The translations under genes and the position numbers were made by a program. This document shows, one piece after another, positions 1 to 46,353 of a stretch of DNA of 46,353 nucleotides. The notes beneath the pieces were generated by a model. The model did no database searches. It saw nothing but the letters and a program-made list of their open reading frames with translations, and had not been told where the DNA came from. The DNA is taken from IMG/VR virus record IMGVR_UViG_3300045988_042187; one strand, given 5' to 3'. How positions within the stretch are numbered: the stretch's first letter is position 1; each line of letters opens with the position of its first letter. The stretch is from a virus.

Positions 1-99
1 GAGCCTGCCCGTCAAGGAGCGTGCTTTTGTCATCGCCTCTATTGATGCCCGCTGTGCGGCGGAGCGGAAAAAAGAGGCGGAACTCAAGAACAAAGCAAA
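1..99. repeat. Terminal direct repeat, copy 1 (identical to 46255..46353); overlap of a circular or circularly permuted genome assembly
   Basis: Compared by eye: the first 99 nt equal the last 99 nt exactly. The repeat lies inside an open reading frame. Confidence 0.95.
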
Positions 100-115
100 C
101 CGAAAGCGCAGATAG
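2..115 (+). CDS. 3' end of the -1 frameshift extension of the tail assembly chaperone; continues from 46169..46353 across the circular junction
   Basis: The frame is open from the window start (SLPVKERAFVIASIDARCAAERKKEAELKNKANRKRR, stop TAG at 113-115). The same frame is open at the window end from 46166. Confidence 0.7.
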   Translation, partial: SLPVKERAFVIASIDARCAAERKKEAELKNKANRKRR

Positions 116-133
116 CACTTTTGGCTCCAGCTC

Positions 134-163
134 TTGACATTGTGAACTGATTTAGCCTAAAAT
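134..163 (+). promoter_or_regulatory. Sigma-70-like promoter, TTGACA-18 nt-TAAAAT, inside the tail operon upstream of ORF 194..541
   Basis: TTGACA at 134-139 and TAAAAT at 158-163. Followed by the inverted repeat GGTGTT-atc-AACACC (164-178) and an AAGGAGG RBS. Confidence 0.5.
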
Positions 164-193
164 GGTGTTATCAACACCAAGGAGGGCTACATC

Positions 194-541
194 ATGGGAG
201 CAAAAAATATGGTCATCGCTGGTGACTACATGGGAAAACCCATCACTGGCATTGGCGGCGTGGTGCAAATCTATGTTGACCGCAAAAACTACATCCTCCT
301 GGATAAGTTTGGCGTGGACAGCTATGATGTCATCACAGAGGATACCCGCAAAAGCGCTGCCAGCGGCATTGCAAGAGGTGCCGTTGGTGCGGCTCTGTTA
401 GGACCAGTTGGCTTGCTGGCAGGGCTATCCGCAAAAAACAAAAGCACCGTCACTGTTGCGGTCCGTTTCAAAGACGGAAAAAACAGCCTGCTTGAAATGG
501 ATGACAAGGTTTACAAGAACTTTGTCCGTGCCATGTTTTAA
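194..541 (+). CDS. Hypothetical 115-aa protein with a Gly/Ala-rich hydrophobic segment (GAVGAALLGPVGLLAGL); moron-like insert between the tail chaperone and the tape measure
   Basis: ORF with AAGGAGG 7 nt upstream of the ATG and its own promoter-like element. No recognisable catalytic motif. Confidence 0.65.
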   Translation: MGAKNMVIAGDYMGKPITGIGGVVQIYVDRKNYILLDKFGVDSYDVITEDTRKSAASGIARGAVGAALLGPVGLLAGLSAKNKSTVTVAVRFKDGKNSLLEMDDKVYKNFVRAMF

Positions 542-614
542 GCACTGAGCGCTTTTAGCGCCCTCACAGTAAGTGGGGGCGCTATTTTTATTCCCCACGA
601 AAGGAGGCGGACTT

Positions 615-2627
615 GTGGCCACAATACGGTCCCAAATGGTCCTCAATGACCAAGTAACTGGCGTGCTCAAGAACATCACAAGGGCTCTGGATATTACCCT
701 GCACAGCTTTGAGCAGATGCAGGATGCGAGTGCCAATGCTGTTGATGTGCGCCTCCTCAACCAAGCGAGGGCTGGCCTGGGAGAGGTCAATCTTGCCGTC
801 CGTGAGATGGAGGAAAACTACCGCCGTGCGGCCCAGCAGGAGCAGCAGGTCACACGAAACATCCGCCAGAGCACCCAAGCAGAACAACAGCTCAATGCCA
901 GCATCCGGGGCGGCAATGGCGCACTGGATGGCATGGTGGGCAAGGCCAAAAATCTGGCGGCAACCATCGGCGCAAGTGTTGGCCTCAAAAAGCTCATAGA
1001 GCTCTCTGACCAGATGACCAGCACCACCGCCCGCCTGTCTTTCCTTGTGGATGACGGCGGCAGCGTGGATGAGCTGGAGGCCAAAATCATGGCCTCTGCC
1101 CAGCGCTCCAGAGCTGCCTACCTTGACACGGCATCTGCTATTGCCAGCATGGGCGCAAACGCTGGGGCCGCTTTCACCTCCAATGATGAACTCATTGCTT
1201 TCATGGAGCAGGTCAACAAGCAGTTTGTCATTGGCGGCGCATCCGCCCAAGGGCAGGCGGCGGCCATGCTCCAGCTCACCCAGGCAATGGCGGCAGGCGC
1301 TCTGAGAGGCGAGGAGCTAAACTCCATCCTTGAAAATGCGCCCGGCATCGCCAGAGCCATTGAGCAGTACATGGGCATTGCAGAGGGCTCCATCAAGTCC
1401 TACGCAGAAAAGGGGGCCGTGTCGGCAACCATTGTGAAAAATGCGCTCCTGTCCATCGCAGATGAAACCAATGCCAAGTTTAACGGTATGGCCATGACCT
1501 GGGGGCAGGTGTGGACCCAAATGGGCAATATCGCCCTAAAGGTGACACGACCCCTACTCACTGCCATCAACTGGCTTGCCAACAATCTCTCTGTGATTGG
1601 CCCCATCTTGCTGGGTCTGGGTGCCGCTTTTCTGGTATTCCAAGTAGCGGCGCATGCCACGGCAGCATACAACGATGTGGTCAACCTCCTCAGCATTGGC
1701 TTTGGCGTGTTGACCGGAAACACAGCGGCGGCCTCTGCGGCGGTATTCACCTTTAACTCCGCTCTGCTGGCATCTCCCATCACTTGGATAATCATGCTCA
1801 TTGCCGTTGTCATCGGCCTGTTCTACGGCGTGGTGGCCATCATCAACAAGGTCACCGGCTCCTCCATCTCCGCCACGGGGCTCATCTGCGGGGCCATTGC
1901 GGTGGCAGGAGCTTTCATTGGCAACACCGTGATTGGCCTGCTCAATGCCCTCATTCAGTACATCTGGGCCATCTTCGTTGCCCCGTTTCTTGGCATCGTG
2001 GAATGGATTTTGAATGTGTGCAACGGAGGTTTCAACAGTTTTGGTGATGCCGTGGCTAACCTCATCGGTCAAATCATTGGCTGGTTTTTGAACTTGGGCA
2101 AGGTGGTCACCACCATCATTGATGCCATTTTCGGCACCAACTGGACGGCTGGCTTGGAGAGTTTGCAAAGCTCTGTAACCGCCTGGGGCAAGAATGAAAA
2201 TGCCATCACCCTTGACAAGAACGCTCCCACCATTGACTACCGTTTTGAATACGGGGACGCATGGGCGGCGGGTAACGATTTTGGCAAGGGCATTGATGCC
2301 AAAATTGGTGGAATGTTCAACACGGGCGGTCTGGGTGACAGCAGTGGTTTTGACCTTGGTGGCATCGCCGCCTATACGGGAGAAACCGCCGACAATACCG
2401 GCAAGACCGCTGATGCTCTGGCCGTGACAGAGGAACAGCTTGAATACCTGCGGGACATCGCAGAAAGGGATGCAATCAACCGTTTCACCACCGCAGAGGT
2501 CAAGATTGACATGACCGGCATGACCAACAGAATTGACGGCGGTGCTGATCTGGACGGCGTTATCAGCCAGCTCACCGAGGGCTTTACTGGGGCGCTGGTC
2601 ACCGCCGCTGAGGGGGTGCACGCATGA
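615..2627 (+). CDS. Tail tape measure protein
   Basis: Tape-measure N-terminal motif region (LTQAMAAGALRGEELNSILENAPGIARAIEQYMG), a central cluster of hydrophobic helices, and a position after the chaperone. I prefer the GTG at 615 (AAGGAGG at 601-607) to the ORF-track ATG at 573. Confidence 0.85.
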   Translation: MATIRSQMVLNDQVTGVLKNITRALDITLHSFEQMQDASANAVDVRLLNQARAGLGEVNLAVREMEENYRRAAQQEQQVTRNIRQSTQAEQQLNASIRGGNGALDGMVGKAKNLAATIGASVGLKKLIELSDQMTSTTARLSFLVDDGGSVDELEAKIMASAQRSRAAYLDTASAIASMGANAGAAFTSNDELIAFMEQVNKQFVIGGASAQGQAAAMLQLTQAMAAGALRGEELNSILENAPGIARAIEQYMGIAEGSIKSYAEKGAVSATIVKNALLSIADETNAKFNGMAMTWGQVWTQMGNIALKVTRPLLTAINWLANNLSVIGPILLGLGAAFLVFQVAAHATAAYNDVVNLLSIGFGVLTGNTAAASAAVFTFNSALLASPITWIIMLIAVVIGLFYGVVAIINKVTGSSISATGLICGAIAVAGAFIGNTVIGLLNALIQYIWAIFVAPFLGIVEWILNVCNGGFNSFGDAVANLIGQIIGWFLNLGKVVTTIIDAIFGTNWTAGLESLQSSVTAWGKNENAITLDKNAPTIDYRFEYGDAWAAGNDFGKGIDAKIGGMFNTGGLGDSSGFDLGGIAAYTGETADNTGKTADALAVTEEQLEYLRDIAERDAINRFTTAEVKIDMTGMTNRIDGGADLDGVISQLTEGFTGALVTAAEGVHA

Positions 2628-3268
2628 GTTATTCCTGTTACCTGGGTGGCGTGGAGTGGCCCACTCCCGCCAAGCTGACCGTAAAAATCAAGGGCAAAAA
2701 TAAGACGCTCACGCTGCTCAATGAGGGTGAGATCAATTTCCTCCGCACCCCTGGGCTGAGTGAGATCGTACTGCCGGTGACGCTCTCAATGCTCACCGGC
2801 AGCCGGTCCCCGTCCTACTACATGGGCGTGTTGGAACGGCTCAAGACCTCCAAGGGCACCACTCAGTTTATTTTGGTGCGGCGCTCCCCGGATGGACGGC
2901 GGCTGTTCGACACCAACATGACCGTGAGCGTGGAGGACTACAACATCACGGAGGATGCCAAGGAGGGCCTGGATGTCAGCGTGGACATCAACCTCAAGCA
3001 ATGGCGCTCCTACGGCACGAAAACGGCCAAGGTCGAACAGCCCAGCACCGACACGGGCAAGCAGACCGTGACCGTGGAAAAGGAGCGGGATGCCAGCACG
3101 GCCCCCTCCGCTAAGACCTACACCGTGAAAAAGGGTGACACCCTCTGGGCCATCTCCGCCAAGTATTATGGCGCTGGGGCCCAGTACACCAAAATCTACG
3201 AGGCCAACACGGACAAAATCAGCAACCCCAACCTCATCTATTCTGGGCAGGTGCTCACCATCCCATGA
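2624..3268 (+). CDS. LysM-domain tail protein (XkdP-like)
   Basis: C-terminal LysM motif YTVKKGDTLWAISAKYYG...IYSGQVLTIP. ATGA overlap with the tape measure stop. Confidence 0.8.
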   Translation: MSYSCYLGGVEWPTPAKLTVKIKGKNKTLTLLNEGEINFLRTPGLSEIVLPVTLSMLTGSRSPSYYMGVLERLKTSKGTTQFILVRRSPDGRRLFDTNMTVSVEDYNITEDAKEGLDVSVDINLKQWRSYGTKTAKVEQPSTDTGKQTVTVEKERDASTAPSAKTYTVKKGDTLWAISAKYYGAGAQYTKIYEANTDKISNPNLIYSGQVLTIP

Positions 3269-4230
3269 GCTATGAGCTGCTGATACAACATGGTAGCAAT
3301 ATCATGTACCCACCCACGGTGGAGGGTGTCACCATTGAGTGGGAACGCAAAGGCCAGCCGGGCAAGCTCACCTTTGAGGTGGTAAAGACCCCAGGCCTGA
3401 GCTTTCAAGAGGGGGACCCCTGCCGTTTTTCCGTGGACGGCACCCCCGTCTTTTATGGCTTTGTCTTTGAGAAATCCCGCAAGGGCAACAACCCCAATGT
3501 CATCAAGTGCGTGGTGTATGACCAGCTTTATTACCTCAAGAATAAAGATACCTATGTCTACACCAACAAGACGGCCTCTGAGGTCATCAAAATGGTGGCG
3601 GAGGACTTCCAGCTCAATGTGGGAGAGCTTGAGGACACGGGCTACAAGATCGCCAGCCGTGTGGAGGACAATCAAACCCTGTTTGACATCATCCAAAACG
3701 CCCTGGACGAAACCCTAAAGGCCACCGGGCAGATGTATGTGCTCTATGACAATGTTGGAAAGTTGACCCTCAAGAGCCTGGGCAACATGAAACTCAACAT
3801 GCTTGTGGATGAGGACACCGCCGGTGACTACGACTATAAGAGCTCCATTGCCACCCAGACCTATGACAAAATCAAGCTCTCCTATGAGAACAAGGAAACC
3901 GGCAAGCGGGAAATCTATATTGCCCAGGACGGCTCCCACATCAATCAATGGGGTGTCCTGCAATATTATGAGAAACTGGACAGCAAGGCCAACGCCAAGG
4001 CGATGGCGGACGCTCTCCTGGACCTCTACAACACCAAGACCCGCACCCTCAAGCTCCAGGATGTCCTTGGTGACATCCGTGTGAGGGCGGGCACGCTGCT
4101 GGTGGTCATGCTGGGCCTGGGTGACATCAATGTGTCCAACTACCTCATGGCCGAACAGGTCAAGCACACATTCAACGATGGGCAGCACCTCATGGAGCTC
4201 AAAATGCGAGGTGGTACATTTGTCGCTTGA
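3265..4230 (+). CDS. Tail/baseplate hub protein (XkdQ / late-control-D-like)
   Basis: Position and size within an Xkd-type tail module; ATGA overlap with the upstream gene. Confidence 0.7.
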   Translation: MSYELLIQHGSNIMYPPTVEGVTIEWERKGQPGKLTFEVVKTPGLSFQEGDPCRFSVDGTPVFYGFVFEKSRKGNNPNVIKCVVYDQLYYLKNKDTYVYTNKTASEVIKMVAEDFQLNVGELEDTGYKIASRVEDNQTLFDIIQNALDETLKATGQMYVLYDNVGKLTLKSLGNMKLNMLVDEDTAGDYDYKSSIATQTYDKIKLSYENKETGKREIYIAQDGSHINQWGVLQYYEKLDSKANAKAMADALLDLYNTKTRTLKLQDVLGDIRVRAGTLLVVMLGLGDINVSNYLMAEQVKHTFNDGQHLMELKMRGGTFVA

Positions 4231-4612
4231 CATCAATGAGCTGGTCCGTGCTGTGAAACAGGCGGCGGTGGAGGCGGTCAAGGCGGACGGCCCCATGGCC
4301 GTGAGCTTTGGCACTGTGACATCCGCCTCCCCGCTGAAAATCCAGGTGGACCAGAAAAAGACCTTGACGGAGGCCCAGCTCATCCTCACCAACAATGTCC
4401 GGGACTTCAATGTGGACATGACGGTGGACCACCAGACGGAAAGCCAAAGCGGCGGCAGCGGAGAGGCCGCTTTTGCCGCCCAGCAGCACGCCTACAAGGG
4501 CAGGAAAACCTTTAAGGTGCACCTGGCCCTCAAGGCAGGGGAAAAGGTCATCCTCATCTCCTGTGATGGCGGGCAAAAATACATTGTCCTGGACAGATGG
4601 GAGGCACCTTGA
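4220..4612 (+). CDS. Baseplate spike-region protein (XkdR / DUF2577-like)
   Basis: Synteny. A TTG start at 4220 with GAGGTGG upstream is preferred to the in-frame ATG at 4121, which lies deep inside the upstream gene. Confidence 0.6.
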   Translation: MSLDINELVRAVKQAAVEAVKADGPMAVSFGTVTSASPLKIQVDQKKTLTEAQLILTNNVRDFNVDMTVDHQTESQSGGSGEAAFAAQQHAYKGRKTFKVHLALKAGEKVILISCDGGQKYIVLDRWEAP

Positions 4613-5022
4613 TGGGAACGCTACCGACAACTGGAGAAAACCTTGACCTCATCGGCTTTGAGCTGGAGGAGCAGCCCAGCTATACTCACAAGCTGGACAT
4701 TGAGGGGCAGCGGGTGGCGGGCATGACCGACAAGCGGGAGGCCCTGCGCCAAGCGGTCTATCTCATCCTCAATGTGGAGCGCTATGCCTACCCCATCTAT
4801 TCCCGCAATTATGGCTCCGAGCTGGTTGACCTGATCGGCCAACCTATGGACTACGCCATGAGTGAGATGAAAAGGCACATCACGGATGCCCTGATGCAGG
4901 ATGACCGCATCACCGGCGTGGATGACTGGACCTTTGAAACCGGCAGAAAGTCCGTGCTGGTCCGCTTTACCGTCTACACCATTTATGGAGAGCTGGAGGC
5001 CACAAAGGAGGTTGAGATTTAA
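4612..5022 (+). CDS. Baseplate wedge protein (XkdS / gp25-W-like)
   Basis: Synteny. The ATG at 4612 forms a TGATG overlap with the upstream stop. Confidence 0.65.
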   Translation: MGTLPTTGENLDLIGFELEEQPSYTHKLDIEGQRVAGMTDKREALRQAVYLILNVERYAYPIYSRNYGSELVDLIGQPMDYAMSEMKRHITDALMQDDRITGVDDWTFETGRKSVLVRFTVYTIYGELEATKEVEI

Positions 5023-5024
5023 CC

Positions 5025-6245
5025 ATGTTTGAAACCAAGACCTATGAGGCGCTGCTGGCCAGCGCCTTGGCCAGGGTGTCCTCCGGCATCGACAAGCGGG
5101 AGGGCTCCATGGTGATGAACGGTGTGGCTCCGTCCATGGCGGAGCTGGCCCAGCTCTACATTGGGCTGGACTTCGTTTTCACTGCCACATACCTGGCAAC
5201 AGCGCCCCGTGAATATCTCATCAAGCGGGCCGCTGACCGTAACATGAGCCCCTACCCGCCCAGCGCCGCAGTGTTCCGGGCGGAGTTTAACATTGAGGTG
5301 CCGGTGGGCACCCGTTTCTCCTGCGAGGACCTAAACTTTGTGGTGACGGCCCGCATGGACACCTCCGAGGACACCGCCACCGGCCTGAGCCACCGGGTCA
5401 CCTGCGAAACAGCAGGGGCCCAGGCCAACGGCTACACCGGCCAGCTCATCCCCATTGAGTATGTGGACGGGCTGACCCATGCAGAGCTGGTGGAGCTGCT
5501 AATCCCCGGAGATGATGAGGAGGACACGGAGGTTTTCCGCCAGCGTGTCCTTGACAGCTTCAAGTCCCAGGCCTTTGGCGGCAACCAGGCTGACTACATC
5601 GAAAAGGTGAAAGCCATGCCCGGCATCTCCGCCGTCAAGGTGCACCCGGTCTGGAACGGGGACATTGCGCCGTCCACGCTCATCCCGGATGCTACTGTCA
5701 CAGCCTGGTACACCAGCGCCATTGCGGGGCTCAGTGAGCCCGTGGCGGCCTGGCTCACCGCCGTCTACACGGCGGCGCTCAACAAAAGGCTGACGGTGGG
5801 CGGCACCGTCAAGCTGGTGCTGCTGGCATCCAATAACACCGCCCCCTCTGAAACCCTCATTGATGAGGTGCAGACGGCGGTGGACCCCACCGAGAACGCC
5901 GGGGAGGGTCTGGGACTTGCCCCCATCGGCCATGTGGTCCATGTGACCGGCGTGGAGCCGGTGCCGGTGAGCATCACGCTCAATCTGACCTATGCCTCCG
6001 GCTGGAACTGGGAGGCCATCAAAAGCTATGTGGAGGCCGTCATTGACGGCTACTTTGCAGAGCTGGCGGGCACCTGGGCCACTTCGGACCACCTGACCGT
6101 CCGTATCTCCCAGATTGAAAGCCGCATCCTCTCCGAGTGCTCCGACATGATAACGGACATTGCTGACACGCAGATCAACGGCAAGGAGGAAAACCTTGTG
6201 CTGGGTGCGGACAGCATCCCGGTGAGGGGGGACATCAATGGATAG
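5025..6245 (+). CDS. Baseplate J-like protein (XkdT-like)
   Basis: 406 aa, with the position and overall look of the baseplate J / gp47 family in Xkd-type tail modules. Confidence 0.8.
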   Translation: MFETKTYEALLASALARVSSGIDKREGSMVMNGVAPSMAELAQLYIGLDFVFTATYLATAPREYLIKRAADRNMSPYPPSAAVFRAEFNIEVPVGTRFSCEDLNFVVTARMDTSEDTATGLSHRVTCETAGAQANGYTGQLIPIEYVDGLTHAELVELLIPGDDEEDTEVFRQRVLDSFKSQAFGGNQADYIEKVKAMPGISAVKVHPVWNGDIAPSTLIPDATVTAWYTSAIAGLSEPVAAWLTAVYTAALNKRLTVGGTVKLVLLASNNTAPSETLIDEVQTAVDPTENAGEGLGLAPIGHVVHVTGVEPVPVSITLNLTYASGWNWEAIKSYVEAVIDGYFAELAGTWATSDHLTVRISQIESRILSECSDMITDIADTQINGKEENLVLGADSIPVRGDING

Positions 6246-6858
6246 AAAGCTCCTTGACTACCTCCCCCCGGTGCTCCGTGAGGTGCTTGAGTTTCAAGCC
6301 ATCAATGCCGCCAATGAGCCGGAAATCTCCATTGCGTGGGACGCTCTGGCCCTGGTCCTTGCCAATCAATTCCTGGACACGGCAACGGCCAGCGGCGTGG
6401 CCGTGTGGGAGCGTGAGCTGAATATCCGCCCCAAAGACACGGACACGCTGGAGGTCCGCAAGGCACGCATCAAGGCCCTGTGGAACTTGGAGCTGCCCTA
6501 CACTCTGCCCTGGCTCAAGAACTGGCTCACCGGCCTCTGCGGTGAGCTGGGGCATGAGGAGAGCATTGTGGACTACACCATCAACATCCAGCTTGACTAC
6601 ACCGTCCTGCCGGATGCGGATGCCCTGGCGGCGGAAATCCTGGACATGCTCCTCATGGTGCGCCCGGCCAACATGCGGGTGCTGATGACATCTTTTTTGC
6701 AGTCATACGGCACCATCACCTGCGGCGTTTACACCGAGTATGAGGATGAGGTCAACATCTGGCCCATGATGGTCCATGAGATGGAAAGCACCGGCAAGTC
6801 CATTGCTGTGGGTGCTCTGGAGTATCACAACACTGTGGAGATTTACCCACAAGAATAG
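6238..6858 (+). CDS. Baseplate/tail protein (XkdU / DUF2313-like)
   Basis: Synteny directly after baseplate J; overlapping start. Confidence 0.65.
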   Translation: MDRKLLDYLPPVLREVLEFQAINAANEPEISIAWDALALVLANQFLDTATASGVAVWERELNIRPKDTDTLEVRKARIKALWNLELPYTLPWLKNWLTGLCGELGHEESIVDYTINIQLDYTVLPDADALAAEILDMLLMVRPANMRVLMTSFLQSYGTITCGVYTEYEDEVNIWPMMVHEMESTGKSIAVGALEYHNTVEIYPQE

Positions 6859-6872
6859 GAGGAAAAAGCACT

Positions 6873-7667
6873 ATGCCCAATGAAACCAAAAACTATGGCA
6901 CCGTTATCACCACGGCGGGCGCTGCGCTAATCGCCAAGTGCATCTTGAACGGCGGCAAGGTCAACATCAAGACTGCTGCTGCCGGTGACGGCGGCGGTGA
7001 GTATTATGAGCCCACCGTGGCCCAGACCGCCCTCCGGGGCAAAAAGTGGGAGGGCGATGTGGCCAGCGCCGCAGTCAGCACCACCAACGCCAACATGATT
7101 GATGTGAAAATCACCATTGATGACAGCGTGGGTGGTTTCACCATCCGTGAGATGGGCCTCTTTGACGATGACGGCACGCTCATTGCCATCTGCAACACCC
7201 CCGACACAGAAAAGGTGTCCACGGATGGCGGCGTGTCCGGCAAGCTCACCATGATTATGCACATCGTGGTAGCGGATGCCTCCGTTGTCAGTTTCACCAT
7301 CACCCCGGCCCTGGACACGGTGAGCCGGGCGGAGATGGAGAGCGCCCTGGCAGAGCACAACACCAACGGCACCAGCCACTCCGACATCCGGGCGCTGGCG
7401 CTCAATGCTGTGCAGCAGGGCGATGTCTACACCAAGCCGGAGGTCAACGCTTTGGTGGGGGGCGCTGTGAATGAGCATAACAACTCCGACACAGCGCACG
7501 CCAGCATCCGTGTGGACCTCACGGGGCTGGATAGCCGCCTCAAGACGCTGGAGCTGAAATATGGCACTAATGTCACCGGCATCAGCTTTGAGGTCACCTT
7601 TGTTACGCTGACGGATGTAGTGGTCACCGGCGTATGGAATGAGGAACTTGGCCGAATTGAGTTTTAA
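6873..7667 (+). CDS. Tail fibre protein with a P2 gpH-like N-terminal baseplate-attachment domain
   Basis: The N-terminus (YGTVITTAGAALIAKCILNGGKVNI...FTIREMGLFDDDGTLIAI) resembles tail-fibre N-terminal domains. The C-terminal 51 aa are shared with ORF 9224..9502. Confidence 0.75.
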   Translation: MPNETKNYGTVITTAGAALIAKCILNGGKVNIKTAAAGDGGGEYYEPTVAQTALRGKKWEGDVASAAVSTTNANMIDVKITIDDSVGGFTIREMGLFDDDGTLIAICNTPDTEKVSTDGGVSGKLTMIMHIVVADASVVSFTITPALDTVSRAEMESALAEHNTNGTSHSDIRALALNAVQQGDVYTKPEVNALVGGAVNEHNNSDTAHASIRVDLTGLDSRLKTLELKYGTNVTGISFEVTFVTLTDVVVTGVWNEELGRIEF

Positions 7668-7685
7668 GATGCGGAGGTGAACAAG

Positions 7686-7988
7686 ATGCGGAGAGGCACA
7701 AACCCTGTGCTGACCTTTGAGCTGCCGGAGGCAATCACTATATCTGCCCTGTATATCACTTTTCAGCAGAACAGGCAAACTGTGCTGGAAAAGGACCTCA
7801 CTGCTGTCACCTATGACAAAGAAAACGGCATCATCACGCTGCCGCTCTCCCAGGAGGACACGCTCCTCTTTTCGGAGCTTGAGCCTGTCTGGGTGCAACT
7901 CCGCCTGCGGGACAATCTGGACAACGCCATTGCCAGTGAGCCCATGCGGGTCAATGTGGGGGAGATATTCAAGGACGGGGTGATCTAA
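7686..7988 (+). CDS. Hypothetical tail-fibre-module protein
   Basis: ORF with a GGAGG RBS; the ATG at 7686 is preferred to the GTG at 7677, which lies inside the RBS. Confidence 0.55.
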   Translation: MRRGTNPVLTFELPEAITISALYITFQQNRQTVLEKDLTAVTYDKENGIITLPLSQEDTLLFSELEPVWVQLRLRDNLDNAIASEPMRVNVGEIFKDGVI

Positions 7989-7989
7989 T

Positions 7990-8298
7990 GTGACCTATGC
8001 AGTAAACTTTGAAACCACGCCCAGGGTCATTGCGGTCAAGCTCTCCACCGGCGGCATGATGCACGCCAGCTTTGGCTCTGTGCAGTATGTCAACACCGGC
8101 AAGCAAGGAATTGATGGCACCACTTTTTACCCCTCTGTGGAGGGCGATGAGTGCACCCTGAGCTGGACCAATGACGGCAACAAAGAAAACCCCAAGCCTG
8201 TCAATTTGAGGGGCCGCCAAGGCCCCCAGGGCGCTCCTGGCAGTGACGCAGACATCCTGCCCATCACAAACCTGGAGCTTGAAAAACTACTCATATAA
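7990..8298 (+). CDS. Small fibre-associated protein with a short collagen-like stretch (GRQGPQGAPGSD)
   Basis: GTG-initiated ORF containing Gly-X-Y triplets, within the tail fibre module. Confidence 0.5.
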   Translation: MTYAVNFETTPRVIAVKLSTGGMMHASFGSVQYVNTGKQGIDGTTFYPSVEGDECTLSWTNDGNKENPKPVNLRGRQGPQGAPGSDADILPITNLELEKLLI

Positions 8299-8312
8299 GG
8301 AGGACAGCCAAA

Positions 8313-9209
8313 ATGGCAAACAGCAAGAAAGCGCTTGATGAAAATGGTGTACTTTACCTGTGGGGTAAGGTCAAGACCTATGTGGCCACGGCCATTGCCA
8401 ACATCAAGCTGCCCAGCAAGACCTCTGATCTGACCAATGACAGCGGTTTCATCACTGCCAAGGATGTGCCGGAGGGCGCTGCCGCATCCAGCACCGTGCC
8501 CAAGATGGACGGCACCGCTGCCGCTGGTACGGAAACCGCTTTTGCCCGTGGTGACCATGTGCACCCCTCTGACACCACTAAGGTGGACAAGGTAGAGGGC
8601 AAGGGCCTGAGTGCCAATGACTACACCAACGAGGAAAAGGCCAAGCTGGGCGGCGTGGAGGCCAACGCCAACAACTACACCCTGCCGGATGCCAGCGCCT
8701 CCGTCAAGGGAGGCGTGACTGTTGGCACCAATGTGGATGTCAGCGGCGGCAAAATCTCCGTCAAGAACGGCACCACCAACCAGAAAGGCGTGGTGCAGCT
8801 CTCCAGCGCCACCGATGACACCAGCACCACCAAGGCCGCCACGCCCAGCGCCGTCAAAGCTGCCTATGACCTGGCGGCAGGCAAGCAGAGCCCGGCCACC
8901 TCTTTGGCAGGCTACGGCATTGCAGATGCCTACACCAAGGATGAGGTGGATGCCAAGATGTCCAGCGCCCTTGAATATAAGGGCTCCAAGGACACCTATG
9001 CAGACCTGCCCACCACCGGCAACAAGAAAGGCGATGTGTGGAACATTGTCAATGCTGATGCGGCCCACGGGGTCAACGCCGGTGACAATGTGGCCTGGAA
9101 CGGCACCACATGGGATGTGCTGGCCGGTACGATGGACTTGTCCGCCTACATGCTTGCGGAGGACCTTGTGGCCATTTCCAACACAGAGCTGGATAATATC
9201 TGCAAGTAA
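8313..9209 (+). CDS. Tail fibre protein
   Basis: Typical phage fibre repeat motifs (TSDLTNDSGF, GLSANDYTNEEKAKL, KGVVQLSSATDDTSTTKAATPSAVKAAYD) and a strong RBS. Confidence 0.85.
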   Translation: MANSKKALDENGVLYLWGKVKTYVATAIANIKLPSKTSDLTNDSGFITAKDVPEGAAASSTVPKMDGTAAAGTETAFARGDHVHPSDTTKVDKVEGKGLSANDYTNEEKAKLGGVEANANNYTLPDASASVKGGVTVGTNVDVSGGKISVKNGTTNQKGVVQLSSATDDTSTTKAATPSAVKAAYDLAAGKQSPATSLAGYGIADAYTKDEVDAKMSSALEYKGSKDTYADLPTTGNKKGDVWNIVNADAAHGVNAGDNVAWNGTTWDVLAGTMDLSAYMLAEDLVAISNTELDNICK

Positions 9210-9223
9210 AGGAGGCCAATGAC

Positions 9224-9502
9224 ATGGCAAAAAGGCCCTACCTTGATGACCTCCAGACAGCACGCCTCTGGGCAAAGGTCAAGGCCCTGGTTTCTCCTTT
9301 GAGCTCCAGAGTGACCACACTGGAGGGGCAGGTCCAGACCAACACCACGGACCTCTCCGGCCTGGCCACCCGTGTCCGCACGCTGGAGCTGAAATATGAC
9401 ACCAATGTCACCGGCAACTCCTGGAGCGTGGCTTTCACCAGCCTCTCCGGCGTGGTGGTCACCGGTGTGTGGAATGAAAGCCAAGGGAGGATTGAGTTTT
9501 AA
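9224..9502 (+). CDS. Small coiled-coil protein sharing the C-terminal module of fibre protein 6873..7667
   Basis: 34 of its last 51 residues are identical to the C-terminus of ORF 6873..7667 (hand alignment), ending VVVTGVWNE..GRIEF. Confidence 0.65.
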   Translation: MAKRPYLDDLQTARLWAKVKALVSPLSSRVTTLEGQVQTNTTDLSGLATRVRTLELKYDTNVTGNSWSVAFTSLSGVVVTGVWNESQGRIEF

Positions 9503-10054
9503 GTGCCCAACTATGACATCATACCGCTTGCCACTGATCTGCTGGACTACACCATCCAGCGGGTCAAGGTCAAAGAGCCCCAATACACCAAGGTCAAGGC
9601 CTATGTGATGGAAAACGGCCAGATGGTGGAAAAGGAGCTCTTTGAGAAAATCAAGGATGACGGCAAGCCTCACTTTCCCAAGAGCCAGACTTTCCACATG
9701 TGCGCTGACATGCAGCGCATGGCCAGCGCCATCCTCCAGAAATGCAACTCCGCTGATGGCCGTTATTTTGAAACTGAGTATGAGGAACGCCTCAAGGACC
9801 TTGATGAGTTCATCGTCCTCTGCGACACTCTCAACCAGTACATCAACCTGAGCTATAAGCGCAAGTACATCTCTGGTGACCAGTGCCACTACTGGGCAGA
9901 GCTGGTGCGCCCGGTCCGTCAAAAGGCTTTCAACTGGAAACGCAATGACAGCAACCGTGCCGCCGCTCTGCGTGAGGCAAAGGCCAACCAGGAGCTTGCC
10001 AAAATGGGCCAGATGGCCCAGCAAATTGCTGAGGCCCTGGCCCGCAACCCCTGA
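9503..10054 (+). CDS. avd: Avd-like DGR accessory protein (four-helix-bundle family) with an insertion
   Basis: Lies immediately upstream of the TR. The segment HFPKSQTFHMCADMQRMASAILQKCNSADG resembles the FPK..e....q..RAa.Si..NiaEG signature of Avd / S23-IVS four-helix-bundle proteins. Basic C-terminal helix. Confidence 0.55.
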   Translation: MPNYDIIPLATDLLDYTIQRVKVKEPQYTKVKAYVMENGQMVEKELFEKIKDDGKPHFPKSQTFHMCADMQRMASAILQKCNSADGRYFETEYEERLKDLDEFIVLCDTLNQYINLSYKRKYISGDQCHYWAELVRPVRQKAFNWKRNDSNRAAALREAKANQELAKMGQMAQQIAEALARNP

Positions 10055-10109
10055 AAGGATATACCAGCCGAGAGCTGTTATATTTGGGTATGACCTATTT
10101 TTCCACTGT

Positions 10110-10210
10110 GCTCCCCGAACACGAACAACACCAACAACGCCGTTTACTTGAACACCAATGGCAATGTCAACAACAACAACTGCACCAACACCAACGGGTC
10201 CCGCCCCGCT
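10110..10210 (+). repeat. DGR template repeat (TR), 101 nt with 34 adenines
   Basis: Aligns without gaps to 11928..12028 and, over its 3' 65 nt, to 19007..19071. In the target frame it encodes 14 AAY (Asn) codons and ends with GGGTCCCGCCCCGCT, which is shared by all three copies. Confidence 0.9.
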
Positions 10211-10435
10211 CTGATGGTAAGGCCTGACTGAGTAGGCCCAAAGCCCAAAACCGTGCCGTCCATCACATCAAAGGAGGTCATACCCAGCCTTGGTGAGGCC
10301 AAGGCAAACACATTGCGCTGATGCCCCGCTGCTTTCCAGAAAAGTGGCGGGGCTACTGGTCCTATCATGCGGCACCTACACAGCGCATGAGGAGAGGCTG
10401 GCCAGCCGAACACTGATAGGGGGCCATCCGTTTGT
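10211..10435 (+). ncRNA. TR-to-RT spacer, probably the structured part of the DGR RNA
   Basis: Non-coding and rich in GC stem-loops (GGCCTgactgagtAGGCC, GCCTTGGtgaggCCAAGGC, GCCCCGC...GCGGGGC). This is the position where DGR RNAs carry their priming spacer. Confidence 0.45.
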
Positions 10436-11461
10436 ATGAAATTTTCTGAAATATGCACCTTTGCGGTGATCTATGCGGCATACCTGGCCGCCCGGCGGGG
10501 CAAACGCTCCAGAGCCGCCACCGCACACTATGAGGTGCGCCTGCTTGAGAACATCGTCAACCTGGTCTATATCCTAAAAACCAAGATTTACAGGCCCGGT
10601 GTGTTTCGTGTGTCCTATGTCTATGAGCCCAAGAAAAGGCTGGTGCAGGCACCCGCTTTTGTGGACAAGGTGGTCCAGCACGCCATAGTGGACAATCTCC
10701 TCTATGACCGCATCACCCGCAGTTTCATCCTGGACAACTACGCATCCCAAAAGAACAAGGGCCTGCACTTCGGCCTGGACCGGCTCAAAGGATTTTTCAC
10801 GGACTACTGGAATAAGCACCGCACCGCTGAGGGCTGGGTGCTCAAGTGTGATGTCCGCCATTTCTTTGCAAGCATCAACCATGACAAGCTCAAGGAAAAG
10901 CTCAAAAAGCTGGACCTTGAGCCTGTTGTTTATGACCTGCTTTGCATCTATATTGACTGCTCTGACGGCCTGCCGCTGGGGTATCAGACATCACAGCTCT
11001 TTGCCCTCCTGTTCCTGGATGACTTTGACCACTTCGTCAAGGAACAGCTCCACATCCAATACTATGGCCGCTACATGGATGACTTTTTCCTCATCCACCC
11101 GGACAAGGAATACCTGCAATTCTGCCTCCGGGAAATACGGGCCTACATGGATAGCCTGGGGCTGGAACTGAATGAGAAAACCCAAATCTTTCCCATCCGC
11201 AATGGCATTGACTTTTTGGGCTTTCACACCTACCTGACGGAAAGCGGCAAGGTCATCCGCAAGCTGCGGCACAGCAGCATCAAGCGGATGCGTGCCAAGC
11301 TCCGCCACTGGGAAAAGGAATACCCGGCGGGCCTGGTGACCCGTGAGCAAATCCTGCAATCCTGGCAGGCGTGGGATGCCCACGCCGCACATGGCAACAC
11401 TTGGGCCCTGCGCCAACAGGTGCGGGACCGTGTGCAAAATATTCTAAAGGAGGAAATCTGA
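10436..11461 (+). CDS. DGR reverse transcriptase
   Basis: Contains YMDD (GRYMDDFFLIH) and the DGR-type motif 4 (LPLGYQTSQLFALLFL). Adjacent to a TR/VR pair. Confidence 0.92.
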   Translation: MKFSEICTFAVIYAAYLAARRGKRSRAATAHYEVRLLENIVNLVYILKTKIYRPGVFRVSYVYEPKKRLVQAPAFVDKVVQHAIVDNLLYDRITRSFILDNYASQKNKGLHFGLDRLKGFFTDYWNKHRTAEGWVLKCDVRHFFASINHDKLKEKLKKLDLEPVVYDLLCIYIDCSDGLPLGYQTSQLFALLFLDDFDHFVKEQLHIQYYGRYMDDFFLIHPDKEYLQFCLREIRAYMDSLGLELNEKTQIFPIRNGIDFLGFHTYLTESGKVIRKLRHSSIKRMRAKLRHWEKEYPAGLVTREQILQSWQAWDAHAAHGNTWALRQQVRDRVQNILKEEI

Positions 11462-11464
11462 TCT

Positions 11465-12685
11465 ATGGCCACAACCACCCTGGGCAACAAAGCCGTGGGC
11501 AGCATCATCCAGCTTAAGGAAAACGGCAAGCTGGTGAGCTTTTATGTTGCCAAGCACAACTATGAAAACGGCCTCAACGGAATGGGCCGCACGCTGGTGG
11601 TCCGCAAGGACTGCTATGACACCCGCCAGTGGCACAGCTCCAATGTCAATGCCTACGCCTCCAGCGCCATTGATAGCTGGCTCAACGGCACCTACAAAAA
11701 CCTGCTTGATGCAGACATCCGTGGGGTCATCGGCACCACGAAAATCAAGTACACCCCCGGCAACGGCAACAACACCGTTGGCACGCTCCAGCGGGCCATT
11801 TTCCTGCTGTCTGCCACTGAGCTGAACAGATCGGCAAGCTGGTTTAATGTGGAGGGCACGGCGCTGGAAATCGCCAGCTCTCTCCAGATCGCCTACATGA
11901 ACGGCTCCGCCGTTGTTCAGTGGACCCGCTCCCCGGGCACGGGCAGCACCGTCAGCGCCGTTTGCTGGAACATCGTTGGCGGTATCAACAACGGCGGCTG
12001 CACCGACACCCACGGGTCCCGCCCCGCTTTCACTCTCCCCTCCACCCTCTCTGTGAGCGATGACGGCACTGTGTCCGTCAACACTGCGCCCACCATCACC
12101 AGCTCCACGGCCAACGGCTCCAACCTTGGCACCAAGACGGCGGGCTTTAACTTCCAGTACACGGTCAACGATGTGGACGGGGACGCTGTGACGGTCAAGG
12201 AGTACCTGGACAATGTGCTCAAGCGCACCTACACCGCAACCCTGGGCCAGGTCAACACATTCCAAGCTGTCACGGCTGCCAACTGGCAGAAAATCCTCAA
12301 CGGCTCCCACACCCTCAAGGTGGTGGCCTCTGACGGCAAGGCTGACAGCGCCGCCTACACGGTGACCTTTGCCAAAAAGGTGACCAAGGCCACTGTCACG
12401 CTGGCAGCGCCGCTGGCGGCGGATGATGCCATTTCTGTGATGGTTATGAACATCGTGGGCACCCTGCCTGCGGATGCGGTCATGGAGGTGCTGGTCACCA
12501 ACAACGCCAAGGACACCACCCCCGTCTGGGAGGATGCCACGGCGGATGTCAAGAATGGCGCAAACCATGTGTTTACCAATAAGACCGCCGCCAACGGCTT
12601 TGCGTTCAACTTCAAGCTCTCTGTTGAGCGTGGAGCCAGCGACACCGGCGGCTATATTTCTAACATCGGAGGTGCTTTTGAATAA
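11465..12685 (+). CDS. DGR target protein 1: N-terminal variable ligand-binding domain (ends ...CTDTHGSRPAF) followed by about 215 aa of Ig-like-looking C-terminal domains; probable receptor-binding or fibre protein
   Basis: Contains VR1 and has a strong RBS. Its N-terminal ~190 aa are paralogous to ORF 18592..19173. Location in the fibre module. Confidence 0.85.
   Translation: MATTTLGNKAVGSIIQLKENGKLVSFYVAKHNYENGLNGMGRTLVVRKDCYDTRQWHSSNVNAYASSAIDSWLNGTYKNLLDADIRGVIGTTKIKYTPGNGNNTVGTLQRAIFLLSATELNRSASWFNVEGTALEIASSLQIAYMNGSAVVQWTRSPGTGSTVSAVCWNIVGGINNGGCTDTHGSRPAFTLPSTLSVSDDGTVSVNTAPTITSSTANGSNLGTKTAGFNFQYTVNDVDGDAVTVKEYLDNVLKRTYTATLGQVNTFQAVTAANWQKILNGSHTLKVVASDGKADSAAYTVTFAKKVTKATVTLAAPLAADDAISVMVMNIVGTLPADAVMEVLVTNNAKDTTPVWEDATADVKNGANHVFTNKTAANGFAFNFKLSVERGASDTGGYISNIGGAFE
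11928..12028 (+). repeat. DGR variable repeat 1 (VR1)
   Basis: Hand alignment to the TR gives 22 mismatches in 101 nt. Of these, 19 are at TR adenines and 3 are at non-A positions (11967, 11973, 11984). Confidence 0.9.
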
Positions 12686-12873
12686 TGGCTGTTTACTATG
12701 ACAACACAAGCCTCAAGGCAAAGCATGAGCGCAAGCGTTCCCTGGAGGAACTGACCAAGGAAAACAAAGAGCTCAAGACCCGGCTCCAGGCAACGGAGGA
12801 GGACCTGACCAACACCCAGGTGGCCCTCACGGAGGTCTATGAGATGCTGGCGGGAGGTGGAGAGAATGGCTAA
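12685..12873 (+). CDS. Small coiled-coil protein
   Basis: ORF with a GGAGG RBS and an ATG overlapping the upstream stop. Confidence 0.55.
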   Translation: MAVYYDNTSLKAKHERKRSLEELTKENKELKTRLQATEEDLTNTQVALTEVYEMLAGGGENG

Positions 12874-12979
12874 GGTATATGCCGCCCTCATCCGCAAGGG
12901 CCTCAAGACCCTGGATGATGTCCCCGCCAACCTGCGTGACGCTGTTGCCAAGCTGCTGGAGGAGAGCACCGATGCGTGA
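12866..12979 (+). CDS. 37-aa XkdX/CD1375-like small protein, copy 1 (below the ORF-track length cutoff)
   Basis: Translated by hand as MAKVYAALIRKGLKTLDDVPANLRDAVAKLLEESTDA. Paralogous to the next small ORF. Confidence 0.55.
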   Translation: MAKVYAALIRKGLKTLDDVPANLRDAVAKLLEESTDA

Positions 12980-13028
12980 GCTCCGCCTGCGGCTTGCTTT
13001 ATTTCTGTTGAGAAAGGAGGTGCAAGAC

Positions 13029-13145
13029 ATGGCTGTTGTGTATGCTACCCTCATCATCAAGGGCCGCAAGACCATTGACCAGGTGCCCGCTCTGCTGCGT
13101 AAGCAGGTGGAGGAAATCCTGGCAGACCTGGAGGTTGAGGTCTAA
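13029..13145 (+). CDS. 38-aa XkdX/CD1375-like small protein, copy 2
   Basis: MAVVYATLIIKGRKTIDQVPALLRKQVEEILADLEVEV, with an AAAGGAGG RBS. It is an internal ATG of track ORF 12879..13145. Confidence 0.6.
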   Translation: MAVVYATLIIKGRKTIDQVPALLRKQVEEILADLEVEV

Positions 13146-13161
13146 AGTCCCAGCCCAGCAG

Positions 13162-13198
13162 GAGGGGCACACCCGTGCGGTGTGCCCCTCTCACTTTT
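13162..13198 (+). terminator. Stem-loop terminator after the fibre/DGR operon
   Basis: Perfect 11-bp stem GAGGGGCACAC / GTGTGCCCCTC with a 7-nt loop, followed by TCACTTTT. Confidence 0.6.
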
Positions 13199-13220
13199 GG
13201 ACAACAGGAGGACAAAAAGG

Positions 13221-13559
13221 ATGCTGGAAACGCTGAGGAGCTACTGGTCTATCATCTCCACCATCATCACTGTGGTAGCCGTCCCCGCCGTTGGCTACCT
13301 CTACAAGAAATACAAGCAGGCAGACGCACGGCAAAAGGCGGTAGAGCTGGGAGTCCAGGCCCTCCTCCGTGACCGCATCGTGCAATCCTATTATCACTAT
13401 GAGGAGCGTGGCTGGATAACTCTGCACGGCCTTGAGAATGTCAATGCCATGTATAAGGAGTACCACGCTCTGGGCGGCAATGGCACCGTGACGGCGCTGG
13501 TCAATACCATCCATGAGCTTGAGGTCCGGGACGATAAGCGCCCCGCCTCTCAGGCCTGA
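13221..13559 (+). CDS. Membrane-anchored lysis-cassette protein (one N-terminal TM helix)
   Basis: The ATG at 13221 has a GGAGG RBS. The track start at 13182 lies inside the terminator stem. Position precedes the holin and endolysin. Confidence 0.6.
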   Translation: MLETLRSYWSIISTIITVVAVPAVGYLYKKYKQADARQKAVELGVQALLRDRIVQSYYHYEERGWITLHGLENVNAMYKEYHALGGNGTVTALVNTIHELEVRDDKRPASQA

Positions 13560-13576
13560 GCTGGAGAGGAGGGCGC

Positions 13577-13855
13577 ATGGAGTTTTCAAAGAAAATGCTG
13601 GTGCTGCACATCTGCATTTCCGTCCTCCTCTGCATCACCACGATAGTGGGGACGCTCACGGACCATGATGTCACAGCCATTGCGGCGCTCACCGGCACCT
13701 CTTTTGTGACAGATGGTGCCTGGGGCGGCTTTTACTACTGGAAAAGCAAGAATGAAAACCGGGCGAAATACGCCCAGCGTTTTCTCAACAAGTTTGCGGA
13801 CAAGTACGGTGCTGATGCGGCCCTCCGGGCCACTGAGATCGTGCTGAAAGATTGA
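13577..13855 (+). CDS. Holin-like protein (two TM helices and a charged C-terminus)
   Basis: Hydrophobic helices MLVLHICISVLLCITTIVGTL and VTAIAALTGTSFV...GGFYYW, then a Lys/Arg-rich tail. Lies directly upstream of the endolysin. Confidence 0.7.
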   Translation: MEFSKKMLVLHICISVLLCITTIVGTLTDHDVTAIAALTGTSFVTDGAWGGFYYWKSKNENRAKYAQRFLNKFADKYGADAALRATEIVLKD

Positions 13856-13874
13856 GTAAAGGAGGACATGCTCA

Positions 13875-14852
13875 ATGACTGAAAAAGAACTCCGGCAGAA
13901 AGTTGTGGACACTGCGGTGAGCTATCTGGGCTGCAAAGAGGCCAACGGCTCCCACCGCAAAATCATTGACCTCTACAACTCCCACAAGCCCCTGGCCAGG
14001 GGCTATGCGGTGAAATACACGGATGCCTGGTGCTCCACCTTTGCATCCGCTGTGGCCATCGCCTGCGGCCTCACGGACATCATCCCCACGGAGTGCGGAT
14101 GTGAGCGCCACATTGACCTTTTCAAAAAGCTGGGCTCCTGGGTGGAGAATGATGTCTATGTACCCAGCCCTGGTGACTACATTTTCTATGACTGGCAGGA
14201 CGGCAGCAACTACGCCGCCACGAACAACACCGGCTCTGCGGACCATGTTGGTATTGTGGTGTCCTGCGATGGCAAGACCATTAAGGTCATTGAGGGCAAC
14301 ATGAGTGATGCCGTTGGCTACCGCAAGCTGGCCGTCAATGGCCGCTACATCCGGGGCTTTGGCGTGCCCAAGTACGCCTCCAAGGCCACCTCTGCGCCCT
14401 CCGGCGGCGGGGAGGCACCCACGCCTGGCAAGGATGAAGAGCCCACTCCTGGGCTTGCTGTGGGCTCCGTGGTGACCTTTACGGGCACCAAGCACTATAT
14501 CAGCTCCATGGCCGTCAACGGCAAGAGCTGCAAGCCCGGTGAGGCCAAGGTCACCGCTGTGGCCAAGTCCGGCAAGCACCCCTACCACCTCATCAAGACC
14601 ACCGGCAGCTCCTCCACCGTCTATGGCTGGGTGGATGCCGCTGATGTCAAGGAAGTGGTCCCGGCCATCGTCAAGGGCTCCAGGGTCAGGGTGGCCAAGG
14701 GAGCCAAGACCTACAACGGCGGCAGTCTGGCCTCCTACGTCTACACCACCACCTACACCGTCATTCAGATTGACGGCTCCCGTGTGGTCATCGGCATCAA
14801 CGGAGTGGTCACGGCGGCTGTCAACATCAAGGACCTCACGCTGGTGGGGTAA
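13875..14852 (+). CDS. Endolysin: N-terminal CHAP/NlpC-P60-type domain plus two SH3-like cell-wall-binding repeats
   Basis: Cys motif YTDAWCSTFASAV, His motif ADHVGIVV...IEGN, and two C-terminal repeats (GSVVTFTG...YGWVDAADV and GSRVRVAKG...AAVNIKDL). Confidence 0.85.
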   Translation: MTEKELRQKVVDTAVSYLGCKEANGSHRKIIDLYNSHKPLARGYAVKYTDAWCSTFASAVAIACGLTDIIPTECGCERHIDLFKKLGSWVENDVYVPSPGDYIFYDWQDGSNYAATNNTGSADHVGIVVSCDGKTIKVIEGNMSDAVGYRKLAVNGRYIRGFGVPKYASKATSAPSGGGEAPTPGKDEEPTPGLAVGSVVTFTGTKHYISSMAVNGKSCKPGEAKVTAVAKSGKHPYHLIKTTGSSSTVYGWVDAADVKEVVPAIVKGSRVRVAKGAKTYNGGSLASYVYTTTYTVIQIDGSRVVIGINGVVTAAVNIKDLTLVG

Positions 14853-14864
14853 AGGAGGAAATCT

Positions 14865-15239
14865 ATGACTACTTCCATCATCCATCTGGCCGTTGGCCTG
14901 GTGCTCCTGGTGGCCGTCGACATCGTGCTGGGCAGCCTCAACGCCCTCTTTGACGGCAGTTTCGACAAGGTGAAACTCCGCAACGGCACCATCAAGGGCA
15001 TCATCGTAGCGGCCTGTTTCATCGCCTTTTACATGGCAGGCTGGCTCAACCCGGACATCATCGCCATTGAGGTGGATGGGCAGACCGTGAACTTGATGAC
15101 CGCCTCCAACCTGGCGCTGCTCACGGCCTATGCGCTCTATGCCAAAGATGTATTTGTGAAATTGAAAAAACTAATCTTGAGCAAGACCCCCGGCACGCCG
15201 CCGGAGGAGCTTGCCGCAGAACAAGAAACTGCTGAATAA
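14865..15239 (+). CDS. Second holin-like membrane protein (three TM helices; TcdE/phage_holin_4-like)
   Basis: The segment VDIVLGSLNALFDGSFDKVKLRNGTIKGIIV resembles the lDyiTG...k.lsS..g..G..KK signature. Lies directly after the endolysin. Confidence 0.65.
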   Translation: MTTSIIHLAVGLVLLVAVDIVLGSLNALFDGSFDKVKLRNGTIKGIIVAACFIAFYMAGWLNPDIIAIEVDGQTVNLMTASNLALLTAYALYAKDVFVKLKKLILSKTPGTPPEELAAEQETAE

Positions 15240-15243
15240 GACG

Positions 15244-15281
15244 AAAGCCGGAGAGGGTCAAACCTCTCCGGCTTTTTTTTG
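15244..15281. terminator. Bidirectional rho-independent terminator between convergent operons
   Basis: AAAGCCGGAGAGG-gtcaaa-CCTCTCCGGCTTT followed by a T8 run, with an A-run on the other side. Confidence 0.85.
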
Positions 15282-15283
15282 CT

Positions 15284-15664
15284 TTATAGGGTGATGTCCT
15301 GGCCTGTGCTGTCTATCTGCTTTTTAAGGGCGTAGAGCTCTTTGCTTTCCTTGCCGCCCAAAAACCAAACGGCCACATGTTTGTCCCCATAGGTGAAAAC
15401 TGCATACCACTTGACCGCATTGGTGCGGGAAGTGTTTGGACTGGTGCCTCTGTACTTGGCCGCAAAATTGCGCTCATCCATGATGTCCAAGCTGTCAACC
15501 TTGGCCAGCGGCAGGGTCACGCTGGGGCCCTCCACCCGGCGGAACACCAGCGCCTCCGCCGTCTGCTCCATAAAGCAAGGCGCATCCTGGGCAAAGCCGG
15601 GCAGGCCCTCATAGTGCATGAGCCGGATGCCCTCCGGCAGCGGTGCCTTTTTCTTTCCGAACAT
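15284..15664 (-). CDS. Hypothetical 126-aa protein, possibly with a bacterial PH-like fold; second gene of the only minus-strand operon
   Basis: The ATG at 15664 has AGGAGG 7 nt upstream, preferred to the track start at 15694. That RBS overlaps the stop of the upstream gene. Confidence 0.65.
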   Translation of the reverse strand: MFGKKKAPLPEGIRLMHYEGLPGFAQDAPCFMEQTAEALVFRRVEGPSVTLPLAKVDSLDIMDERNFAAKYRGTSPNTSRTNAVKWYAVFTYGDKHVAVWFLGGKESKELYALKKQIDSTGQDITL

Positions 15665-15675
15665 GTCAAAACCTC

Positions 15676-15987
15676 CTATGCTGATCTGACCCAAAAATTG
15701 AGATGGTGGATGTACTCCTCCAGTGGCACACCCTCAATGCTTTTCGCATCATTGCGGACTATATACTGCATCCAGGTCTTGCGGCCCTGCAATTTGACTT
15801 TTCCCAAGTACGCTCTGGGGCTGCTCACGGAGAGAGCGCCATTGGCCATGCGGCTGATGGTCAATGCTACGCTTTTATGCCCCTGACGCAGTGCCGCTTC
15901 CAGAGCTGTCAAGAAAGCCTCCTCATCCGGCGTGACTGACCACCTGCGGCTGCTCTCCGTTGTATAGCGAATATACACCCAGCTCAC
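15676..15987 (-). CDS. Hypothetical 103-aa protein; first gene of the minus-strand operon
   Basis: GTG-initiated ORF downstream of a near-consensus minus-strand promoter. No HTH or other motif recognised. Confidence 0.6.
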   Translation of the reverse strand: MSWVYIRYTTESSRRWSVTPDEEAFLTALEAALRQGHKSVALTISRMANGALSVSSPRAYLGKVKLQGRKTWMQYIVRNDAKSIEGVPLEEYIHHLNFWVRSA

Positions 15988-16019
15988 CGTCCTTTTCTGT
16001 TTATTCTTGACTTTTCTCC

Positions 16020-16049
16020 ATTATAGTTTGCACCCTGTCTGCGTGTCAA
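16020..16049 (-). promoter_or_regulatory. Near-consensus sigma-70 promoter on the minus strand (TTGACA-18 nt-TATAAT) driving 15987..15284
   Basis: The reverse complement reads TTGACAcgcagacagggtgcaaacTATAAT. Confidence 0.7.
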
Positions 16050-16070
16050 GTATTGGAGCCTTTATTGATA

Positions 16071-16098
16071 ATGACATACCAAATGCGCAAACTATAAT
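16071..16098 (+). promoter_or_regulatory. Divergent plus-strand promoter (ATGACA-16 nt-TATAAT) for the first XRE gene
   Basis: ATGACA at 16071-16076 and TATAAT at 16093-16098. The -10 context GCAAACTATAAT mirrors that of the minus-strand promoter. Confidence 0.5.
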
Positions 16099-16122
16099 TA
16101 TTTGTGAGAGGAGGCGGTGCAG

Positions 16123-16407
16123 TTGATCGCTGAGAAAATCAAAGCCCTGCGTGAGGCAAGGGGCTGGAGCCAGGCGGAACTTTCCCGGCGGCTGGGCATC
16201 ACCAGAAACGGCGTGAACTCTTGGGAACAGGGGCTCTCTATGCCATCACCGGCGTGCCTGGTGGACCTGGCCAAGGTGTTTGGCGTGTCCACGGACTACC
16301 TGCTGGGGCTGGAACGGCTCACCACGGTGGATGTCACCGGCCTGGCGGACCGTGATGTTGCGGTGCTGGCAGAGCTGGCCGAACGGCTCAAAAACTGCAA
16401 AGACTGA
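16123..16407 (+). CDS. XRE-family helix-turn-helix regulator
   Basis: HTH_3 motif IKALREARGWSQAELSRRLGITRNGVNSWEQG. The TTG at 16123 is preferred because the GTG at 16117 is only 2 nt from the RBS. Confidence 0.8.
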   Translation: MIAEKIKALREARGWSQAELSRRLGITRNGVNSWEQGLSMPSPACLVDLAKVFGVSTDYLLGLERLTTVDVTGLADRDVAVLAELAERLKNCKD

Positions 16408-16410
16408 CAC

Positions 16411-16441
16411 AGCGGCTCACTTTTCGTGGGCCGCTTTTTTG
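16411..16441 (+). terminator. Rho-independent terminator
   Basis: 10-bp stem AGCGGCTCAC / GTGGGCCGCT followed by a T6 run. Confidence 0.8.
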
Positions 16442-16444
16442 TTC

Positions 16445-16473
16445 TTGACTTCATACACCTTTTGGTGTATAAT
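16445..16473 (+). promoter_or_regulatory. Sigma-70 promoter TTGACT-17 nt-TATAAT with an embedded 18-bp palindrome (ATACACC-TTTT-GGTGTAT, 16453..16470)
   Basis: Read directly from the sequence. The palindrome spans the spacer and the -10 element, as an operator would. Confidence 0.7.
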
Positions 16474-16502
16474 CAGAGTACATTAAACGGAGGTGCTGCT
16501 CT

Positions 16503-16739
16503 ATGACCCATTCTAAACTGCAAACCAAGCGCCTGGAGGCGCAGATGTCACAGTCCCAGCTTGCCACTGCCGCTGGCATCAATGGCCGGATGCTCCAGTA
16601 TTATGAGCAGGGTGCAAAAGACCTGAGCGGTGCCAAGCTGGCCACGCTGCTCAAGCTGTGCCTGGCTCTCAACTGCACATTGGCTGACATTCTCCCTGAC
16701 GGAGAAACAACCGAACTGCTGACCCGATACGGGCAGTAA
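16503..16739 (+). CDS. XRE-family helix-turn-helix regulator (78 aa)
   Basis: HTH motif MSQSQLATAAGINGRMLQYYEQG; GGAGG RBS. Confidence 0.8.
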   Translation: MTHSKLQTKRLEAQMSQSQLATAAGINGRMLQYYEQGAKDLSGAKLATLLKLCLALNCTLADILPDGETTELLTRYGQ

Positions 16740-16749
16740 AGCCTTTTCT

Positions 16750-16780
16750 GGCGGGGTGTTCATCACCCCGCCGCTTTTTT
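16750..16780 (+). terminator. Rho-independent terminator
   Basis: GGCGGGGTG-ttcat-CACCCCGCC followed by GCTTTTTT. Confidence 0.8.
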
Positions 16781-16801
16781 ATATTCTGAGGAGGGTATCA
16801 C

Positions 16802-17848
16802 ATGAATTACAAGGGCTTTCATCAACTGCAATGGGAGGACCGCCTGGTCATTGAAAAGATGCTCAAGGTGGGTGACAGCAAGGCCAAGATCGCTGAGGCG
16901 CTGGGCGTGTGCAAAAAGACCATCTACAACGAAATCAAACGGGGATGGACCCAACAGATGACCTCTGACTATGAGTTTATCTGGTGCTACTGCCCGGAGA
17001 TGGCGGAGCGCAAATACCAGGAAAACCTCCGGGCCAAGGGGCCGGACCTCAAGATTGGCAATGACATTGACTTTGCAAACTATGTGGAGCAGAAAATTGT
17101 GGAGGAGCACTATTCTCCCGCCGCTTTGTTGGCAGAGCTCAAGGCAAAGCCGCCCCAGTTTGACACCACGGTCTGTGAGGCCACGCTCTACAATTACATC
17201 TACCGGGGTGATGTGTTCCTGGTCCTCAACCCGGAGCACCTGCACGAAAAGGGCCGCCGCCACTATGGTGAGAAATACGGTGAACAACGGAACGCTGCCA
17301 GAGCCGCCAAAGGCCCCCGCATTGATAAGCGTGACCCCATCATCAACTCCCGCACTACTTTTGGCCACTGGGAGATGGACAGCGTGATGGGCACCGTGGG
17401 CTCCAGCCGGGCGCTGGTGGTGCTCACGGAACGGCTCACCAGGGCGGGCATCATCCTCCCGGTGCCAGACCATACCGCTGCCAGCGTGGTCCGGGCGCTC
17501 AACGGTCTGGAGCGCCGCCTGGGCAAGGACTTCTACCCCATGTTTCAGAGCATCACGGTGGACAATGGCTGTGAGTTTCAAGACTACGATGGTATGGAAA
17601 AGGCCTGCCGCCGGAAAGGAAAGCGTACCACCGTTTACTACTGCCACCCGCACGCACCACATGAGCGTGGCAGCAACGAGAACATGAACAGGATAATAAG
17701 GCGGTTTTTCCCCAAGGGCACCAACTTTGATGAGGTGCCTATCTCAGAGATACGCCGGGCAGAGGAGTGGATGAACAACTATCCACGGGAGGTGCTGGGG
17801 TGGCAGACAGCGGCCACCCTCCTGCGGAGCTACATGAGCGCCTGCTGA
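16802..17848 (+). CDS. IS30-family DDE transposase
   Basis: N-terminal HTH (KIAEALGVCKKTIYNEIKRG) plus catalytic-region motifs HWEMDSV, TVDNGCEF and HERGSNENMNRIIRRFFPKGTNF. Confidence 0.9.
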   Translation: MNYKGFHQLQWEDRLVIEKMLKVGDSKAKIAEALGVCKKTIYNEIKRGWTQQMTSDYEFIWCYCPEMAERKYQENLRAKGPDLKIGNDIDFANYVEQKIVEEHYSPAALLAELKAKPPQFDTTVCEATLYNYIYRGDVFLVLNPEHLHEKGRRHYGEKYGEQRNAARAAKGPRIDKRDPIINSRTTFGHWEMDSVMGTVGSSRALVVLTERLTRAGIILPVPDHTAASVVRALNGLERRLGKDFYPMFQSITVDNGCEFQDYDGMEKACRRKGKRTTVYYCHPHAPHERGSNENMNRIIRRFFPKGTNFDEVPISEIRRAEEWMNNYPREVLGWQTAATLLRSYMSAC

Positions 17849-17999
17849 TCTGCCGCACAATAAAGCTGAACGCCGGAGCCCTCGGAGGCCACCGGCGCTG
17901 TTGTCATGCCAAAATGCAGAAAAACGCACAAAACAAGCCGCAAATAGCACGGCTCATTTTGTGCGTTCGTACAACTTTACAAGTTTATTGTAATTTATT

Positions 18000-18028
18000 C
18001 TTGACTTTTTGCTAAGCAGCCCCGATAA
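18000..18028 (+). promoter_or_regulatory. Sigma-70 promoter TTGACT-17 nt-GATAAT
   Basis: Read directly. It shares the TTCTTGACTT context with 16004..16013 and 16442..16451. Confidence 0.6.
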
Positions 18029-18029
18029 T

Positions 18030-18072
18030 TGAGTTACACACCAAGAGATTGGTCGTGTAGCTCAATTTTTTT
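18030..18072 (+). terminator. 33-bp imperfect palindrome followed by a T8 run; either a terminator for read-through from the transposase or a protein-binding palindrome
   Basis: GAGTTACACACCAA-gaga-TTGGTCGTGTAGCTC, then AATTTTTTTT. The 5' arm starts 2 nt after the -10 element of the 18000 promoter. Confidence 0.5.
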
Positions 18073-18096
18073 TATGCCGGTAAGGAGGTGAACGCA

Positions 18097-18345
18097 TTGG
18101 CAGACTACGCTTTCCGCTCTTATGAGGAGCGGCAGAAAATCCAGGAGATGGTTGAGGCAGGCCTGAGCGCCAAAGACATTGCCGCCTCTCTTGGCATCTC
18201 TCCCTCCGCAGTCTATGCGGAGCTGAGGCGTGGCCGGGACGGCACAAGGCTCCCTGACAAGCGCCTGGGCTACAACGCCGAACTTGCCCAGCTCAGTGTC
18301 CAGCAGGGCCTTGAGCGGAGAGGCCGCCGAACTGCCGGGGCATGA
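18097..18345 (+). CDS. Stand-alone IS30-type HTH (HTH_38-like) DNA-binding protein
   Basis: RSYEERQKIQEMVEAGLSAKDIAASLGISPSAVYAELRRG parallels the transposase N-terminus LQWEDRLVIEKMLKVGDSKAKIAEALGVCKKTIYNEIKRG. A TTG start with an AAGGAGG RBS is preferred. Confidence 0.65.
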   Translation: MADYAFRSYEERQKIQEMVEAGLSAKDIAASLGISPSAVYAELRRGRDGTRLPDKRLGYNAELAQLSVQQGLERRGRRTAGA

Positions 18346-18381
18346 CATCCCGCACCTATTAAAACCAAGGAGGACAAAACC

Positions 18382-18588
18382 GTGAGCAACAACCCCATTG
18401 TGCTGAAAAGCAACCGGCTTTCTGATGAGTGCATCGGAACTGTCCGGCTGACCCCGGAGGCGGAGAAAGTGGTCCGCCGTCTGAGGGCAAAGACCGCTCT
18501 GCCCATCCGGCAGATTGTATCTGAAATTATCGTCCAGGCCGAAAACCTCATCGACATTGAGGGGCCGGAGGACACTGAGGAGGATTGA
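18382..18588 (+). CDS. Small protein, possibly ribbon-helix-helix
   Basis: GTG start 8 nt after AAGGAGG. The VRLTPEAEKVVRRLRAKTALPIRQIVSEII pattern resembles a beta-strand/helix RHH motif. Confidence 0.5.
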   Translation: MSNNPIVLKSNRLSDECIGTVRLTPEAEKVVRRLRAKTALPIRQIVSEIIVQAENLIDIEGPEDTEED

Positions 18589-18591
18589 CCA

Positions 18592-19173
18592 ATGAAAACC
18601 GCTATTTCTAATGTGGCCCCCGGCCAGGTGGTCAAGTTTCATGGGGAACCCTGCATTGTGCTGGAGCACCGCACGGCTGGCACCTTGCTGGTGACCGCCG
18701 CCCAGATTAAGAGCTCTTTTGGCTCCACCAACAACTTTGCTGCCAGCTCTTTCCGTGAGCACCTCAACGGTGCCTTTGCGGATGCCCTGACTGAGGGCCA
18801 CGCTGATGAGCTCATCACCCGTGAGGTTGACCTCACCGCCCTCAACGGCTCCAAGGAGTACGGGAGCTGTGAGTGCAAGGTGGCCCCGCTGACCTTTGAT
18901 GAAATCCGCCGTTTCCACGGTCTGCTGCCCAAGCCTGAGAGCTGGGAGTGGAGCGCCACGCCCTGGAGCACCCCCTGCGTGGATGAGGATGATACCTGGG
19001 TCATGGGCTTGTACACCAATGGCAATGTCGGCGGCAGCCGCTGCACCGACACCGGCGGGTCCCGCCCCGCTTTCCTCATCCCCTCCCAGTATGCCGTGGA
19101 GGCTGATGGCGGCCTGGACCAGTACGCCACCAATGAGCTGATTGCGGAAATCAACCGCCGCATGAACGGTTAA
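18592..19173 (+). CDS. DGR target protein 2: a 193-aa stand-alone variable domain paralogous to the N-terminal domain of target 1
   Basis: Contains VR2. Motifs shared with target 1: (A/S)SS(A/F)..(W/H)LNG(T/A)(Y/F) and the ending CTDTGGSRPAF. Strong RBS, and no signal peptide visible. Confidence 0.85.
   Translation: MKTAISNVAPGQVVKFHGEPCIVLEHRTAGTLLVTAAQIKSSFGSTNNFAASSFREHLNGAFADALTEGHADELITREVDLTALNGSKEYGSCECKVAPLTFDEIRRFHGLLPKPESWEWSATPWSTPCVDEDDTWVMGLYTNGNVGGSRCTDTGGSRPAFLIPSQYAVEADGGLDQYATNELIAEINRRMNG
19007..19071 (+). repeat. DGR variable repeat 2 (VR2), 65 nt
   Basis: Hand alignment to TR 10146..10210 gives 12 mismatches, all at TR adenines. The terminal GGGTCCCGCCCCGCT is identical. 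Confidence 0.88.
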
Positions 19174-19183
19174 GGTGAGCGCC

Positions 19184-19897
19184 ATGACCACCAGTGAGCC
19201 CAATGCCCGCCGGTATTCCCGGCGGTGCCGCCAGCGCCGCATGGCCCGGAGGCGCAACGCCATGGTCATCATGGCCATTCTGGCCGTCCTTGCCACTGTG
19301 TTTGCTCTTGGCTATGCCAGCGGATGCAGTGCCCACCAGACGGACGATGGGGTCAAGACCCCTGAGCCCGTGGTGACAGTGGAAACCGTCACCCCTCCAG
19401 CCCCGGAACAGAGCCCCGTGGAGCCCTCTGCACCACCAGAGGAAACCACGGAGCCTGCCCGCCACCGTGATGACATCGTGAGTGAGGGGCGGCTCCTCAG
19501 CTACGAACTCCAGGAAGTCATGCAGGACTGCTGTGAGCACTATGAGGTGCCCTATGCTCTGGCCCTTGCCATCGCAGAGGTTGAAACCCACTTTGACCCC
19601 GATGCCGTCAGCGCCACTGGTGACTATGGCCTCATGCAGATCAACTCTGTCAATCACGAGTGGCTTTTGGAAAAAGGCCTTGACCCCATGACCCATGCCG
19701 GGAACATTGAGGCCGGTATCTATATCATCTCCCAGTATCTCCAGAGCTACGGAGAGCCAGAGCTTGCGCTGATGGCCTACAACTGCGGGCCCGGCGGCGC
19801 AAGAAAGCTGTGGGATGCAGGTACATACCAGACCGACTACTCCCGCAAGGTTATGACCGCTTTTGAATACTGGACAAGCGTGCTGGAGGTTGACTGA
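19184..19897 (+). CDS. Membrane-anchored lytic transglycosylase (SLT domain)
   Basis: Arg-rich N-terminus, a TM helix, a Pro-rich linker, and the SLT motif ALALAIAEVETHFDPDAVSATGDYGLMQIN. Confidence 0.8.
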   Translation: MTTSEPNARRYSRRCRQRRMARRRNAMVIMAILAVLATVFALGYASGCSAHQTDDGVKTPEPVVTVETVTPPAPEQSPVEPSAPPEETTEPARHRDDIVSEGRLLSYELQEVMQDCCEHYEVPYALALAIAEVETHFDPDAVSATGDYGLMQINSVNHEWLLEKGLDPMTHAGNIEAGIYIISQYLQSYGEPELALMAYNCGPGGARKLWDAGTYQTDYSRKVMTAFEYWTSVLEVD

Positions 19898-19898
19898 A

Positions 19899-20018
19899 AT
19901 GCCCTACTATAAGACCTGCCCTGACTGCGGAGCCCACCTTGACCCCGGTGAGCGCTGCGACTGTAAAGATGATACCAAGGAGGATTGTACCAATGTTGGA
20001 AATGAAAATCAAGATTGA
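19899..20018 (+). CDS. 39-aa zinc-ribbon-like protein (below the ORF-track cutoff)
   Basis: Hand translation MPYYKTCPDCGAHLDPGERCDCKDDTKEDCTNVGNENQD. GGAGG lies 9 nt upstream, with a CxxC...CxC pattern. Confidence 0.55.
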   Translation: MPYYKTCPDCGAHLDPGERCDCKDDTKEDCTNVGNENQD

Positions 20019-20481
20019 GGCGGATGTTGCCATCCTCAAGGCCATTGACAAGCTGACCACGGCGCTGGAAAAGAACGCCGTCAACATCTCCGTGTCCCAG
20101 GACACCCCCGCCCCCGTGGCTCCTGTGGCCGCCCCTGTCACCCCTGCCCCGGTGCCGCCGGTCACCATGCCGCCCGCTACTGTGGTCCCTACCCAGCCCA
20201 CCCCTGCGCCTGTGGCAACCCCTACCCCTGCACCGGCTCCTGCGGCACCTGCCCAGACTGTGGCCCCTACTAACCCCGCTCCCACTGTTCCCGTGACCAC
20301 GGCCCCCACCTACACCCTTGACCAGATCGCCAAGGCCGGTGCCAGCCTGGTGGATGCGGGCAAGATGGAGCAACTGCTGGCTCTGCTGGCCAAGTATGGC
20401 GTGCAGGCCGTCACCCAGCTCCAGCCGGACCAGTACGGTGTCTTTGCCACCGAACTGCGGACGCTGGGCGCACAGCTCTAA
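19993..20481 (+). CDS. Hypothetical protein with a long Pro/Ala/Thr-rich linker
   Basis: The ATG at 19993 has an AAGGAGG RBS and is preferred to the track start at 19939. Confidence 0.6.
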   Translation: MLEMKIKIEADVAILKAIDKLTTALEKNAVNISVSQDTPAPVAPVAAPVTPAPVPPVTMPPATVVPTQPTPAPVATPTPAPAPAAPAQTVAPTNPAPTVPVTTAPTYTLDQIAKAGASLVDAGKMEQLLALLAKYGVQAVTQLQPDQYGVFATELRTLGAQL

Positions 20482-20492
20482 GGAGGTGCCCT

Positions 20493-21731
20493 ATGCCTCC
20501 CGAAAAGCACGCCCTGCTTTCTGCCTCATCGGCATCCCGCTGGCTGAAATGCACGGCGGCCCCCCGCTTTGAGGAGCACCTGCCGGAGCGCACCAGCGAA
20601 TATGCGGAGGAGGGCCGCCTGGCCCATTCCATCTGTGAGCTCAAGACCCTCAAGAAATTCACTGTGATGACCTCCCGCACCTACACCACCCGCCTCAATA
20701 AGCTCAAAAAGGACCCGCTCTACTCTGAGGAAATGGACAAGACCAGTGACCTCTACATTGAGCACCTGATTGAGCAGGCCATGCTCTATGACAGCACGCC
20801 CACTGTGGTAGCGGAGGTGCAAGTGGACTTTGGGGAGTATGTCCCGGAGGGCTTTGGCACCTGTGACAATGTGATGATTGGCGGGGACACCCTCAGCATC
20901 ACGGACTACAAGCACGGCAAGGGTGTCCCGGTGTCCGCCGTGGGCAACCCGCAGATGCGGCTCTACGCTCTGGGTGCTCTCAAGCGCTATGCCCCCGTGT
21001 TCGGCGATGCCATCAAGAAAGTCCGCATGTCCATTGACCAGCCCCGCCTTGACAGCTACACCACCGACACTATCACCGTGGAGGAGCTGATGGCCTGGGG
21101 CGAGAACATCAAGCCCATTGCACAAAAGGCTTTCTCCGGGCTGGGTGAGTTTGTCCCCGGTGACCACTGCCGTTTTTGCCGTGGCAAGGCTCAGTGCCGT
21201 GCCCGTGCCAACACCAACACGGCGCTGGAGGACTTCAAGGACTGCGTGCCCGCCTCCTCCGTCCCGCCTGACGCTATGGCCCCCCAGGAGTTTTCCCACA
21301 TCGGCCCGCATGGGAATGAGGTGCACCCGCTCCTCTCTGATGCGGAGATCGGTGACCTCCTCATCCGTGGCAAGGAGCTGGTGGCCTGGTACAAGGACCT
21401 GGAGGAATACGCCACCAAGGCCCTACTGGATGGCAAGCCCATTGAGGGCTGGAAACTGGTGGCTGGCCGGAGCATCCGCACCTTTACGGACCAGGATGCC
21501 GCCATCCAAGCTGCCATTGCCGCCGGATATGATGAGGCCCTGCTCTATGACCGCAAGCCCAAGACGCTCTCTGAGATGGAGAAACTGATGGGCAAGGCGG
21601 AGTTTGCTGAGAAAATCGGCGGCTATGTGACCAAGCCCCTGGGTAAGCCCACGCTGGCCCTCAGCACAGACAAGCGTGAGGCCTACAACCCCGCCGCTGC
21701 TGACTTTGCCGGGGTGGCTGCCAATGAGTAA
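20493..21731 (+). CDS. PD-(D/E)XK nuclease, DUF2800/Cas4-like
   Basis: N-terminal LSASSASRWLKC, core ITDYKHGKG, C-terminal Cys cluster GDHCRFCRGKAQC, and synteny with a DUF2815-like gene and PolA. Confidence 0.75.
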   Translation: MPPEKHALLSASSASRWLKCTAAPRFEEHLPERTSEYAEEGRLAHSICELKTLKKFTVMTSRTYTTRLNKLKKDPLYSEEMDKTSDLYIEHLIEQAMLYDSTPTVVAEVQVDFGEYVPEGFGTCDNVMIGGDTLSITDYKHGKGVPVSAVGNPQMRLYALGALKRYAPVFGDAIKKVRMSIDQPRLDSYTTDTITVEELMAWGENIKPIAQKAFSGLGEFVPGDHCRFCRGKAQCRARANTNTALEDFKDCVPASSVPPDAMAPQEFSHIGPHGNEVHPLLSDAEIGDLLIRGKELVAWYKDLEEYATKALLDGKPIEGWKLVAGRSIRTFTDQDAAIQAAIAAGYDEALLYDRKPKTLSEMEKLMGKAEFAEKIGGYVTKPLGKPTLALSTDKREAYNPAAADFAGVAANE

Positions 21732-22287
21732 GTACCAGACCTGCGCCCATTCCGCCCCGTGGCTGCCACCCATCCCGCTGGATGATGAGGAAAAGGGCTA
21801 CCCCGTGGGCCGTTTCTGCAAGCACGCCTGCCGCAGTATGGCGGTCATCCGTGACCCGGCAGTCTGCGAGAGCTGCACGCAGTACACAGACCCCGCCAAG
21901 CTCATCACCATCAACACTGGGGACTACCACGCAGACATCTATTTTGACCGGCTGGAGGACATGCCCCTCTCCAACATCCGCAAGGTTTTCAAGCTACTCC
22001 TGGCGGACCCGTGGAGCAATGAGGGAGCCATCCGTCAGATGACCCTCTACCTGGATGCCGCCGTGATTGAAAGCAAAGAGGCCTGGAAACAGGCCAGTGT
22101 TGAGTATCAGAACGGCTGGCGCAATGTGTTCAATAAGAAAAGCCGCCTAAAAGAGGACCGCCAAAAGCTCCGGGAAAACAACCGGCTGACCGCTGCCGTA
22201 AAGCGGAGCAAAGCCCGGCATGAGCGCTGGGTGAAACTTCAAACCTGCTGGGCTGAGGCCCAGCCTGATGCAAACACCAGAGTGTAA
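21724..22287 (+). CDS. Hypothetical protein with a Cys-rich N-terminus
   Basis: ORF whose ATG at 21724 overlaps the upstream stop. Confidence 0.55.
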   Translation: MSKYQTCAHSAPWLPPIPLDDEEKGYPVGRFCKHACRSMAVIRDPAVCESCTQYTDPAKLITINTGDYHADIYFDRLEDMPLSNIRKVFKLLLADPWSNEGAIRQMTLYLDAAVIESKEAWKQASVEYQNGWRNVFNKKSRLKEDRQKLRENNRLTAAVKRSKARHERWVKLQTCWAEAQPDANTRV

Positions 22288-22314
22288 TTTAACTGTAAAG
22301 GAGATCAAAAGATT

Positions 22315-23010
22315 ATGTATCAGAATGATGCCATGAAAGTCCTGACTGGTGAGGTCCGCCTCTCCTATGCCAACCTGACCACCCCCAGAGCCGCCCAGCA
22401 GGGCGGTGAGCCCAAGTATTCCGTCACCCTGCTCATCCCCAAGAGCGATGCCGCCACCAAGGCTGACATTGACGCTGCCATCCAGGCCGCCGCCAATGAG
22501 GCCATGGCCAAGGTGTGGAACGGTGCCCGCCCGCCCATGCTCAAGGTGCCCATCTACGATGGTGACGGCGTGCGCCCCTCCGGTGTTCCCTTTGGCGATG
22601 AGTGCAAGGGCCATTGGGTGATGACCGCCTCTACCAAGAACAAGCCCCAGGTGGTGGGCATTGACAACATCAACTGCGAACTGTCCCCGGCGGACATTTA
22701 CAGCGGCATGTATGGCCGTGTCACCGTCCGTTTCTTCGGCTACTCCAACAGCGGCAACAAGGGCATTGGCTGTGGTCTGGGCAATGTTCTCAAGACCCGT
22801 GACGGGGAGCCCCTGAGCGGCCAGGCCTCCGCCGCCTCCGACTTCGCCGGGCTGGGCGGCACTCCTGCGGCCACTCCCACCTACGGTGCGGCGATGCCCG
22901 CCACCCCCGGTGCCTACGGTGTCCAGCCTGCGGCCCCCGCCGCCCCTGCTGCTCAGGTGCCCTGGGCTACCACCGGCGGCATCAACCCCATCACCGGCCA
23001 GCCCATGTAA
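22315..23010 (+). CDS. DUF2815-like ssDNA-binding protein
   Basis: N-terminus VLTGEVRLSYANLTTPR and a Gly/Pro/Ala-rich tail. Conserved position between the DUF2800-like gene and PolA. Confidence 0.7.
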   Translation: MYQNDAMKVLTGEVRLSYANLTTPRAAQQGGEPKYSVTLLIPKSDAATKADIDAAIQAAANEAMAKVWNGARPPMLKVPIYDGDGVRPSGVPFGDECKGHWVMTASTKNKPQVVGIDNINCELSPADIYSGMYGRVTVRFFGYSNSGNKGIGCGLGNVLKTRDGEPLSGQASAASDFAGLGGTPAATPTYGAAMPATPGAYGVQPAAPAAPAAQVPWATTGGINPITGQPM

Positions 23011-23022
23011 TTGGAGGACATC

Positions 23023-25011
23023 ATGCACCATCTCAGCATTGACCTTGAAACCTATTCAAGCGTGCCGATTGCTAAGGCCGGGGCGCAAAAGTACATCTCC
23101 AGCCCGGATTTTGAAATCCTGCTCTTTGCGTACAGTGTGGATGGTGCGCCTGTTGAAATCATTGACCTGGCACGGGGGGAACGCCTCCCCCCGTGGCTGG
23201 TCCAGGCCATCACCTCCCCGGAGTACATCAAGCACGCATACAACGCCCCCTTTGAGTGGGGCTGCCTGTCCAAGTTTTTAGGCACCCTGCCGCCGGACCA
23301 ATGGCGCTGCACCATGTTCCACGGCCTCTATTGTGGCTACACAGCAGGCCTGGATGCCACTGGCAAGGCCCTGGGGCTTGCTGAGGACAAGCGCAAGCTC
23401 AACACCGGCAAGGCGCTCATCCGTTATTTTTGCGTCCCTTGCGCCCCTACAAAGGCCAATGGAGGCCGCACCCGCAACCTGCCCCAGCACGACACCGATA
23501 AGTGGGAGCTGTTCAAAGAATACTGCCGCCAGGATGTTGTGACTGAGATGGAGATTGAGCGGCGGCTCTCTGCTTTCCCCGTGCCGGACTTCGTGCAAAA
23601 GCAATGGGAAACGGACCTCATCATCAATGCCCGTGGCGTGGCCGTGGACATGGACCTGGTGAGCGGTGCCCTCTATCTGGGCAATGTGACCCGCCAAAAC
23701 CTCACCCAGGAGGCCATGAAAATCTCCAAGCTGGACAACCCCAACAGCGTGGCACAGCTCACGCAATGGCTCCAGGAGGCCATGGGAGAGGAGCTTGCGG
23801 ACCTCCGCAAGGACACCGTGGCCCGCCTGCTGGGCAAGGAGGACAACAGCCCCCAGGTCCAGCGGATGCTTGAGATACGCCAAGAGCTGGGCAAGACCAG
23901 CACCAAAAAGTATGACGCTATTGAGGCCGCTGTGTGCCCGGATGGCCGTGTCCGTGGGCTGCTCCAATTCTATGGGGCGAACAGGACGGGGCGCTGGGCA
24001 GGCCGCCTGGTGCAGGTCCAGAACTTGCCCCGCACCTACACAGAGCCGCTGCCGCTGGCCCGTGAGCTGGTGGAGCACCGCAAGCTGGATGCCCTCCGGC
24101 TGATCTATGGCTCCGTGCCTGACACTCTCAGCCAGCTCATCCGCACCGCTTTTGTGGCCCCGGAGGGTCATGTCCTCATTGACGCTGACTTTTCGGCCAT
24201 TGAGGCCCGTGTCATCTCCTGGCTGGCCGGTGAGCAATGGCGGCTGGAGGTGTTCCGCACCCACGGCAAAATCTATGAGGCCTCTGCCTCTCAGATGTTC
24301 GGCGTGCCCATTGAGCTCATCAAAAAGGGCAATCCAGAGTATGCACTCCGGCAAAAGGGCAAGGTGGCAGAGCTGGCCCTGGGCTACCAGGGCAGCACCG
24401 GCGCACTCATCAACATGGGAGCCTTGGACATGGGCATCCCGGAGGAGGACCTGCCGGACATCGTGAGCCGCTGGCGTGAGGCCAACAAGCGCATCCGTGA
24501 CCTGTGGTATTCCATGGACAATGCCGCCGTGCAGGTCATCACCCAGGGCGGCAGTGTGGGCATCAATGGCCTGCTGCTGGCCCGTGAGTATGACTACAAC
24601 CAGGGCACCGACTGTTTCACCATTCAGCTCCCCTCTGGCCGCAAGCTCTACTATGTGAGCCCCGGCATTGGTGAAAACCAATGGGGCAATCCCTCCATCT
24701 CCTACATGGGCATGGACCAGAAAACCAAACGGTGGAAACGCATCGAAACCTACGGCGGCAAGCTGGTGGAAAACTGCGTCCAGGCCATTGCCCGTGACTG
24801 TCTGGCGGACACCATTGAACGCCTTGAGGCCGCTGGCCTGCCGGTGATTTTCCACATCCATGATGAGGTGGTCATTGACATTACCCCATGGGCTGATGAG
24901 GACACCATGCTGGACACGGTGGTCAACATCATGCGCCAACCCATCCCGTGGGCCGCTGATCTGCCGCTCAACGCCGATGGCTGGGTGGGCACATTCTTCA
25001 AGAAAGACTAA
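23023..25011 (+). CDS. Family A DNA polymerase with a 3'-5' exonuclease domain
   Basis: Exo I motif LSIDLETYS, motif A DADFSAIEARV, motif B KGKVAELALGYQGS and motif C HIHDEVV. Confidence 0.92.
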   Translation: MHHLSIDLETYSSVPIAKAGAQKYISSPDFEILLFAYSVDGAPVEIIDLARGERLPPWLVQAITSPEYIKHAYNAPFEWGCLSKFLGTLPPDQWRCTMFHGLYCGYTAGLDATGKALGLAEDKRKLNTGKALIRYFCVPCAPTKANGGRTRNLPQHDTDKWELFKEYCRQDVVTEMEIERRLSAFPVPDFVQKQWETDLIINARGVAVDMDLVSGALYLGNVTRQNLTQEAMKISKLDNPNSVAQLTQWLQEAMGEELADLRKDTVARLLGKEDNSPQVQRMLEIRQELGKTSTKKYDAIEAAVCPDGRVRGLLQFYGANRTGRWAGRLVQVQNLPRTYTEPLPLARELVEHRKLDALRLIYGSVPDTLSQLIRTAFVAPEGHVLIDADFSAIEARVISWLAGEQWRLEVFRTHGKIYEASASQMFGVPIELIKKGNPEYALRQKGKVAELALGYQGSTGALINMGALDMGIPEEDLPDIVSRWREANKRIRDLWYSMDNAAVQVITQGGSVGINGLLLAREYDYNQGTDCFTIQLPSGRKLYYVSPGIGENQWGNPSISYMGMDQKTKRWKRIETYGGKLVENCVQAIARDCLADTIERLEAAGLPVIFHIHDEVVIDITPWADEDTMLDTVVNIMRQPIPWAADLPLNADGWVGTFFKKD

Positions 25012-25023
25012 ATAACTGACGAG

Positions 25024-25034
25024 CCCCCCCCCCC
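25024..25034 (+). repeat. C11 homopolymer in the leader of gene 25070
   Basis: Counted directly from the sequence. Followed by GCT and a G-rich stretch that includes the SD sequence GGGAGG. Confidence 0.95.
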
Positions 25035-25069
25035 GCTACCAATGCGGTGGTGGGCTGAGGGAGGCTTTT

Positions 25070-25744
25070 ATGCAAATCCTTGTTGCCTGCGAGGAAAGCC
25101 AGGCGGTCACCATAGCTTTGAGAAAGCTGGGCCATGAGGCATACAGTTGTGACCTCATCCCATGCTCCGGCGGCCACCCTGAGTGGCACATCCAGCAAGA
25201 TGTGCTCCCTCTACTCAACGGCTACTGCTTTTTCAAGACCTATGACGGCTCCGCACATTATGTGCTGGGGCGGTGGGACATGCTCATTGCTTTCCCGCCG
25301 TGCACCTATCTGACCAACGCCAGCGCCGTCCGCATGAGGGTAAAGGGTGAGATTGTGGCGGAGCGATACGCCAAAGCAATGGAGGCCAAGGCTTTCTTTA
25401 TGAGCTTTCTGAGCGCCGACTGTGCAAAGATCGCCGTGGAAAACCCCACTCCTTTGAAAATCGTGGAGCTACCGCCCTACACCCAAGCAATACAGCCGTG
25501 GCAGTTTGGGCACCCGTACACAAAGCGGACATGCCTATGGCTCAAAGAGCTGCCCCTGCTGGTCCCCACCGAAATCATCACGGAGGGTGTCACCCCATGG
25601 GTAAATGGCGGATGCAAAGACGCACATGGGAACTACCGGCGCTTTCAAGGCCGCAGAGAACGGGACCCCATCAACAGGGCCAAAACTTTCCCCGGCATAG
25701 CCGCCGCAATGGCGGAACAATGGGCCGGGCCCGTGACTACCTAA
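25070..25744 (+). CDS. Short DNA cytosine-5 methyltransferase-like protein
   Basis: Has FPPC (PC motif IV-like), VENP (ENV-like) and the C-terminal TFPGIAAAMAEQW. There is no canonical FxGxG motif I; it reads ILVACEESQAV instead. Confidence 0.5.
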   Translation: MQILVACEESQAVTIALRKLGHEAYSCDLIPCSGGHPEWHIQQDVLPLLNGYCFFKTYDGSAHYVLGRWDMLIAFPPCTYLTNASAVRMRVKGEIVAERYAKAMEAKAFFMSFLSADCAKIAVENPTPLKIVELPPYTQAIQPWQFGHPYTKRTCLWLKELPLLVPTEIITEGVTPWVNGGCKDAHGNYRRFQGRRERDPINRAKTFPGIAAAMAEQWAGPVTT

Positions 25745-25751
25745 TAATCAG

Positions 25752-25760
25752 CCCCCCCCC
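25752..25760 (+). repeat. C9 homopolymer in the leader of gene 25794
   Basis: Counted directly. Same layout as the C11 element: C-run, then GCT, a G-rich stretch, GGGAGG and the ATG. Confidence 0.95.
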
Positions 25761-25793
25761 GCTGTTTGCGGAGGCGGGGCGTGGGAGGCACAC

Positions 25794-26507
25794 ATGAAAT
25801 ACATTGCATCGTGCTCCTTTGGCAAGGACAGCCTGGCCATGGTGCTCATGCTCATAGAGCGTGGTCTGCCGCTGGATGAGGTGGTCTTTTACGACACCGG
25901 GATGGAGTTTCAAGCCATCTATGACCTGCGGGATGATATGCTCCCGATATTCCAGCAGCACGGCATCAAATACACAACACTATACCCGGACAACCCTTTT
26001 CTCTATGACATGCTGGAGCGTCCCGTCAAGGGGCGTGAGCGGCGTGGGTATGGCTGGTGTGGCGGCCTGTGCCGCTGGGGCACCACCTGCAAGCTGCGGA
26101 CCATTGACCAGTATGCAGAGCGCCAGGGCGCAAAGGTCTATGTGGGCATCGCCGCAGATGAAACGCCCAGGCTCCAAAAAGAGCGCAAGCCCTACAAGCT
26201 CTTTCCGCTTGCGGAGTTTGGCATGACTGAGGCGGACTGCCTGCAATATTGCTACTCCGCCGGATATTTCTGGCTGGAGGGCTCCATCCGGCTCTATGAC
26301 ATTCTGGACCGTGTTTCCTGCTGGTGCTGTTGCAACAAAAACCTCAAGGAGCTCAGAAACATCCGCCAGTATCTCCCAGAGTATTGGGAAAAGCTGAAAC
26401 ACCTACAAGCCCAGTTAGAGCGCCCCATGAAAGGCTTTTACAAAGGCCAGCCCCGTGGCGTGTTTGAACTGGATGAACGCTTTGCAAGAGAGGACCGTGA
26501 CACATGA
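25794..26507 (+). CDS. PAPS-reductase / PP-loop ATP-pyrophosphatase family protein (DndC-like superfamily)
   Basis: PP-loop motif SFGKDS near the N-terminus, with the size and look of phage PAPS-reductase-like proteins. Confidence 0.7.
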   Translation: MKYIASCSFGKDSLAMVLMLIERGLPLDEVVFYDTGMEFQAIYDLRDDMLPIFQQHGIKYTTLYPDNPFLYDMLERPVKGRERRGYGWCGGLCRWGTTCKLRTIDQYAERQGAKVYVGIAADETPRLQKERKPYKLFPLAEFGMTEADCLQYCYSAGYFWLEGSIRLYDILDRVSCWCCCNKNLKELRNIRQYLPEYWEKLKHLQAQLERPMKGFYKGQPRGVFELDERFAREDRDT

Positions 26508-27145
26508 AAATCATTAACCCCTATACCGAAATCCTCACCCCGCTGGATGGCCAGGCTATCCTCCAGCACATTGAGCTGTGCGGGCGGGTCTGCTACAAGT
26601 CTGAGGACAAAATCACCGACACCAGCGCCGCCAAGTTTGTGGCGGGCATCATCAAGCGTGGCCATGAGGCCGTCCTGGAACACTTTGACATCACGGTCAA
26701 GTTTGTGTGTGACCGGGGCGTGTCCCATGAAATTGTCCGGCACCGCATGGCCTCCTACTGCCAGGAGAGCACCCGCTACTGCAACTATTCCAAGGATGGC
26801 TTTGGCGGTGAGATCACTGTCATCCGCCCCTTTTACCTGGTGGAGGGCACTGAGGGCTGGCAGTATTGGAAAGAGGCTTGCTGGACCGCAGAGCGCCGCT
26901 ACTTTGAGTTACTTAATTGGGGCTGCACCCCGCAAGAGGCCCGTGCCGTCCTGCCCACCAGCCTCAAGACTGAGGTGGTGATGACGGCCAACCTGCGGGA
27001 ATGGCGGCATTTCTTCAAGCTGCGGACCGCTCCGGCGGCGCACCCGCAGATGCGTGAGGTGGCCATCCCGCTGCTCCACCAGATGTGCTCCCAGGTGCCG
27101 GTCATTTTCGATGATATTGAGGAGGCCGCCCATGAAACGCTCTGA
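26504..27145 (+). CDS. thyX: Flavin-dependent thymidylate synthase ThyX
   Basis: ThyX signature RHRMASYCQESTRY, together with HEAVLEH and REWRHFFKLR. Confidence 0.88.
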   Translation: MKIINPYTEILTPLDGQAILQHIELCGRVCYKSEDKITDTSAAKFVAGIIKRGHEAVLEHFDITVKFVCDRGVSHEIVRHRMASYCQESTRYCNYSKDGFGGEITVIRPFYLVEGTEGWQYWKEACWTAERRYFELLNWGCTPQEARAVLPTSLKTEVVMTANLREWRHFFKLRTAPAAHPQMREVAIPLLHQMCSQVPVIFDDIEEAAHETL

Positions 27146-27470
27146 GATTTTAGAGGCCGCCCGCCGCTGTGTCTGCGGTGAGCGTGAGCAGGACTATGGC
27201 ACGCCGGAAAATAACTTTGAAACCATCGGCCTGCTCTGGGGTGTCTACCTCAGAGCGGCACACCCGGAGTATGCCAAGGTCATGCCCATCAATGGCATCA
27301 CGGCCAAGGATGCCGGCACTATGCTGGCCCTGCTCAAGGTGGCCCGCATCGCCACCGGCTCCAGCCCTGACAGCTTTATTGATCTGGCGGGCTATGCGGC
27401 CTGCGCCGGTGAAATCGTGACAGAAAGGAGCTGTCCCTATGAAAAAGCGGAAACCCAGACCCAGGAGTGA
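27132..27470 (+). CDS. Conserved phage protein (DUF6378-like)
   Basis: The ATG at 27132 has a GGAGG RBS. The motif CGEREQDYGTPENNF...LLKVARI looks familiar from phage nucleotide-metabolism clusters. Confidence 0.55.
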   Translation: MKRSEILEAARRCVCGEREQDYGTPENNFETIGLLWGVYLRAAHPEYAKVMPINGITAKDAGTMLALLKVARIATGSSPDSFIDLAGYAACAGEIVTERSCPYEKAETQTQE

Positions 27471-27639
27471 AAAGCCCCGAATGTGTGACCCCGGCATGTG
27501 TGACTGCTGCCAGTACATTGGTGAGGGTGACTTCATCTGTGACAAAGGCCCCGGCCAGCCTGTCCTTGTGGTTGAGGACTGGCAGCCCAATGAGAACGCC
27601 GGGCGCTGCCGCCGTGGAGGCCGAAATGAAAGGCTTTAA
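27439..27639 (+). CDS. Small basic Cys-rich protein
   Basis: ORF with a GAAAGGAG RBS and the cysteine pattern CDPGMCDCCQYIGEGDFIC. Confidence 0.5.
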   Translation: MKKRKPRPRSEKPRMCDPGMCDCCQYIGEGDFICDKGPGQPVLVVEDWQPNENAGRCRRGGRNERL

Positions 27640-28173
27640 GGTGGCGGATGTAGCCAGTAGCGGCAATGATGAGTTTTACACTCCGGCGTATGCAATAACG
27701 CCGCTGCTCCGACATCTCCCCCCCCATCATCAAAGCGGCCAATAACCGTGTGGTGCCCCTTTGACACGGAGCAAAGCCTGTTTGTAAAGACTTTCCGGCT
27801 TTTTGGCTATCAAGTCATAGCTACCCACATTTCTGCTGGATATGACTTTTTCAAAACGGAGCCACCAGAGTGTGACTACATAATCAGCAATCCACCCTAT
27901 TCTCTCAAAGGTGAAGTGCTTGAGCGGCTTTTCTCTCTGGGCACACCCTTTGCCATGCTTGTAGGTGTGGTGGGCCTTTTTGAAAGTCAAAAGCGCTTTG
28001 ATATGTTCAAATCACACGATTTTGAAATCATGTATTTCAACCGCAGAGTGTCCTATTTCAAGGACTATGAGGAACAAAAGCCCTCTCTCAACCCGCCATT
28101 CAGCAGCGTGTATGTATGCCACGGCATACTGCCAAAGCAAGTGGTATTTGAGGAGATATGCAAAACGAGGTGA
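27626..28173 (+). pseudogene. N6-adenine DNA methyltransferase (NPPY family) interrupted by a frameshift at a C8 tract (27718..27725)
   Basis: The N-terminal part (MKGFKVADV...DEFYTPAYAITPLLRHLPP) stops at 27743-27745. The C-terminal part (VWCPFDTEQS...DYIISNPPYS) continues in another frame. Adding one C (or removing two) gives ...LLRHLPPPSSKRPITVWCPFD. Confidence 0.8.
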
Positions 28174-28177
28174 CCCC

Positions 28178-28567
28178 ATGAACAGAAAAGAGCGGCGAAA
28201 CCTGCAACGCCAAGGTGTGCAGGTGCCCAAAGACCCCACACTCAACATCAAGCTCTCCGCTCTGGGCAAGTCCATAATGACCCCGGAGATGCGGGCGGCC
28301 ATGATGCACGAAATCAACCAGCAGTGCCTTGAGAAAGATGACTTGCTGGCTCTGGATGTGGACTGCATGGTGCTCTGGACACTGCACCGGCACCTGGGCT
28401 TTGGGGTCAAGCGGCTCCATGACTTCTATCTGGCGATGGCCGCAGAACACCGCCGGATGCGTGACTTTTATGAAATGGATGACCTGTACCCGGAACGGCT
28501 CAAGCTCAAGGAGCTGGGTGCAGATGTCGAACAATGGCAAAAGGAGGTGCTGGCCAATGAGCCCTAA
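28178..28567 (+). CDS. Hypothetical protein
   Basis: The ATG at 28178 has a GAGGTG RBS and is preferred to the track start at 27965, which lies inside the methyltransferase. Confidence 0.55.
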   Translation: MNRKERRNLQRQGVQVPKDPTLNIKLSALGKSIMTPEMRAAMMHEINQQCLEKDDLLALDVDCMVLWTLHRHLGFGVKRLHDFYLAMAAEHRRMRDFYEMDDLYPERLKLKELGADVEQWQKEVLANEP

Positions 28568-28769
28568 ACCCTGGGAAAACGCTGAGGGCTACGCAGACCC
28601 AACGGCATACAACGCCATCAAGAAAGTGTCCGCAGAGGGGCATGAGGCGCTGGATGCCAAGGTCAACACTCTCATCAAGGTCCTCAAGTTTATCATTGCG
28701 GAAAGCGGCTTTGAGCTGGCAGCCCGCATTGAGCTCCGGGACCGCAAGACAGGGAGGTTTTTTAGATGA
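28557..28769 (+). CDS. Hypothetical small protein
   Basis: The ATG at 28557 overlaps the upstream 3' end; it is an internal start of track ORF 28329..28769. Confidence 0.5.
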   Translation: MSPKPWENAEGYADPTAYNAIKKVSAEGHEALDAKVNTLIKVLKFIIAESGFELAARIELRDRKTGRFFR

Positions 28770-29056
28770 CAACCATCACAACGATTTGCAAGCGCTGCGG
28801 GCGCACCCGTGTCACTAAATGTGTGGACACCTTTTACTCCACCGCAGATATGTGGTCCAGCGCTTGCGGATTTTTCCACGGCATCACCCGTCACTGGGGC
28901 ACACTGTCCCCGAAAGCTCACAGATGGGCCCCGTTTTACTGCGTGGTGGTGCCCCTGCGCCTCATCCTGGCGCTGGTCTGGGACCTGCTCCGGGCAACGC
29001 TGCTTGTGGTGACTTGGCCCGTCTGGTGGCTGCATGAGGAGGTGCTGGGACGATGA
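28766..29056 (+). CDS. Hypothetical membrane protein with an N-terminal CxxC
   Basis: ATGA overlaps at both ends and a hydrophobic C-terminal half. Confidence 0.5.
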   Translation: MTTITTICKRCGRTRVTKCVDTFYSTADMWSSACGFFHGITRHWGTLSPKAHRWAPFYCVVVPLRLILALVWDLLRATLLVVTWPVWWLHEEVLGR

Positions 29057-29346
29057 CCAAATGCGAAACGGCAATCTGCCAGCTTGCGGTGAATGTCTAT
29101 GGCAAGACCAGCCAGTGCACGGTCTGCATGGAGGAGATGGCAGAACTCACCAAGGAGCTCTCCAAAAACCTCCGTGGCCAGGACAACGCCGCCCACATCG
29201 CTGAGGAGATCGCTGATGTTGAGATCATGCTGGAACAGCTCAAGCTCATGTTTAGCATCCGTGATGAGGTGACCCAGCAGCGTACCGTCAAGCTCCAGCG
29301 GCTTGACAACCGCATTTCTCAATCCCTGATACATCCGAAACCGTGA
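29053..29346 (+). CDS. MazG-like nucleotide pyrophosphohydrolase
   Basis: Acidic EExxE...ExxD pattern (MEEMAELTKEL ... AEEIADVEIMLEQL) and the small size typical of phage MazG. Confidence 0.65.
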   Translation: MTKCETAICQLAVNVYGKTSQCTVCMEEMAELTKELSKNLRGQDNAAHIAEEIADVEIMLEQLKLMFSIRDEVTQQRTVKLQRLDNRISQSLIHPKP

Positions 29347-29356
29347 GGTGTGACCC

Positions 29357-31759
29357 ATGCAATTTGACCGCAAAATAACCATCTCCGCCGGTAGCAGCCG
29401 GAGGGCCATGGTCTGGCAGGCGCAAACCCTGCTCATTTCTGAGCTGTGGGCAAAGCTCCAGACCCCCGCCAGAGGCACTGAGCCCCTGGCAGAATATCTG
29501 AATATGAAAAAGGCCCAGCAGGATGACCTCAAGGATGTGGGCGGCTTTATGGCAGGCACACTGTCAGGCCCCCGCCGAAAGGCTAACAATGTGACCGGGC
29601 GTGATGTCATCACGCTGGACCTGGACAACATCCCACCGGGCGGCACGGAGGATGTCCTGCGCCGTGTTGAGGGGCTGAGCTGCGGCTATTGCATCTATTC
29701 CACCCGTAAGCACAGCCCGGCGGCACCCCGCCTGCGTGTCCTGCTGCCGCTGGACCGCACGGCCTCAGCGGATGAATATGAGCCCATCGCCCGCAAGATG
29801 GCGGAGTACATAGGCCTGGAGCTCTGTGACCCCACCACCTTTGAGGTGTCCCGTCTGATGTACTGGCCAAGCTGCTGCTCAGACAGCCAATACATCTATG
29901 TGTGGAAAGACAAGCCCCTGCTGTCCGTCAAGGGCCTGCTGGGCCAGTATGAGGACTGGCGTGACTGCACCCTCTGGCCCCAGGTGCCCGGCTCCCAAAA
30001 CCTGCCCACTAAGCTGGCAGTCAAGCAGGGTGACCCGGAGGCCAAAAACGGTGTTGTGGGCGCTTTCTGCCGCACCTATGACATCTACCGTGCCATGGAT
30101 GAGCTCATCCCCGGCATGTATGAGCCGGTGGAGAGTATGCCAGGCCGCTACACCTACCTGGGCGGCTCCACAACCGGCGGCGCTGTCATCTATGACAGCG
30201 GCAAGTTTCTCTACTCCCACCACGCCACTGACCCGTGCAGCGGCAAGCTGGTAAACGCCTTTGACCTGGTGCGCCTGCATCGCTTTGGTGACAAGGACGA
30301 TGAGGCCCAGCCGGGCACTCCCACCAACCGCCTGCCCTCCTACCGTGCCATGTGCGAACTGGCCACGCAAGACCCCGATGTGTCCGCCCTGATGAGCCAG
30401 GAGCGCTACCAGGAGGCCGTCAAGGATTTTGAGGGCGTGGAGGCCACCAACGATGCAGAGCCCGCCAACTGGATGGACCGGCTGGAGATCAACAGCCAGA
30501 CCGGCCTCCCCAAGGCCACCATTGATAATGTCTGGATTATTCTTGAGAATGACCCGCTGCTCAAGGGCAAGTTTGCCCTCAACCAGTTTGCGGGCCGTGG
30601 TGAGGTGCTGGATGCGCTCCCCTGGAACGCCTCCACCAAGCGCCGCCTCTGGGATGACAATGACAACAATGGCCTCTACTGGTATATGGAAAAGGTCCAC
30701 CACATCACCGGCAACGGCAAGATTGACGGGGCGCTCTCCCTCCACACCACACAGCACGCTTTCAACGAGGTCCAGGACTACCTCCAGAGCCTCAAGTGGG
30801 ACGGCGTGCCCCGCTTGGACACCCTTTTCATTGACTACCTGGGGGCGGAGGACAGCCCCTATACCAGAGCGGTGACCCGCAAGGCTTTCACCGCCGCCGT
30901 CACCCGTGCCATGGTGCCCGGCAGCAAGTATGACAACATGCTCATCCTGGCTGGGCCCCAGGGCATTGGCAAGAGCACCCTGCTGGATAAGATGAGCCGG
31001 GGCTGGTTTAATGACAGCATCCGCACCTTTGAGGGCAAGGAGGCCTCTGAACTTTTGCAGGGGGTCTGGCTGGTGGAGATCGGTGAGCTGGACGCTTTCC
31101 GCAAGACGGATGTGGCGTGCATCAAGCAGTTTCTCTCCCTGCGCTCTGACCGTTTCCGTGCGGCCTATGGCCGCCATGTCAAGGAGCTGCCCCGGTGCTG
31201 TGTGTTCTTCGGCACCACCAACACCTCTGACTACCTGCGGGACCGCACCGGCAACCGGCGTTTCTGGCCGGTGGATGTGGGCCTGGCCCCGGCGGCCAAA
31301 AGCGTCTGGACTGATCTGCCCGGAGAAATTGACCAGCTCTGGGCTGAGGCCATGGTCCGCTGGCAGACGGGAGAGCCGCTTTTCCTCAAAGGGGAAATTG
31401 AGGCCGCCGCTAAGGAGGCCCAGGAGGCCCACCGTGAGGTCAACACCCGTGAGGGCATCATACTGGACTTTCTGGAGCGCCCGGTGCCGGAGGACTGGCA
31501 GAACTGGCCGCTTGACCGCCGCCGGATGTTCTGGGGCGGCGCTGTGCAGGGAGATGTCAAGCTGGTGCCCCGTGACCGTGTGTGTGCTCTGGAGGTCTGG
31601 TGTGAGGCTCTGGACGGCAAGCAGCGGGATATGAGGTACAGTGACACGGCAGAAATCAACAGCATCATTGAGGCCAGCGCCTTGTGGGAAAGGACCAGAG
31701 GCTCCCTGCGTTTTGGCTACTGCGGCAAGCAACGGGGCTTTCAAAAGGTGCGGCTTTGA
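29357..31759 (+). CDS. Primase/helicase (prim-pol-like N-terminus plus a VirE/D5-type NTPase)
   Basis: Walker A LILAGPQGIGKSTLLDKM, Walker B-like VWLVEIGELD, and an 800-aa size typical of VirE-family replication proteins. Confidence 0.85.
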   Translation: MQFDRKITISAGSSRRAMVWQAQTLLISELWAKLQTPARGTEPLAEYLNMKKAQQDDLKDVGGFMAGTLSGPRRKANNVTGRDVITLDLDNIPPGGTEDVLRRVEGLSCGYCIYSTRKHSPAAPRLRVLLPLDRTASADEYEPIARKMAEYIGLELCDPTTFEVSRLMYWPSCCSDSQYIYVWKDKPLLSVKGLLGQYEDWRDCTLWPQVPGSQNLPTKLAVKQGDPEAKNGVVGAFCRTYDIYRAMDELIPGMYEPVESMPGRYTYLGGSTTGGAVIYDSGKFLYSHHATDPCSGKLVNAFDLVRLHRFGDKDDEAQPGTPTNRLPSYRAMCELATQDPDVSALMSQERYQEAVKDFEGVEATNDAEPANWMDRLEINSQTGLPKATIDNVWIILENDPLLKGKFALNQFAGRGEVLDALPWNASTKRRLWDDNDNNGLYWYMEKVHHITGNGKIDGALSLHTTQHAFNEVQDYLQSLKWDGVPRLDTLFIDYLGAEDSPYTRAVTRKAFTAAVTRAMVPGSKYDNMLILAGPQGIGKSTLLDKMSRGWFNDSIRTFEGKEASELLQGVWLVEIGELDAFRKTDVACIKQFLSLRSDRFRAAYGRHVKELPRCCVFFGTTNTSDYLRDRTGNRRFWPVDVGLAPAAKSVWTDLPGEIDQLWAEAMVRWQTGEPLFLKGEIEAAAKEAQEAHREVNTREGIILDFLERPVPEDWQNWPLDRRRMFWGGAVQGDVKLVPRDRVCALEVWCEALDGKQRDMRYSDTAEINSIIEASALWERTRGSLRFGYCGKQRGFQKVRL

Positions 31760-31762
31760 CCC

Positions 31763-32015
31763 GGAACATTGCCCGGAACATTTGAGATTTTCAGATGTTC
31801 CAATGTTCCGGGCAGGTGGGACATGTTCCGGGCAATGTTCCGGCAAATGTTCCGGGCAAAACCCTTGCGCCGCAAGGCTTTTGGGCTAAGTGGAACATTG
31901 GAACATTCATTTTCTATATTAGGGTAAAAGAGAGGATTTAGAGAGAATAGAGAAAAATAAAACTCTCTAAACCGCCTGTTTGCGCTACATACACGCGCGA
32001 ATGTTCCACTGTTCC
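31763..32015. repeat. Putative replication origin: iteron cluster plus an AT-rich segment
   Basis: Ten exact GGAACAT/ATGTTCC copies at 31763, 31775, 31795, 31803, 31823, 31835, 31847, 31892, 31900 and 32001, plus the variant CTGTTCC at 32009. Many extend to AATGTTCCGGG. The AT-rich stretch at 31907..31975 is unusual for this genome. Confidence 0.7.
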
Positions 32016-32030
32016 GAAAGGAGGAAATCC

Positions 32031-32312
32031 ATGAAAGAAAGCTATATTGAGAGCTACCTTGTTCGCAAGGTGAAAGAGCACGGTGGCCTCTGCTATAAGT
32101 TTGTGTCACCCGGAAATCCCGGCGTGCCTGATCGACTGATAATCACCCCCACCGGCAAGACCATCTTTGTTGAACTGAAAACAGAGGTGGGCAGGCTGGC
32201 CAAAGTCCAGAAGTGGCAGCGGAGTGAGATGGAGAAACGGGGGGCGGACTGCCGGGTGCTGTTTGGGATGGACGCAGTAAAGGACTTTTTGAGGGAGGTT
32301 TTCCCCGCATGA
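32031..32312 (+). CDS. VRR-NUC domain nuclease
   Basis: PD-(D/E)xK pattern GVPDRLI...FVELK. The ATG at 32031 has an AAAGGAGG RBS. Confidence 0.8.
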   Translation: MKESYIESYLVRKVKEHGGLCYKFVSPGNPGVPDRLIITPTGKTIFVELKTEVGRLAKVQKWQRSEMEKRGADCRVLFGMDAVKDFLREVFPA

Positions 32313-33697
32313 AATATGTGCCGCATGACTACCAGGCCTATTGCATCCAGCGTGTAGTTGAGGACCCTGCCGTTGGGCTGTTTCTCCGTCCCGGCCTTGG
32401 CAAAACAGTCATCACCCTGTCAGCGGTCAATATTCTCAAGTATTTTCGCTGGCAGGTGCAAAAGGTCCTGGTAGTGGCTCCCAAAAAGGTGGCAGAGGCC
32501 ACCTGGAGCAAGGAGGCCGCCAAGTGGGACCACCTCCAGCACCTCCGCACCTCTGTGGTGCTGGGCAGCGCCACCAAGCGCATCAAGGCCCTCAACACTC
32601 CGGCGGACATCTATGTCATCAACCGGGAAAATGTGGAGTGGCTGGTGGACTACTACAAACAGGCCTGGCCCTTTGACATGGTGGTGCTTGATGAGAGCAC
32701 CAGCTTTAAGAACAGCCAGAGCAAGCGCTGGAAAGCCATGAGGCGGGTGCGGCGTTTCATCAAGCGGATGGTCCTGCTGACCGGCACGCCGTCCTCTAAG
32801 GGCCTCATTGACCTGTGGGCACAAGTTTACCTGCTGGACTGCGGAGAGCGCCTGGGGCAATCCCTGAGCGCCTACCGTGAGCGTTATTTTGACCCTGACC
32901 AGCGGAGCCGCACACAGATTTTTTCCTACAAGGCCAAAGACGGTGCGGAGAGCGCTGTGTTGGATGCCATTTCTGACATCTGCATCTCCATGAAAGCGGA
33001 GGACTACCTGGAGCTGCCGGACTTCATCCAGCATGAGGTGCCGGTGCTGCTGGATGCCAAAGCCCGCCGGGCCTATGACCAGTTTGAGCGTGACCTGCTG
33101 CTGGAGGTGGACGAGGATGTCATCACCGCCGCCTCTGCCGCCGTTCTTGTGGGAAAACTCCTGCAAATGTGCAACGGTGCTGTGTATAGCAATGATGGTC
33201 ACATCGTGCCGGTCCATGACTGCAAGCTGGAGGCCTATCTGGAGCTGCTGGAGCAGTTGAACGGAGAGCATTGCCTGACTTTCTACGGCTACCAGCATGA
33301 CCGTGACCGCATCCTGGAGGCGCTGAAAAAGCACCGCAAGGACCTCCGGGTGAGGGTCTACAAAACCGTGGAGGATGAGGAGGCCTGGAACAACGGAGAG
33401 GTTGATGTGCTGCTGGTGCATCCGGCCTCCTGTGCCTACGGCCTCAACCTCCAGGCGGGCGGCCAGCATGTGGTGTGGTACGGCCTCAACTGGTCCTTTG
33501 AGCTGAATGACCAGGGAAACTGCCGCTTATACCGGCAGGGCTCCCCCTATGACAAGGTTTTCGTCCACTATCTTGTGGTGCAGGGCTGCCAGGATGAGGA
33601 TGTCATGGCTACGGTGCGAGATCGCCAGGACACCCATGAGGCCGTCATGTCCGCACTCAAGGCCAGAATTAAGCGAGTAAAGGAGAGCGCAAAATGA
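32309..33697 (+). CDS. SNF2-family helicase
   Basis: Motif I GLGKT, motif II VVLDESTSFKN, motif III LLTGTPSS, and C-terminal helicase motifs. Confidence 0.88.
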   Translation: MKYVPHDYQAYCIQRVVEDPAVGLFLRPGLGKTVITLSAVNILKYFRWQVQKVLVVAPKKVAEATWSKEAAKWDHLQHLRTSVVLGSATKRIKALNTPADIYVINRENVEWLVDYYKQAWPFDMVVLDESTSFKNSQSKRWKAMRRVRRFIKRMVLLTGTPSSKGLIDLWAQVYLLDCGERLGQSLSAYRERYFDPDQRSRTQIFSYKAKDGAESAVLDAISDICISMKAEDYLELPDFIQHEVPVLLDAKARRAYDQFERDLLLEVDEDVITAASAAVLVGKLLQMCNGAVYSNDGHIVPVHDCKLEAYLELLEQLNGEHCLTFYGYQHDRDRILEALKKHRKDLRVRVYKTVEDEEAWNNGEVDVLLVHPASCAYGLNLQAGGQHVVWYGLNWSFELNDQGNCRLYRQGSPYDKVFVHYLVVQGCQDEDVMATVRDRQDTHEAVMSALKARIKRVKESAK

Positions 33698-34032
33698 GCG
33701 ATAATCTGAATATTAAACTGCTGAAACAGCACGCCGCCATCCTGGAAACGGCCCTCCAGACCGTCAACAATGTTTCCAAGAGCATCACAGAGGAGGCAGC
33801 GGCCCTGGATGCGGAGCTTGCGCCGGTCCAGGATGCCACGGATGCGCTGGTGGCCTGCGAGAGGGCCCAAGAGCGTGCCCGCTTTGCTGAGGCGAAACTG
33901 AACAAGGCCGTGGCGGACCTGCGCTTTGTCATGGCCGGTGGTGACCCTTGCCGGGTGTGTGCCGTCAAGTGCACTTTTGGTGAGGGCAACTGCAAACCCG
34001 TGTGGCGTGGAGAGGCTGGTGCTGATTTGTGA
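33694..34032 (+). CDS. Hypothetical coiled-coil protein with a C-terminal Cys cluster
   Basis: ORF with an ATGA overlap. Confidence 0.5.
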   Translation: MSDNLNIKLLKQHAAILETALQTVNNVSKSITEEAAALDAELAPVQDATDALVACERAQERARFAEAKLNKAVADLRFVMAGGDPCRVCAVKCTFGEGNCKPVWRGEAGADL

Positions 34033-34460
34033 CTTTGAAAGAACTGTCCCAGCTTTACTACCTCAACCGGGAGATCGAGATGGACAAAAAGCGCCTCCTT
34101 GAGCTGGAGGCCAGGGCGGTGTCCTGTTCGTCAGATCTGTCCGGGATGCCCAGGAGCTCCGGCGTGTGGGACCGTGTTGGCCGCTATGCGGCGGAGATCG
34201 TGGACCTCAAGGGCATCATTGAGGCCAAACTCCAGCAGTGCATCTATGAGCGCAACCGTTTGGAGAGGTACATCACCACCATTGAGGACAGCCTCCTCCG
34301 GCAGGTTTTCACATATCGCTTTGTGAATGGACTGCCGTGGCAGCAGGTGGCCGCATGTATCGGCGGGAGTAACACTGCTGACGGCGTGCGGATGATGTGC
34401 AACAGGTACATCAAGGCCACGGAGCCGGAAACAGATGACGGCACAGAGGTCCAACTGTAA
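34029..34460 (+). CDS. Late-gene transcriptional activator (DUF1492 / RinA-ArpU, sigma-region-4-like)
   Basis: LSGMP...D ... SLLRQVFTYRFVNGLPWQQVAACIG pattern. It is the last gene before the terminase. Confidence 0.6.
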   Translation: MTLKELSQLYYLNREIEMDKKRLLELEARAVSCSSDLSGMPRSSGVWDRVGRYAAEIVDLKGIIEAKLQQCIYERNRLERYITTIEDSLLRQVFTYRFVNGLPWQQVAACIGGSNTADGVRMMCNRYIKATEPETDDGTEVQL

Positions 34461-34542
34461 CTTGTTCGTTCTGTTCGGTGTTTCTGTGGTACACTATATC
34501 CTGCGGGTAGTGCCTCAAGATGATGCAATACCTCCTTGGTTG

Positions 34543-34634
34543 AACAGCGGCAAGGTGACGGATAATGAAACCCAGACCCTTGCCGCTGTTTCATTCTAAC
34601 GATTTTTTAGAGCCGTCCGATGAGGGCGGCTTTT
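34543..34634 (+). other. Two stem-loops in the leader of the late (packaging) operon
   Basis: A 13-bp stem AACAGCGGCAAGG / CCTTGCCGCTGTT (34543-34555 / 34578-34590), and an 8-bp stem AGCCGTCC / GGGCGGCT (34611-34631) followed by TTT. Confidence 0.6.
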
Positions 34635-34655
34635 ACTATGTGATGGGGTGGTGAG

Positions 34656-35219
34656 ATGGCAAAGCTGACTGAAAAGCAAAAGCGATTTGTGCAGGAATAC
34701 CTTGTGGACCTCAATGCCACGGCGGCTGCCAAGCGTGCCGGATATAGCGAAAAAAGCGCCTCCCGGATAGCCGTGGAACTACTCAATAAAACTCAAGTTT
34801 CTGCCGAAATCCAAAAGCAGCAGGCCAAGCGTCAAAAGCGGGTGGAAATCACCCAGGAAAAAGTGCTTGAGGAGCTGGCTGCAATCGCCTTTGCCAACGG
34901 TGCTGACTTCGCCACCGTCAACCAAAATGGCATTGTCCGCATCACCCCCACCTCTGAGCTGCCGGAGGAAAAGCGCAAGGCCATTGCCTCCATCAAGGAG
35001 GGGCAATATGGCACGGAGGTCAAGGTGCACGATAAGGTCAAGGCCCTGGAGCTGCTGGCCAAGCACCTGGGCATGTTCGACAGCAAGAACGGTGGCAGCG
35101 AGGCCCCAGAGAATAACATCTTTGAGGTCATTGATCAAAGCACCAGAGAGGAGATAGGCACGGATGAAATACCAGAGATTGAGCACCCGGCAAAACCTGG
35201 CCATGACCTGGTGGAATAG
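34656..35219 (+). CDS. terS: Terminase small subunit
   Basis: The N-terminus KLTEKQKRFVQEYLVDLNATAAAKRAGYSEKSA is the classic terminase small subunit HTH. Confidence 0.88.
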   Translation: MAKLTEKQKRFVQEYLVDLNATAAAKRAGYSEKSASRIAVELLNKTQVSAEIQKQQAKRQKRVEITQEKVLEELAAIAFANGADFATVNQNGIVRITPTSELPEEKRKAIASIKEGQYGTEVKVHDKVKALELLAKHLGMFDSKNGGSEAPENNIFEVIDQSTREEIGTDEIPEIEHPAKPGHDLVE

Positions 35220-36390
35220 GCCCGGCTTTGAGGTCTATGACGGCATCATCTGTGACGGTTCCATCCGCTCCGGCAAGACAGTGGCCATGACGGTGGGCTT
35301 TATCATGTGGGCCATGACCCGCCTTGATGGCTACAATTTTGCCATCTGCGGCAAGACCATTGAGAGCCTGCGCCGCAATGTGACAAGCAATCTGCCCGTC
35401 TGGCTGGCGGGCGTTTTCTCTTTCAAGGAGCACCGCACTGAAAACAAGATCGTGGTGAGCGCCAACGGCAAGAGTAACAGCTTTTACCTGTTCGGCGGCA
35501 AGGACGAAAGCAGCGCCGCACTCATCCAGGGCATCACACTGGCAGGCATCCTGCTGGATGAGGTGGCCCTGATGCCGGAGAGCTTTGTCAACCAGGCCAC
35601 GGCCCGCTGCTCTGTTGAGGGGGCCAAGCTGTGGTTTAACTGCAACCCGGAGGGCCCCAGCCATTGGTTTTATACCAAGTGGGTGCTGGAGGCCAGCAGG
35701 CGGAAAATGCTGCACCTCCATTTCACCATGGATGACAACCTCAGCCTCTCCGCCTCAGTCAAGGCAAGGTATGAGAGCCTTTACTCTGGCGTTTTCTATG
35801 ATCGCTTTATCCGGGGCCTGTGGGTGGTGGCGGAGGGGCTTATTTACACGATGTTCAACAAGGACTTTCATGTTGTGCCCAGCGTCCCCAGGCCCTATGA
35901 AAAGTATGTGATGTCCTGCGACTACGGCACCATCAACCCCACCAGCATTGGCCTCTGGGGCAAGGCTGGCGGCAAGTGGTACAGGATGCGGGAGTATTAC
36001 TATGACAGCCGCAAGGAGGGCCGCCAGCGCACCGATGAGGAGCACTACACGGAGCTGGAGCGCCTGGCTGATGGCCTGCATGTGTCCGCCATCATTGTGG
36101 ACCCATCGGCGGCCTCTTTCATTGAGGTCATCCGCCGCCATGACCGCTACCGTGTAGAAAAGGCCTCCAACTCCGTGCTGGACGGCATCCGCAATGTGGC
36201 CACCCGGCTCCAGAGCGGTGACATCTTTTTCTGTGACTGCTGCACGGACTGCATCCGTGAGTTTGGGATGTATCGCTGGGATGAAAAAGCCCAGATGGAC
36301 CGTCCCATCAAAGAAAATGACCATAGCATGGACGATGTGCGCTACTTCGTGCACCGTGTCTATGCGCCTGATCTGATTAGCTTTAAGTGA
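35164..36390 (+). CDS. terL: Terminase large subunit (PBSX-type)
   Basis: Walker A CDGSIRSGKT, Walker B ILLDEV, a C-terminal nuclease region, and its position. Confidence 0.9.
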   Translation: MKYQRLSTRQNLAMTWWNRPGFEVYDGIICDGSIRSGKTVAMTVGFIMWAMTRLDGYNFAICGKTIESLRRNVTSNLPVWLAGVFSFKEHRTENKIVVSANGKSNSFYLFGGKDESSAALIQGITLAGILLDEVALMPESFVNQATARCSVEGAKLWFNCNPEGPSHWFYTKWVLEASRRKMLHLHFTMDDNLSLSASVKARYESLYSGVFYDRFIRGLWVVAEGLIYTMFNKDFHVVPSVPRPYEKYVMSCDYGTINPTSIGLWGKAGGKWYRMREYYYDSRKEGRQRTDEEHYTELERLADGLHVSAIIVDPSAASFIEVIRRHDRYRVEKASNSVLDGIRNVATRLQSGDIFFCDCCTDCIREFGMYRWDEKAQMDRPIKENDHSMDDVRYFVHRVYAPDLISFK

Positions 36391-36399
36391 GGTTTTACT

Positions 36400-36753
36400 G
36401 TGCGAGTTTCTGTGTTGGGTGTGCAATATGCTGTGGAATATCGGACAAGGGCCCAAGACCCTGAGCTTGAGGCAGCAGATTGTGATGGCTACTGTGACAC
36501 CAGCATCAAGTTATGCGTGGCCCGTAAATATACGGCGGCAGAGCAAAAAGAGCCCGGCAGCAAGAAATGCCTGGATGACTACATGCGTAAGTGCATGAGG
36601 CATGAACTGGTCCACGCTTTTCTTTATGAGAGCGGCCTGAGCATCAATAGCCTCTCACCGTCTGGCTGGGCCTCTAATGAGGAAATGACGGACTGGATGG
36701 CTATACAAGGGCCGAAACTTTATGATGCTTGGAAACAGGCAAAATGTTTGTGA
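36400..36753 (+). CDS. Small HExxH zinc-metallopeptidase-like protein
   Basis: Motif CMRHELVHAFLYESG, a GTG start, and visibly lower GC than the neighbouring genes. Confidence 0.6.
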   Translation: MRVSVLGVQYAVEYRTRAQDPELEAADCDGYCDTSIKLCVARKYTAAEQKEPGSKKCLDDYMRKCMRHELVHAFLYESGLSINSLSPSGWASNEEMTDWMAIQGPKLYDAWKQAKCL

Positions 36754-36765
36754 GGTGAGAAACCA

Positions 36766-38283
36766 ATGGTGACACTCAATCTGAGGGATGATTGCAATGG
36801 CCGTGTGGCCACCAATTTCAAACGGGGCATGACGGACAAGCGCTTTCTGGAGCTTGAAATCACTGCATGGCTCACCAGCCCGGAGCGCAAAAAGCAGCTT
36901 GAGGGTGAGGCCTACTATGACGGCTACCAGGATGTGACCCACCGGGAACGCCTGGCGCTGGATGAGGACGGCAAGCCCATTGTGCTCAAGAACTTGCCCA
37001 ACAACCGGCTGGTCAACAACCTCTATTCCAAGATGGTGGACCAAAAGACCAACTACTCCTTTGGCCGTCCGCTGTCCTTTGACACCGAAAACAAGGAGTA
37101 TGCCAAGGCCCTGGGGGCTCTGTTCGGGGCCCGTTTTCTGCGCACCATGCACAATGTTGGTGAGGGCGCATGGATTGGTGGAAAGTCCTGGCTCTATCCC
37201 TACTACGAAAACGGGGAGCTGGCTTTCCGGCGCTTTCCCGCTGATGAGGTCCTGCCATTCTGGGCGGACGCTGACCACACCGTCCTGGACGCTGCTGTCC
37301 ATGTCTATGTGGTGCAGGAATACGATGAGGCCGAACATGCCAAGGATGTTGTCAAGGTTGAGGTCATGCACGGCGGAGGTGTGGACTGTTTCATCCGCAC
37401 GGATGACGGCGTGCTGGAGCCGGACAGCTTTGCCTACTCCGGCCCCTATATCATCACACGGCAGGACGATGAAACCGGCAAAGTGGAGGGCTACAACTGG
37501 GAGCGCATCCCATTGGTGTGCTTTAAGAGCTCCCACCATGAAATCCCACTCCTCTCCAAGGTCAAGTGCCTCCAGGATGCCTACAACAACATCCTGAGCA
37601 ACTTTGCCAACCAGATGGAGGAGGACATCCACACCACCATCCTGGTCATCAAGAACTATGACGGTGAGGACCTGGGCACATTCCGCCGCAACCTGGCCAC
37701 CTATGGTGCCATCAAGGTGCGGTCCTATGAGGGGGCTGAGGGCGGCGTGGACACTCTGGAAATATCCGTCAACGCTGAAAACTACAAGACCCTGTTGGCC
37801 CTGCTCAAGGATGCCATCATTGAGAACGCCAGAGGCTATGATGCCAAGGATGACCGCATGAGCGGTGACCCAAACCAAATGAACATTCAGAGCATGTACT
37901 CTGACATTGACCTGGATGCCAATGGCATTGAAATGGAGTTTCAGGCCAGCATGGAGGAGCTGCTTTGGTTTATCAACAAGCACCTGGCCAACACCGGCGG
38001 CAGGAGCTTTGAGGGCGAGGATGTCACAGTCATCTTTGACCGGGATGTGCTCATCAACGAAACGGAGGCCATCAACAACTGCAAGAACTCCGTGGGCATC
38101 CTCTCTGATGAAACCATCGTCAAGATGCACCCCTGGGTCACTGACCCGGAGCAGGAGCTCCAGCGCATCAAGGATGAGAAAGAGGAGGCCATGCAGGCTG
38201 ACCACTACCAGGCCGCTTTTCTGGCCAACCGCAACCAGCCGCCGGTAAACAATGAGGGTGGTGGCGATGGCAAGACAGACTAA
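36766..38283 (+). CDS. Portal protein (SPP1 gp6-like)
   Basis: 505 aa, directly after the terminase and before the MuF gene, with an acidic C-terminus. Confidence 0.85.
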   Translation: MVTLNLRDDCNGRVATNFKRGMTDKRFLELEITAWLTSPERKKQLEGEAYYDGYQDVTHRERLALDEDGKPIVLKNLPNNRLVNNLYSKMVDQKTNYSFGRPLSFDTENKEYAKALGALFGARFLRTMHNVGEGAWIGGKSWLYPYYENGELAFRRFPADEVLPFWADADHTVLDAAVHVYVVQEYDEAEHAKDVVKVEVMHGGGVDCFIRTDDGVLEPDSFAYSGPYIITRQDDETGKVEGYNWERIPLVCFKSSHHEIPLLSKVKCLQDAYNNILSNFANQMEEDIHTTILVIKNYDGEDLGTFRRNLATYGAIKVRSYEGAEGGVDTLEISVNAENYKTLLALLKDAIIENARGYDAKDDRMSGDPNQMNIQSMYSDIDLDANGIEMEFQASMEELLWFINKHLANTGGRSFEGEDVTVIFDRDVLINETEAINNCKNSVGILSDETIVKMHPWVTDPEQELQRIKDEKEEAMQADHYQAAFLANRNQPPVNNEGGGDGKTD

Positions 38284-39844
38284 CGCCGCCTACTGGGCCC
38301 AGCGCATGAAAAACATGGAGGATGCGCTGCTGGACCAGTCCTACTCCTATGTGGAAAACCTTGAAAAGCAGTTTGCCGCCGCCCAAGCTGAGATTGAGCG
38401 GCAGATGGCCCGCTGGTATCAGCGCTTTGCCACCAACAATGAGATTGACCTGGCAGAGGCTAAGCGGCTGCTCAATTCCAAGGAGCTCAAGGAGTTTCAC
38501 TGGACCGTGGCTGAGTACATCGCCTATGGTAAGCAAAACGCCATTGATGGTGCCTGGATGAAACAGCTTGAGAACGCCAGCGCCAGGGTGCACATCTCCC
38601 GGCTGGAGGCTCTAAAGCTCCAGCTCCAGCAGCAGGCAGAGGTCCTATACTCCAACCAACTGGACTATGTGGATGCCGCCGCCCGCAAGATGTATGAGGG
38701 CAGCTACTATCACACGGCCTTTGAACTGCAAAAGGGGCTGGGCGTGGGCTGGACCATGCAGGCCATCAATGAGGAAACCATCACCAAGGTGCTCTCCCGC
38801 CCCTGGACTACGGACAACCAGACTTTCCGTGATCGGTGCTGGACAAACAAGCAGAACCTTGTGAACAGCGTCAACACCCAGCTCACGCAAATGGTCATCC
38901 GGGGCGAGGCCCCGGACCGTGCCATTTCTGCCATCTCCAAGCAGTTTGATGTGTCCAGGGCAAAGGCTGGCCGCCTGGTGATGACGGAAAGCGCCTATTT
39001 CTCCAGCGCCGGGCAAAAGGACTGCTACAAGGCCCTGGATGTGGAGCGCTACAAAATCGTGGCCTCCTTTGACAAGGACACATGCAGCTTGTGTGCCGAC
39101 ATGGACGGCAAGGTTTTCAAGATGTCAGAGTACCAGGTGGGGCTCACCGCTCCACCGTTTCATCCGTGGTGCCGGTGCTGCACCTGCCCCTACTTTGAGG
39201 ACATGGACGGCATGGGTGAACGCTATGCCCGTGACGCTGTGACGGGTGAGCGCTTCAAGGTGCCCGGCAACATGACCTATGACCAATGGAAAGCCCAGCA
39301 GGATGCTCTCCATGGTCAAGGAACTGTTGATAAGATGCAGAAAATCAGCTATAATGAAACCGCTGACAGAGCCCAGTTTGAAAAGTACAAGGAGCGCCTG
39401 GGTGCGGATGCACCCCGCTATTTCAAGGACTTCCAAGCCTTGAAATATGACCGTGCTGCCGAATACAAAGACCTGGCTGGGCTCTATTCCTACAAGGGCC
39501 GTGTGCCGGAGGCCTCCAAGGCTGACTACAAGGCCTATAAGGCCGTAAAAGCCACCGGCGTGCCCGGTTCTGTCCGGGTGCCCGCCAAGCCCATTGAGGT
39601 TGATGAGCTGGTTTTCAAGGATGCCCACGGCACGCATCACGGCTGCACGCTGGAGGATGCCAAGGGCTACATCCGGCAGGCTAAGTGCTCCATCACCCGC
39701 AAGCGCTGGGATGGCTACCACACCAATTACTACTCTTTTGAGGGTGCCGCCTATATGGATGACGAAAGTGGGAAAATCAACACCGCTTTTTCCAAAAGCG
39801 ACTTTGACCCCAAGACAAAGGAAATCATGGAGGTGTTTGAGTGA
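38267..39844 (+). CDS. MuF / SPP1 gp7-like head morphogenesis protein with a C-terminal extension of about 195 aa
   Basis: MuF motifs NQTFRDRCWTNKQN, RLVMTESAYF and DTCSLCADMDGKVF...PPFHPWCRCC. A long tail follows the domain. Confidence 0.85.
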   Translation: MARQTNAAYWAQRMKNMEDALLDQSYSYVENLEKQFAAAQAEIERQMARWYQRFATNNEIDLAEAKRLLNSKELKEFHWTVAEYIAYGKQNAIDGAWMKQLENASARVHISRLEALKLQLQQQAEVLYSNQLDYVDAAARKMYEGSYYHTAFELQKGLGVGWTMQAINEETITKVLSRPWTTDNQTFRDRCWTNKQNLVNSVNTQLTQMVIRGEAPDRAISAISKQFDVSRAKAGRLVMTESAYFSSAGQKDCYKALDVERYKIVASFDKDTCSLCADMDGKVFKMSEYQVGLTAPPFHPWCRCCTCPYFEDMDGMGERYARDAVTGERFKVPGNMTYDQWKAQQDALHGQGTVDKMQKISYNETADRAQFEKYKERLGADAPRYFKDFQALKYDRAAEYKDLAGLYSYKGRVPEASKADYKAYKAVKATGVPGSVRVPAKPIEVDELVFKDAHGTHHGCTLEDAKGYIRQAKCSITRKRWDGYHTNYYSFEGAAYMDDESGKINTAFSKSDFDPKTKEIMEVFE

Positions 39845-40029
39845 AAACAGTGTATTGCCCAGTAAAGGCCGCCCAGGTCAACGGCACAGACTGCATGGTC
39901 ATCTGCGATGTCGCAGACCGCCTGCTCAACCCCTCTGTGCTGCCCGGCGGCATCGACTGGAGCGAGGAACAGCGTGAGCGATGCCTCAAGTGCCCCTACC
40001 ACGCTGATCTGGAGAGCTCCGAGGAATAA
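39841..40029 (+). CDS. Small Cys-rich protein overlapping the MuF stop
   Basis: GTG start overlapping the upstream stop codon, with Cys residues in a CP...C...C...C..CP pattern. Confidence 0.5.
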   Translation: MKTVYCPVKAAQVNGTDCMVICDVADRLLNPSVLPGGIDWSEEQRERCLKCPYHADLESSEE

Positions 40030-40046
40030 CCCCTTTTGATGTTAAA

Positions 40047-40078
40047 AGCATCGTGCTGAAAATGCACGGTGCTTTTTT
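40047..40078 (+). terminator. Rho-independent terminator
   Basis: AGCATCGTGC-tgaaaat-GCACGGTGCT followed by TTTTT. Confidence 0.8.
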
Positions 40079-40179
40079 CATACCCAAATACCGCTGGCCC
40101 GGCGGACTACAAGATGGGCACTGCAACACCGGGACTGGCCGGATAAAAAGGACAGCAGACATGCAAGGAGGTAACAATC

Positions 40180-40827
40180 ATGTTGGAATGGCTGAAAACC
40201 GTATTGGGGGATGCGTACACCCCCGAAATTGACACGGCAGTTTCTCAGGAGATCGGCAAGGGCTTTGTGGCCCGCACCGACTTCAACACAAAGACTGCCA
40301 AGGTCACAGAGCTGGAAACCGAGGTCAAGCAGCTCCGTGAGGGTATCAAGACCCGTGACACTCAGCTCTCCGAGCTGAAAAAGTCCGCCGGTGACAATGC
40401 TGAACTGCAAAAGCAGATCGACACGCTCACCCAGCAGAACAAGGACCAGAAAGCCGCCTATGATAAGGAGCTGGCCACGGTCAAGCTGACTGCTGCGGTG
40501 GATGCGGAGCTCACCGCTGCCGGGTCCAAGAACAACATCGCCGTCCGTGCGATGCTGGCGGACTTCCTCAAGGATGCCAAGGTGGTGGATGGCAAGGTCA
40601 CCTCTAAGGAGAACGGCGAAACCGTCACCCTGGGGGCCAAGGTCGAGGCGATGAAAAAGGACGCTGCTACTGACTTTATGTTTGGAGATGCGCCCAAGTA
40701 TAGCGGCTGGAAACCCGGCGAGAACGGGGACGGGGGCAAGCCCGGCAGCACCAAAAAGCTGTCTGAGATGTCCTACTCCGAGCTGACCGAGTACATGGCC
40801 AAAAACCCTGACGCAAAGCTGGAATAA
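40180..40827 (+). CDS. Scaffolding protein (GP20-like)
   Basis: Coiled-coil protein lying before the major capsid gene, with an N-terminus MLEWLKTVLGDAYTPEID typical of the family. Confidence 0.8.
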   Translation: MLEWLKTVLGDAYTPEIDTAVSQEIGKGFVARTDFNTKTAKVTELETEVKQLREGIKTRDTQLSELKKSAGDNAELQKQIDTLTQQNKDQKAAYDKELATVKLTAAVDAELTAAGSKNNIAVRAMLADFLKDAKVVDGKVTSKENGETVTLGAKVEAMKKDAATDFMFGDAPKYSGWKPGENGDGGKPGSTKKLSEMSYSELTEYMAKNPDAKLE

Positions 40828-40868
40828 CCCCAACAACACAATCATTTCAAGAAAGGAAGTATTGAATT

Positions 40869-42044
40869 ATGCCTAACGCTAAGTTTGACGCAAAATCTTT
40901 CAACCCTGAGGCTTTCAAGTACATCATGGACCGCATCCCCCGCACCCGCCTCAACGAAATCCGCAAGTCCAAGGTCCTGGTGGGCAACCCGGACATCCGT
41001 GCGGTGCTGGGCACCCAGAACGGCACCGGCTACGCCCGTGTGGCCGTGCGTGGCCTGCTGGACGGTGAGGCCGTGAACTATGATGGCCAGACTGACATCA
41101 CCGCCACCTCCACCAAGACCTTTGAGCAGGGTGTGGTGGTCATTGGCCGTGCCAAGGCGTGGGTGGAAAAGGACTTTTCCTTTGACATCACCGGCGGCGT
41201 GGACTTTATGAACAATGTGGCCCAGCAGGTGGCGGACTACTGGCAGGACATTGACCAGGACACCATCCTGGCGGTCCTCAAGGGCGTTTTCTCCATGACC
41301 GGCGGCAAGAGCGGTGAGTTTGTCACCAAGCACACCTACTCTGTCAACGGCAACCTGGAGGCCTCCACCCTCAACAGCGCCACTGCCCAGGCCTGCGGTG
41401 ACCACAAGAAAAAGTTTGCCATGATTTTCATGCACTCTGTTCCGGCCACCAACCTGGAAAACCTCAACCTGCTCACCGCTCTCAAGTACACCGACAAGGA
41501 CGGTGTGACCCGTGATCTGACCCTCTACACCTGGAACGGCAAGCTGGTCATTGTGGATGACGGGATGCCTGTTGAGGCTGTTGCCGCCACCTATAAGCTG
41601 ACCTCTGACACCGCCCTGGTGACCGGCAAGACCTACTACACCAAGAGCGGCACCAAGTACAACGCTGTGGCCTCCCCCAGCGTGGACAACATTGCCACCT
41701 ATTATGAGGTGGATGTCCCTGCCGGTGAGGAATACACCAGCTATGTCCTGGGTGAGGGCTCCATCAACTTTGAGGACCTGGGTGCTAAGGTGCCCTATGA
41801 GATGTCCCGTGACCCCGCCAAGAACGGCGGCCAGGACACCCTCTACACCCGCCAGCGCAAGGTGTTTGCCCCCAAGGGCATCTCCTACGAAAAGACCAGC
41901 CAGACCACCCTCTCCCCCACGGATGCGGAGCTGTCCGATGGTGCAAACTGGGCTCTGGTCCACTCTGGTGAGGCCACTGAGAGCCAGCGCTCCTACATCA
42001 ACCACAAGGTTATCCCCATCGCCCGCATCAAGTCCAGAGGCTAA
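40869..42044 (+). CDS. Major capsid protein
   Basis: 391 aa, after the scaffold gene, with a strong RBS. Confidence 0.85.
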   Translation: MPNAKFDAKSFNPEAFKYIMDRIPRTRLNEIRKSKVLVGNPDIRAVLGTQNGTGYARVAVRGLLDGEAVNYDGQTDITATSTKTFEQGVVVIGRAKAWVEKDFSFDITGGVDFMNNVAQQVADYWQDIDQDTILAVLKGVFSMTGGKSGEFVTKHTYSVNGNLEASTLNSATAQACGDHKKKFAMIFMHSVPATNLENLNLLTALKYTDKDGVTRDLTLYTWNGKLVIVDDGMPVEAVAATYKLTSDTALVTGKTYYTKSGTKYNAVASPSVDNIATYYEVDVPAGEEYTSYVLGEGSINFEDLGAKVPYEMSRDPAKNGGQDTLYTRQRKVFAPKGISYEKTSQTTLSPTDAELSDGANWALVHSGEATESQRSYINHKVIPIARIKSRG

Positions 42045-42047
42045 ACC

Positions 42048-42449
42048 ATGACCGTGTATGAGGCCGTGGTGTCCCGGCTGGCCATGCTGGGCTACACCGT
42101 CACGGACAATGACGAAACCGGCCTCAATTTCCTCATAGACAAGTGTGAAAAGGACATCCTGGCAGACATCAATCAAAGGGTGCTGCCGGATGGCCTTTTC
42201 TATGTCCATGTGGATATGGTGGCCGGGCAATTCCTCTATGATAAGAAAGCCGCCGGTGGTCTGGACGGGCTGGAGGGCTTTGACTTCTCCGCCCCGGCCA
42301 AGAGCATCACGGAGGGTGATGTGGCCATCACCTTTGCTGGAGCCAGTGATGGAGCCAGCAGCGCTGAGGCCCGCTTTGATGCCCTGCTTGCAGGGCTCAT
42401 GCGCCCGCCTGAGAGTACGCTGGCGGCTTTTCGGAGGATGAGATGGTAG
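42048..42449 (+). CDS. Head-tail connector protein
   Basis: Synteny. Confidence 0.6.
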   Translation: MTVYEAVVSRLAMLGYTVTDNDETGLNFLIDKCEKDILADINQRVLPDGLFYVHVDMVAGQFLYDKKAAGGLDGLEGFDFSAPAKSITEGDVAITFAGASDGASSAEARFDALLAGLMRPPESTLAAFRRMRW

Positions 42450-42814
42450 TGGGGAGCCCCGCCCACAAAAAGGCCGTGCAGAGCCTCTGGGTGGGCAAAG
42501 CGACCATCACCGTGCTGGACGGGGTGCTCAACCCCGCCAATGGCCGCACGGAGCCCCAGGAGCGCATCCTGGCGGCAGACATCCGCTGCCGCATTTCCCA
42601 CAAGTCTGTGGTGAGTACAGAGCCCAACGAGGAGGCCGCCCAGGTGGCCCAAAGCGTGGTGCTCTACATTGACCCCTCCGTGGACATCCCGGAGGGGTCT
42701 AAAATCACAGTGACCCAGAACGGCATGACCCGTGACTATGAACGGAGCGGCAAGAGCGCAGTGTATAGCTGCCACCAAGAGGTGCCGCTGGAGCTTTTCA
42801 AGGAGTGGGCCTGA
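42443..42814 (+). CDS. Head closure / head-tail adaptor protein
   Basis: Synteny and a GGAGG RBS. Confidence 0.6.
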   Translation: MVVGSPAHKKAVQSLWVGKATITVLDGVLNPANGRTEPQERILAADIRCRISHKSVVSTEPNEEAAQVAQSVVLYIDPSVDIPEGSKITVTQNGMTRDYERSGKSAVYSCHQEVPLELFKEWA

Positions 42815-43308
42815 TGAACTGGGGAAACTGCGATTATAAGCAGCTCCAGCGCCTCCGTGACAGTCTGGCCACGCTCCAGAGCATGGACATGGACCGTTTC
42901 TGCACGGAGGTGTCAAAGGAGTTGGCCGCCCGCCTGCTGGCGCTGGTCATCCCCCGCACGCCTGTGGGGCAGTACCCAAAATCCAGTGGCAAAAAGGGCG
43001 GCACCCTGCGCCGGGGCTGGACATCCAAAACCCAAGCGGATGCCGCCAGCAGAGGCGGCAGCAATGATGCGAAAGCCTACGCTGAGGCACTGCCAGTCAG
43101 AAAGTCCGGCAACGCCTACACCATTGAGGTCATCAACCCTGTGGAATATGCCAGCTATGTTGAGTTTGGCCACCGAACACGGGGCGGTGACGGCTGGGTG
43201 CCGGGCCAGTATTTCCTCACCCTGTCCGAACAGGACCTTGAGAGGCTTGCGCCGGGCGTGATTGAGAGAAAACTGGAGGCCCTGCTGCGGGAGGTATTCA
43301 ATGGCTGA
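42814..43308 (+). CDS. HK97 gp10-like tail-completion protein
   Basis: Motifs IPRTPVG...GTLRRGW...YASYVEFG. The ATG at 42814 (TGATG overlap) is preferred. Confidence 0.7.
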   Translation: MNWGNCDYKQLQRLRDSLATLQSMDMDRFCTEVSKELAARLLALVIPRTPVGQYPKSSGKKGGTLRRGWTSKTQADAASRGGSNDAKAYAEALPVRKSGNAYTIEVINPVEYASYVEFGHRTRGGDGWVPGQYFLTLSEQDLERLAPGVIERKLEALLREVFNG

Positions 43309-43723
43309 AATCAATTTCAACAGCATCTATGACGGCGTGAGCCTTGCGCTCCATGCCGCTTTTCCTGCCGCCCAGGTGCATGGCGGGAATGTCAAGCAAG
43401 GGCTCAAGCCCGGAGATTTTAATGTCATCATGCCTGGTGCCGGTCACGCCAAAGAGGTGGGCCAGAGGTACAAGCGGACACCCACGGTGGATGTGATTTA
43501 CTACCCCAAGGCCGGGGATGCGGAGTGCTATGGCATGGCACACCGGCTGTCCTTTGTCCTGGGGAGCATCACAACCCCGGAGGGGGACATCATCCACGCC
43601 ACCGGCTGTGAGTGGACACTGGCGGAGGATGTCCTGCATGTACTTTTGAGCTATGACCACTTCGTCCGTGTCCCGCTGGAGCAGGAGAACATGGAAACTC
43701 TCAAAATCAATGAGGAGGGATAA
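43301..43723 (+). CDS. Tail terminator / completion protein
   Basis: Synteny. The ATG at 43301 overlaps the upstream stop. Confidence 0.55.
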   Translation: MAEINFNSIYDGVSLALHAAFPAAQVHGGNVKQGLKPGDFNVIMPGAGHAKEVGQRYKRTPTVDVIYYPKAGDAECYGMAHRLSFVLGSITTPEGDIIHATGCEWTLAEDVLHVLLSYDHFVRVPLEQENMETLKINEEG

Positions 43724-43727
43724 GCCA

Positions 43728-43910
43728 ATGGCAAAAACCCAGACCACGGAGGCCAATGCCGCCGCCTTTACCAAGGCGCAGTTGGTGGCCTCTCAGAGAT
43801 ATGTCCACCGGCGGGACCTGATCGGCGCACTGCTGGAGGATGGCAAGACCTACACCTTGAATGAGGTGGATGCGCTGATTGAAAAGTTTATGAAAGGCAA
43901 GGTGAGATAA
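43728..43910 (+). CDS. Small hypothetical protein
   Basis: It is an internal ATG of track ORF 43653..43910 and lies directly before the sheath gene. Confidence 0.5.
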   Translation: MAKTQTTEANAAAFTKAQLVASQRYVHRRDLIGALLEDGKTYTLNEVDALIEKFMKGKVR

Positions 43911-45230
43911 ATGGCTCTTGGCGGAGGTAACTGGCTGACCCAGAACAAGGTCCTGCCCGGCAGCTACATCAATTTCTCCAGCGTGGCAAAGGCATCCGCC
44001 ACTCTGTCTGACAGAGGCTATGCGGCAGCGCCCTTTGTTCTGAGCTGGGGCCCGGAGGGTGAGGTTTTCCCCGTCACCTCTGGTGAGTTTCAGAAAAACA
44101 GCAAGGCCATCTTCGGCTATGGGTATGACCACCCCAAGCTGCTGGCCCTGCGTGAGATTTTCCGGCACGCCACCACCGTCTACTGCTGGCGGCTGGGCAA
44201 CGGCGAAAAGGCAAGCTGCACCTATGCGGATGCCAAGTACCCCGGTGTGCGTGGCAATGACCTCTCTATTGTCATCGCCTCCAATGTCGATGACACCAGC
44301 GCATGGGATGTGAGCACCTACCTGGACGGCCAGTGTGTTGACACCCAGACGGTCAAGGCGGCCACTGATCTGGTGGCCAATGACTATGTGGTTTTCAAGA
44401 CCAGCGCCACGCTGGAGGCCACTGCGGGCACCAAGCTGACCGGCGGCGCTGACGATGCGGCAGTCACCGGCGAGGACCACCAGGCTTTCCTGGATAAGCT
44501 GGAGGCCTATGCTTTCAACACCCTGTGCTGCCCGGCCACGGAGAGCACCGTGGTCAATCTGTATGTCAAGTACACCCAGCGCATGAGGGATGAGGTGGGT
44601 GCCAAATTCCAGCTTGTGGCCTGGAAACCCAGCGCTGACTATGAGGGCGTGATTGGCGTGTGGAACACCGCCACCCACGCCACCATCGCCAATGTGGACA
44701 CCCAGGCGGTGGTCTACTGGACTACCGGCGCACATGCTGGCGTGGCCGTCAACAAGTCCCTCACCAATGCCAAGTATGACGGTGAGCTCATTCTGGACAC
44801 CGAATACACCCAGGCAGCGCTTGAGGCGGCTCTCAAGGCGGGCAAGTTTATGTTCCACAATGTCAACGGGGTCACCCGTGTGCTGGAGGACATCAACACC
44901 CTGCTGACCCTCTCCGGCACCAAGGGAGAGGTTTTCCAGTCCAACCAGACCATCCGTGTGTGTGACCAGATCGCCAATGACACGGCGGTGCTGTTCAACA
45001 CCCGCTATGTGGGCACCGTGCCCAATGATGCCTCTGGCCGTGCCTCCCTGTGGGGCGATGTGGTCAAGCTCATCCAGGAGCTTGAGAAAATCCGTGCTGT
45101 TGAGAACTTTGACCCCGACACGGTGACCTGTGAGCAGGGTGACAAGAAAAAGGCAGTGCTGCTGACCATCAACGGCCTCAACATCATCAACGCCATGGCC
45201 CAGCTCTACATGAGCGTTATCATTCAGTAA
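43911..45230 (+). CDS. Contractile tail sheath protein (XkdK-like)
   Basis: 439 aa, with an N-terminus GGGNWLTQNKVLPGSYINF typical of sheath proteins, followed by the tube gene. Confidence 0.88.
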   Translation: MALGGGNWLTQNKVLPGSYINFSSVAKASATLSDRGYAAAPFVLSWGPEGEVFPVTSGEFQKNSKAIFGYGYDHPKLLALREIFRHATTVYCWRLGNGEKASCTYADAKYPGVRGNDLSIVIASNVDDTSAWDVSTYLDGQCVDTQTVKAATDLVANDYVVFKTSATLEATAGTKLTGGADDAAVTGEDHQAFLDKLEAYAFNTLCCPATESTVVNLYVKYTQRMRDEVGAKFQLVAWKPSADYEGVIGVWNTATHATIANVDTQAVVYWTTGAHAGVAVNKSLTNAKYDGELILDTEYTQAALEAALKAGKFMFHNVNGVTRVLEDINTLLTLSGTKGEVFQSNQTIRVCDQIANDTAVLFNTRYVGTVPNDASGRASLWGDVVKLIQELEKIRAVENFDPDTVTCEQGDKKKAVLLTINGLNIINAMAQLYMSVIIQ

Positions 45231-45246
45231 AGGAGGATTGTGACAC

Positions 45247-45723
45247 ATGGCTGACAAAATCTCTATGAACACCCAGGATGCCGTGAGCGCCAACTTTGCT
45301 GAGTGCTTTGTGACGCTGAACGGCACCCGCTACTCCATGCTGATGGCCAAGGAGTTTGAGGGCAAGGCCTCCATCAACACCAAGGAAGTCTACCGTCTGG
45401 GCAATCCCGTGATCGGCCACAAGGCCCAAACCATTGCCCTGGCTTTCTCCATGACGGTCTACAAGTGCACGGAAATCTTTGACCAGGTGGTTGAGGACTT
45501 CATCAAGACAGGTGTGATGCCTACCTTTGACATCCAGACCTCCAACGATGACCCCGCCACCTCCGTTGGCCGGAGCACCAAGATTTACAACAACTGCGTG
45601 CTGGACGGTGATGTGCTGCTGTCCATGTTCAACGCAGAGGGTGACTTTGTGGAGCAGACCCTTGAGGGCTACTGCGACAGCTTCACCCGCCCCGAAAAGC
45701 ACACCAACCCGTCCTATATGTAA
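45247..45723 (+). CDS. Tail tube protein (XkdM-like)
   Basis: 158 aa, after the sheath gene, with a strong RBS. Confidence 0.8.
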   Translation: MADKISMNTQDAVSANFAECFVTLNGTRYSMLMAKEFEGKASINTKEVYRLGNPVIGHKAQTIALAFSMTVYKCTEIFDQVVEDFIKTGVMPTFDIQTSNDDPATSVGRSTKIYNNCVLDGDVLLSMFNAEGDFVEQTLEGYCDSFTRPEKHTNPSYM

Positions 45724-45752
45724 GGGCGGCCAACTAAAGGAGGAAATCATCC

Positions 45753-46178
45753 ATGAGTAACCTGTCCGCATTTATGCACGCCAATGTTGAGCAGATCGAA
45801 AACTACAAGTTTGCCGCCTCCCCCCGTTTCAAGGGGGAGGATGGCAAGCCCATGTTGTGGGAAATCTGCTGCATCTCCGCTGATGAATACGCCCGCATCC
45901 GCAACTCCTGCGTCCGGCAGGTGCCGGTGCCCGGCAAAAAGGGCCAGTACACCCAGCAGCTTGATAGCTACGCTTTCCAGGCCAAGGTGTGCGCCCGCTG
46001 CACGGTGTTCCCGGACCTGAGCAACGCAGAGCTCCAGAATGACTGGGGTGTTGCCAAGCCGGAGGAGCTGCTGGGCAAGCTGCTCATCGGCGGTGAGTTT
46101 GATGACTATGTGACGGAAGTTTTCCAGCTCAACGGTTTCAAGACTGAGAATGAGCTGGTTGATGAGGCAAAAAACTAA
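45753..46178 (+). CDS. Tail assembly chaperone, short form (XkdN-like)
   Basis: Lies between the tube and tape measure genes and ends one codon after a slippery heptamer. Confidence 0.8.
   Translation: MSNLSAFMHANVEQIENYKFAASPRFKGEDGKPMLWEICCISADEYARIRNSCVRQVPVPGKKGQYTQQLDSYAFQAKVCARCTVFPDLSNAELQNDWGVAKPEELLGKLLIGGEFDDYVTEVFQLNGFKTENELVDEAKN
46169..46175 (+). promoter_or_regulatory. -1 programmed ribosomal frameshift site A_AAA_AAC
   Basis: In the zero frame GCA AAA AAC TAA, the heptamer 46169..46175 fits X_XXY_YYZ. The -1 frame is open from 46166, runs through the window end and on to 115. Confidence 0.7.
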
Positions 46179-46254
46179 TAGAGGACGGTGACCCAGAGGC
46201 CAGCTATGCACACTTCTGTCTGCAAAAGTTTGGTTGGGAGCCGTCCAAGTTTTT

Positions 46255-46353
46255 GAGCCTGCCCGTCAAGGAGCGTGCTTTTGTCATCGCCTCTATTGAT
46301 GCCCGCTGTGCGGCGGAGCGGAAAAAAGAGGCGGAACTCAAGAACAAAGCAAA
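46255..46353. repeat. Terminal direct repeat, copy 2 (identical to 1..99)
   Basis: Exact identity read by eye. Confidence 0.95.

Follow-up and report, generated by a model that had tools for sequence, protein, structure and literature searches.

We conclude that the phage genome studied here carries a working diversity-generating retroelement (DGR), a reading to which we attach a probability of about 0.93. The window (the whole stretch of viral DNA that was analysed, 46,353 nucleotides) holds the closed 46.25 kb genome of a temperate myovirus of Oscillospiraceae such as Vescimonas; the carrier is a gut Oscillospiraceae prophage, and a prophage of the lineage is present in the cultured isolate Vescimonas sanitatis MH37-1 (L091). 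A complete DGR had been proposed from the letters alone (the original prediction) and this has held up, as the reverse transcriptase is nearest to Brt of phage BPP-1, an Avd is recognized by both profile and fold, and the mismatches and polymorphism of the repeats are restricted to template adenines. The elements lie in the order Avd gene, template repeat, reverse transcriptase and, downstream, target 1, and all four ORFs concerned (Avd, reverse transcriptase, target 1 and a second target described below) are undamaged.

9503..10054, plus strand: predicted Avd of a divergent long form, 183 aa (PHROG profile and predicted fold)
10110..10210, plus strand: template repeat (TR), 101 nt with 34 adenines, non-coding (alignment to VR1 and invariance in relatives)
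10436..11461, plus strand: DGR reverse transcriptase (RT), 341 aa, with YMDD and LGYQTSQ (Pfam RVT_1 and BPP-1 Brt matches)
11465..12685, plus strand: target 1 (406 aa), with VR1 in an N-terminal DUF6273 domain and a Hoc-like C-terminal half after it (tentaclin-type by sequence)
11928..12028, plus strand: VR1, aa 155-188 of target 1 (TR alignment and polymorphism)

The template repeat and VR1

The TR (34 A, 40 C, 15 G and 12 T) ends 225 nt before the start of the RT gene. A hand count had given 22 mismatches to VR1 with 19 of them at template adenines, and the computed alignment, which is gap-free, returned exactly these figures (16 A>G, 2 A>T and 1 A>C, plus three non-adenine changes, T10149G, C10155T and G10166A), an enrichment at adenines with a one-sided Fisher p of 9.8e-9. 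Similarity drops to noise immediately beyond the limits of the repeat, and the pair was the top direct repeat in an independent repeat search. When the TR is read in the target frame the 14 predicted AAY codons are found (12 AAC and 2 AAT), every adenine falls at codon position 1 or 2, and there is no codon capable of becoming a stop, as the proposed stop-free design demands. The last 15 nt of TR and VR1, GGGTCCCGCCCCGCT, are identical as claimed, the identical run in fact extending to 17 nt (10194-10210); this GC-rich end is the same in a further variable region, VR2, and divergence starts only past it. Its designation as IMH-type is a label by analogy; there is no IMH/IMH* difference inside the repeat when TR is compared with VR1 and VR2, and no significant hairpin or cruciform 3' of either (z = −0.6 for VR1 and −1.5 for VR2). 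The definitions of both features come from BPP-1, and DGRs do not universally have them.

Two targets and what they may bind

The original prediction was right about VR1 but did not mention a second target.

19007..19071, plus strand: VR2, 65 nt, the counterpart of TR 10146-10210, encoding aa 139-160 of target 2
18592..19173, plus strand: target 2, 193 aa, a stand-alone DUF6273-type protein (PHROG phrog_9958)

VR2 differs from the TR at 12 of its 22 template adenines and at no non-adenine position, and a search for TR-like sites on either strand throughout the window gave only VR1 and VR2. VR2 is kept about 7 kb downstream of VR1 in eight relatives, where it tracks each lineage's own TR. Target 2 matches phrog_9958 (E = 2.9e-42), a family that also matches the N-terminal half of target 1, and shows a weak match to Pfam DUF6273 (E = 0.005). 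For target 1 the DUF6273 match is strong (aa 41-193, E = 5e-25) and encloses VR1, while aa 218-406 match the PHROG family 'Hoc-like head decoration' (E = 8e-85). Over its full length target 1 is 44-49% identical to the targets of FP_Brigit, Lelie (PP479942) and FP_Toutatis (NC_047915), the latter two being Faecalibacterium phages of the genus Toutatisvirus; FP_Toutatis and FP_Brigit are among the phages listed with tentaclin genes (PMC10743442). Tentaclins are described as having, at the C-terminus, an Ig-like anchor domain marked by a consensus of seven residues (PMC10743442); no Pfam Ig domain was matched in target 1. The placing of the target in the tail-fibre module is thus correct in that the gene comes right after the tail-fibre genes and ahead of the lysis genes, but the protein itself, a DUF6273 domain joined to a Hoc-like region, is to judge from sequence of the 'tentaclin' architecture of PMC10743442 and not a classical tail fibre. 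Both targets are probably lectin-type proteins with a putative C-type lectin fold; a profile of the target family had no matches among PDB sequences, and AF2, given an alignment of 25 sequences, returned an unusable model for target 1 (pLDDT 34.8). At 90% identity each target falls into one cluster, of 13,805 distinct sequences for target 1 and 15,778 for target 2.

The alternative that survives best concerns the purpose of the element and not its mechanism, namely that the diversified proteins are not host-receptor-binding tail proteins. We regard it as a serious possibility, if the lesser one. Target 1 may be an adhesin of the 'tentacle' kind, anchored to the capsid or virion and directed at mucus, host glycans or immune cells, as its Hoc-like half and the like annotation of its relatives would allow, and binding to epithelium or immune cells is among the hypotheses for tentaclins (PMC10743442). 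For target 2 a non-structural role is conceivable, as its gene sits outside the structural module and borders the prophage junction, where an HTH gene and a lytic transglycosylase gene belong to the same run; after integration the gene is placed just within the left junction, some 37 kb away from the TR. On the other side, target 1 is encoded directly behind the tail-fibre genes, and the phage DGR targets of known function, such as Mtd of BPP-1, are receptor-binding proteins. The more specific proposal that target 2 is a non-virion protein we hold to be improbable; if true, a virion adhesin and a protein produced by the lysogen or at an early stage of infection would both be diversified by a single phage DGR.

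Variation among related genomes

The population sample comprised 13 near-identical genomes, about 98.5% identical across the cassette. Among them the TR has no polymorphic column (0/101), VR1 has 39 in 101 and the remaining segments of the cassette are 3-7% polymorphic. Within VR1 the variable positions include 32 of the 34 template adenines, compared with 7 of the 67 other positions, all seven being singletons (Fisher p = 3e-17). The same holds when 57 distinct TR/VR1 pairs are pooled, with differences at 968 of 1964 adenine sites (49%) and at 81 of 3850 non-adenine sites (2.1%), and in seven pooled TR/VR2 pairs (67 of 144 and 0 of 304 respectively). Where a lineage has its own non-adenine substitutions in the TR, those of the GC-rich end included, VR1 and VR2 both show them too, so that transfer from TR to VR is concerted. 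Because VR1 is almost wholly different in genomes only about 1.5% apart elsewhere, homing must have been frequent on that timescale. These comparisons point to ongoing mutagenic retrohoming at the level of the population, and activity in this particular genome appears probable from its relatives.

It might be argued that the element is a fossil, its parts recognizable but its homing lost in this genome, with VR differences inherited from an active ancestor. The three non-adenine differences in VR1 of this genome are each private among the 13 close genomes, which would fit such a loss; they suggest either that some time has elapsed since the last homing event or RT errors at non-adenine sites. 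Decay does occur in the group: three relatives have adenine-eroded TRs and two of these have broken RT genes (a premature stop in L025 and a frameshift in L058), and a study of Faecalibacterium phages found no read-level variation in several DGR phages, Lelie included. In this genome, however, Avd, RT and both targets are undamaged, all 34 TR adenines are kept in a sequence that is the same at 16 other loci, VR2 has no non-adenine mismatch and VR1 has turned over almost completely between close genomes, and we therefore consider a fossil very unlikely. With the same 3' anchor in TR and VRs, the template would now and then be hit as well. Such self-hits through the common anchor would be a built-in route to decay of the DGR, a point linked to that of a non-virion target 2 and, like it, one that we rate low.

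Reverse transcriptase and Avd

The RT ORF carries the two predicted motifs, LGYQTSQ at aa 181 and YMDD at aa 213, and matches Pfam RVT_1 (E = 7e-19). Its best solved relative is 8ub7_A, matched over the full length (E = 1.1e-30; group II intron and retron RTs follow at E of 9e-9 or weaker), and this entry was identified as BPP-1 Brt by tblastn against BPP-1; a literature search on the PDB code 8UB7 found nothing. That the RT instead belongs to a group II intron, a retron or a DRT/Abi defence system, with the repeat an ordinary product of duplication or recombination, can be given almost no credence, for although the RT does match NCBIfam models of Drt3a, of retron RTs and of the group II intron maturase (E = 2e-26, with 92.8 bits where the cutoff is 300), all these matches fall under their cutoffs, the Brt match leads the next class by some 22 orders of magnitude, 341 aa leave no space for maturase or endonuclease domains, no Rfam family (group II intron and retron RNAs included) reaches its gathering threshold anywhere in the window, and duplication cannot yield adenine-restricted divergence (p = 1e-8 and p = 3e-17). 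There were likewise no tRNAs in the window.

The ORF at 9503..10054, proposed as Avd-like, matches PHROG phrog_3206 'Avd protein of DGR' (E = 1.7e-19), while NCBIfam DivGenRetAVD (E = 5e-5) and, in its homologues only, Pfam bAvd (E = 8e-5 to 4e-4) were matched below the curated cutoffs. AF2 modelled it (pLDDT 83.5) as a bundle of helices that is interrupted by a beta-hairpin at aa 27-50 and has a long helix at the C-terminus; Foldseek aligned this model to the 4dwl Avd with a target-normalized TM score of 0.85 (rmsd 2.0 A) and to 2rld and 2gsc with TM scores of 0.84-0.89. Neither the family profile, which had no matches among PDB sequences, nor the single sequence, which gave only noise, found a solved relative. 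On the profile and the modelled fold we take the product to be an Avd, and a divergent one because neither NCBIfam nor Pfam matched it at their curated cutoffs.

RNA structure around the TR

Alignment of related loci revealed a conserved RNA structure surrounding the TR.

10085..10096, plus strand: TR-enclosing stem, 5' strand, 12 bp; predicted cPRT Stop duplex equivalent
10211..10435, plus strand: spacer from TR to RT (RNAalifold structure)
10212..10217, plus strand: predicted template strand of a template:primer duplex (UGAUGG), pairing with CCAUCA at 10260-10265
10275..10286, plus strand: TR-enclosing stem, 3' (Sp) strand, pairing with 10085-10096

Of the 65 pairs that RNAalifold predicted, 24 covary; the fraction of paired cells is 97.8%, compared with about 40% in slid controls, and none of 500 shuffles attained the observed values. 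The 12-bp stem, which agrees with the published avd:Sp 'cPRT Stop' duplex, is paired in all cells and shows compensatory double changes at 5 of its 12 pairs (22 sequences). In the 6-bp helix formed by UGAUGG, which by analogy with the TR:Sp duplex of BPP-1 may serve as template:primer duplex, pairing is 100% with one compensatory and two wobble changes; an alternative register would pair the same tract with CAUCA at 10266-10270. The spacer also gave a match to Rfam RT-2 (RF03077) which is full length and correctly placed (10218-10408) but, at 18.7 bits (E = 0.02-0.04), below the gathering score of 40. A true RT-2 RNA (119.7 bits) lies in one relative (L073) between Avd and a different RT. RT-10 was not matched in the spacer, and a literature search for RT-2 together with DGR found nothing.

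Proposed mechanism

We propose that a transcript comprising the region upstream of the TR, the TR and the spacer would fold so that the TR lies in a loop closed by the 12-bp stem (10085-10096/10275-10286). Immediately 3' of the TR, UGAUGG (10212-10217) would form a duplex with the invariant CCAUCACAUCA tract, which may offer an adenosine as cis-primer. RT held by Avd would then copy the TR from about 10211/10210 toward 10110, misincorporating opposite adenines, until the enclosing stem halted cDNA synthesis. The mutagenized cDNA would replace the homologous segment in two genes, anchored by the common GC-rich 3' end, with VR1 receiving the full 101 nt and VR2 only the 3' 65 nt. Up to about 1e20 peptide variants would be possible for VR1 and about 2.5e12 for VR2, with stop codons impossible. 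From the BPP-1 model this scheme borrows the site of priming, the stem's function as a stop, the part played by Avd and the way in which the cDNA is integrated.

Comparison with known systems

With the prototype, BPP-1 (mtd-avd-TR-brt), the present element shares an RT homologous to Brt over its full length with (I/L)GxxxSQ and YMDD motifs, the Avd fold, adenine-specific mutagenesis, a GC-rich 3' end of the repeat, and a duplex in which stretches up- and downstream of the TR pair and which adjoins a short duplex at the TR 3' end. It differs in that the target lies downstream and not upstream of the RT, in having two targets with the VR internal to target 1, in an Avd of 183 aa whose C-terminal helix is longer and which has an inserted beta-hairpin, in the lack of a hairpin after the VR, and in a spacer without an Rfam RT-10 match that is weakly RT-2-like. 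The original prediction that the layout departs from that of BPP-1 was therefore sound, but the order is not unusual for the phage group, the RefSeq entry for FP_Toutatis being annotated with the same one.

FP_Toutatis and Lelie are alike in having tail-fibre genes, an Avd of about 190 aa, TR, RT, a target of about 410 aa with DUF6273 and Hoc-like regions, and lysis genes; their targets are 44-45% identical to target 1 over the full length. For Lelie a large and a small DUF6273 target with two VRs, each at the C-terminal end of DUF6273, have been reported. (Lelie orf47 was considered as the small second target and dropped, as it showed no BLASTP similarity.) These phages nevertheless belong to another lineage with Faecalibacterium hosts in place of Oscillospiraceae such as Vescimonas, have no nucleotide similarity detectable by megablast and, in Lelie, carry a phiC31-type recombinase in the slot that here holds an IS30-family DDE gene; a Pfam scan of ten further ORFs of the window found neither a tyrosine nor a serine integrase.

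A further parallel is with nd4 and nd12 (PMC10743442), which are also small gut-virome myoviruses (about 46 kb) whose first target has its VR in an N-terminal DUF6273 domain followed by Ig-like domains, whose second is small and DUF6273-only with a shorter VR2 at the 3' end, and in which related genomes differ from one another at the TR adenines of each VR. Their tentaclins are longer (569 and 579 aa, with three Ig-like domains, compared with 406 aa here) and align to target 1 in the C-terminal half only (38-39% identity), and the TR of nd4 has 25 adenines and not 34. The conceptual gain is small, as two-target DGRs pairing a tentaclin with a small DUF6273 protein have already been described in gut phages. 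The practical value lies in a lineage that is very abundant in human gut data, in at least 57 distinct natural TR/VR1 pairs with an RNA scaffold supported by covariation, and in V. sanitatis MH37-1 as a possible Gram-positive gut model for the route of cDNA to two targets, the protection of the TR from self-homing and the ligands of tentaclins. FP_Toutatis, Lelie and nd4/nd12 already provide published cases of the gene order avd-TR-RT-target and of a tentaclin paired with a small DUF6273 target, and this DGR is a well-documented example of the kind described in related Faecalibacterium and gut-virome phages.

Template repeat, variable repeats and two target genes

The diversity-generating retroelement (DGR) comprises the following features.

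9503-10054, + strand: Avd gene
10110-10210, + strand: template repeat (TR)
10436-11461, + strand: reverse transcriptase (RT) gene
11465-12685, + strand: target 1 (406 aa)
11928-12028: variable repeat VR1, in target 1
18592-19173: target 2 (193 aa)
19007-19071: variable repeat VR2, aa 139-160 of target 2

The TR/VR1 pair was the top direct repeat in an independent repeat search of the window, and the gapless 101-nt alignment claimed in the original prediction was borne out, with homology ending at both limits. When computed, this alignment has the 22 mismatches counted there, 19 of them at TR adenines (19/34 against 3/67 at other bases; Fisher p=9.8e-9), namely 16 A>G, 2 A>T and 1 A>C. Translated in frame with the gene that follows, the TR gives SPNTNNTNNAVYLNTNGNVNNNNCTNTNGSRPA, and the 14 AAY codons of the proposed stop-free design are present as 12 AAC and 2 AAT; the adenines occupy codon positions 1 or 2 only, a stop codon is unreachable from any codon and the theoretical peptide repertoire from TR/VR1 is about 1.2e20.

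Both strands of the window were scanned for extra TR-like sites by matching on the non-adenine positions of the TR, and one further site was found, VR2, which corresponds to TR 10146-10210 and differs from it at 12 A and no non-A positions. Target 2 shares PHROG family phrog_9958 with the N-terminal half of target 1; it also matches DUF6273 weakly. Eight related viral contigs likewise have a VR2, about 7 kb downstream of VR1, and in each its non-A positions track the TR of that lineage, changes within the GC-rich 3′ end included. At the site of the window's TPCVDEDDTWVMG, some homologues of target 2 have a TR-like segment of greater length (e.g. SPNTNNTYSAVCLN) or insertions, and therefore the 5′ boundary of VR2 differs between phages (homologues P0215, P0125, P0128 and P0160; alignment A2 columns 160-200).

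Variation among related loci

Comparison among relatives was used as the nearest substitute for a read pileup. RT relatives are encoded at 78 IMG/VR loci and 75 genome loci, from which 12 viral loci, about 98.5% identical to the window and gapless over the full cassette, were compared closely with it. Among these sequences 0/101 TR columns and 39/101 VR1 columns are polymorphic, and Avd, spacer, RT and the remainder of the target are 3-7% polymorphic. The variable VR1 positions comprise 32/34 TR-adenine and 7/67 other positions, the seven all being singletons (Fisher p=3e-17). When every VR was compared with its own TR and distinct pairs were pooled, 57 TR/VR1 pairs differed at 968/1964 adenine versus 81/3850 other sites and seven TR/VR2 pairs at 67/144 versus 0/304, with substitutions in the order of frequency A>G, A>T, A>C. 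Single 90%-identity clusters hold 13,805 distinct sequences for target 1 and 15,778 for target 2. These comparisons indicate that homing into both targets is frequent in nature.

No distinguishing feature was found inside the repeat between TR and VRs, and no hairpin was found after VR1 or after VR2. Adenines have been lost in 3/72 related TRs, with changes confined to adenine positions, as listed here.

L007:9675-9775: TR minus 6 adenines, RT intact, VR1 carrying all six new bases
L025:9675-9775: TR minus 16 adenines, RT broken by a stop at W124
L058:4843-4943: TR minus 15 adenines, RT broken by a frameshift near aa 112

The adenine-only losses at these three loci point to the template itself occasionally being a target of homing or gene conversion.

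Proteins of the cassette

As predicted, the RT carries YMDD and LGYQTSQ, together with an RVT_1 domain. Its best match among solved structures is 8ub7_A, aligned end to end (E=1.1e-30) and 100% identical in sequence to brt of Bordetella phage BPP-1, compared with E>=9e-9 for group II intron, retron and Drt3a RTs. The putative Avd-like gene upstream of the TR has no Pfam match at 0.01; it is supported by the PHROG profile 'Avd protein of DGR' (E=1.7e-19) and by its predicted fold, with sub-cutoff matches to NCBIfam DivGenRetAVD and, in its homologues, to Pfam bAvd. The AF2 model, built from 28 sequences (pLDDT 83.5), shows a helical bundle bearing a beta-hairpin insert and a long final helix; it superposes on BPP-1 Avd 4dwl (target-normalised TM 0.85, rmsd 2.0 Å) and also on the related 23S-IVS four-helix proteins. 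In target 1, DUF6273 spans aa 41-193 and contains VR1 at the C-terminal end of the domain, and the half that follows matches 'Hoc-like head decoration'. As the AF2 model of target 1 failed (pLDDT 34.8), its C-type lectin fold is taken from the literature (PMC10743442).

The 92-aa ORF 9224-9502, immediately upstream of Avd, repeats a C-terminal module of about 50 aa from the tail-collar fibre protein 6873-7667 (LELKY.TNVTG...VVVTGVWNE..GRIEF, at 7500-7667). Between target 1 and the lysis genes, an 85-nt direct repeat (12853-12937 and 13016-13100, 72% identity) represents a tandem pair of small ORFs that are paralogues (MAKVYAALIRKG... and MAVVYATLIIKG...), at the position of an XkdX-family gene in phage FP_Toutatis.

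A structured RNA around the template

Both conservation and structure are seen in the 380-nt non-coding region. From a 22-sequence alignment 65 pairs are predicted, of which 24 show compensatory double changes; the paired fraction of cells is 97.8% versus about 40% with partners slid, these controls have 4-10 covarying pairs and 0/500 shuffles matched the observed values. Two helices are placed about the TR.

10085-10096 with 10275-10286: helix 1, 12 bp with 5 covarying pairs, enclosing the whole TR
10212-10217 (UGAUGG) with 10260-10265 (CCAUCA): helix 5, beginning 2 nt past the end of TR/VR homology; alternative register with invariant CAUCA, 10266-10270

This arrangement corresponds to that of the BPP-1 ribonucleoprotein, in which the 'cPRT Stop', an avd:Sp duplex (11 bp; mean about 13 bp in 207 DGRs), adjoins the template:primer duplex (TR:Sp), the terminal adenosine of which primes cDNA synthesis. 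By analogy, cDNA synthesis would begin at about 10211/10210, exactly where the repeat has its 3′ edge, and end before 10096. Rfam gives the spacer only a weak full-length RT-2 match (18.7 bits, gathering score 40); RT-10 is located in the BPP-1 spacer (Weinberg et al.). A true RT-2 RNA (119.7 bits) lies in the spacer of a different DGR on viral contig L073:1-11104, which carries two complete cassettes in tandem, one with a 1954-aa target, Avd, this RNA and its own RT and the other with Avd and an RT 45% identical to that of the window.

The phage genome

The last 99 nt (46255-46353) are identical to the first (1-99), an assembler overlap, and MT835552.1 remains collinear through this junction; the window thus represents a circular genome, closed and complete, of about 46.25 kb (~46,254 bp). 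Its genes, on a single strand, include tape measure, baseplate, tail fibres, sheath, portal, capsid, terminase, DNA polymerase, primase/helicase and endolysin. In the tape-measure region (105-2385) only 927-1517 aligned to the otherwise 98%-identical MT835552.1 (88.5%), the rest being unaligned, which suggests a mosaic or rearranged segment.

Large contigs from Vescimonas sanitatis MH37-1 and from other Oscillospiraceae contain RT copies 99% identical to that of the window, and in these contigs homology to the window ends at about 18012; in a 90-kb NCBI contig an HTH gene, a small ORF and target 2 are abutted by bacterial-type genes. The phage is therefore temperate. The prophage has target 2 at its extreme left and the DGR core close to its right end; in the circular form 8.8 kb separates the two. 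An IS30-family DDE transposase gene (16802-17848; NCBIfam E=2e-64) stops 164 nt short of the break (noted at ~18012-18080) and occupies the slot of a phiC31-type recombinase in phage Lelie, so it may be the phage integrase and not an inserted IS.

Comparison with known systems

The avd-TR-RT-target order does differ from that of BPP-1, as originally proposed, but exactly this order is annotated in RefSeq FP_Toutatis and is shared by Lelie. In FP_Toutatis a 50-aa CDS, 'DUF6273 domain-containing protein' (L155:3453-3605; NC_047915.1 49048-49200), lies between Avd and RT; judging by where it lies and how it is labelled, this CDS is probably the TR, which is non-coding, wrongly annotated as a gene. 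The targets of FP_Toutatis, Lelie and FP_Brigit are 44-49% identical to target 1, and GenBank MT835552.1 (98.5% identical) is unannotated. The tentaclin paper (PMC10743442) describes gut myoviruses in which one DGR serves two targets, a DUF6273-plus-Ig 'tentaclin' whose VR is close to the 5′ end and a small protein, DUF6273 only, whose VR2 is shorter; the Faecalibacterium prophage paper, which used the same comparative signature, reports DUF6273 targets of a large and a small type, in which the VR lies at the domain's C-terminal end. The DGR of the window is thus well supported and of an already known type, its two-target arrangement having been described in these systems.

Follow-up and report, generated by a model that had tools for sequence, protein, structure and literature searches.

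A small remote DUF6273 protein as second target of a DGR in a common human gut phage lineage

Phage DGRs with a small DUF6273 protein as second target have already been described (PMC10743442; PMC11792537; 10.1101/2024.10.15.618418; PMC12629997, Nature 2025). The second target of the gut phages nd4 and nd12, tgt2 (Baykov 2023, PMC10743442), is a small protein made up of DUF6273 only, with a C-lec-like AlphaFold domain and short flanking helices. Its variable repeat (VR) occupies the domain's 3' end, where it forms a beta-hairpin, and the same template repeat (TR) serves a tentaclin, in which an N-terminal DUF6273 domain is combined with Ig-like domains. All these traits are shared by the protein that we describe here. 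Baykov 2023 (PMC10743442) counted tgt2 among the cassette components and took it for a receptor binder like Mtd. In the Faecalibacterium phages Lelie and Toutatis and the candidate prophage CP11 (PMC11792537; 10.1101/2024.10.15.618418) one TR likewise serves a large and a small DUF6273 target, and both VRs vary at adenines across cognate genomes; the second VR is found in a core gene at a distance, which amounts to 17.5 kb in Toutatis. The BPP-1 DGR has in common with our locus the order avd-TR-RT, adenine mutagenesis, a C-lec variable domain with a C-terminal VR, and a GC-rich 3' end with a discriminating flank. On intracellular or anti-defence targets of phage DGRs we found only a brief remark in the literature (PMC12629997). 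The earlier note on this DNA had called a DGR with two targets unusual. This view has to be given up, since remote pairs of a small DUF6273 protein and a tentaclin are published for gut Oscillospiraceae phages and were found here in many lineages; the two-target design with a small DUF6273 second target was known before from related gut phages.

We analysed a stretch of viral DNA of 46,353 nucleotides (IMG/VR record IMGVR_UViG_3300045988_042187), called the window in the following. Its phage looks like a near relative of Faecalibacterium prausnitzii phage FP01; the FP01 paper leaves a DGR unmentioned, calls the IS30 gene an inserted IS, and reports neither virion mass spectrometry nor adsorption assays. 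The cassette and its two targets are:

9503 to 10054, plus strand: Avd-like accessory gene, 183 aa (phrog_3206 'Avd protein of DGR', E = 1.7e-19), with the TR directly downstream
10110 to 10210, plus strand: TR, 101 nt with 34 A, found as a member of a repeat family; for VR2 of this genome the template is just the 3' 64-65 nt (10146/7-10210)
10436 to 11461, plus strand: DGR reverse transcriptase, 341 aa (RVT_1 E = 7e-19; generic RT model E = 2e-31)
11465 to 12685, plus strand: target 1, 406 aa, of 'tentaclin' type, with an N-terminal DUF6273 head and a C-terminal Hoc-like/Ig part
11928 to 12028, plus strand: VR1, within target 1, from the TR alignment
18592 to 19173, plus strand: target 2 (T2), 193 aa, with a small N-terminal beta-barrel, a DUF6273/C-lec-like domain, an acidic linker and a C-terminal helix

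The cassette thus has the order avd-TR-RT, the RT being assigned by domain and profile matches, and its one TR matches both VR1 and VR2. The TR is unchanged in three relatives (L014, L015 and L022). Target 1 matches DUF6273 over residues 41-193 (E = 5e-25, 88.7 bits) and the Hoc-like family phrog_10993 over residues 218-406 (E = 8e-85). It had previously been taken for a virion fibre protein; with its Hoc-like match target 1 is better described as a tentaclin, a Hoc-like protein of decoration type, than as an established fibre.

We scanned both strands of the window for TR 10146-10210, tolerating adenine mismatches and allowing at most four mismatches at other bases. Three places passed, namely the TR itself, VR1 (11964-12028) and VR2 (19007-19071), and this adenine-tolerant scan of both strands found no third VR in the window. 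The match proposed for T2 was re-found in this way: VR2 and TR are identical at 53 of 65 positions, each of the 12 mismatches falls on a template adenine and the 3' end is in common. With 22 adenines among the 65 positions, the chance that all 12 mismatches lie on A is P = 1.6e-7. VR1 differs from the TR in the same segment by 11 adenine and three non-adenine mismatches. Around VR2 we distinguish the following elements:

19000 to 19008, plus strand: GTC ATG GGC, probably a relic of TR codons AAC ACG AAC, from comparison with the relatives L030, L029 and L028
19007 to 19071, plus strand: VR2, with 12/12 mismatches at TR adenines; its working part is 19009-19071, codons 140-160
19057 to 19086, plus strand: GC-rich 3' end of VR2 (19057-19071) and VR-specific flank TTCCTCATCCCCTCC (19072-19086), IMH-like by position and by the difference between VR and TR

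The final 15 nt, GGGTCCCGCCCCGCT, are common to TR, VR1 and VR2 with no differences. The following 15 nt are similar between the two VRs (TTCaCTCtCCCCTCC and TTCcTCaTCCCCTCC) and differ in the TR (CTGATGGTAAGGCCT); VR1 and VR2 have the flank TTC(a/c)CTC(t/a)TCCCCTCC, where the TR has CTGATGGTAAGGCC. By analogy with BPP-1 we infer that the GC-rich end and the VR-specific flank may together act as homing signal. At the other edge, similarity to the TR ends 5' of 19007, so that VR2, with 65 nt compared with 101 nt in VR1, is truncated. Its first aligned base, 19007, is G where the TR has A10146, and it is G in all related copies compared except one; this base lies probably outside the working VR. 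Relatives carry length alleles at the 5' edge of VR2, and judged by the 200-aa allele the GTC ATG GGC at 19000-19008 is a probable TR relic left after a deletion of seven codons.

A truncated repeat might suggest that VR2 is a decaying relic which is no longer homed, and that its likeness to the TR stems from old paralogy with target 1 or from past gene conversion. In favour of this one could quote that VR2 covers only 65 of the 101 TR nucleotides and that there is no obvious hairpin downstream: no inverted repeat of 6 nt or more was found 3' of VR2, the sole one being GGCGGG/CCCGCC within the VR end. A hairpin or cruciform follows the VR in BPP-1, but such a structure is not universal and is not needed for membership among DGR targets. 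Read-level variation was moreover looked for in cultures of Lelie and CP11, and none was seen (Gulyaeva 2024, PMC11792537). However, VR2 has not a single non-adenine difference over 65 nt, although the two target proteins are only 26% identical. VR1 has three such differences in the same 65 nt, hence VR2 looks at least as recently homed as VR1.

The natural variation of T2 contradicts the idea of a relic as well. Public metagenomes hold 1739 homologues of T2 (193 aa), and one cluster at 90% identity comprises 15,778 distinct sequences. Variation is limited to residues 141-155 and there to adenine-containing codons. Among 120 homologues the column entropy exceeds 2.3 bits at residues 141, 143, 145, 147-150, 153 and 155, codons 152 and 154 vary too, less than the other hypervariable VR2 codons, and G144, V146, C151 and G156 are nearly fixed. 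At the DNA level, 12 of 13 close relatives that align without gaps have only A-site mismatches to the TR, 7-15 each. In 15 members of the cluster the VR peptide was unique to each, with mostly 1-5 further differences. VR2 peptides differing from one another run into the thousands, on a protein that hardly varies elsewhere. Among the T2 classes the truncated allele of 193 aa is the most diversified. The A-specific hypervariability expected at VR2 is therefore borne out by comparative metagenome data, which place variation solely at TR-adenine codons. A relic is extremely improbable in the face of these entropies, A-only mismatches and cluster members; sequence comparison across samples indicates that VR2 is an active DGR target. 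What marks DGR targets in general is found here together: a TR/VR pair differing at A sites, RT and Avd genes beside the TR, a GC-rich end with a distinguishing flank, and diversity in populations. The diversity potential of VR2 is about 2.5e12 peptides (15^9 x 4^3).

According to the earlier note T2 is a paralogue of target 1's variable head that stands by itself, and the protein comparisons agree with this. BLASTP aligns T2 with residues 62-201 of target 1 (E = 1e-9, 26% identity), and phrog_9958 matches both proteins, T2 at full length (E = 2.9e-42). Against Pfam PF19789 (DUF6273) T2 scores 17.1 bits, below the cut-off of 23.5, and a precomputed PF19789 match is present in many close T2 homologues. 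An AF2 model from a diverse alignment of 50%-cluster representatives reached pLDDT 94.4 and pTM 0.84; an alignment of close homologues and Lelie-type sequences gave only pLDDT 45.9. In the former model the VR residues form strands 146-150 and 154-157 and the intervening turn, and the N-terminal barrel comprises about 40 aa. Foldseek with this model found, as best fold match in the PDB, the DUF6273 domain of 9qa6 (E = 7e-5, TMq 0.62), further phage DUF6273 proteins in BFVD (TM 0.65-0.71) and DUF1566 (E = 8.9e-4), and only weakly classical C-type lectins (probability 0.1-0.25). In a profile search against PDB sequences 9qa6 was the sole match, a weak one (E = 0.0036). The structure comparison called for by the earlier note thus points to a DUF6273/C-lec-like fold, as in the head of target 1. 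T2 has neither a signal peptide nor a transmembrane or hydrophobic segment, nor a fibre part, as had been stated. It shares the fold, the VR position and the TR with target 1, which is the expected look of a second receptor binder.

T2 might indeed be a virion receptor-binding protein, an Mtd-like head docked on tail or capsid, perhaps through its C-terminal helix, with the DGR diversifying two recognition proteins. This role was proposed by Baykov 2023 (PMC10743442) and Egorov 2024 (10.1101/2024.10.15.618418), the common fold, VR position and TR fit with it, and the conserved C-terminal helix, set off by a flexible acidic linker, might serve as docking peptide. Among the proteins of the window, Brigit, Lelie and nd4, the strict motif of this helix is matched only by T2 of the window and Brigit gp06. 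However, T2 has neither the attachment domains of Mtd (beta-prism and beta-sandwich) nor the Ig anchor of tentaclins, and its gene lies 9 kb from the tail genes. Considering also its genomic position, we regard a virion binder as unlikely. The region in which the T2 gene is found contains:

16802 to 17848, plus strand: IS30-type DDE transposase, 348 aa, the phage integrase (HTH_38 and rve; phrog_4646 E = 1.6e-114)
18001 to 18029, plus strand: promoter-like TTGACT-17-GATAAT, from a consensus scan with no mapped start site; split by the attachment junction
18027 to 18067, no strand: 13-nt inverted repeat, arms 18027-18039 and 18055-18067, 92% complementary, directly 3' of the -10
18088 to 18345, plus strand: HTH_38 protein, 85 aa, first gene of the operon (HTH_38 E = 3e-10)
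18382 to 18588, plus strand: 68-aa ORF, its stop 3 nt ahead of the T2 start; synteny conserved
19175 to 19897, plus strand: membrane-anchored lytic transglycosylase (SLT E = 8e-20); ATG 19184 is the more likely start

An IS30-type transposase is present next door, as was noted earlier, but it is the integrase of the phage and not an inserted IS. Its gene forms the right end of the prophage: eight integrated copies run into eight different bacterial right flanks. Right junctions and left junctions, eight of each, were collected; their flanks are unrelated, and the two ends never came from one insertion. In a lineage whose copy is 57-59% identical the transposase gene is found at the same position. 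Because of this synteny and the position at the prophage end we reject the inserted IS of the FP01 paper. The enzyme has the properties of the IS30 family: HTH and DDE domains, defined ends, insertion at many sites and a circular form bridged by few nucleotides.

The phage ends, as defined from the integrated copies, divide the promoter-like site. The -35 hexamer TTGACT (18001-18006) belongs to the right phage end with its tip at 18012, a 3-nt bridge follows (18013-18015), and the left end, starting at 18016, holds the -10 hexamer GATAAT (18024-18029). In eight circular-form junctions both hexamers are kept at a spacing of 17-18 nt while the bridge of 3-4 nt varies. The inverted repeat at 18027-18067 might be a site for end binding or of operator type. 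In lysogens the T2 operon could still be expressed by read-through from host DNA. A sigma-70-type promoter for early or lysogenic expression had been postulated. A promoter-like site does exist, and as it spans the attachment junction, expression in the early lytic phase or from the circular form is favoured and lysogenic expression disfavoured.

In the leftmost operon of the phage T2 comes third among the cistrons, at a distance of 8.9 kb from the TR. Domain matches agree with the operon composition given before, that is an HTH_38 protein, a small ORF and a membrane-anchored SLT protein, and also the statement that T2 lies outside the structural module stands, as it sits in an early operon 9 kb from the tail genes. 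The 85-aa HTH_38 protein is paralogous to the N-terminus of the transposase (30-31% identity), the 68-aa ORF has no match in Pfam, PHROG or PADLOC, and the SLT protein has a TM segment (KD 2.43) after an Arg-rich N-terminus. PADLOC gave no defence-family match for T2, the 68-aa ORF, the SLT protein or a 180-aa ORF, and no anti-defence family was recognisable among them. In at least 12 lineages the surroundings of small DUF6273 genes are early, recombination or replication regions, and in none do these genes belong to a structural module. Early-region placement was seen in Brigit, Lelie and nd4, in L038-L043 and in L091, L093, L099 and L117; in distant lineages ORFs were called on the plus strand, because the DNA is GC-rich with spurious antisense ORFs. 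The neighbours in the lineages examined are regulators, recombination, replication or methylase genes. This placement argues against the published idea of a receptor binder, for which a gene in the structural module was found in no lineage examined; T2 itself is encoded at the genome end, in the operon that comes first there, downstream of a circular-form promoter.

The gene next to T2 raises a further possibility. T2 could act at the cell envelope with the neighbouring exported peptidoglycan hydrolase, in wall remodelling for superinfection exclusion, DNA passage or release, its variable face reading variable wall glycopolymers. In four lineages the small DUF6273 gene has a cell-wall hydrolase gene directly beside it, of SLT type in L040, L042 and the window and of Hydrolase_2 type in L039, with non-orthologous replacement, and the starts are tightly coupled. 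C-lec folds often bind carbohydrates, and the Arg-rich cytoplasmic tail of the SLT protein would suit an acidic T2. On the other hand T2 has no signal peptide or TM segment, four lineages are a small sample, and no hydrolase is adjacent in Brigit, Lelie, nd4, L093 and L117. We therefore judge an envelope role to be improbable.

Taken together, we think it likely that VR2 is an active second homing site of a single DGR and that T2 is a tgt2-type protein, expressed early from the circular form. A cDNA from the 3' two-thirds of the TR, with misread adenines, has repeatedly replaced T2 codons 140-160, a short strand-turn-strand segment of the DUF6273/C-type-lectin-like domain. Homing would be steered by the GC-rich end and the VR-specific flank common to VR1 and VR2, and imprecise joining of the cDNA at the 5' side could explain the truncated VR here as well as the length alleles in relatives. 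Judging from the anatomy of the phage ends, -35 and -10 would be united only in the circular genome, and T2 would then be made early after infection or excision and not from this promoter in the prophage. The terms early and non-virion are drawn from gene position only. The most probable function of T2, with chances that seem about evenly balanced, is that of a soluble intracellular binder outside the virion which acts early, on variable targets of host defence or takeover for instance, and not that of a receptor-binding virion protein. More speculative, and rather doubtful to us, is the general proposal that small stand-alone DUF6273 proteins are not virion proteins and are early cytoplasmic hypervariable binders, with which a phage would keep a pre-adapted repertoire against variable host targets inside the cell, such as proteins of defence systems, or which could steer an exported wall hydrolase. 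If either were true, phage DGRs would here for the first time have a target with a role outside the virion.

In human gut data this phage lineage turns up extremely often: 16,276 indexed blocks of the assembly collection contain the exact transposase protein, and variants of T2 number tens of thousands. With FP01 as a cultured relative on F. prausnitzii, the role of the small second target is directly testable. Receptor binding has been assumed in publications; the consistent position in early regions, the lack of an attachment domain and the promoter of the circular form point in another direction. Should the small target work intracellularly, phage DGRs would serve for more than host-range switching. 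The VR2 length alleles, found at its 5' edge, preserve in nature a record of cDNA joining at the VR's far end, a poorly understood step of retrohoming. The view that FP01-type phages are strictly lytic and lack a DGR is corrected as well.

Compared with known systems, T2 stands closest to tgt2, with a DUF6273-only layout, short flanking helices and a tentaclin on the same TR. It is homologous to nd4 tgt2 (tblastn E = 5e-17), with only about 36% identity over the N-terminal two-thirds, and the nd4 tgt2 gene adjoins replication and exonuclease genes, like small DUF6273 genes elsewhere. Unlike nd4 and nd12, T2 has a 5'-truncated VR, lies 8.9 kb from the TR in an operon with a junction promoter and has an SLT gene adjacent. 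Lelie orf58 and the Toutatis protein are T2 homologues with 27-29% identity; the Lelie, Toutatis and CP11 systems differ from the window in belonging to other genera, in a serine integrase, other neighbours and full-length VRs, and the function was left unstated or guessed to be receptor binding. Mtd of BPP-1 differs more: it forms the trimeric tip of the tail fibre, has 381 aa with beta-prism and beta-sandwich domains, and is a single target encoded in the structural region beside the cassette. The only solved DUF6273 structure, 9qa6, is the domain at the N-terminus of Thomasclavelia ramosa's IgA protease (PMC12402451), a secreted, wall-anchored bacterial protein and not a DGR target. A precedent comes from DGR sensors of multicellular bacteria: Dore et al. 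2024 (PMC10907252) describe cytoplasmic C-lec targets in conflict systems, where one RT serves several remote targets; these proteins are cellular, multidomain and putative antigen sensors, whereas T2 is phage-encoded with no recognisable effector domain. Against this background the new elements are the early-region placement in at least 12 lineages, the recurrent adjacency to a hydrolase gene, the length alleles at the 5' edge of VR2, and a promoter split by integration, for which an IS30-type transposase is responsible.

The phage genome in the window was assembled as a circle: bases 1-99 recur at 46255-46353, leaving a unique length of 46,254 bp with a GC content of 57.5%. Its DGR cassette lies past the tail genes. 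The features that matter here are the following:

9503-10054, Avd-like gene (phrog_3206, E = 1.7e-19)
10110-10210, template repeat (TR), A-rich, 101 nt
10436-11461, reverse transcriptase (RVT_1)
11465-12685, target 1 (406 aa), with its variable repeat VR1 at 11928-12028
16802-17848, IS30-type transposase
18592-19173 (+), target 2 (T2, 193 aa), containing the second variable repeat VR2
19129-19170, C-terminal helix motif of T2 (residues 180-193)
19175-19897, cell-wall hydrolase of the SLT family

Target 1 is a 'tentaclin', not a demonstrated fibre; its C-terminal part is Hoc-like (phrog_10993, E = 8e-85) and is joined to a T2-type head.

The second, remote match to the TR that the earlier note had described holds as written. 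VR2 (19007-19071) is identical to TR 10146-10210 at 53 of 65 positions, and all twelve mismatches fall on TR adenines (P = 1.6e-7 for 12/12 landing on the 22 adenines by chance). An adenine-tolerant scan of both strands of the window returned VR2 as the only match beyond the TR and VR1. VR2 is a truncated VR, since similarity to the TR stops upstream of 19007. At the 3' end GGGTCCCGCCCCGCT is common to TR, VR1 and VR2, while over the following 15 nt VR1 resembles VR2 and the TR differs. In BPP-1 such a 3' layout lets the DGR distinguish recipient from donor; by analogy, the shared 3' end and the VR-specific flank may act as the discriminator here. Over its last 65 nt (11964-12028) VR1 departs from the TR at three non-adenine positions (T>G, C>T, G>A) and VR2 at none; the remote VR therefore looks homed at least as recently.

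VR2 is an active DGR target. Diversification was judged across public assemblies, in place of read data, and it is the adenine codons that vary there, the A-specific pattern that the earlier note had proposed to look for. T2 has 1739 homologues at E <= 1e-3, and its top 90%-identity cluster comprises 15,778 distinct sequences. An alignment of the 120 best hits has columns with an entropy above 2.3 bits at residues 141, 143, 145, 147-150, 153 and 155 and nowhere else, with intermediate values at the ACC codons (142, 152 and 154); G144, V146, C151 and G156 are essentially invariant, and the remainder of T2 is nearly constant. Each of the 15 members examined from the large cluster has a unique VR peptide, and 14 of them show just 1-5 differences outside the VR, at recurrent polymorphic sites. 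At the DNA level, 12 of 13 ungapped close IMG/VR relatives have 7-15 substitutions relative to the TR, each of them at a TR adenine, and the TR is identical in all three relatives where it was captured. Although the proteins of targets 1 and 2 share just 26% identity, VR2 agrees with the TR at every non-adenine position. On this evidence a relic, or a purely paralogous copy, is excluded. The window VR2 has 12 variable codons (nine AAY and three ACC), which corresponds to about 2.5e12 peptides. One IMG/VR relative (L021, 4540-4700) contains the VR2 3' end twice, 68 nt apart with N between, probably an assembly artefact arising from VR hypervariability.

T2-type proteins in relatives are 186-210 aa long; in the set of 120 best hits we counted 41 of 193 aa, 20 of 200, 14 of 192, 12 of 194 and 14 of 205-210. 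We compared the 5' edge of VR2 at window 18970-19071 and in three related loci (L028, 1960-2066; L029, 4546-4646; L030, 10411-10501). In a prophage in GCA_048312195.1 (192 aa) VR2 spans all 101 nt, and A-site changes occur along its whole length. The 200-aa allele, whose VR begins at about TR 10118, contains an additional CVDEDDTW; the 193-aa allele of the window equals the 200-aa one minus seven codons, and GTC ATG GGC in the window is a probable relic of that loss. In the 210-aa allele the 5' part of the short VR precedes a new copy of almost the entire TR, and some alleles have a partial tandem duplication of TR-derived sequence. AACACCAA is present twice in the TR. On the simplest reading of these sequences, the length alleles seem to result from imprecise joining of the cDNA at the 5' edge: homing would be precise at the 3' end of VR2, and the far 5' joining might use non-allelic short homologies.

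T2 gives a sub-threshold Pfam match to DUF6273, matches target 1 by BLASTP (E = 1e-9) and aligns end to end with phrog_9958 (E = 2.9e-42), which target 1 matches too. The protein is acidic, and no hydrophobic segment was found in it. In AlphaFold a shallow alignment failed (pLDDT 45.9), and a diverse one gave pLDDT 94.4 and pTM 0.84. The model the earlier note had called for consists of a five-stranded N-terminal barrel (~1-42), a mixed alpha/beta domain, a linker (171-180, pLDDT 66) and a helix (180-192), with the VR residues on strands 146-150 and 154-157 and the intervening turn. DUF6273 structures are its best matches. In Foldseek the only significant PDB match is 9qa6 (E = 7e-5), the DUF6273 N-terminal domain of the T. 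ramosa IgA protease, and classical C-type lectins match weakly; the best BFVD matches are phage DUF6273 proteins (TM 0.65-0.71), together with one DUF1566 protein.

A full HMMER scan relates 786 clusters at 50% identity to T2, many of them of 180-230 aa. Many distant members (many of the P01xx-P02xx representatives) end in a conserved (S/T)x(D/E)ELLAEIxRR helix after an acidic linker; when the strict pattern was sought in the ORFs of nd4, Lelie, Brigit and the window, only T2 and Brigit gp06 had it. We surveyed the neighbourhoods of 13 sequence clusters and of annotated phages:

Neighbourhoods of small DUF6273 genes (T2, T2-type gene; x, other gene)
Brigit: integrase-cI-cro-regulator-T2-exonucleases-RecT
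nd4: LPD15-T2-RNase_T exonuclease, then SSB, DnaC
L039: HTH38-DUF3873-x-T2-Hydrolase_2-x-DUF2800
L040: T2-SLT
L041: methylase-x-T2
L042: serine recombinase, then SLT-T2, then helicase, methylases, ERF, YqaJ
L091: T2 gene near Lar-like gene
L093, L117: RecT or exonuclease, two tandem small DUF6273 genes, avd, RT
L099: sigma-r4, DUF6273, T2, x, PemK

No small DUF6273 gene was placed in a structural module in this survey. In phage contigs of 55-90 kb (L085-L123) two tandem small DUF6273 genes lie directly upstream of avd and RT (e.g. L093, 5297-8090; L117, 5290-8098), so that the whole cassette sits within the recombination module and the small proteins are adjacent targets. Brigit gp06, a small early-region DUF6273 protein (L026, 3936-4559), is likewise a VR-bearing target: its 7 mismatches to the Brigit TR (L124, ~33700-33770, about 41 kb off) are all at adenines. 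The original Brigit description names only the Hoc-like target. The published guess for such proteins is an Mtd-like receptor binder on the virion; the non-structural neighbourhoods argue against it, and for T2 we consider it rather unlikely. An envelope role together with a hydrolase seems less likely still. It would fit the gene of an exported cell-wall hydrolase that in four lineages adjoins the small DUF6273 gene, the hydrolase being SLT in three (the window; L040, 1053-1886; L042, 2718-3404) and the unrelated Hydrolase_2 in one (L039, 1770-2336), an adjacency suggestive of a functional link. In the SLT protein of the window an Arg-rich N-terminus precedes a TM segment that includes a near-lipobox (ASGC), and there is also a Pro/Thr/Glu-rich linker.

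In close relatives the order xre-xre-transposase-HTH38-o68-T2-SLT-o180-DUF2800-...-PolA is kept. It persists in a lineage in which T2 is 62% and the transposase 57-59% identical, and hence the phage carries the IS30-type gene as a resident. In eight long bacterial contigs the exact transposase is followed by ...CTTGACTTTTTGC and then by host DNA, with eight unrelated right flanks, and at eight other loci, among them scaffolds assigned by label to Vescimonas sanitatis and to Butyricicoccus pullicaecorum, unrelated DNA lies directly left of GCAGCCCCGATAAT (junction loci L125-L132, L029, L032 and L033; window 16802-18029). These integrated copies define the phage genome ends (18012 / 18016); in circular forms (eight contigs) the ends are joined via 3-4 nt that differ between contigs. 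The phage uses its IS30-type DDE transposase as integrase. IS30-type elements excise as a circle, and the phage ends behave in this manner. In the promoter-like site picked out by a scan, the -35 lies six nt in from the right end and the -10 eight nt in from the left end, with a spacing of 17-18 nt in all eight circular forms; no reasonable -35 was found in the one integrated copy examined (L029). Because -35 and -10 are on opposite phage ends, the T2 operon would be on in the circular genome and would not be driven from this candidate split promoter in the lysogen. Judged by gene position, protein architecture and the candidate split promoter, T2 would act early and outside the virion, a reading to which we give roughly an even chance.

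A 13-nt inverted repeat (AATTGAGTTACAC / GTGTAGCTCAATT, 18027-18067) sits at the left phage end, immediately after the -10, and may be an operator or a site bound by the transposase or HTH38. Strong divergent promoter-like sites, matching at 12/12 and 11/12 positions, lie on either side of the two XRE-type HTH genes, and a terminator-like hairpin follows each gene (16020-16098, 16411-16435, 16445-16473, 16749-16773), a layout that resembles a lysogeny switch. Prophages ~98% identical in the T2 region come from an uncultured Clostridiales MAG and from assemblies whose labels read Vescimonas sanitatis and Butyricicoccus pullicaecorum (L032, L033, L031; P0326), and 61-63% relatives from Faecalibacterium sp. 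An58 and Angelakisella. With FP01 plating on F. prausnitzii, this means that either the host range covers several genera or some assemblies are mislabelled or contaminated.

The earlier note regarded a phage DGR with two such targets as unusual. This is not borne out, as the same design was published in 2023-2025. The gut phages nd4 and nd12 each have a tentaclin as first and a DUF6273-only protein as second target, the latter with a C-lec model whose VR forms a hairpin (Baykov et al. 2023, PMC10743442). The Faecalibacterium phage Lelie and the candidate prophage CP11 have large and small DUF6273 targets, with adenine-linked variation at both VRs across cognate genomes for CP11 (Gulyaeva et al. 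2024, PMC11792537). In Toutatisvirus a second VR gene lies 17.5 kb from the TR and is present in 98.8% of the genomes (Egorov et al. 2024, 10.1101/2024.10.15.618418), and four prophage species have a distal second VR near counter-defence genes (2025 Nature paper, PMC12629997). Remote targets were undetectable by design in the large survey of Roux et al. The small proteins of Lelie, Toutatis, Brigit and nd4 are detectable homologues of T2.

A probable cultured relative is FP01 (vB_Fpr_FP01), a recently isolated phage that plates on F. prausnitzii (45,913 bp, 57.6% GC; PMC13432834). Its ORF table parallels the window gene for gene, in order as well as in ORF length (Avd-like 184; RT 342; DUF6273 407; IS30 349; 'unknown' 194; SLT 238), a kinship read from the table, not from sequence. 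The FP01 paper leaves the DGR unmentioned, reports a stray reverse transcriptase, calls the phage lytic with the lysogeny switch said to be absent, and calls IS30 an acquired insertion sequence (PMC13432834); the synteny conserved in the diverged lineage speaks against such an acquisition. FP01 makes the function of T2 testable, and it is this function that keeps the system of interest. Judging from the ORF table, a DGR with its two targets seems to have been missed in FP01, as does a temperate lifestyle with integration by the transposase.
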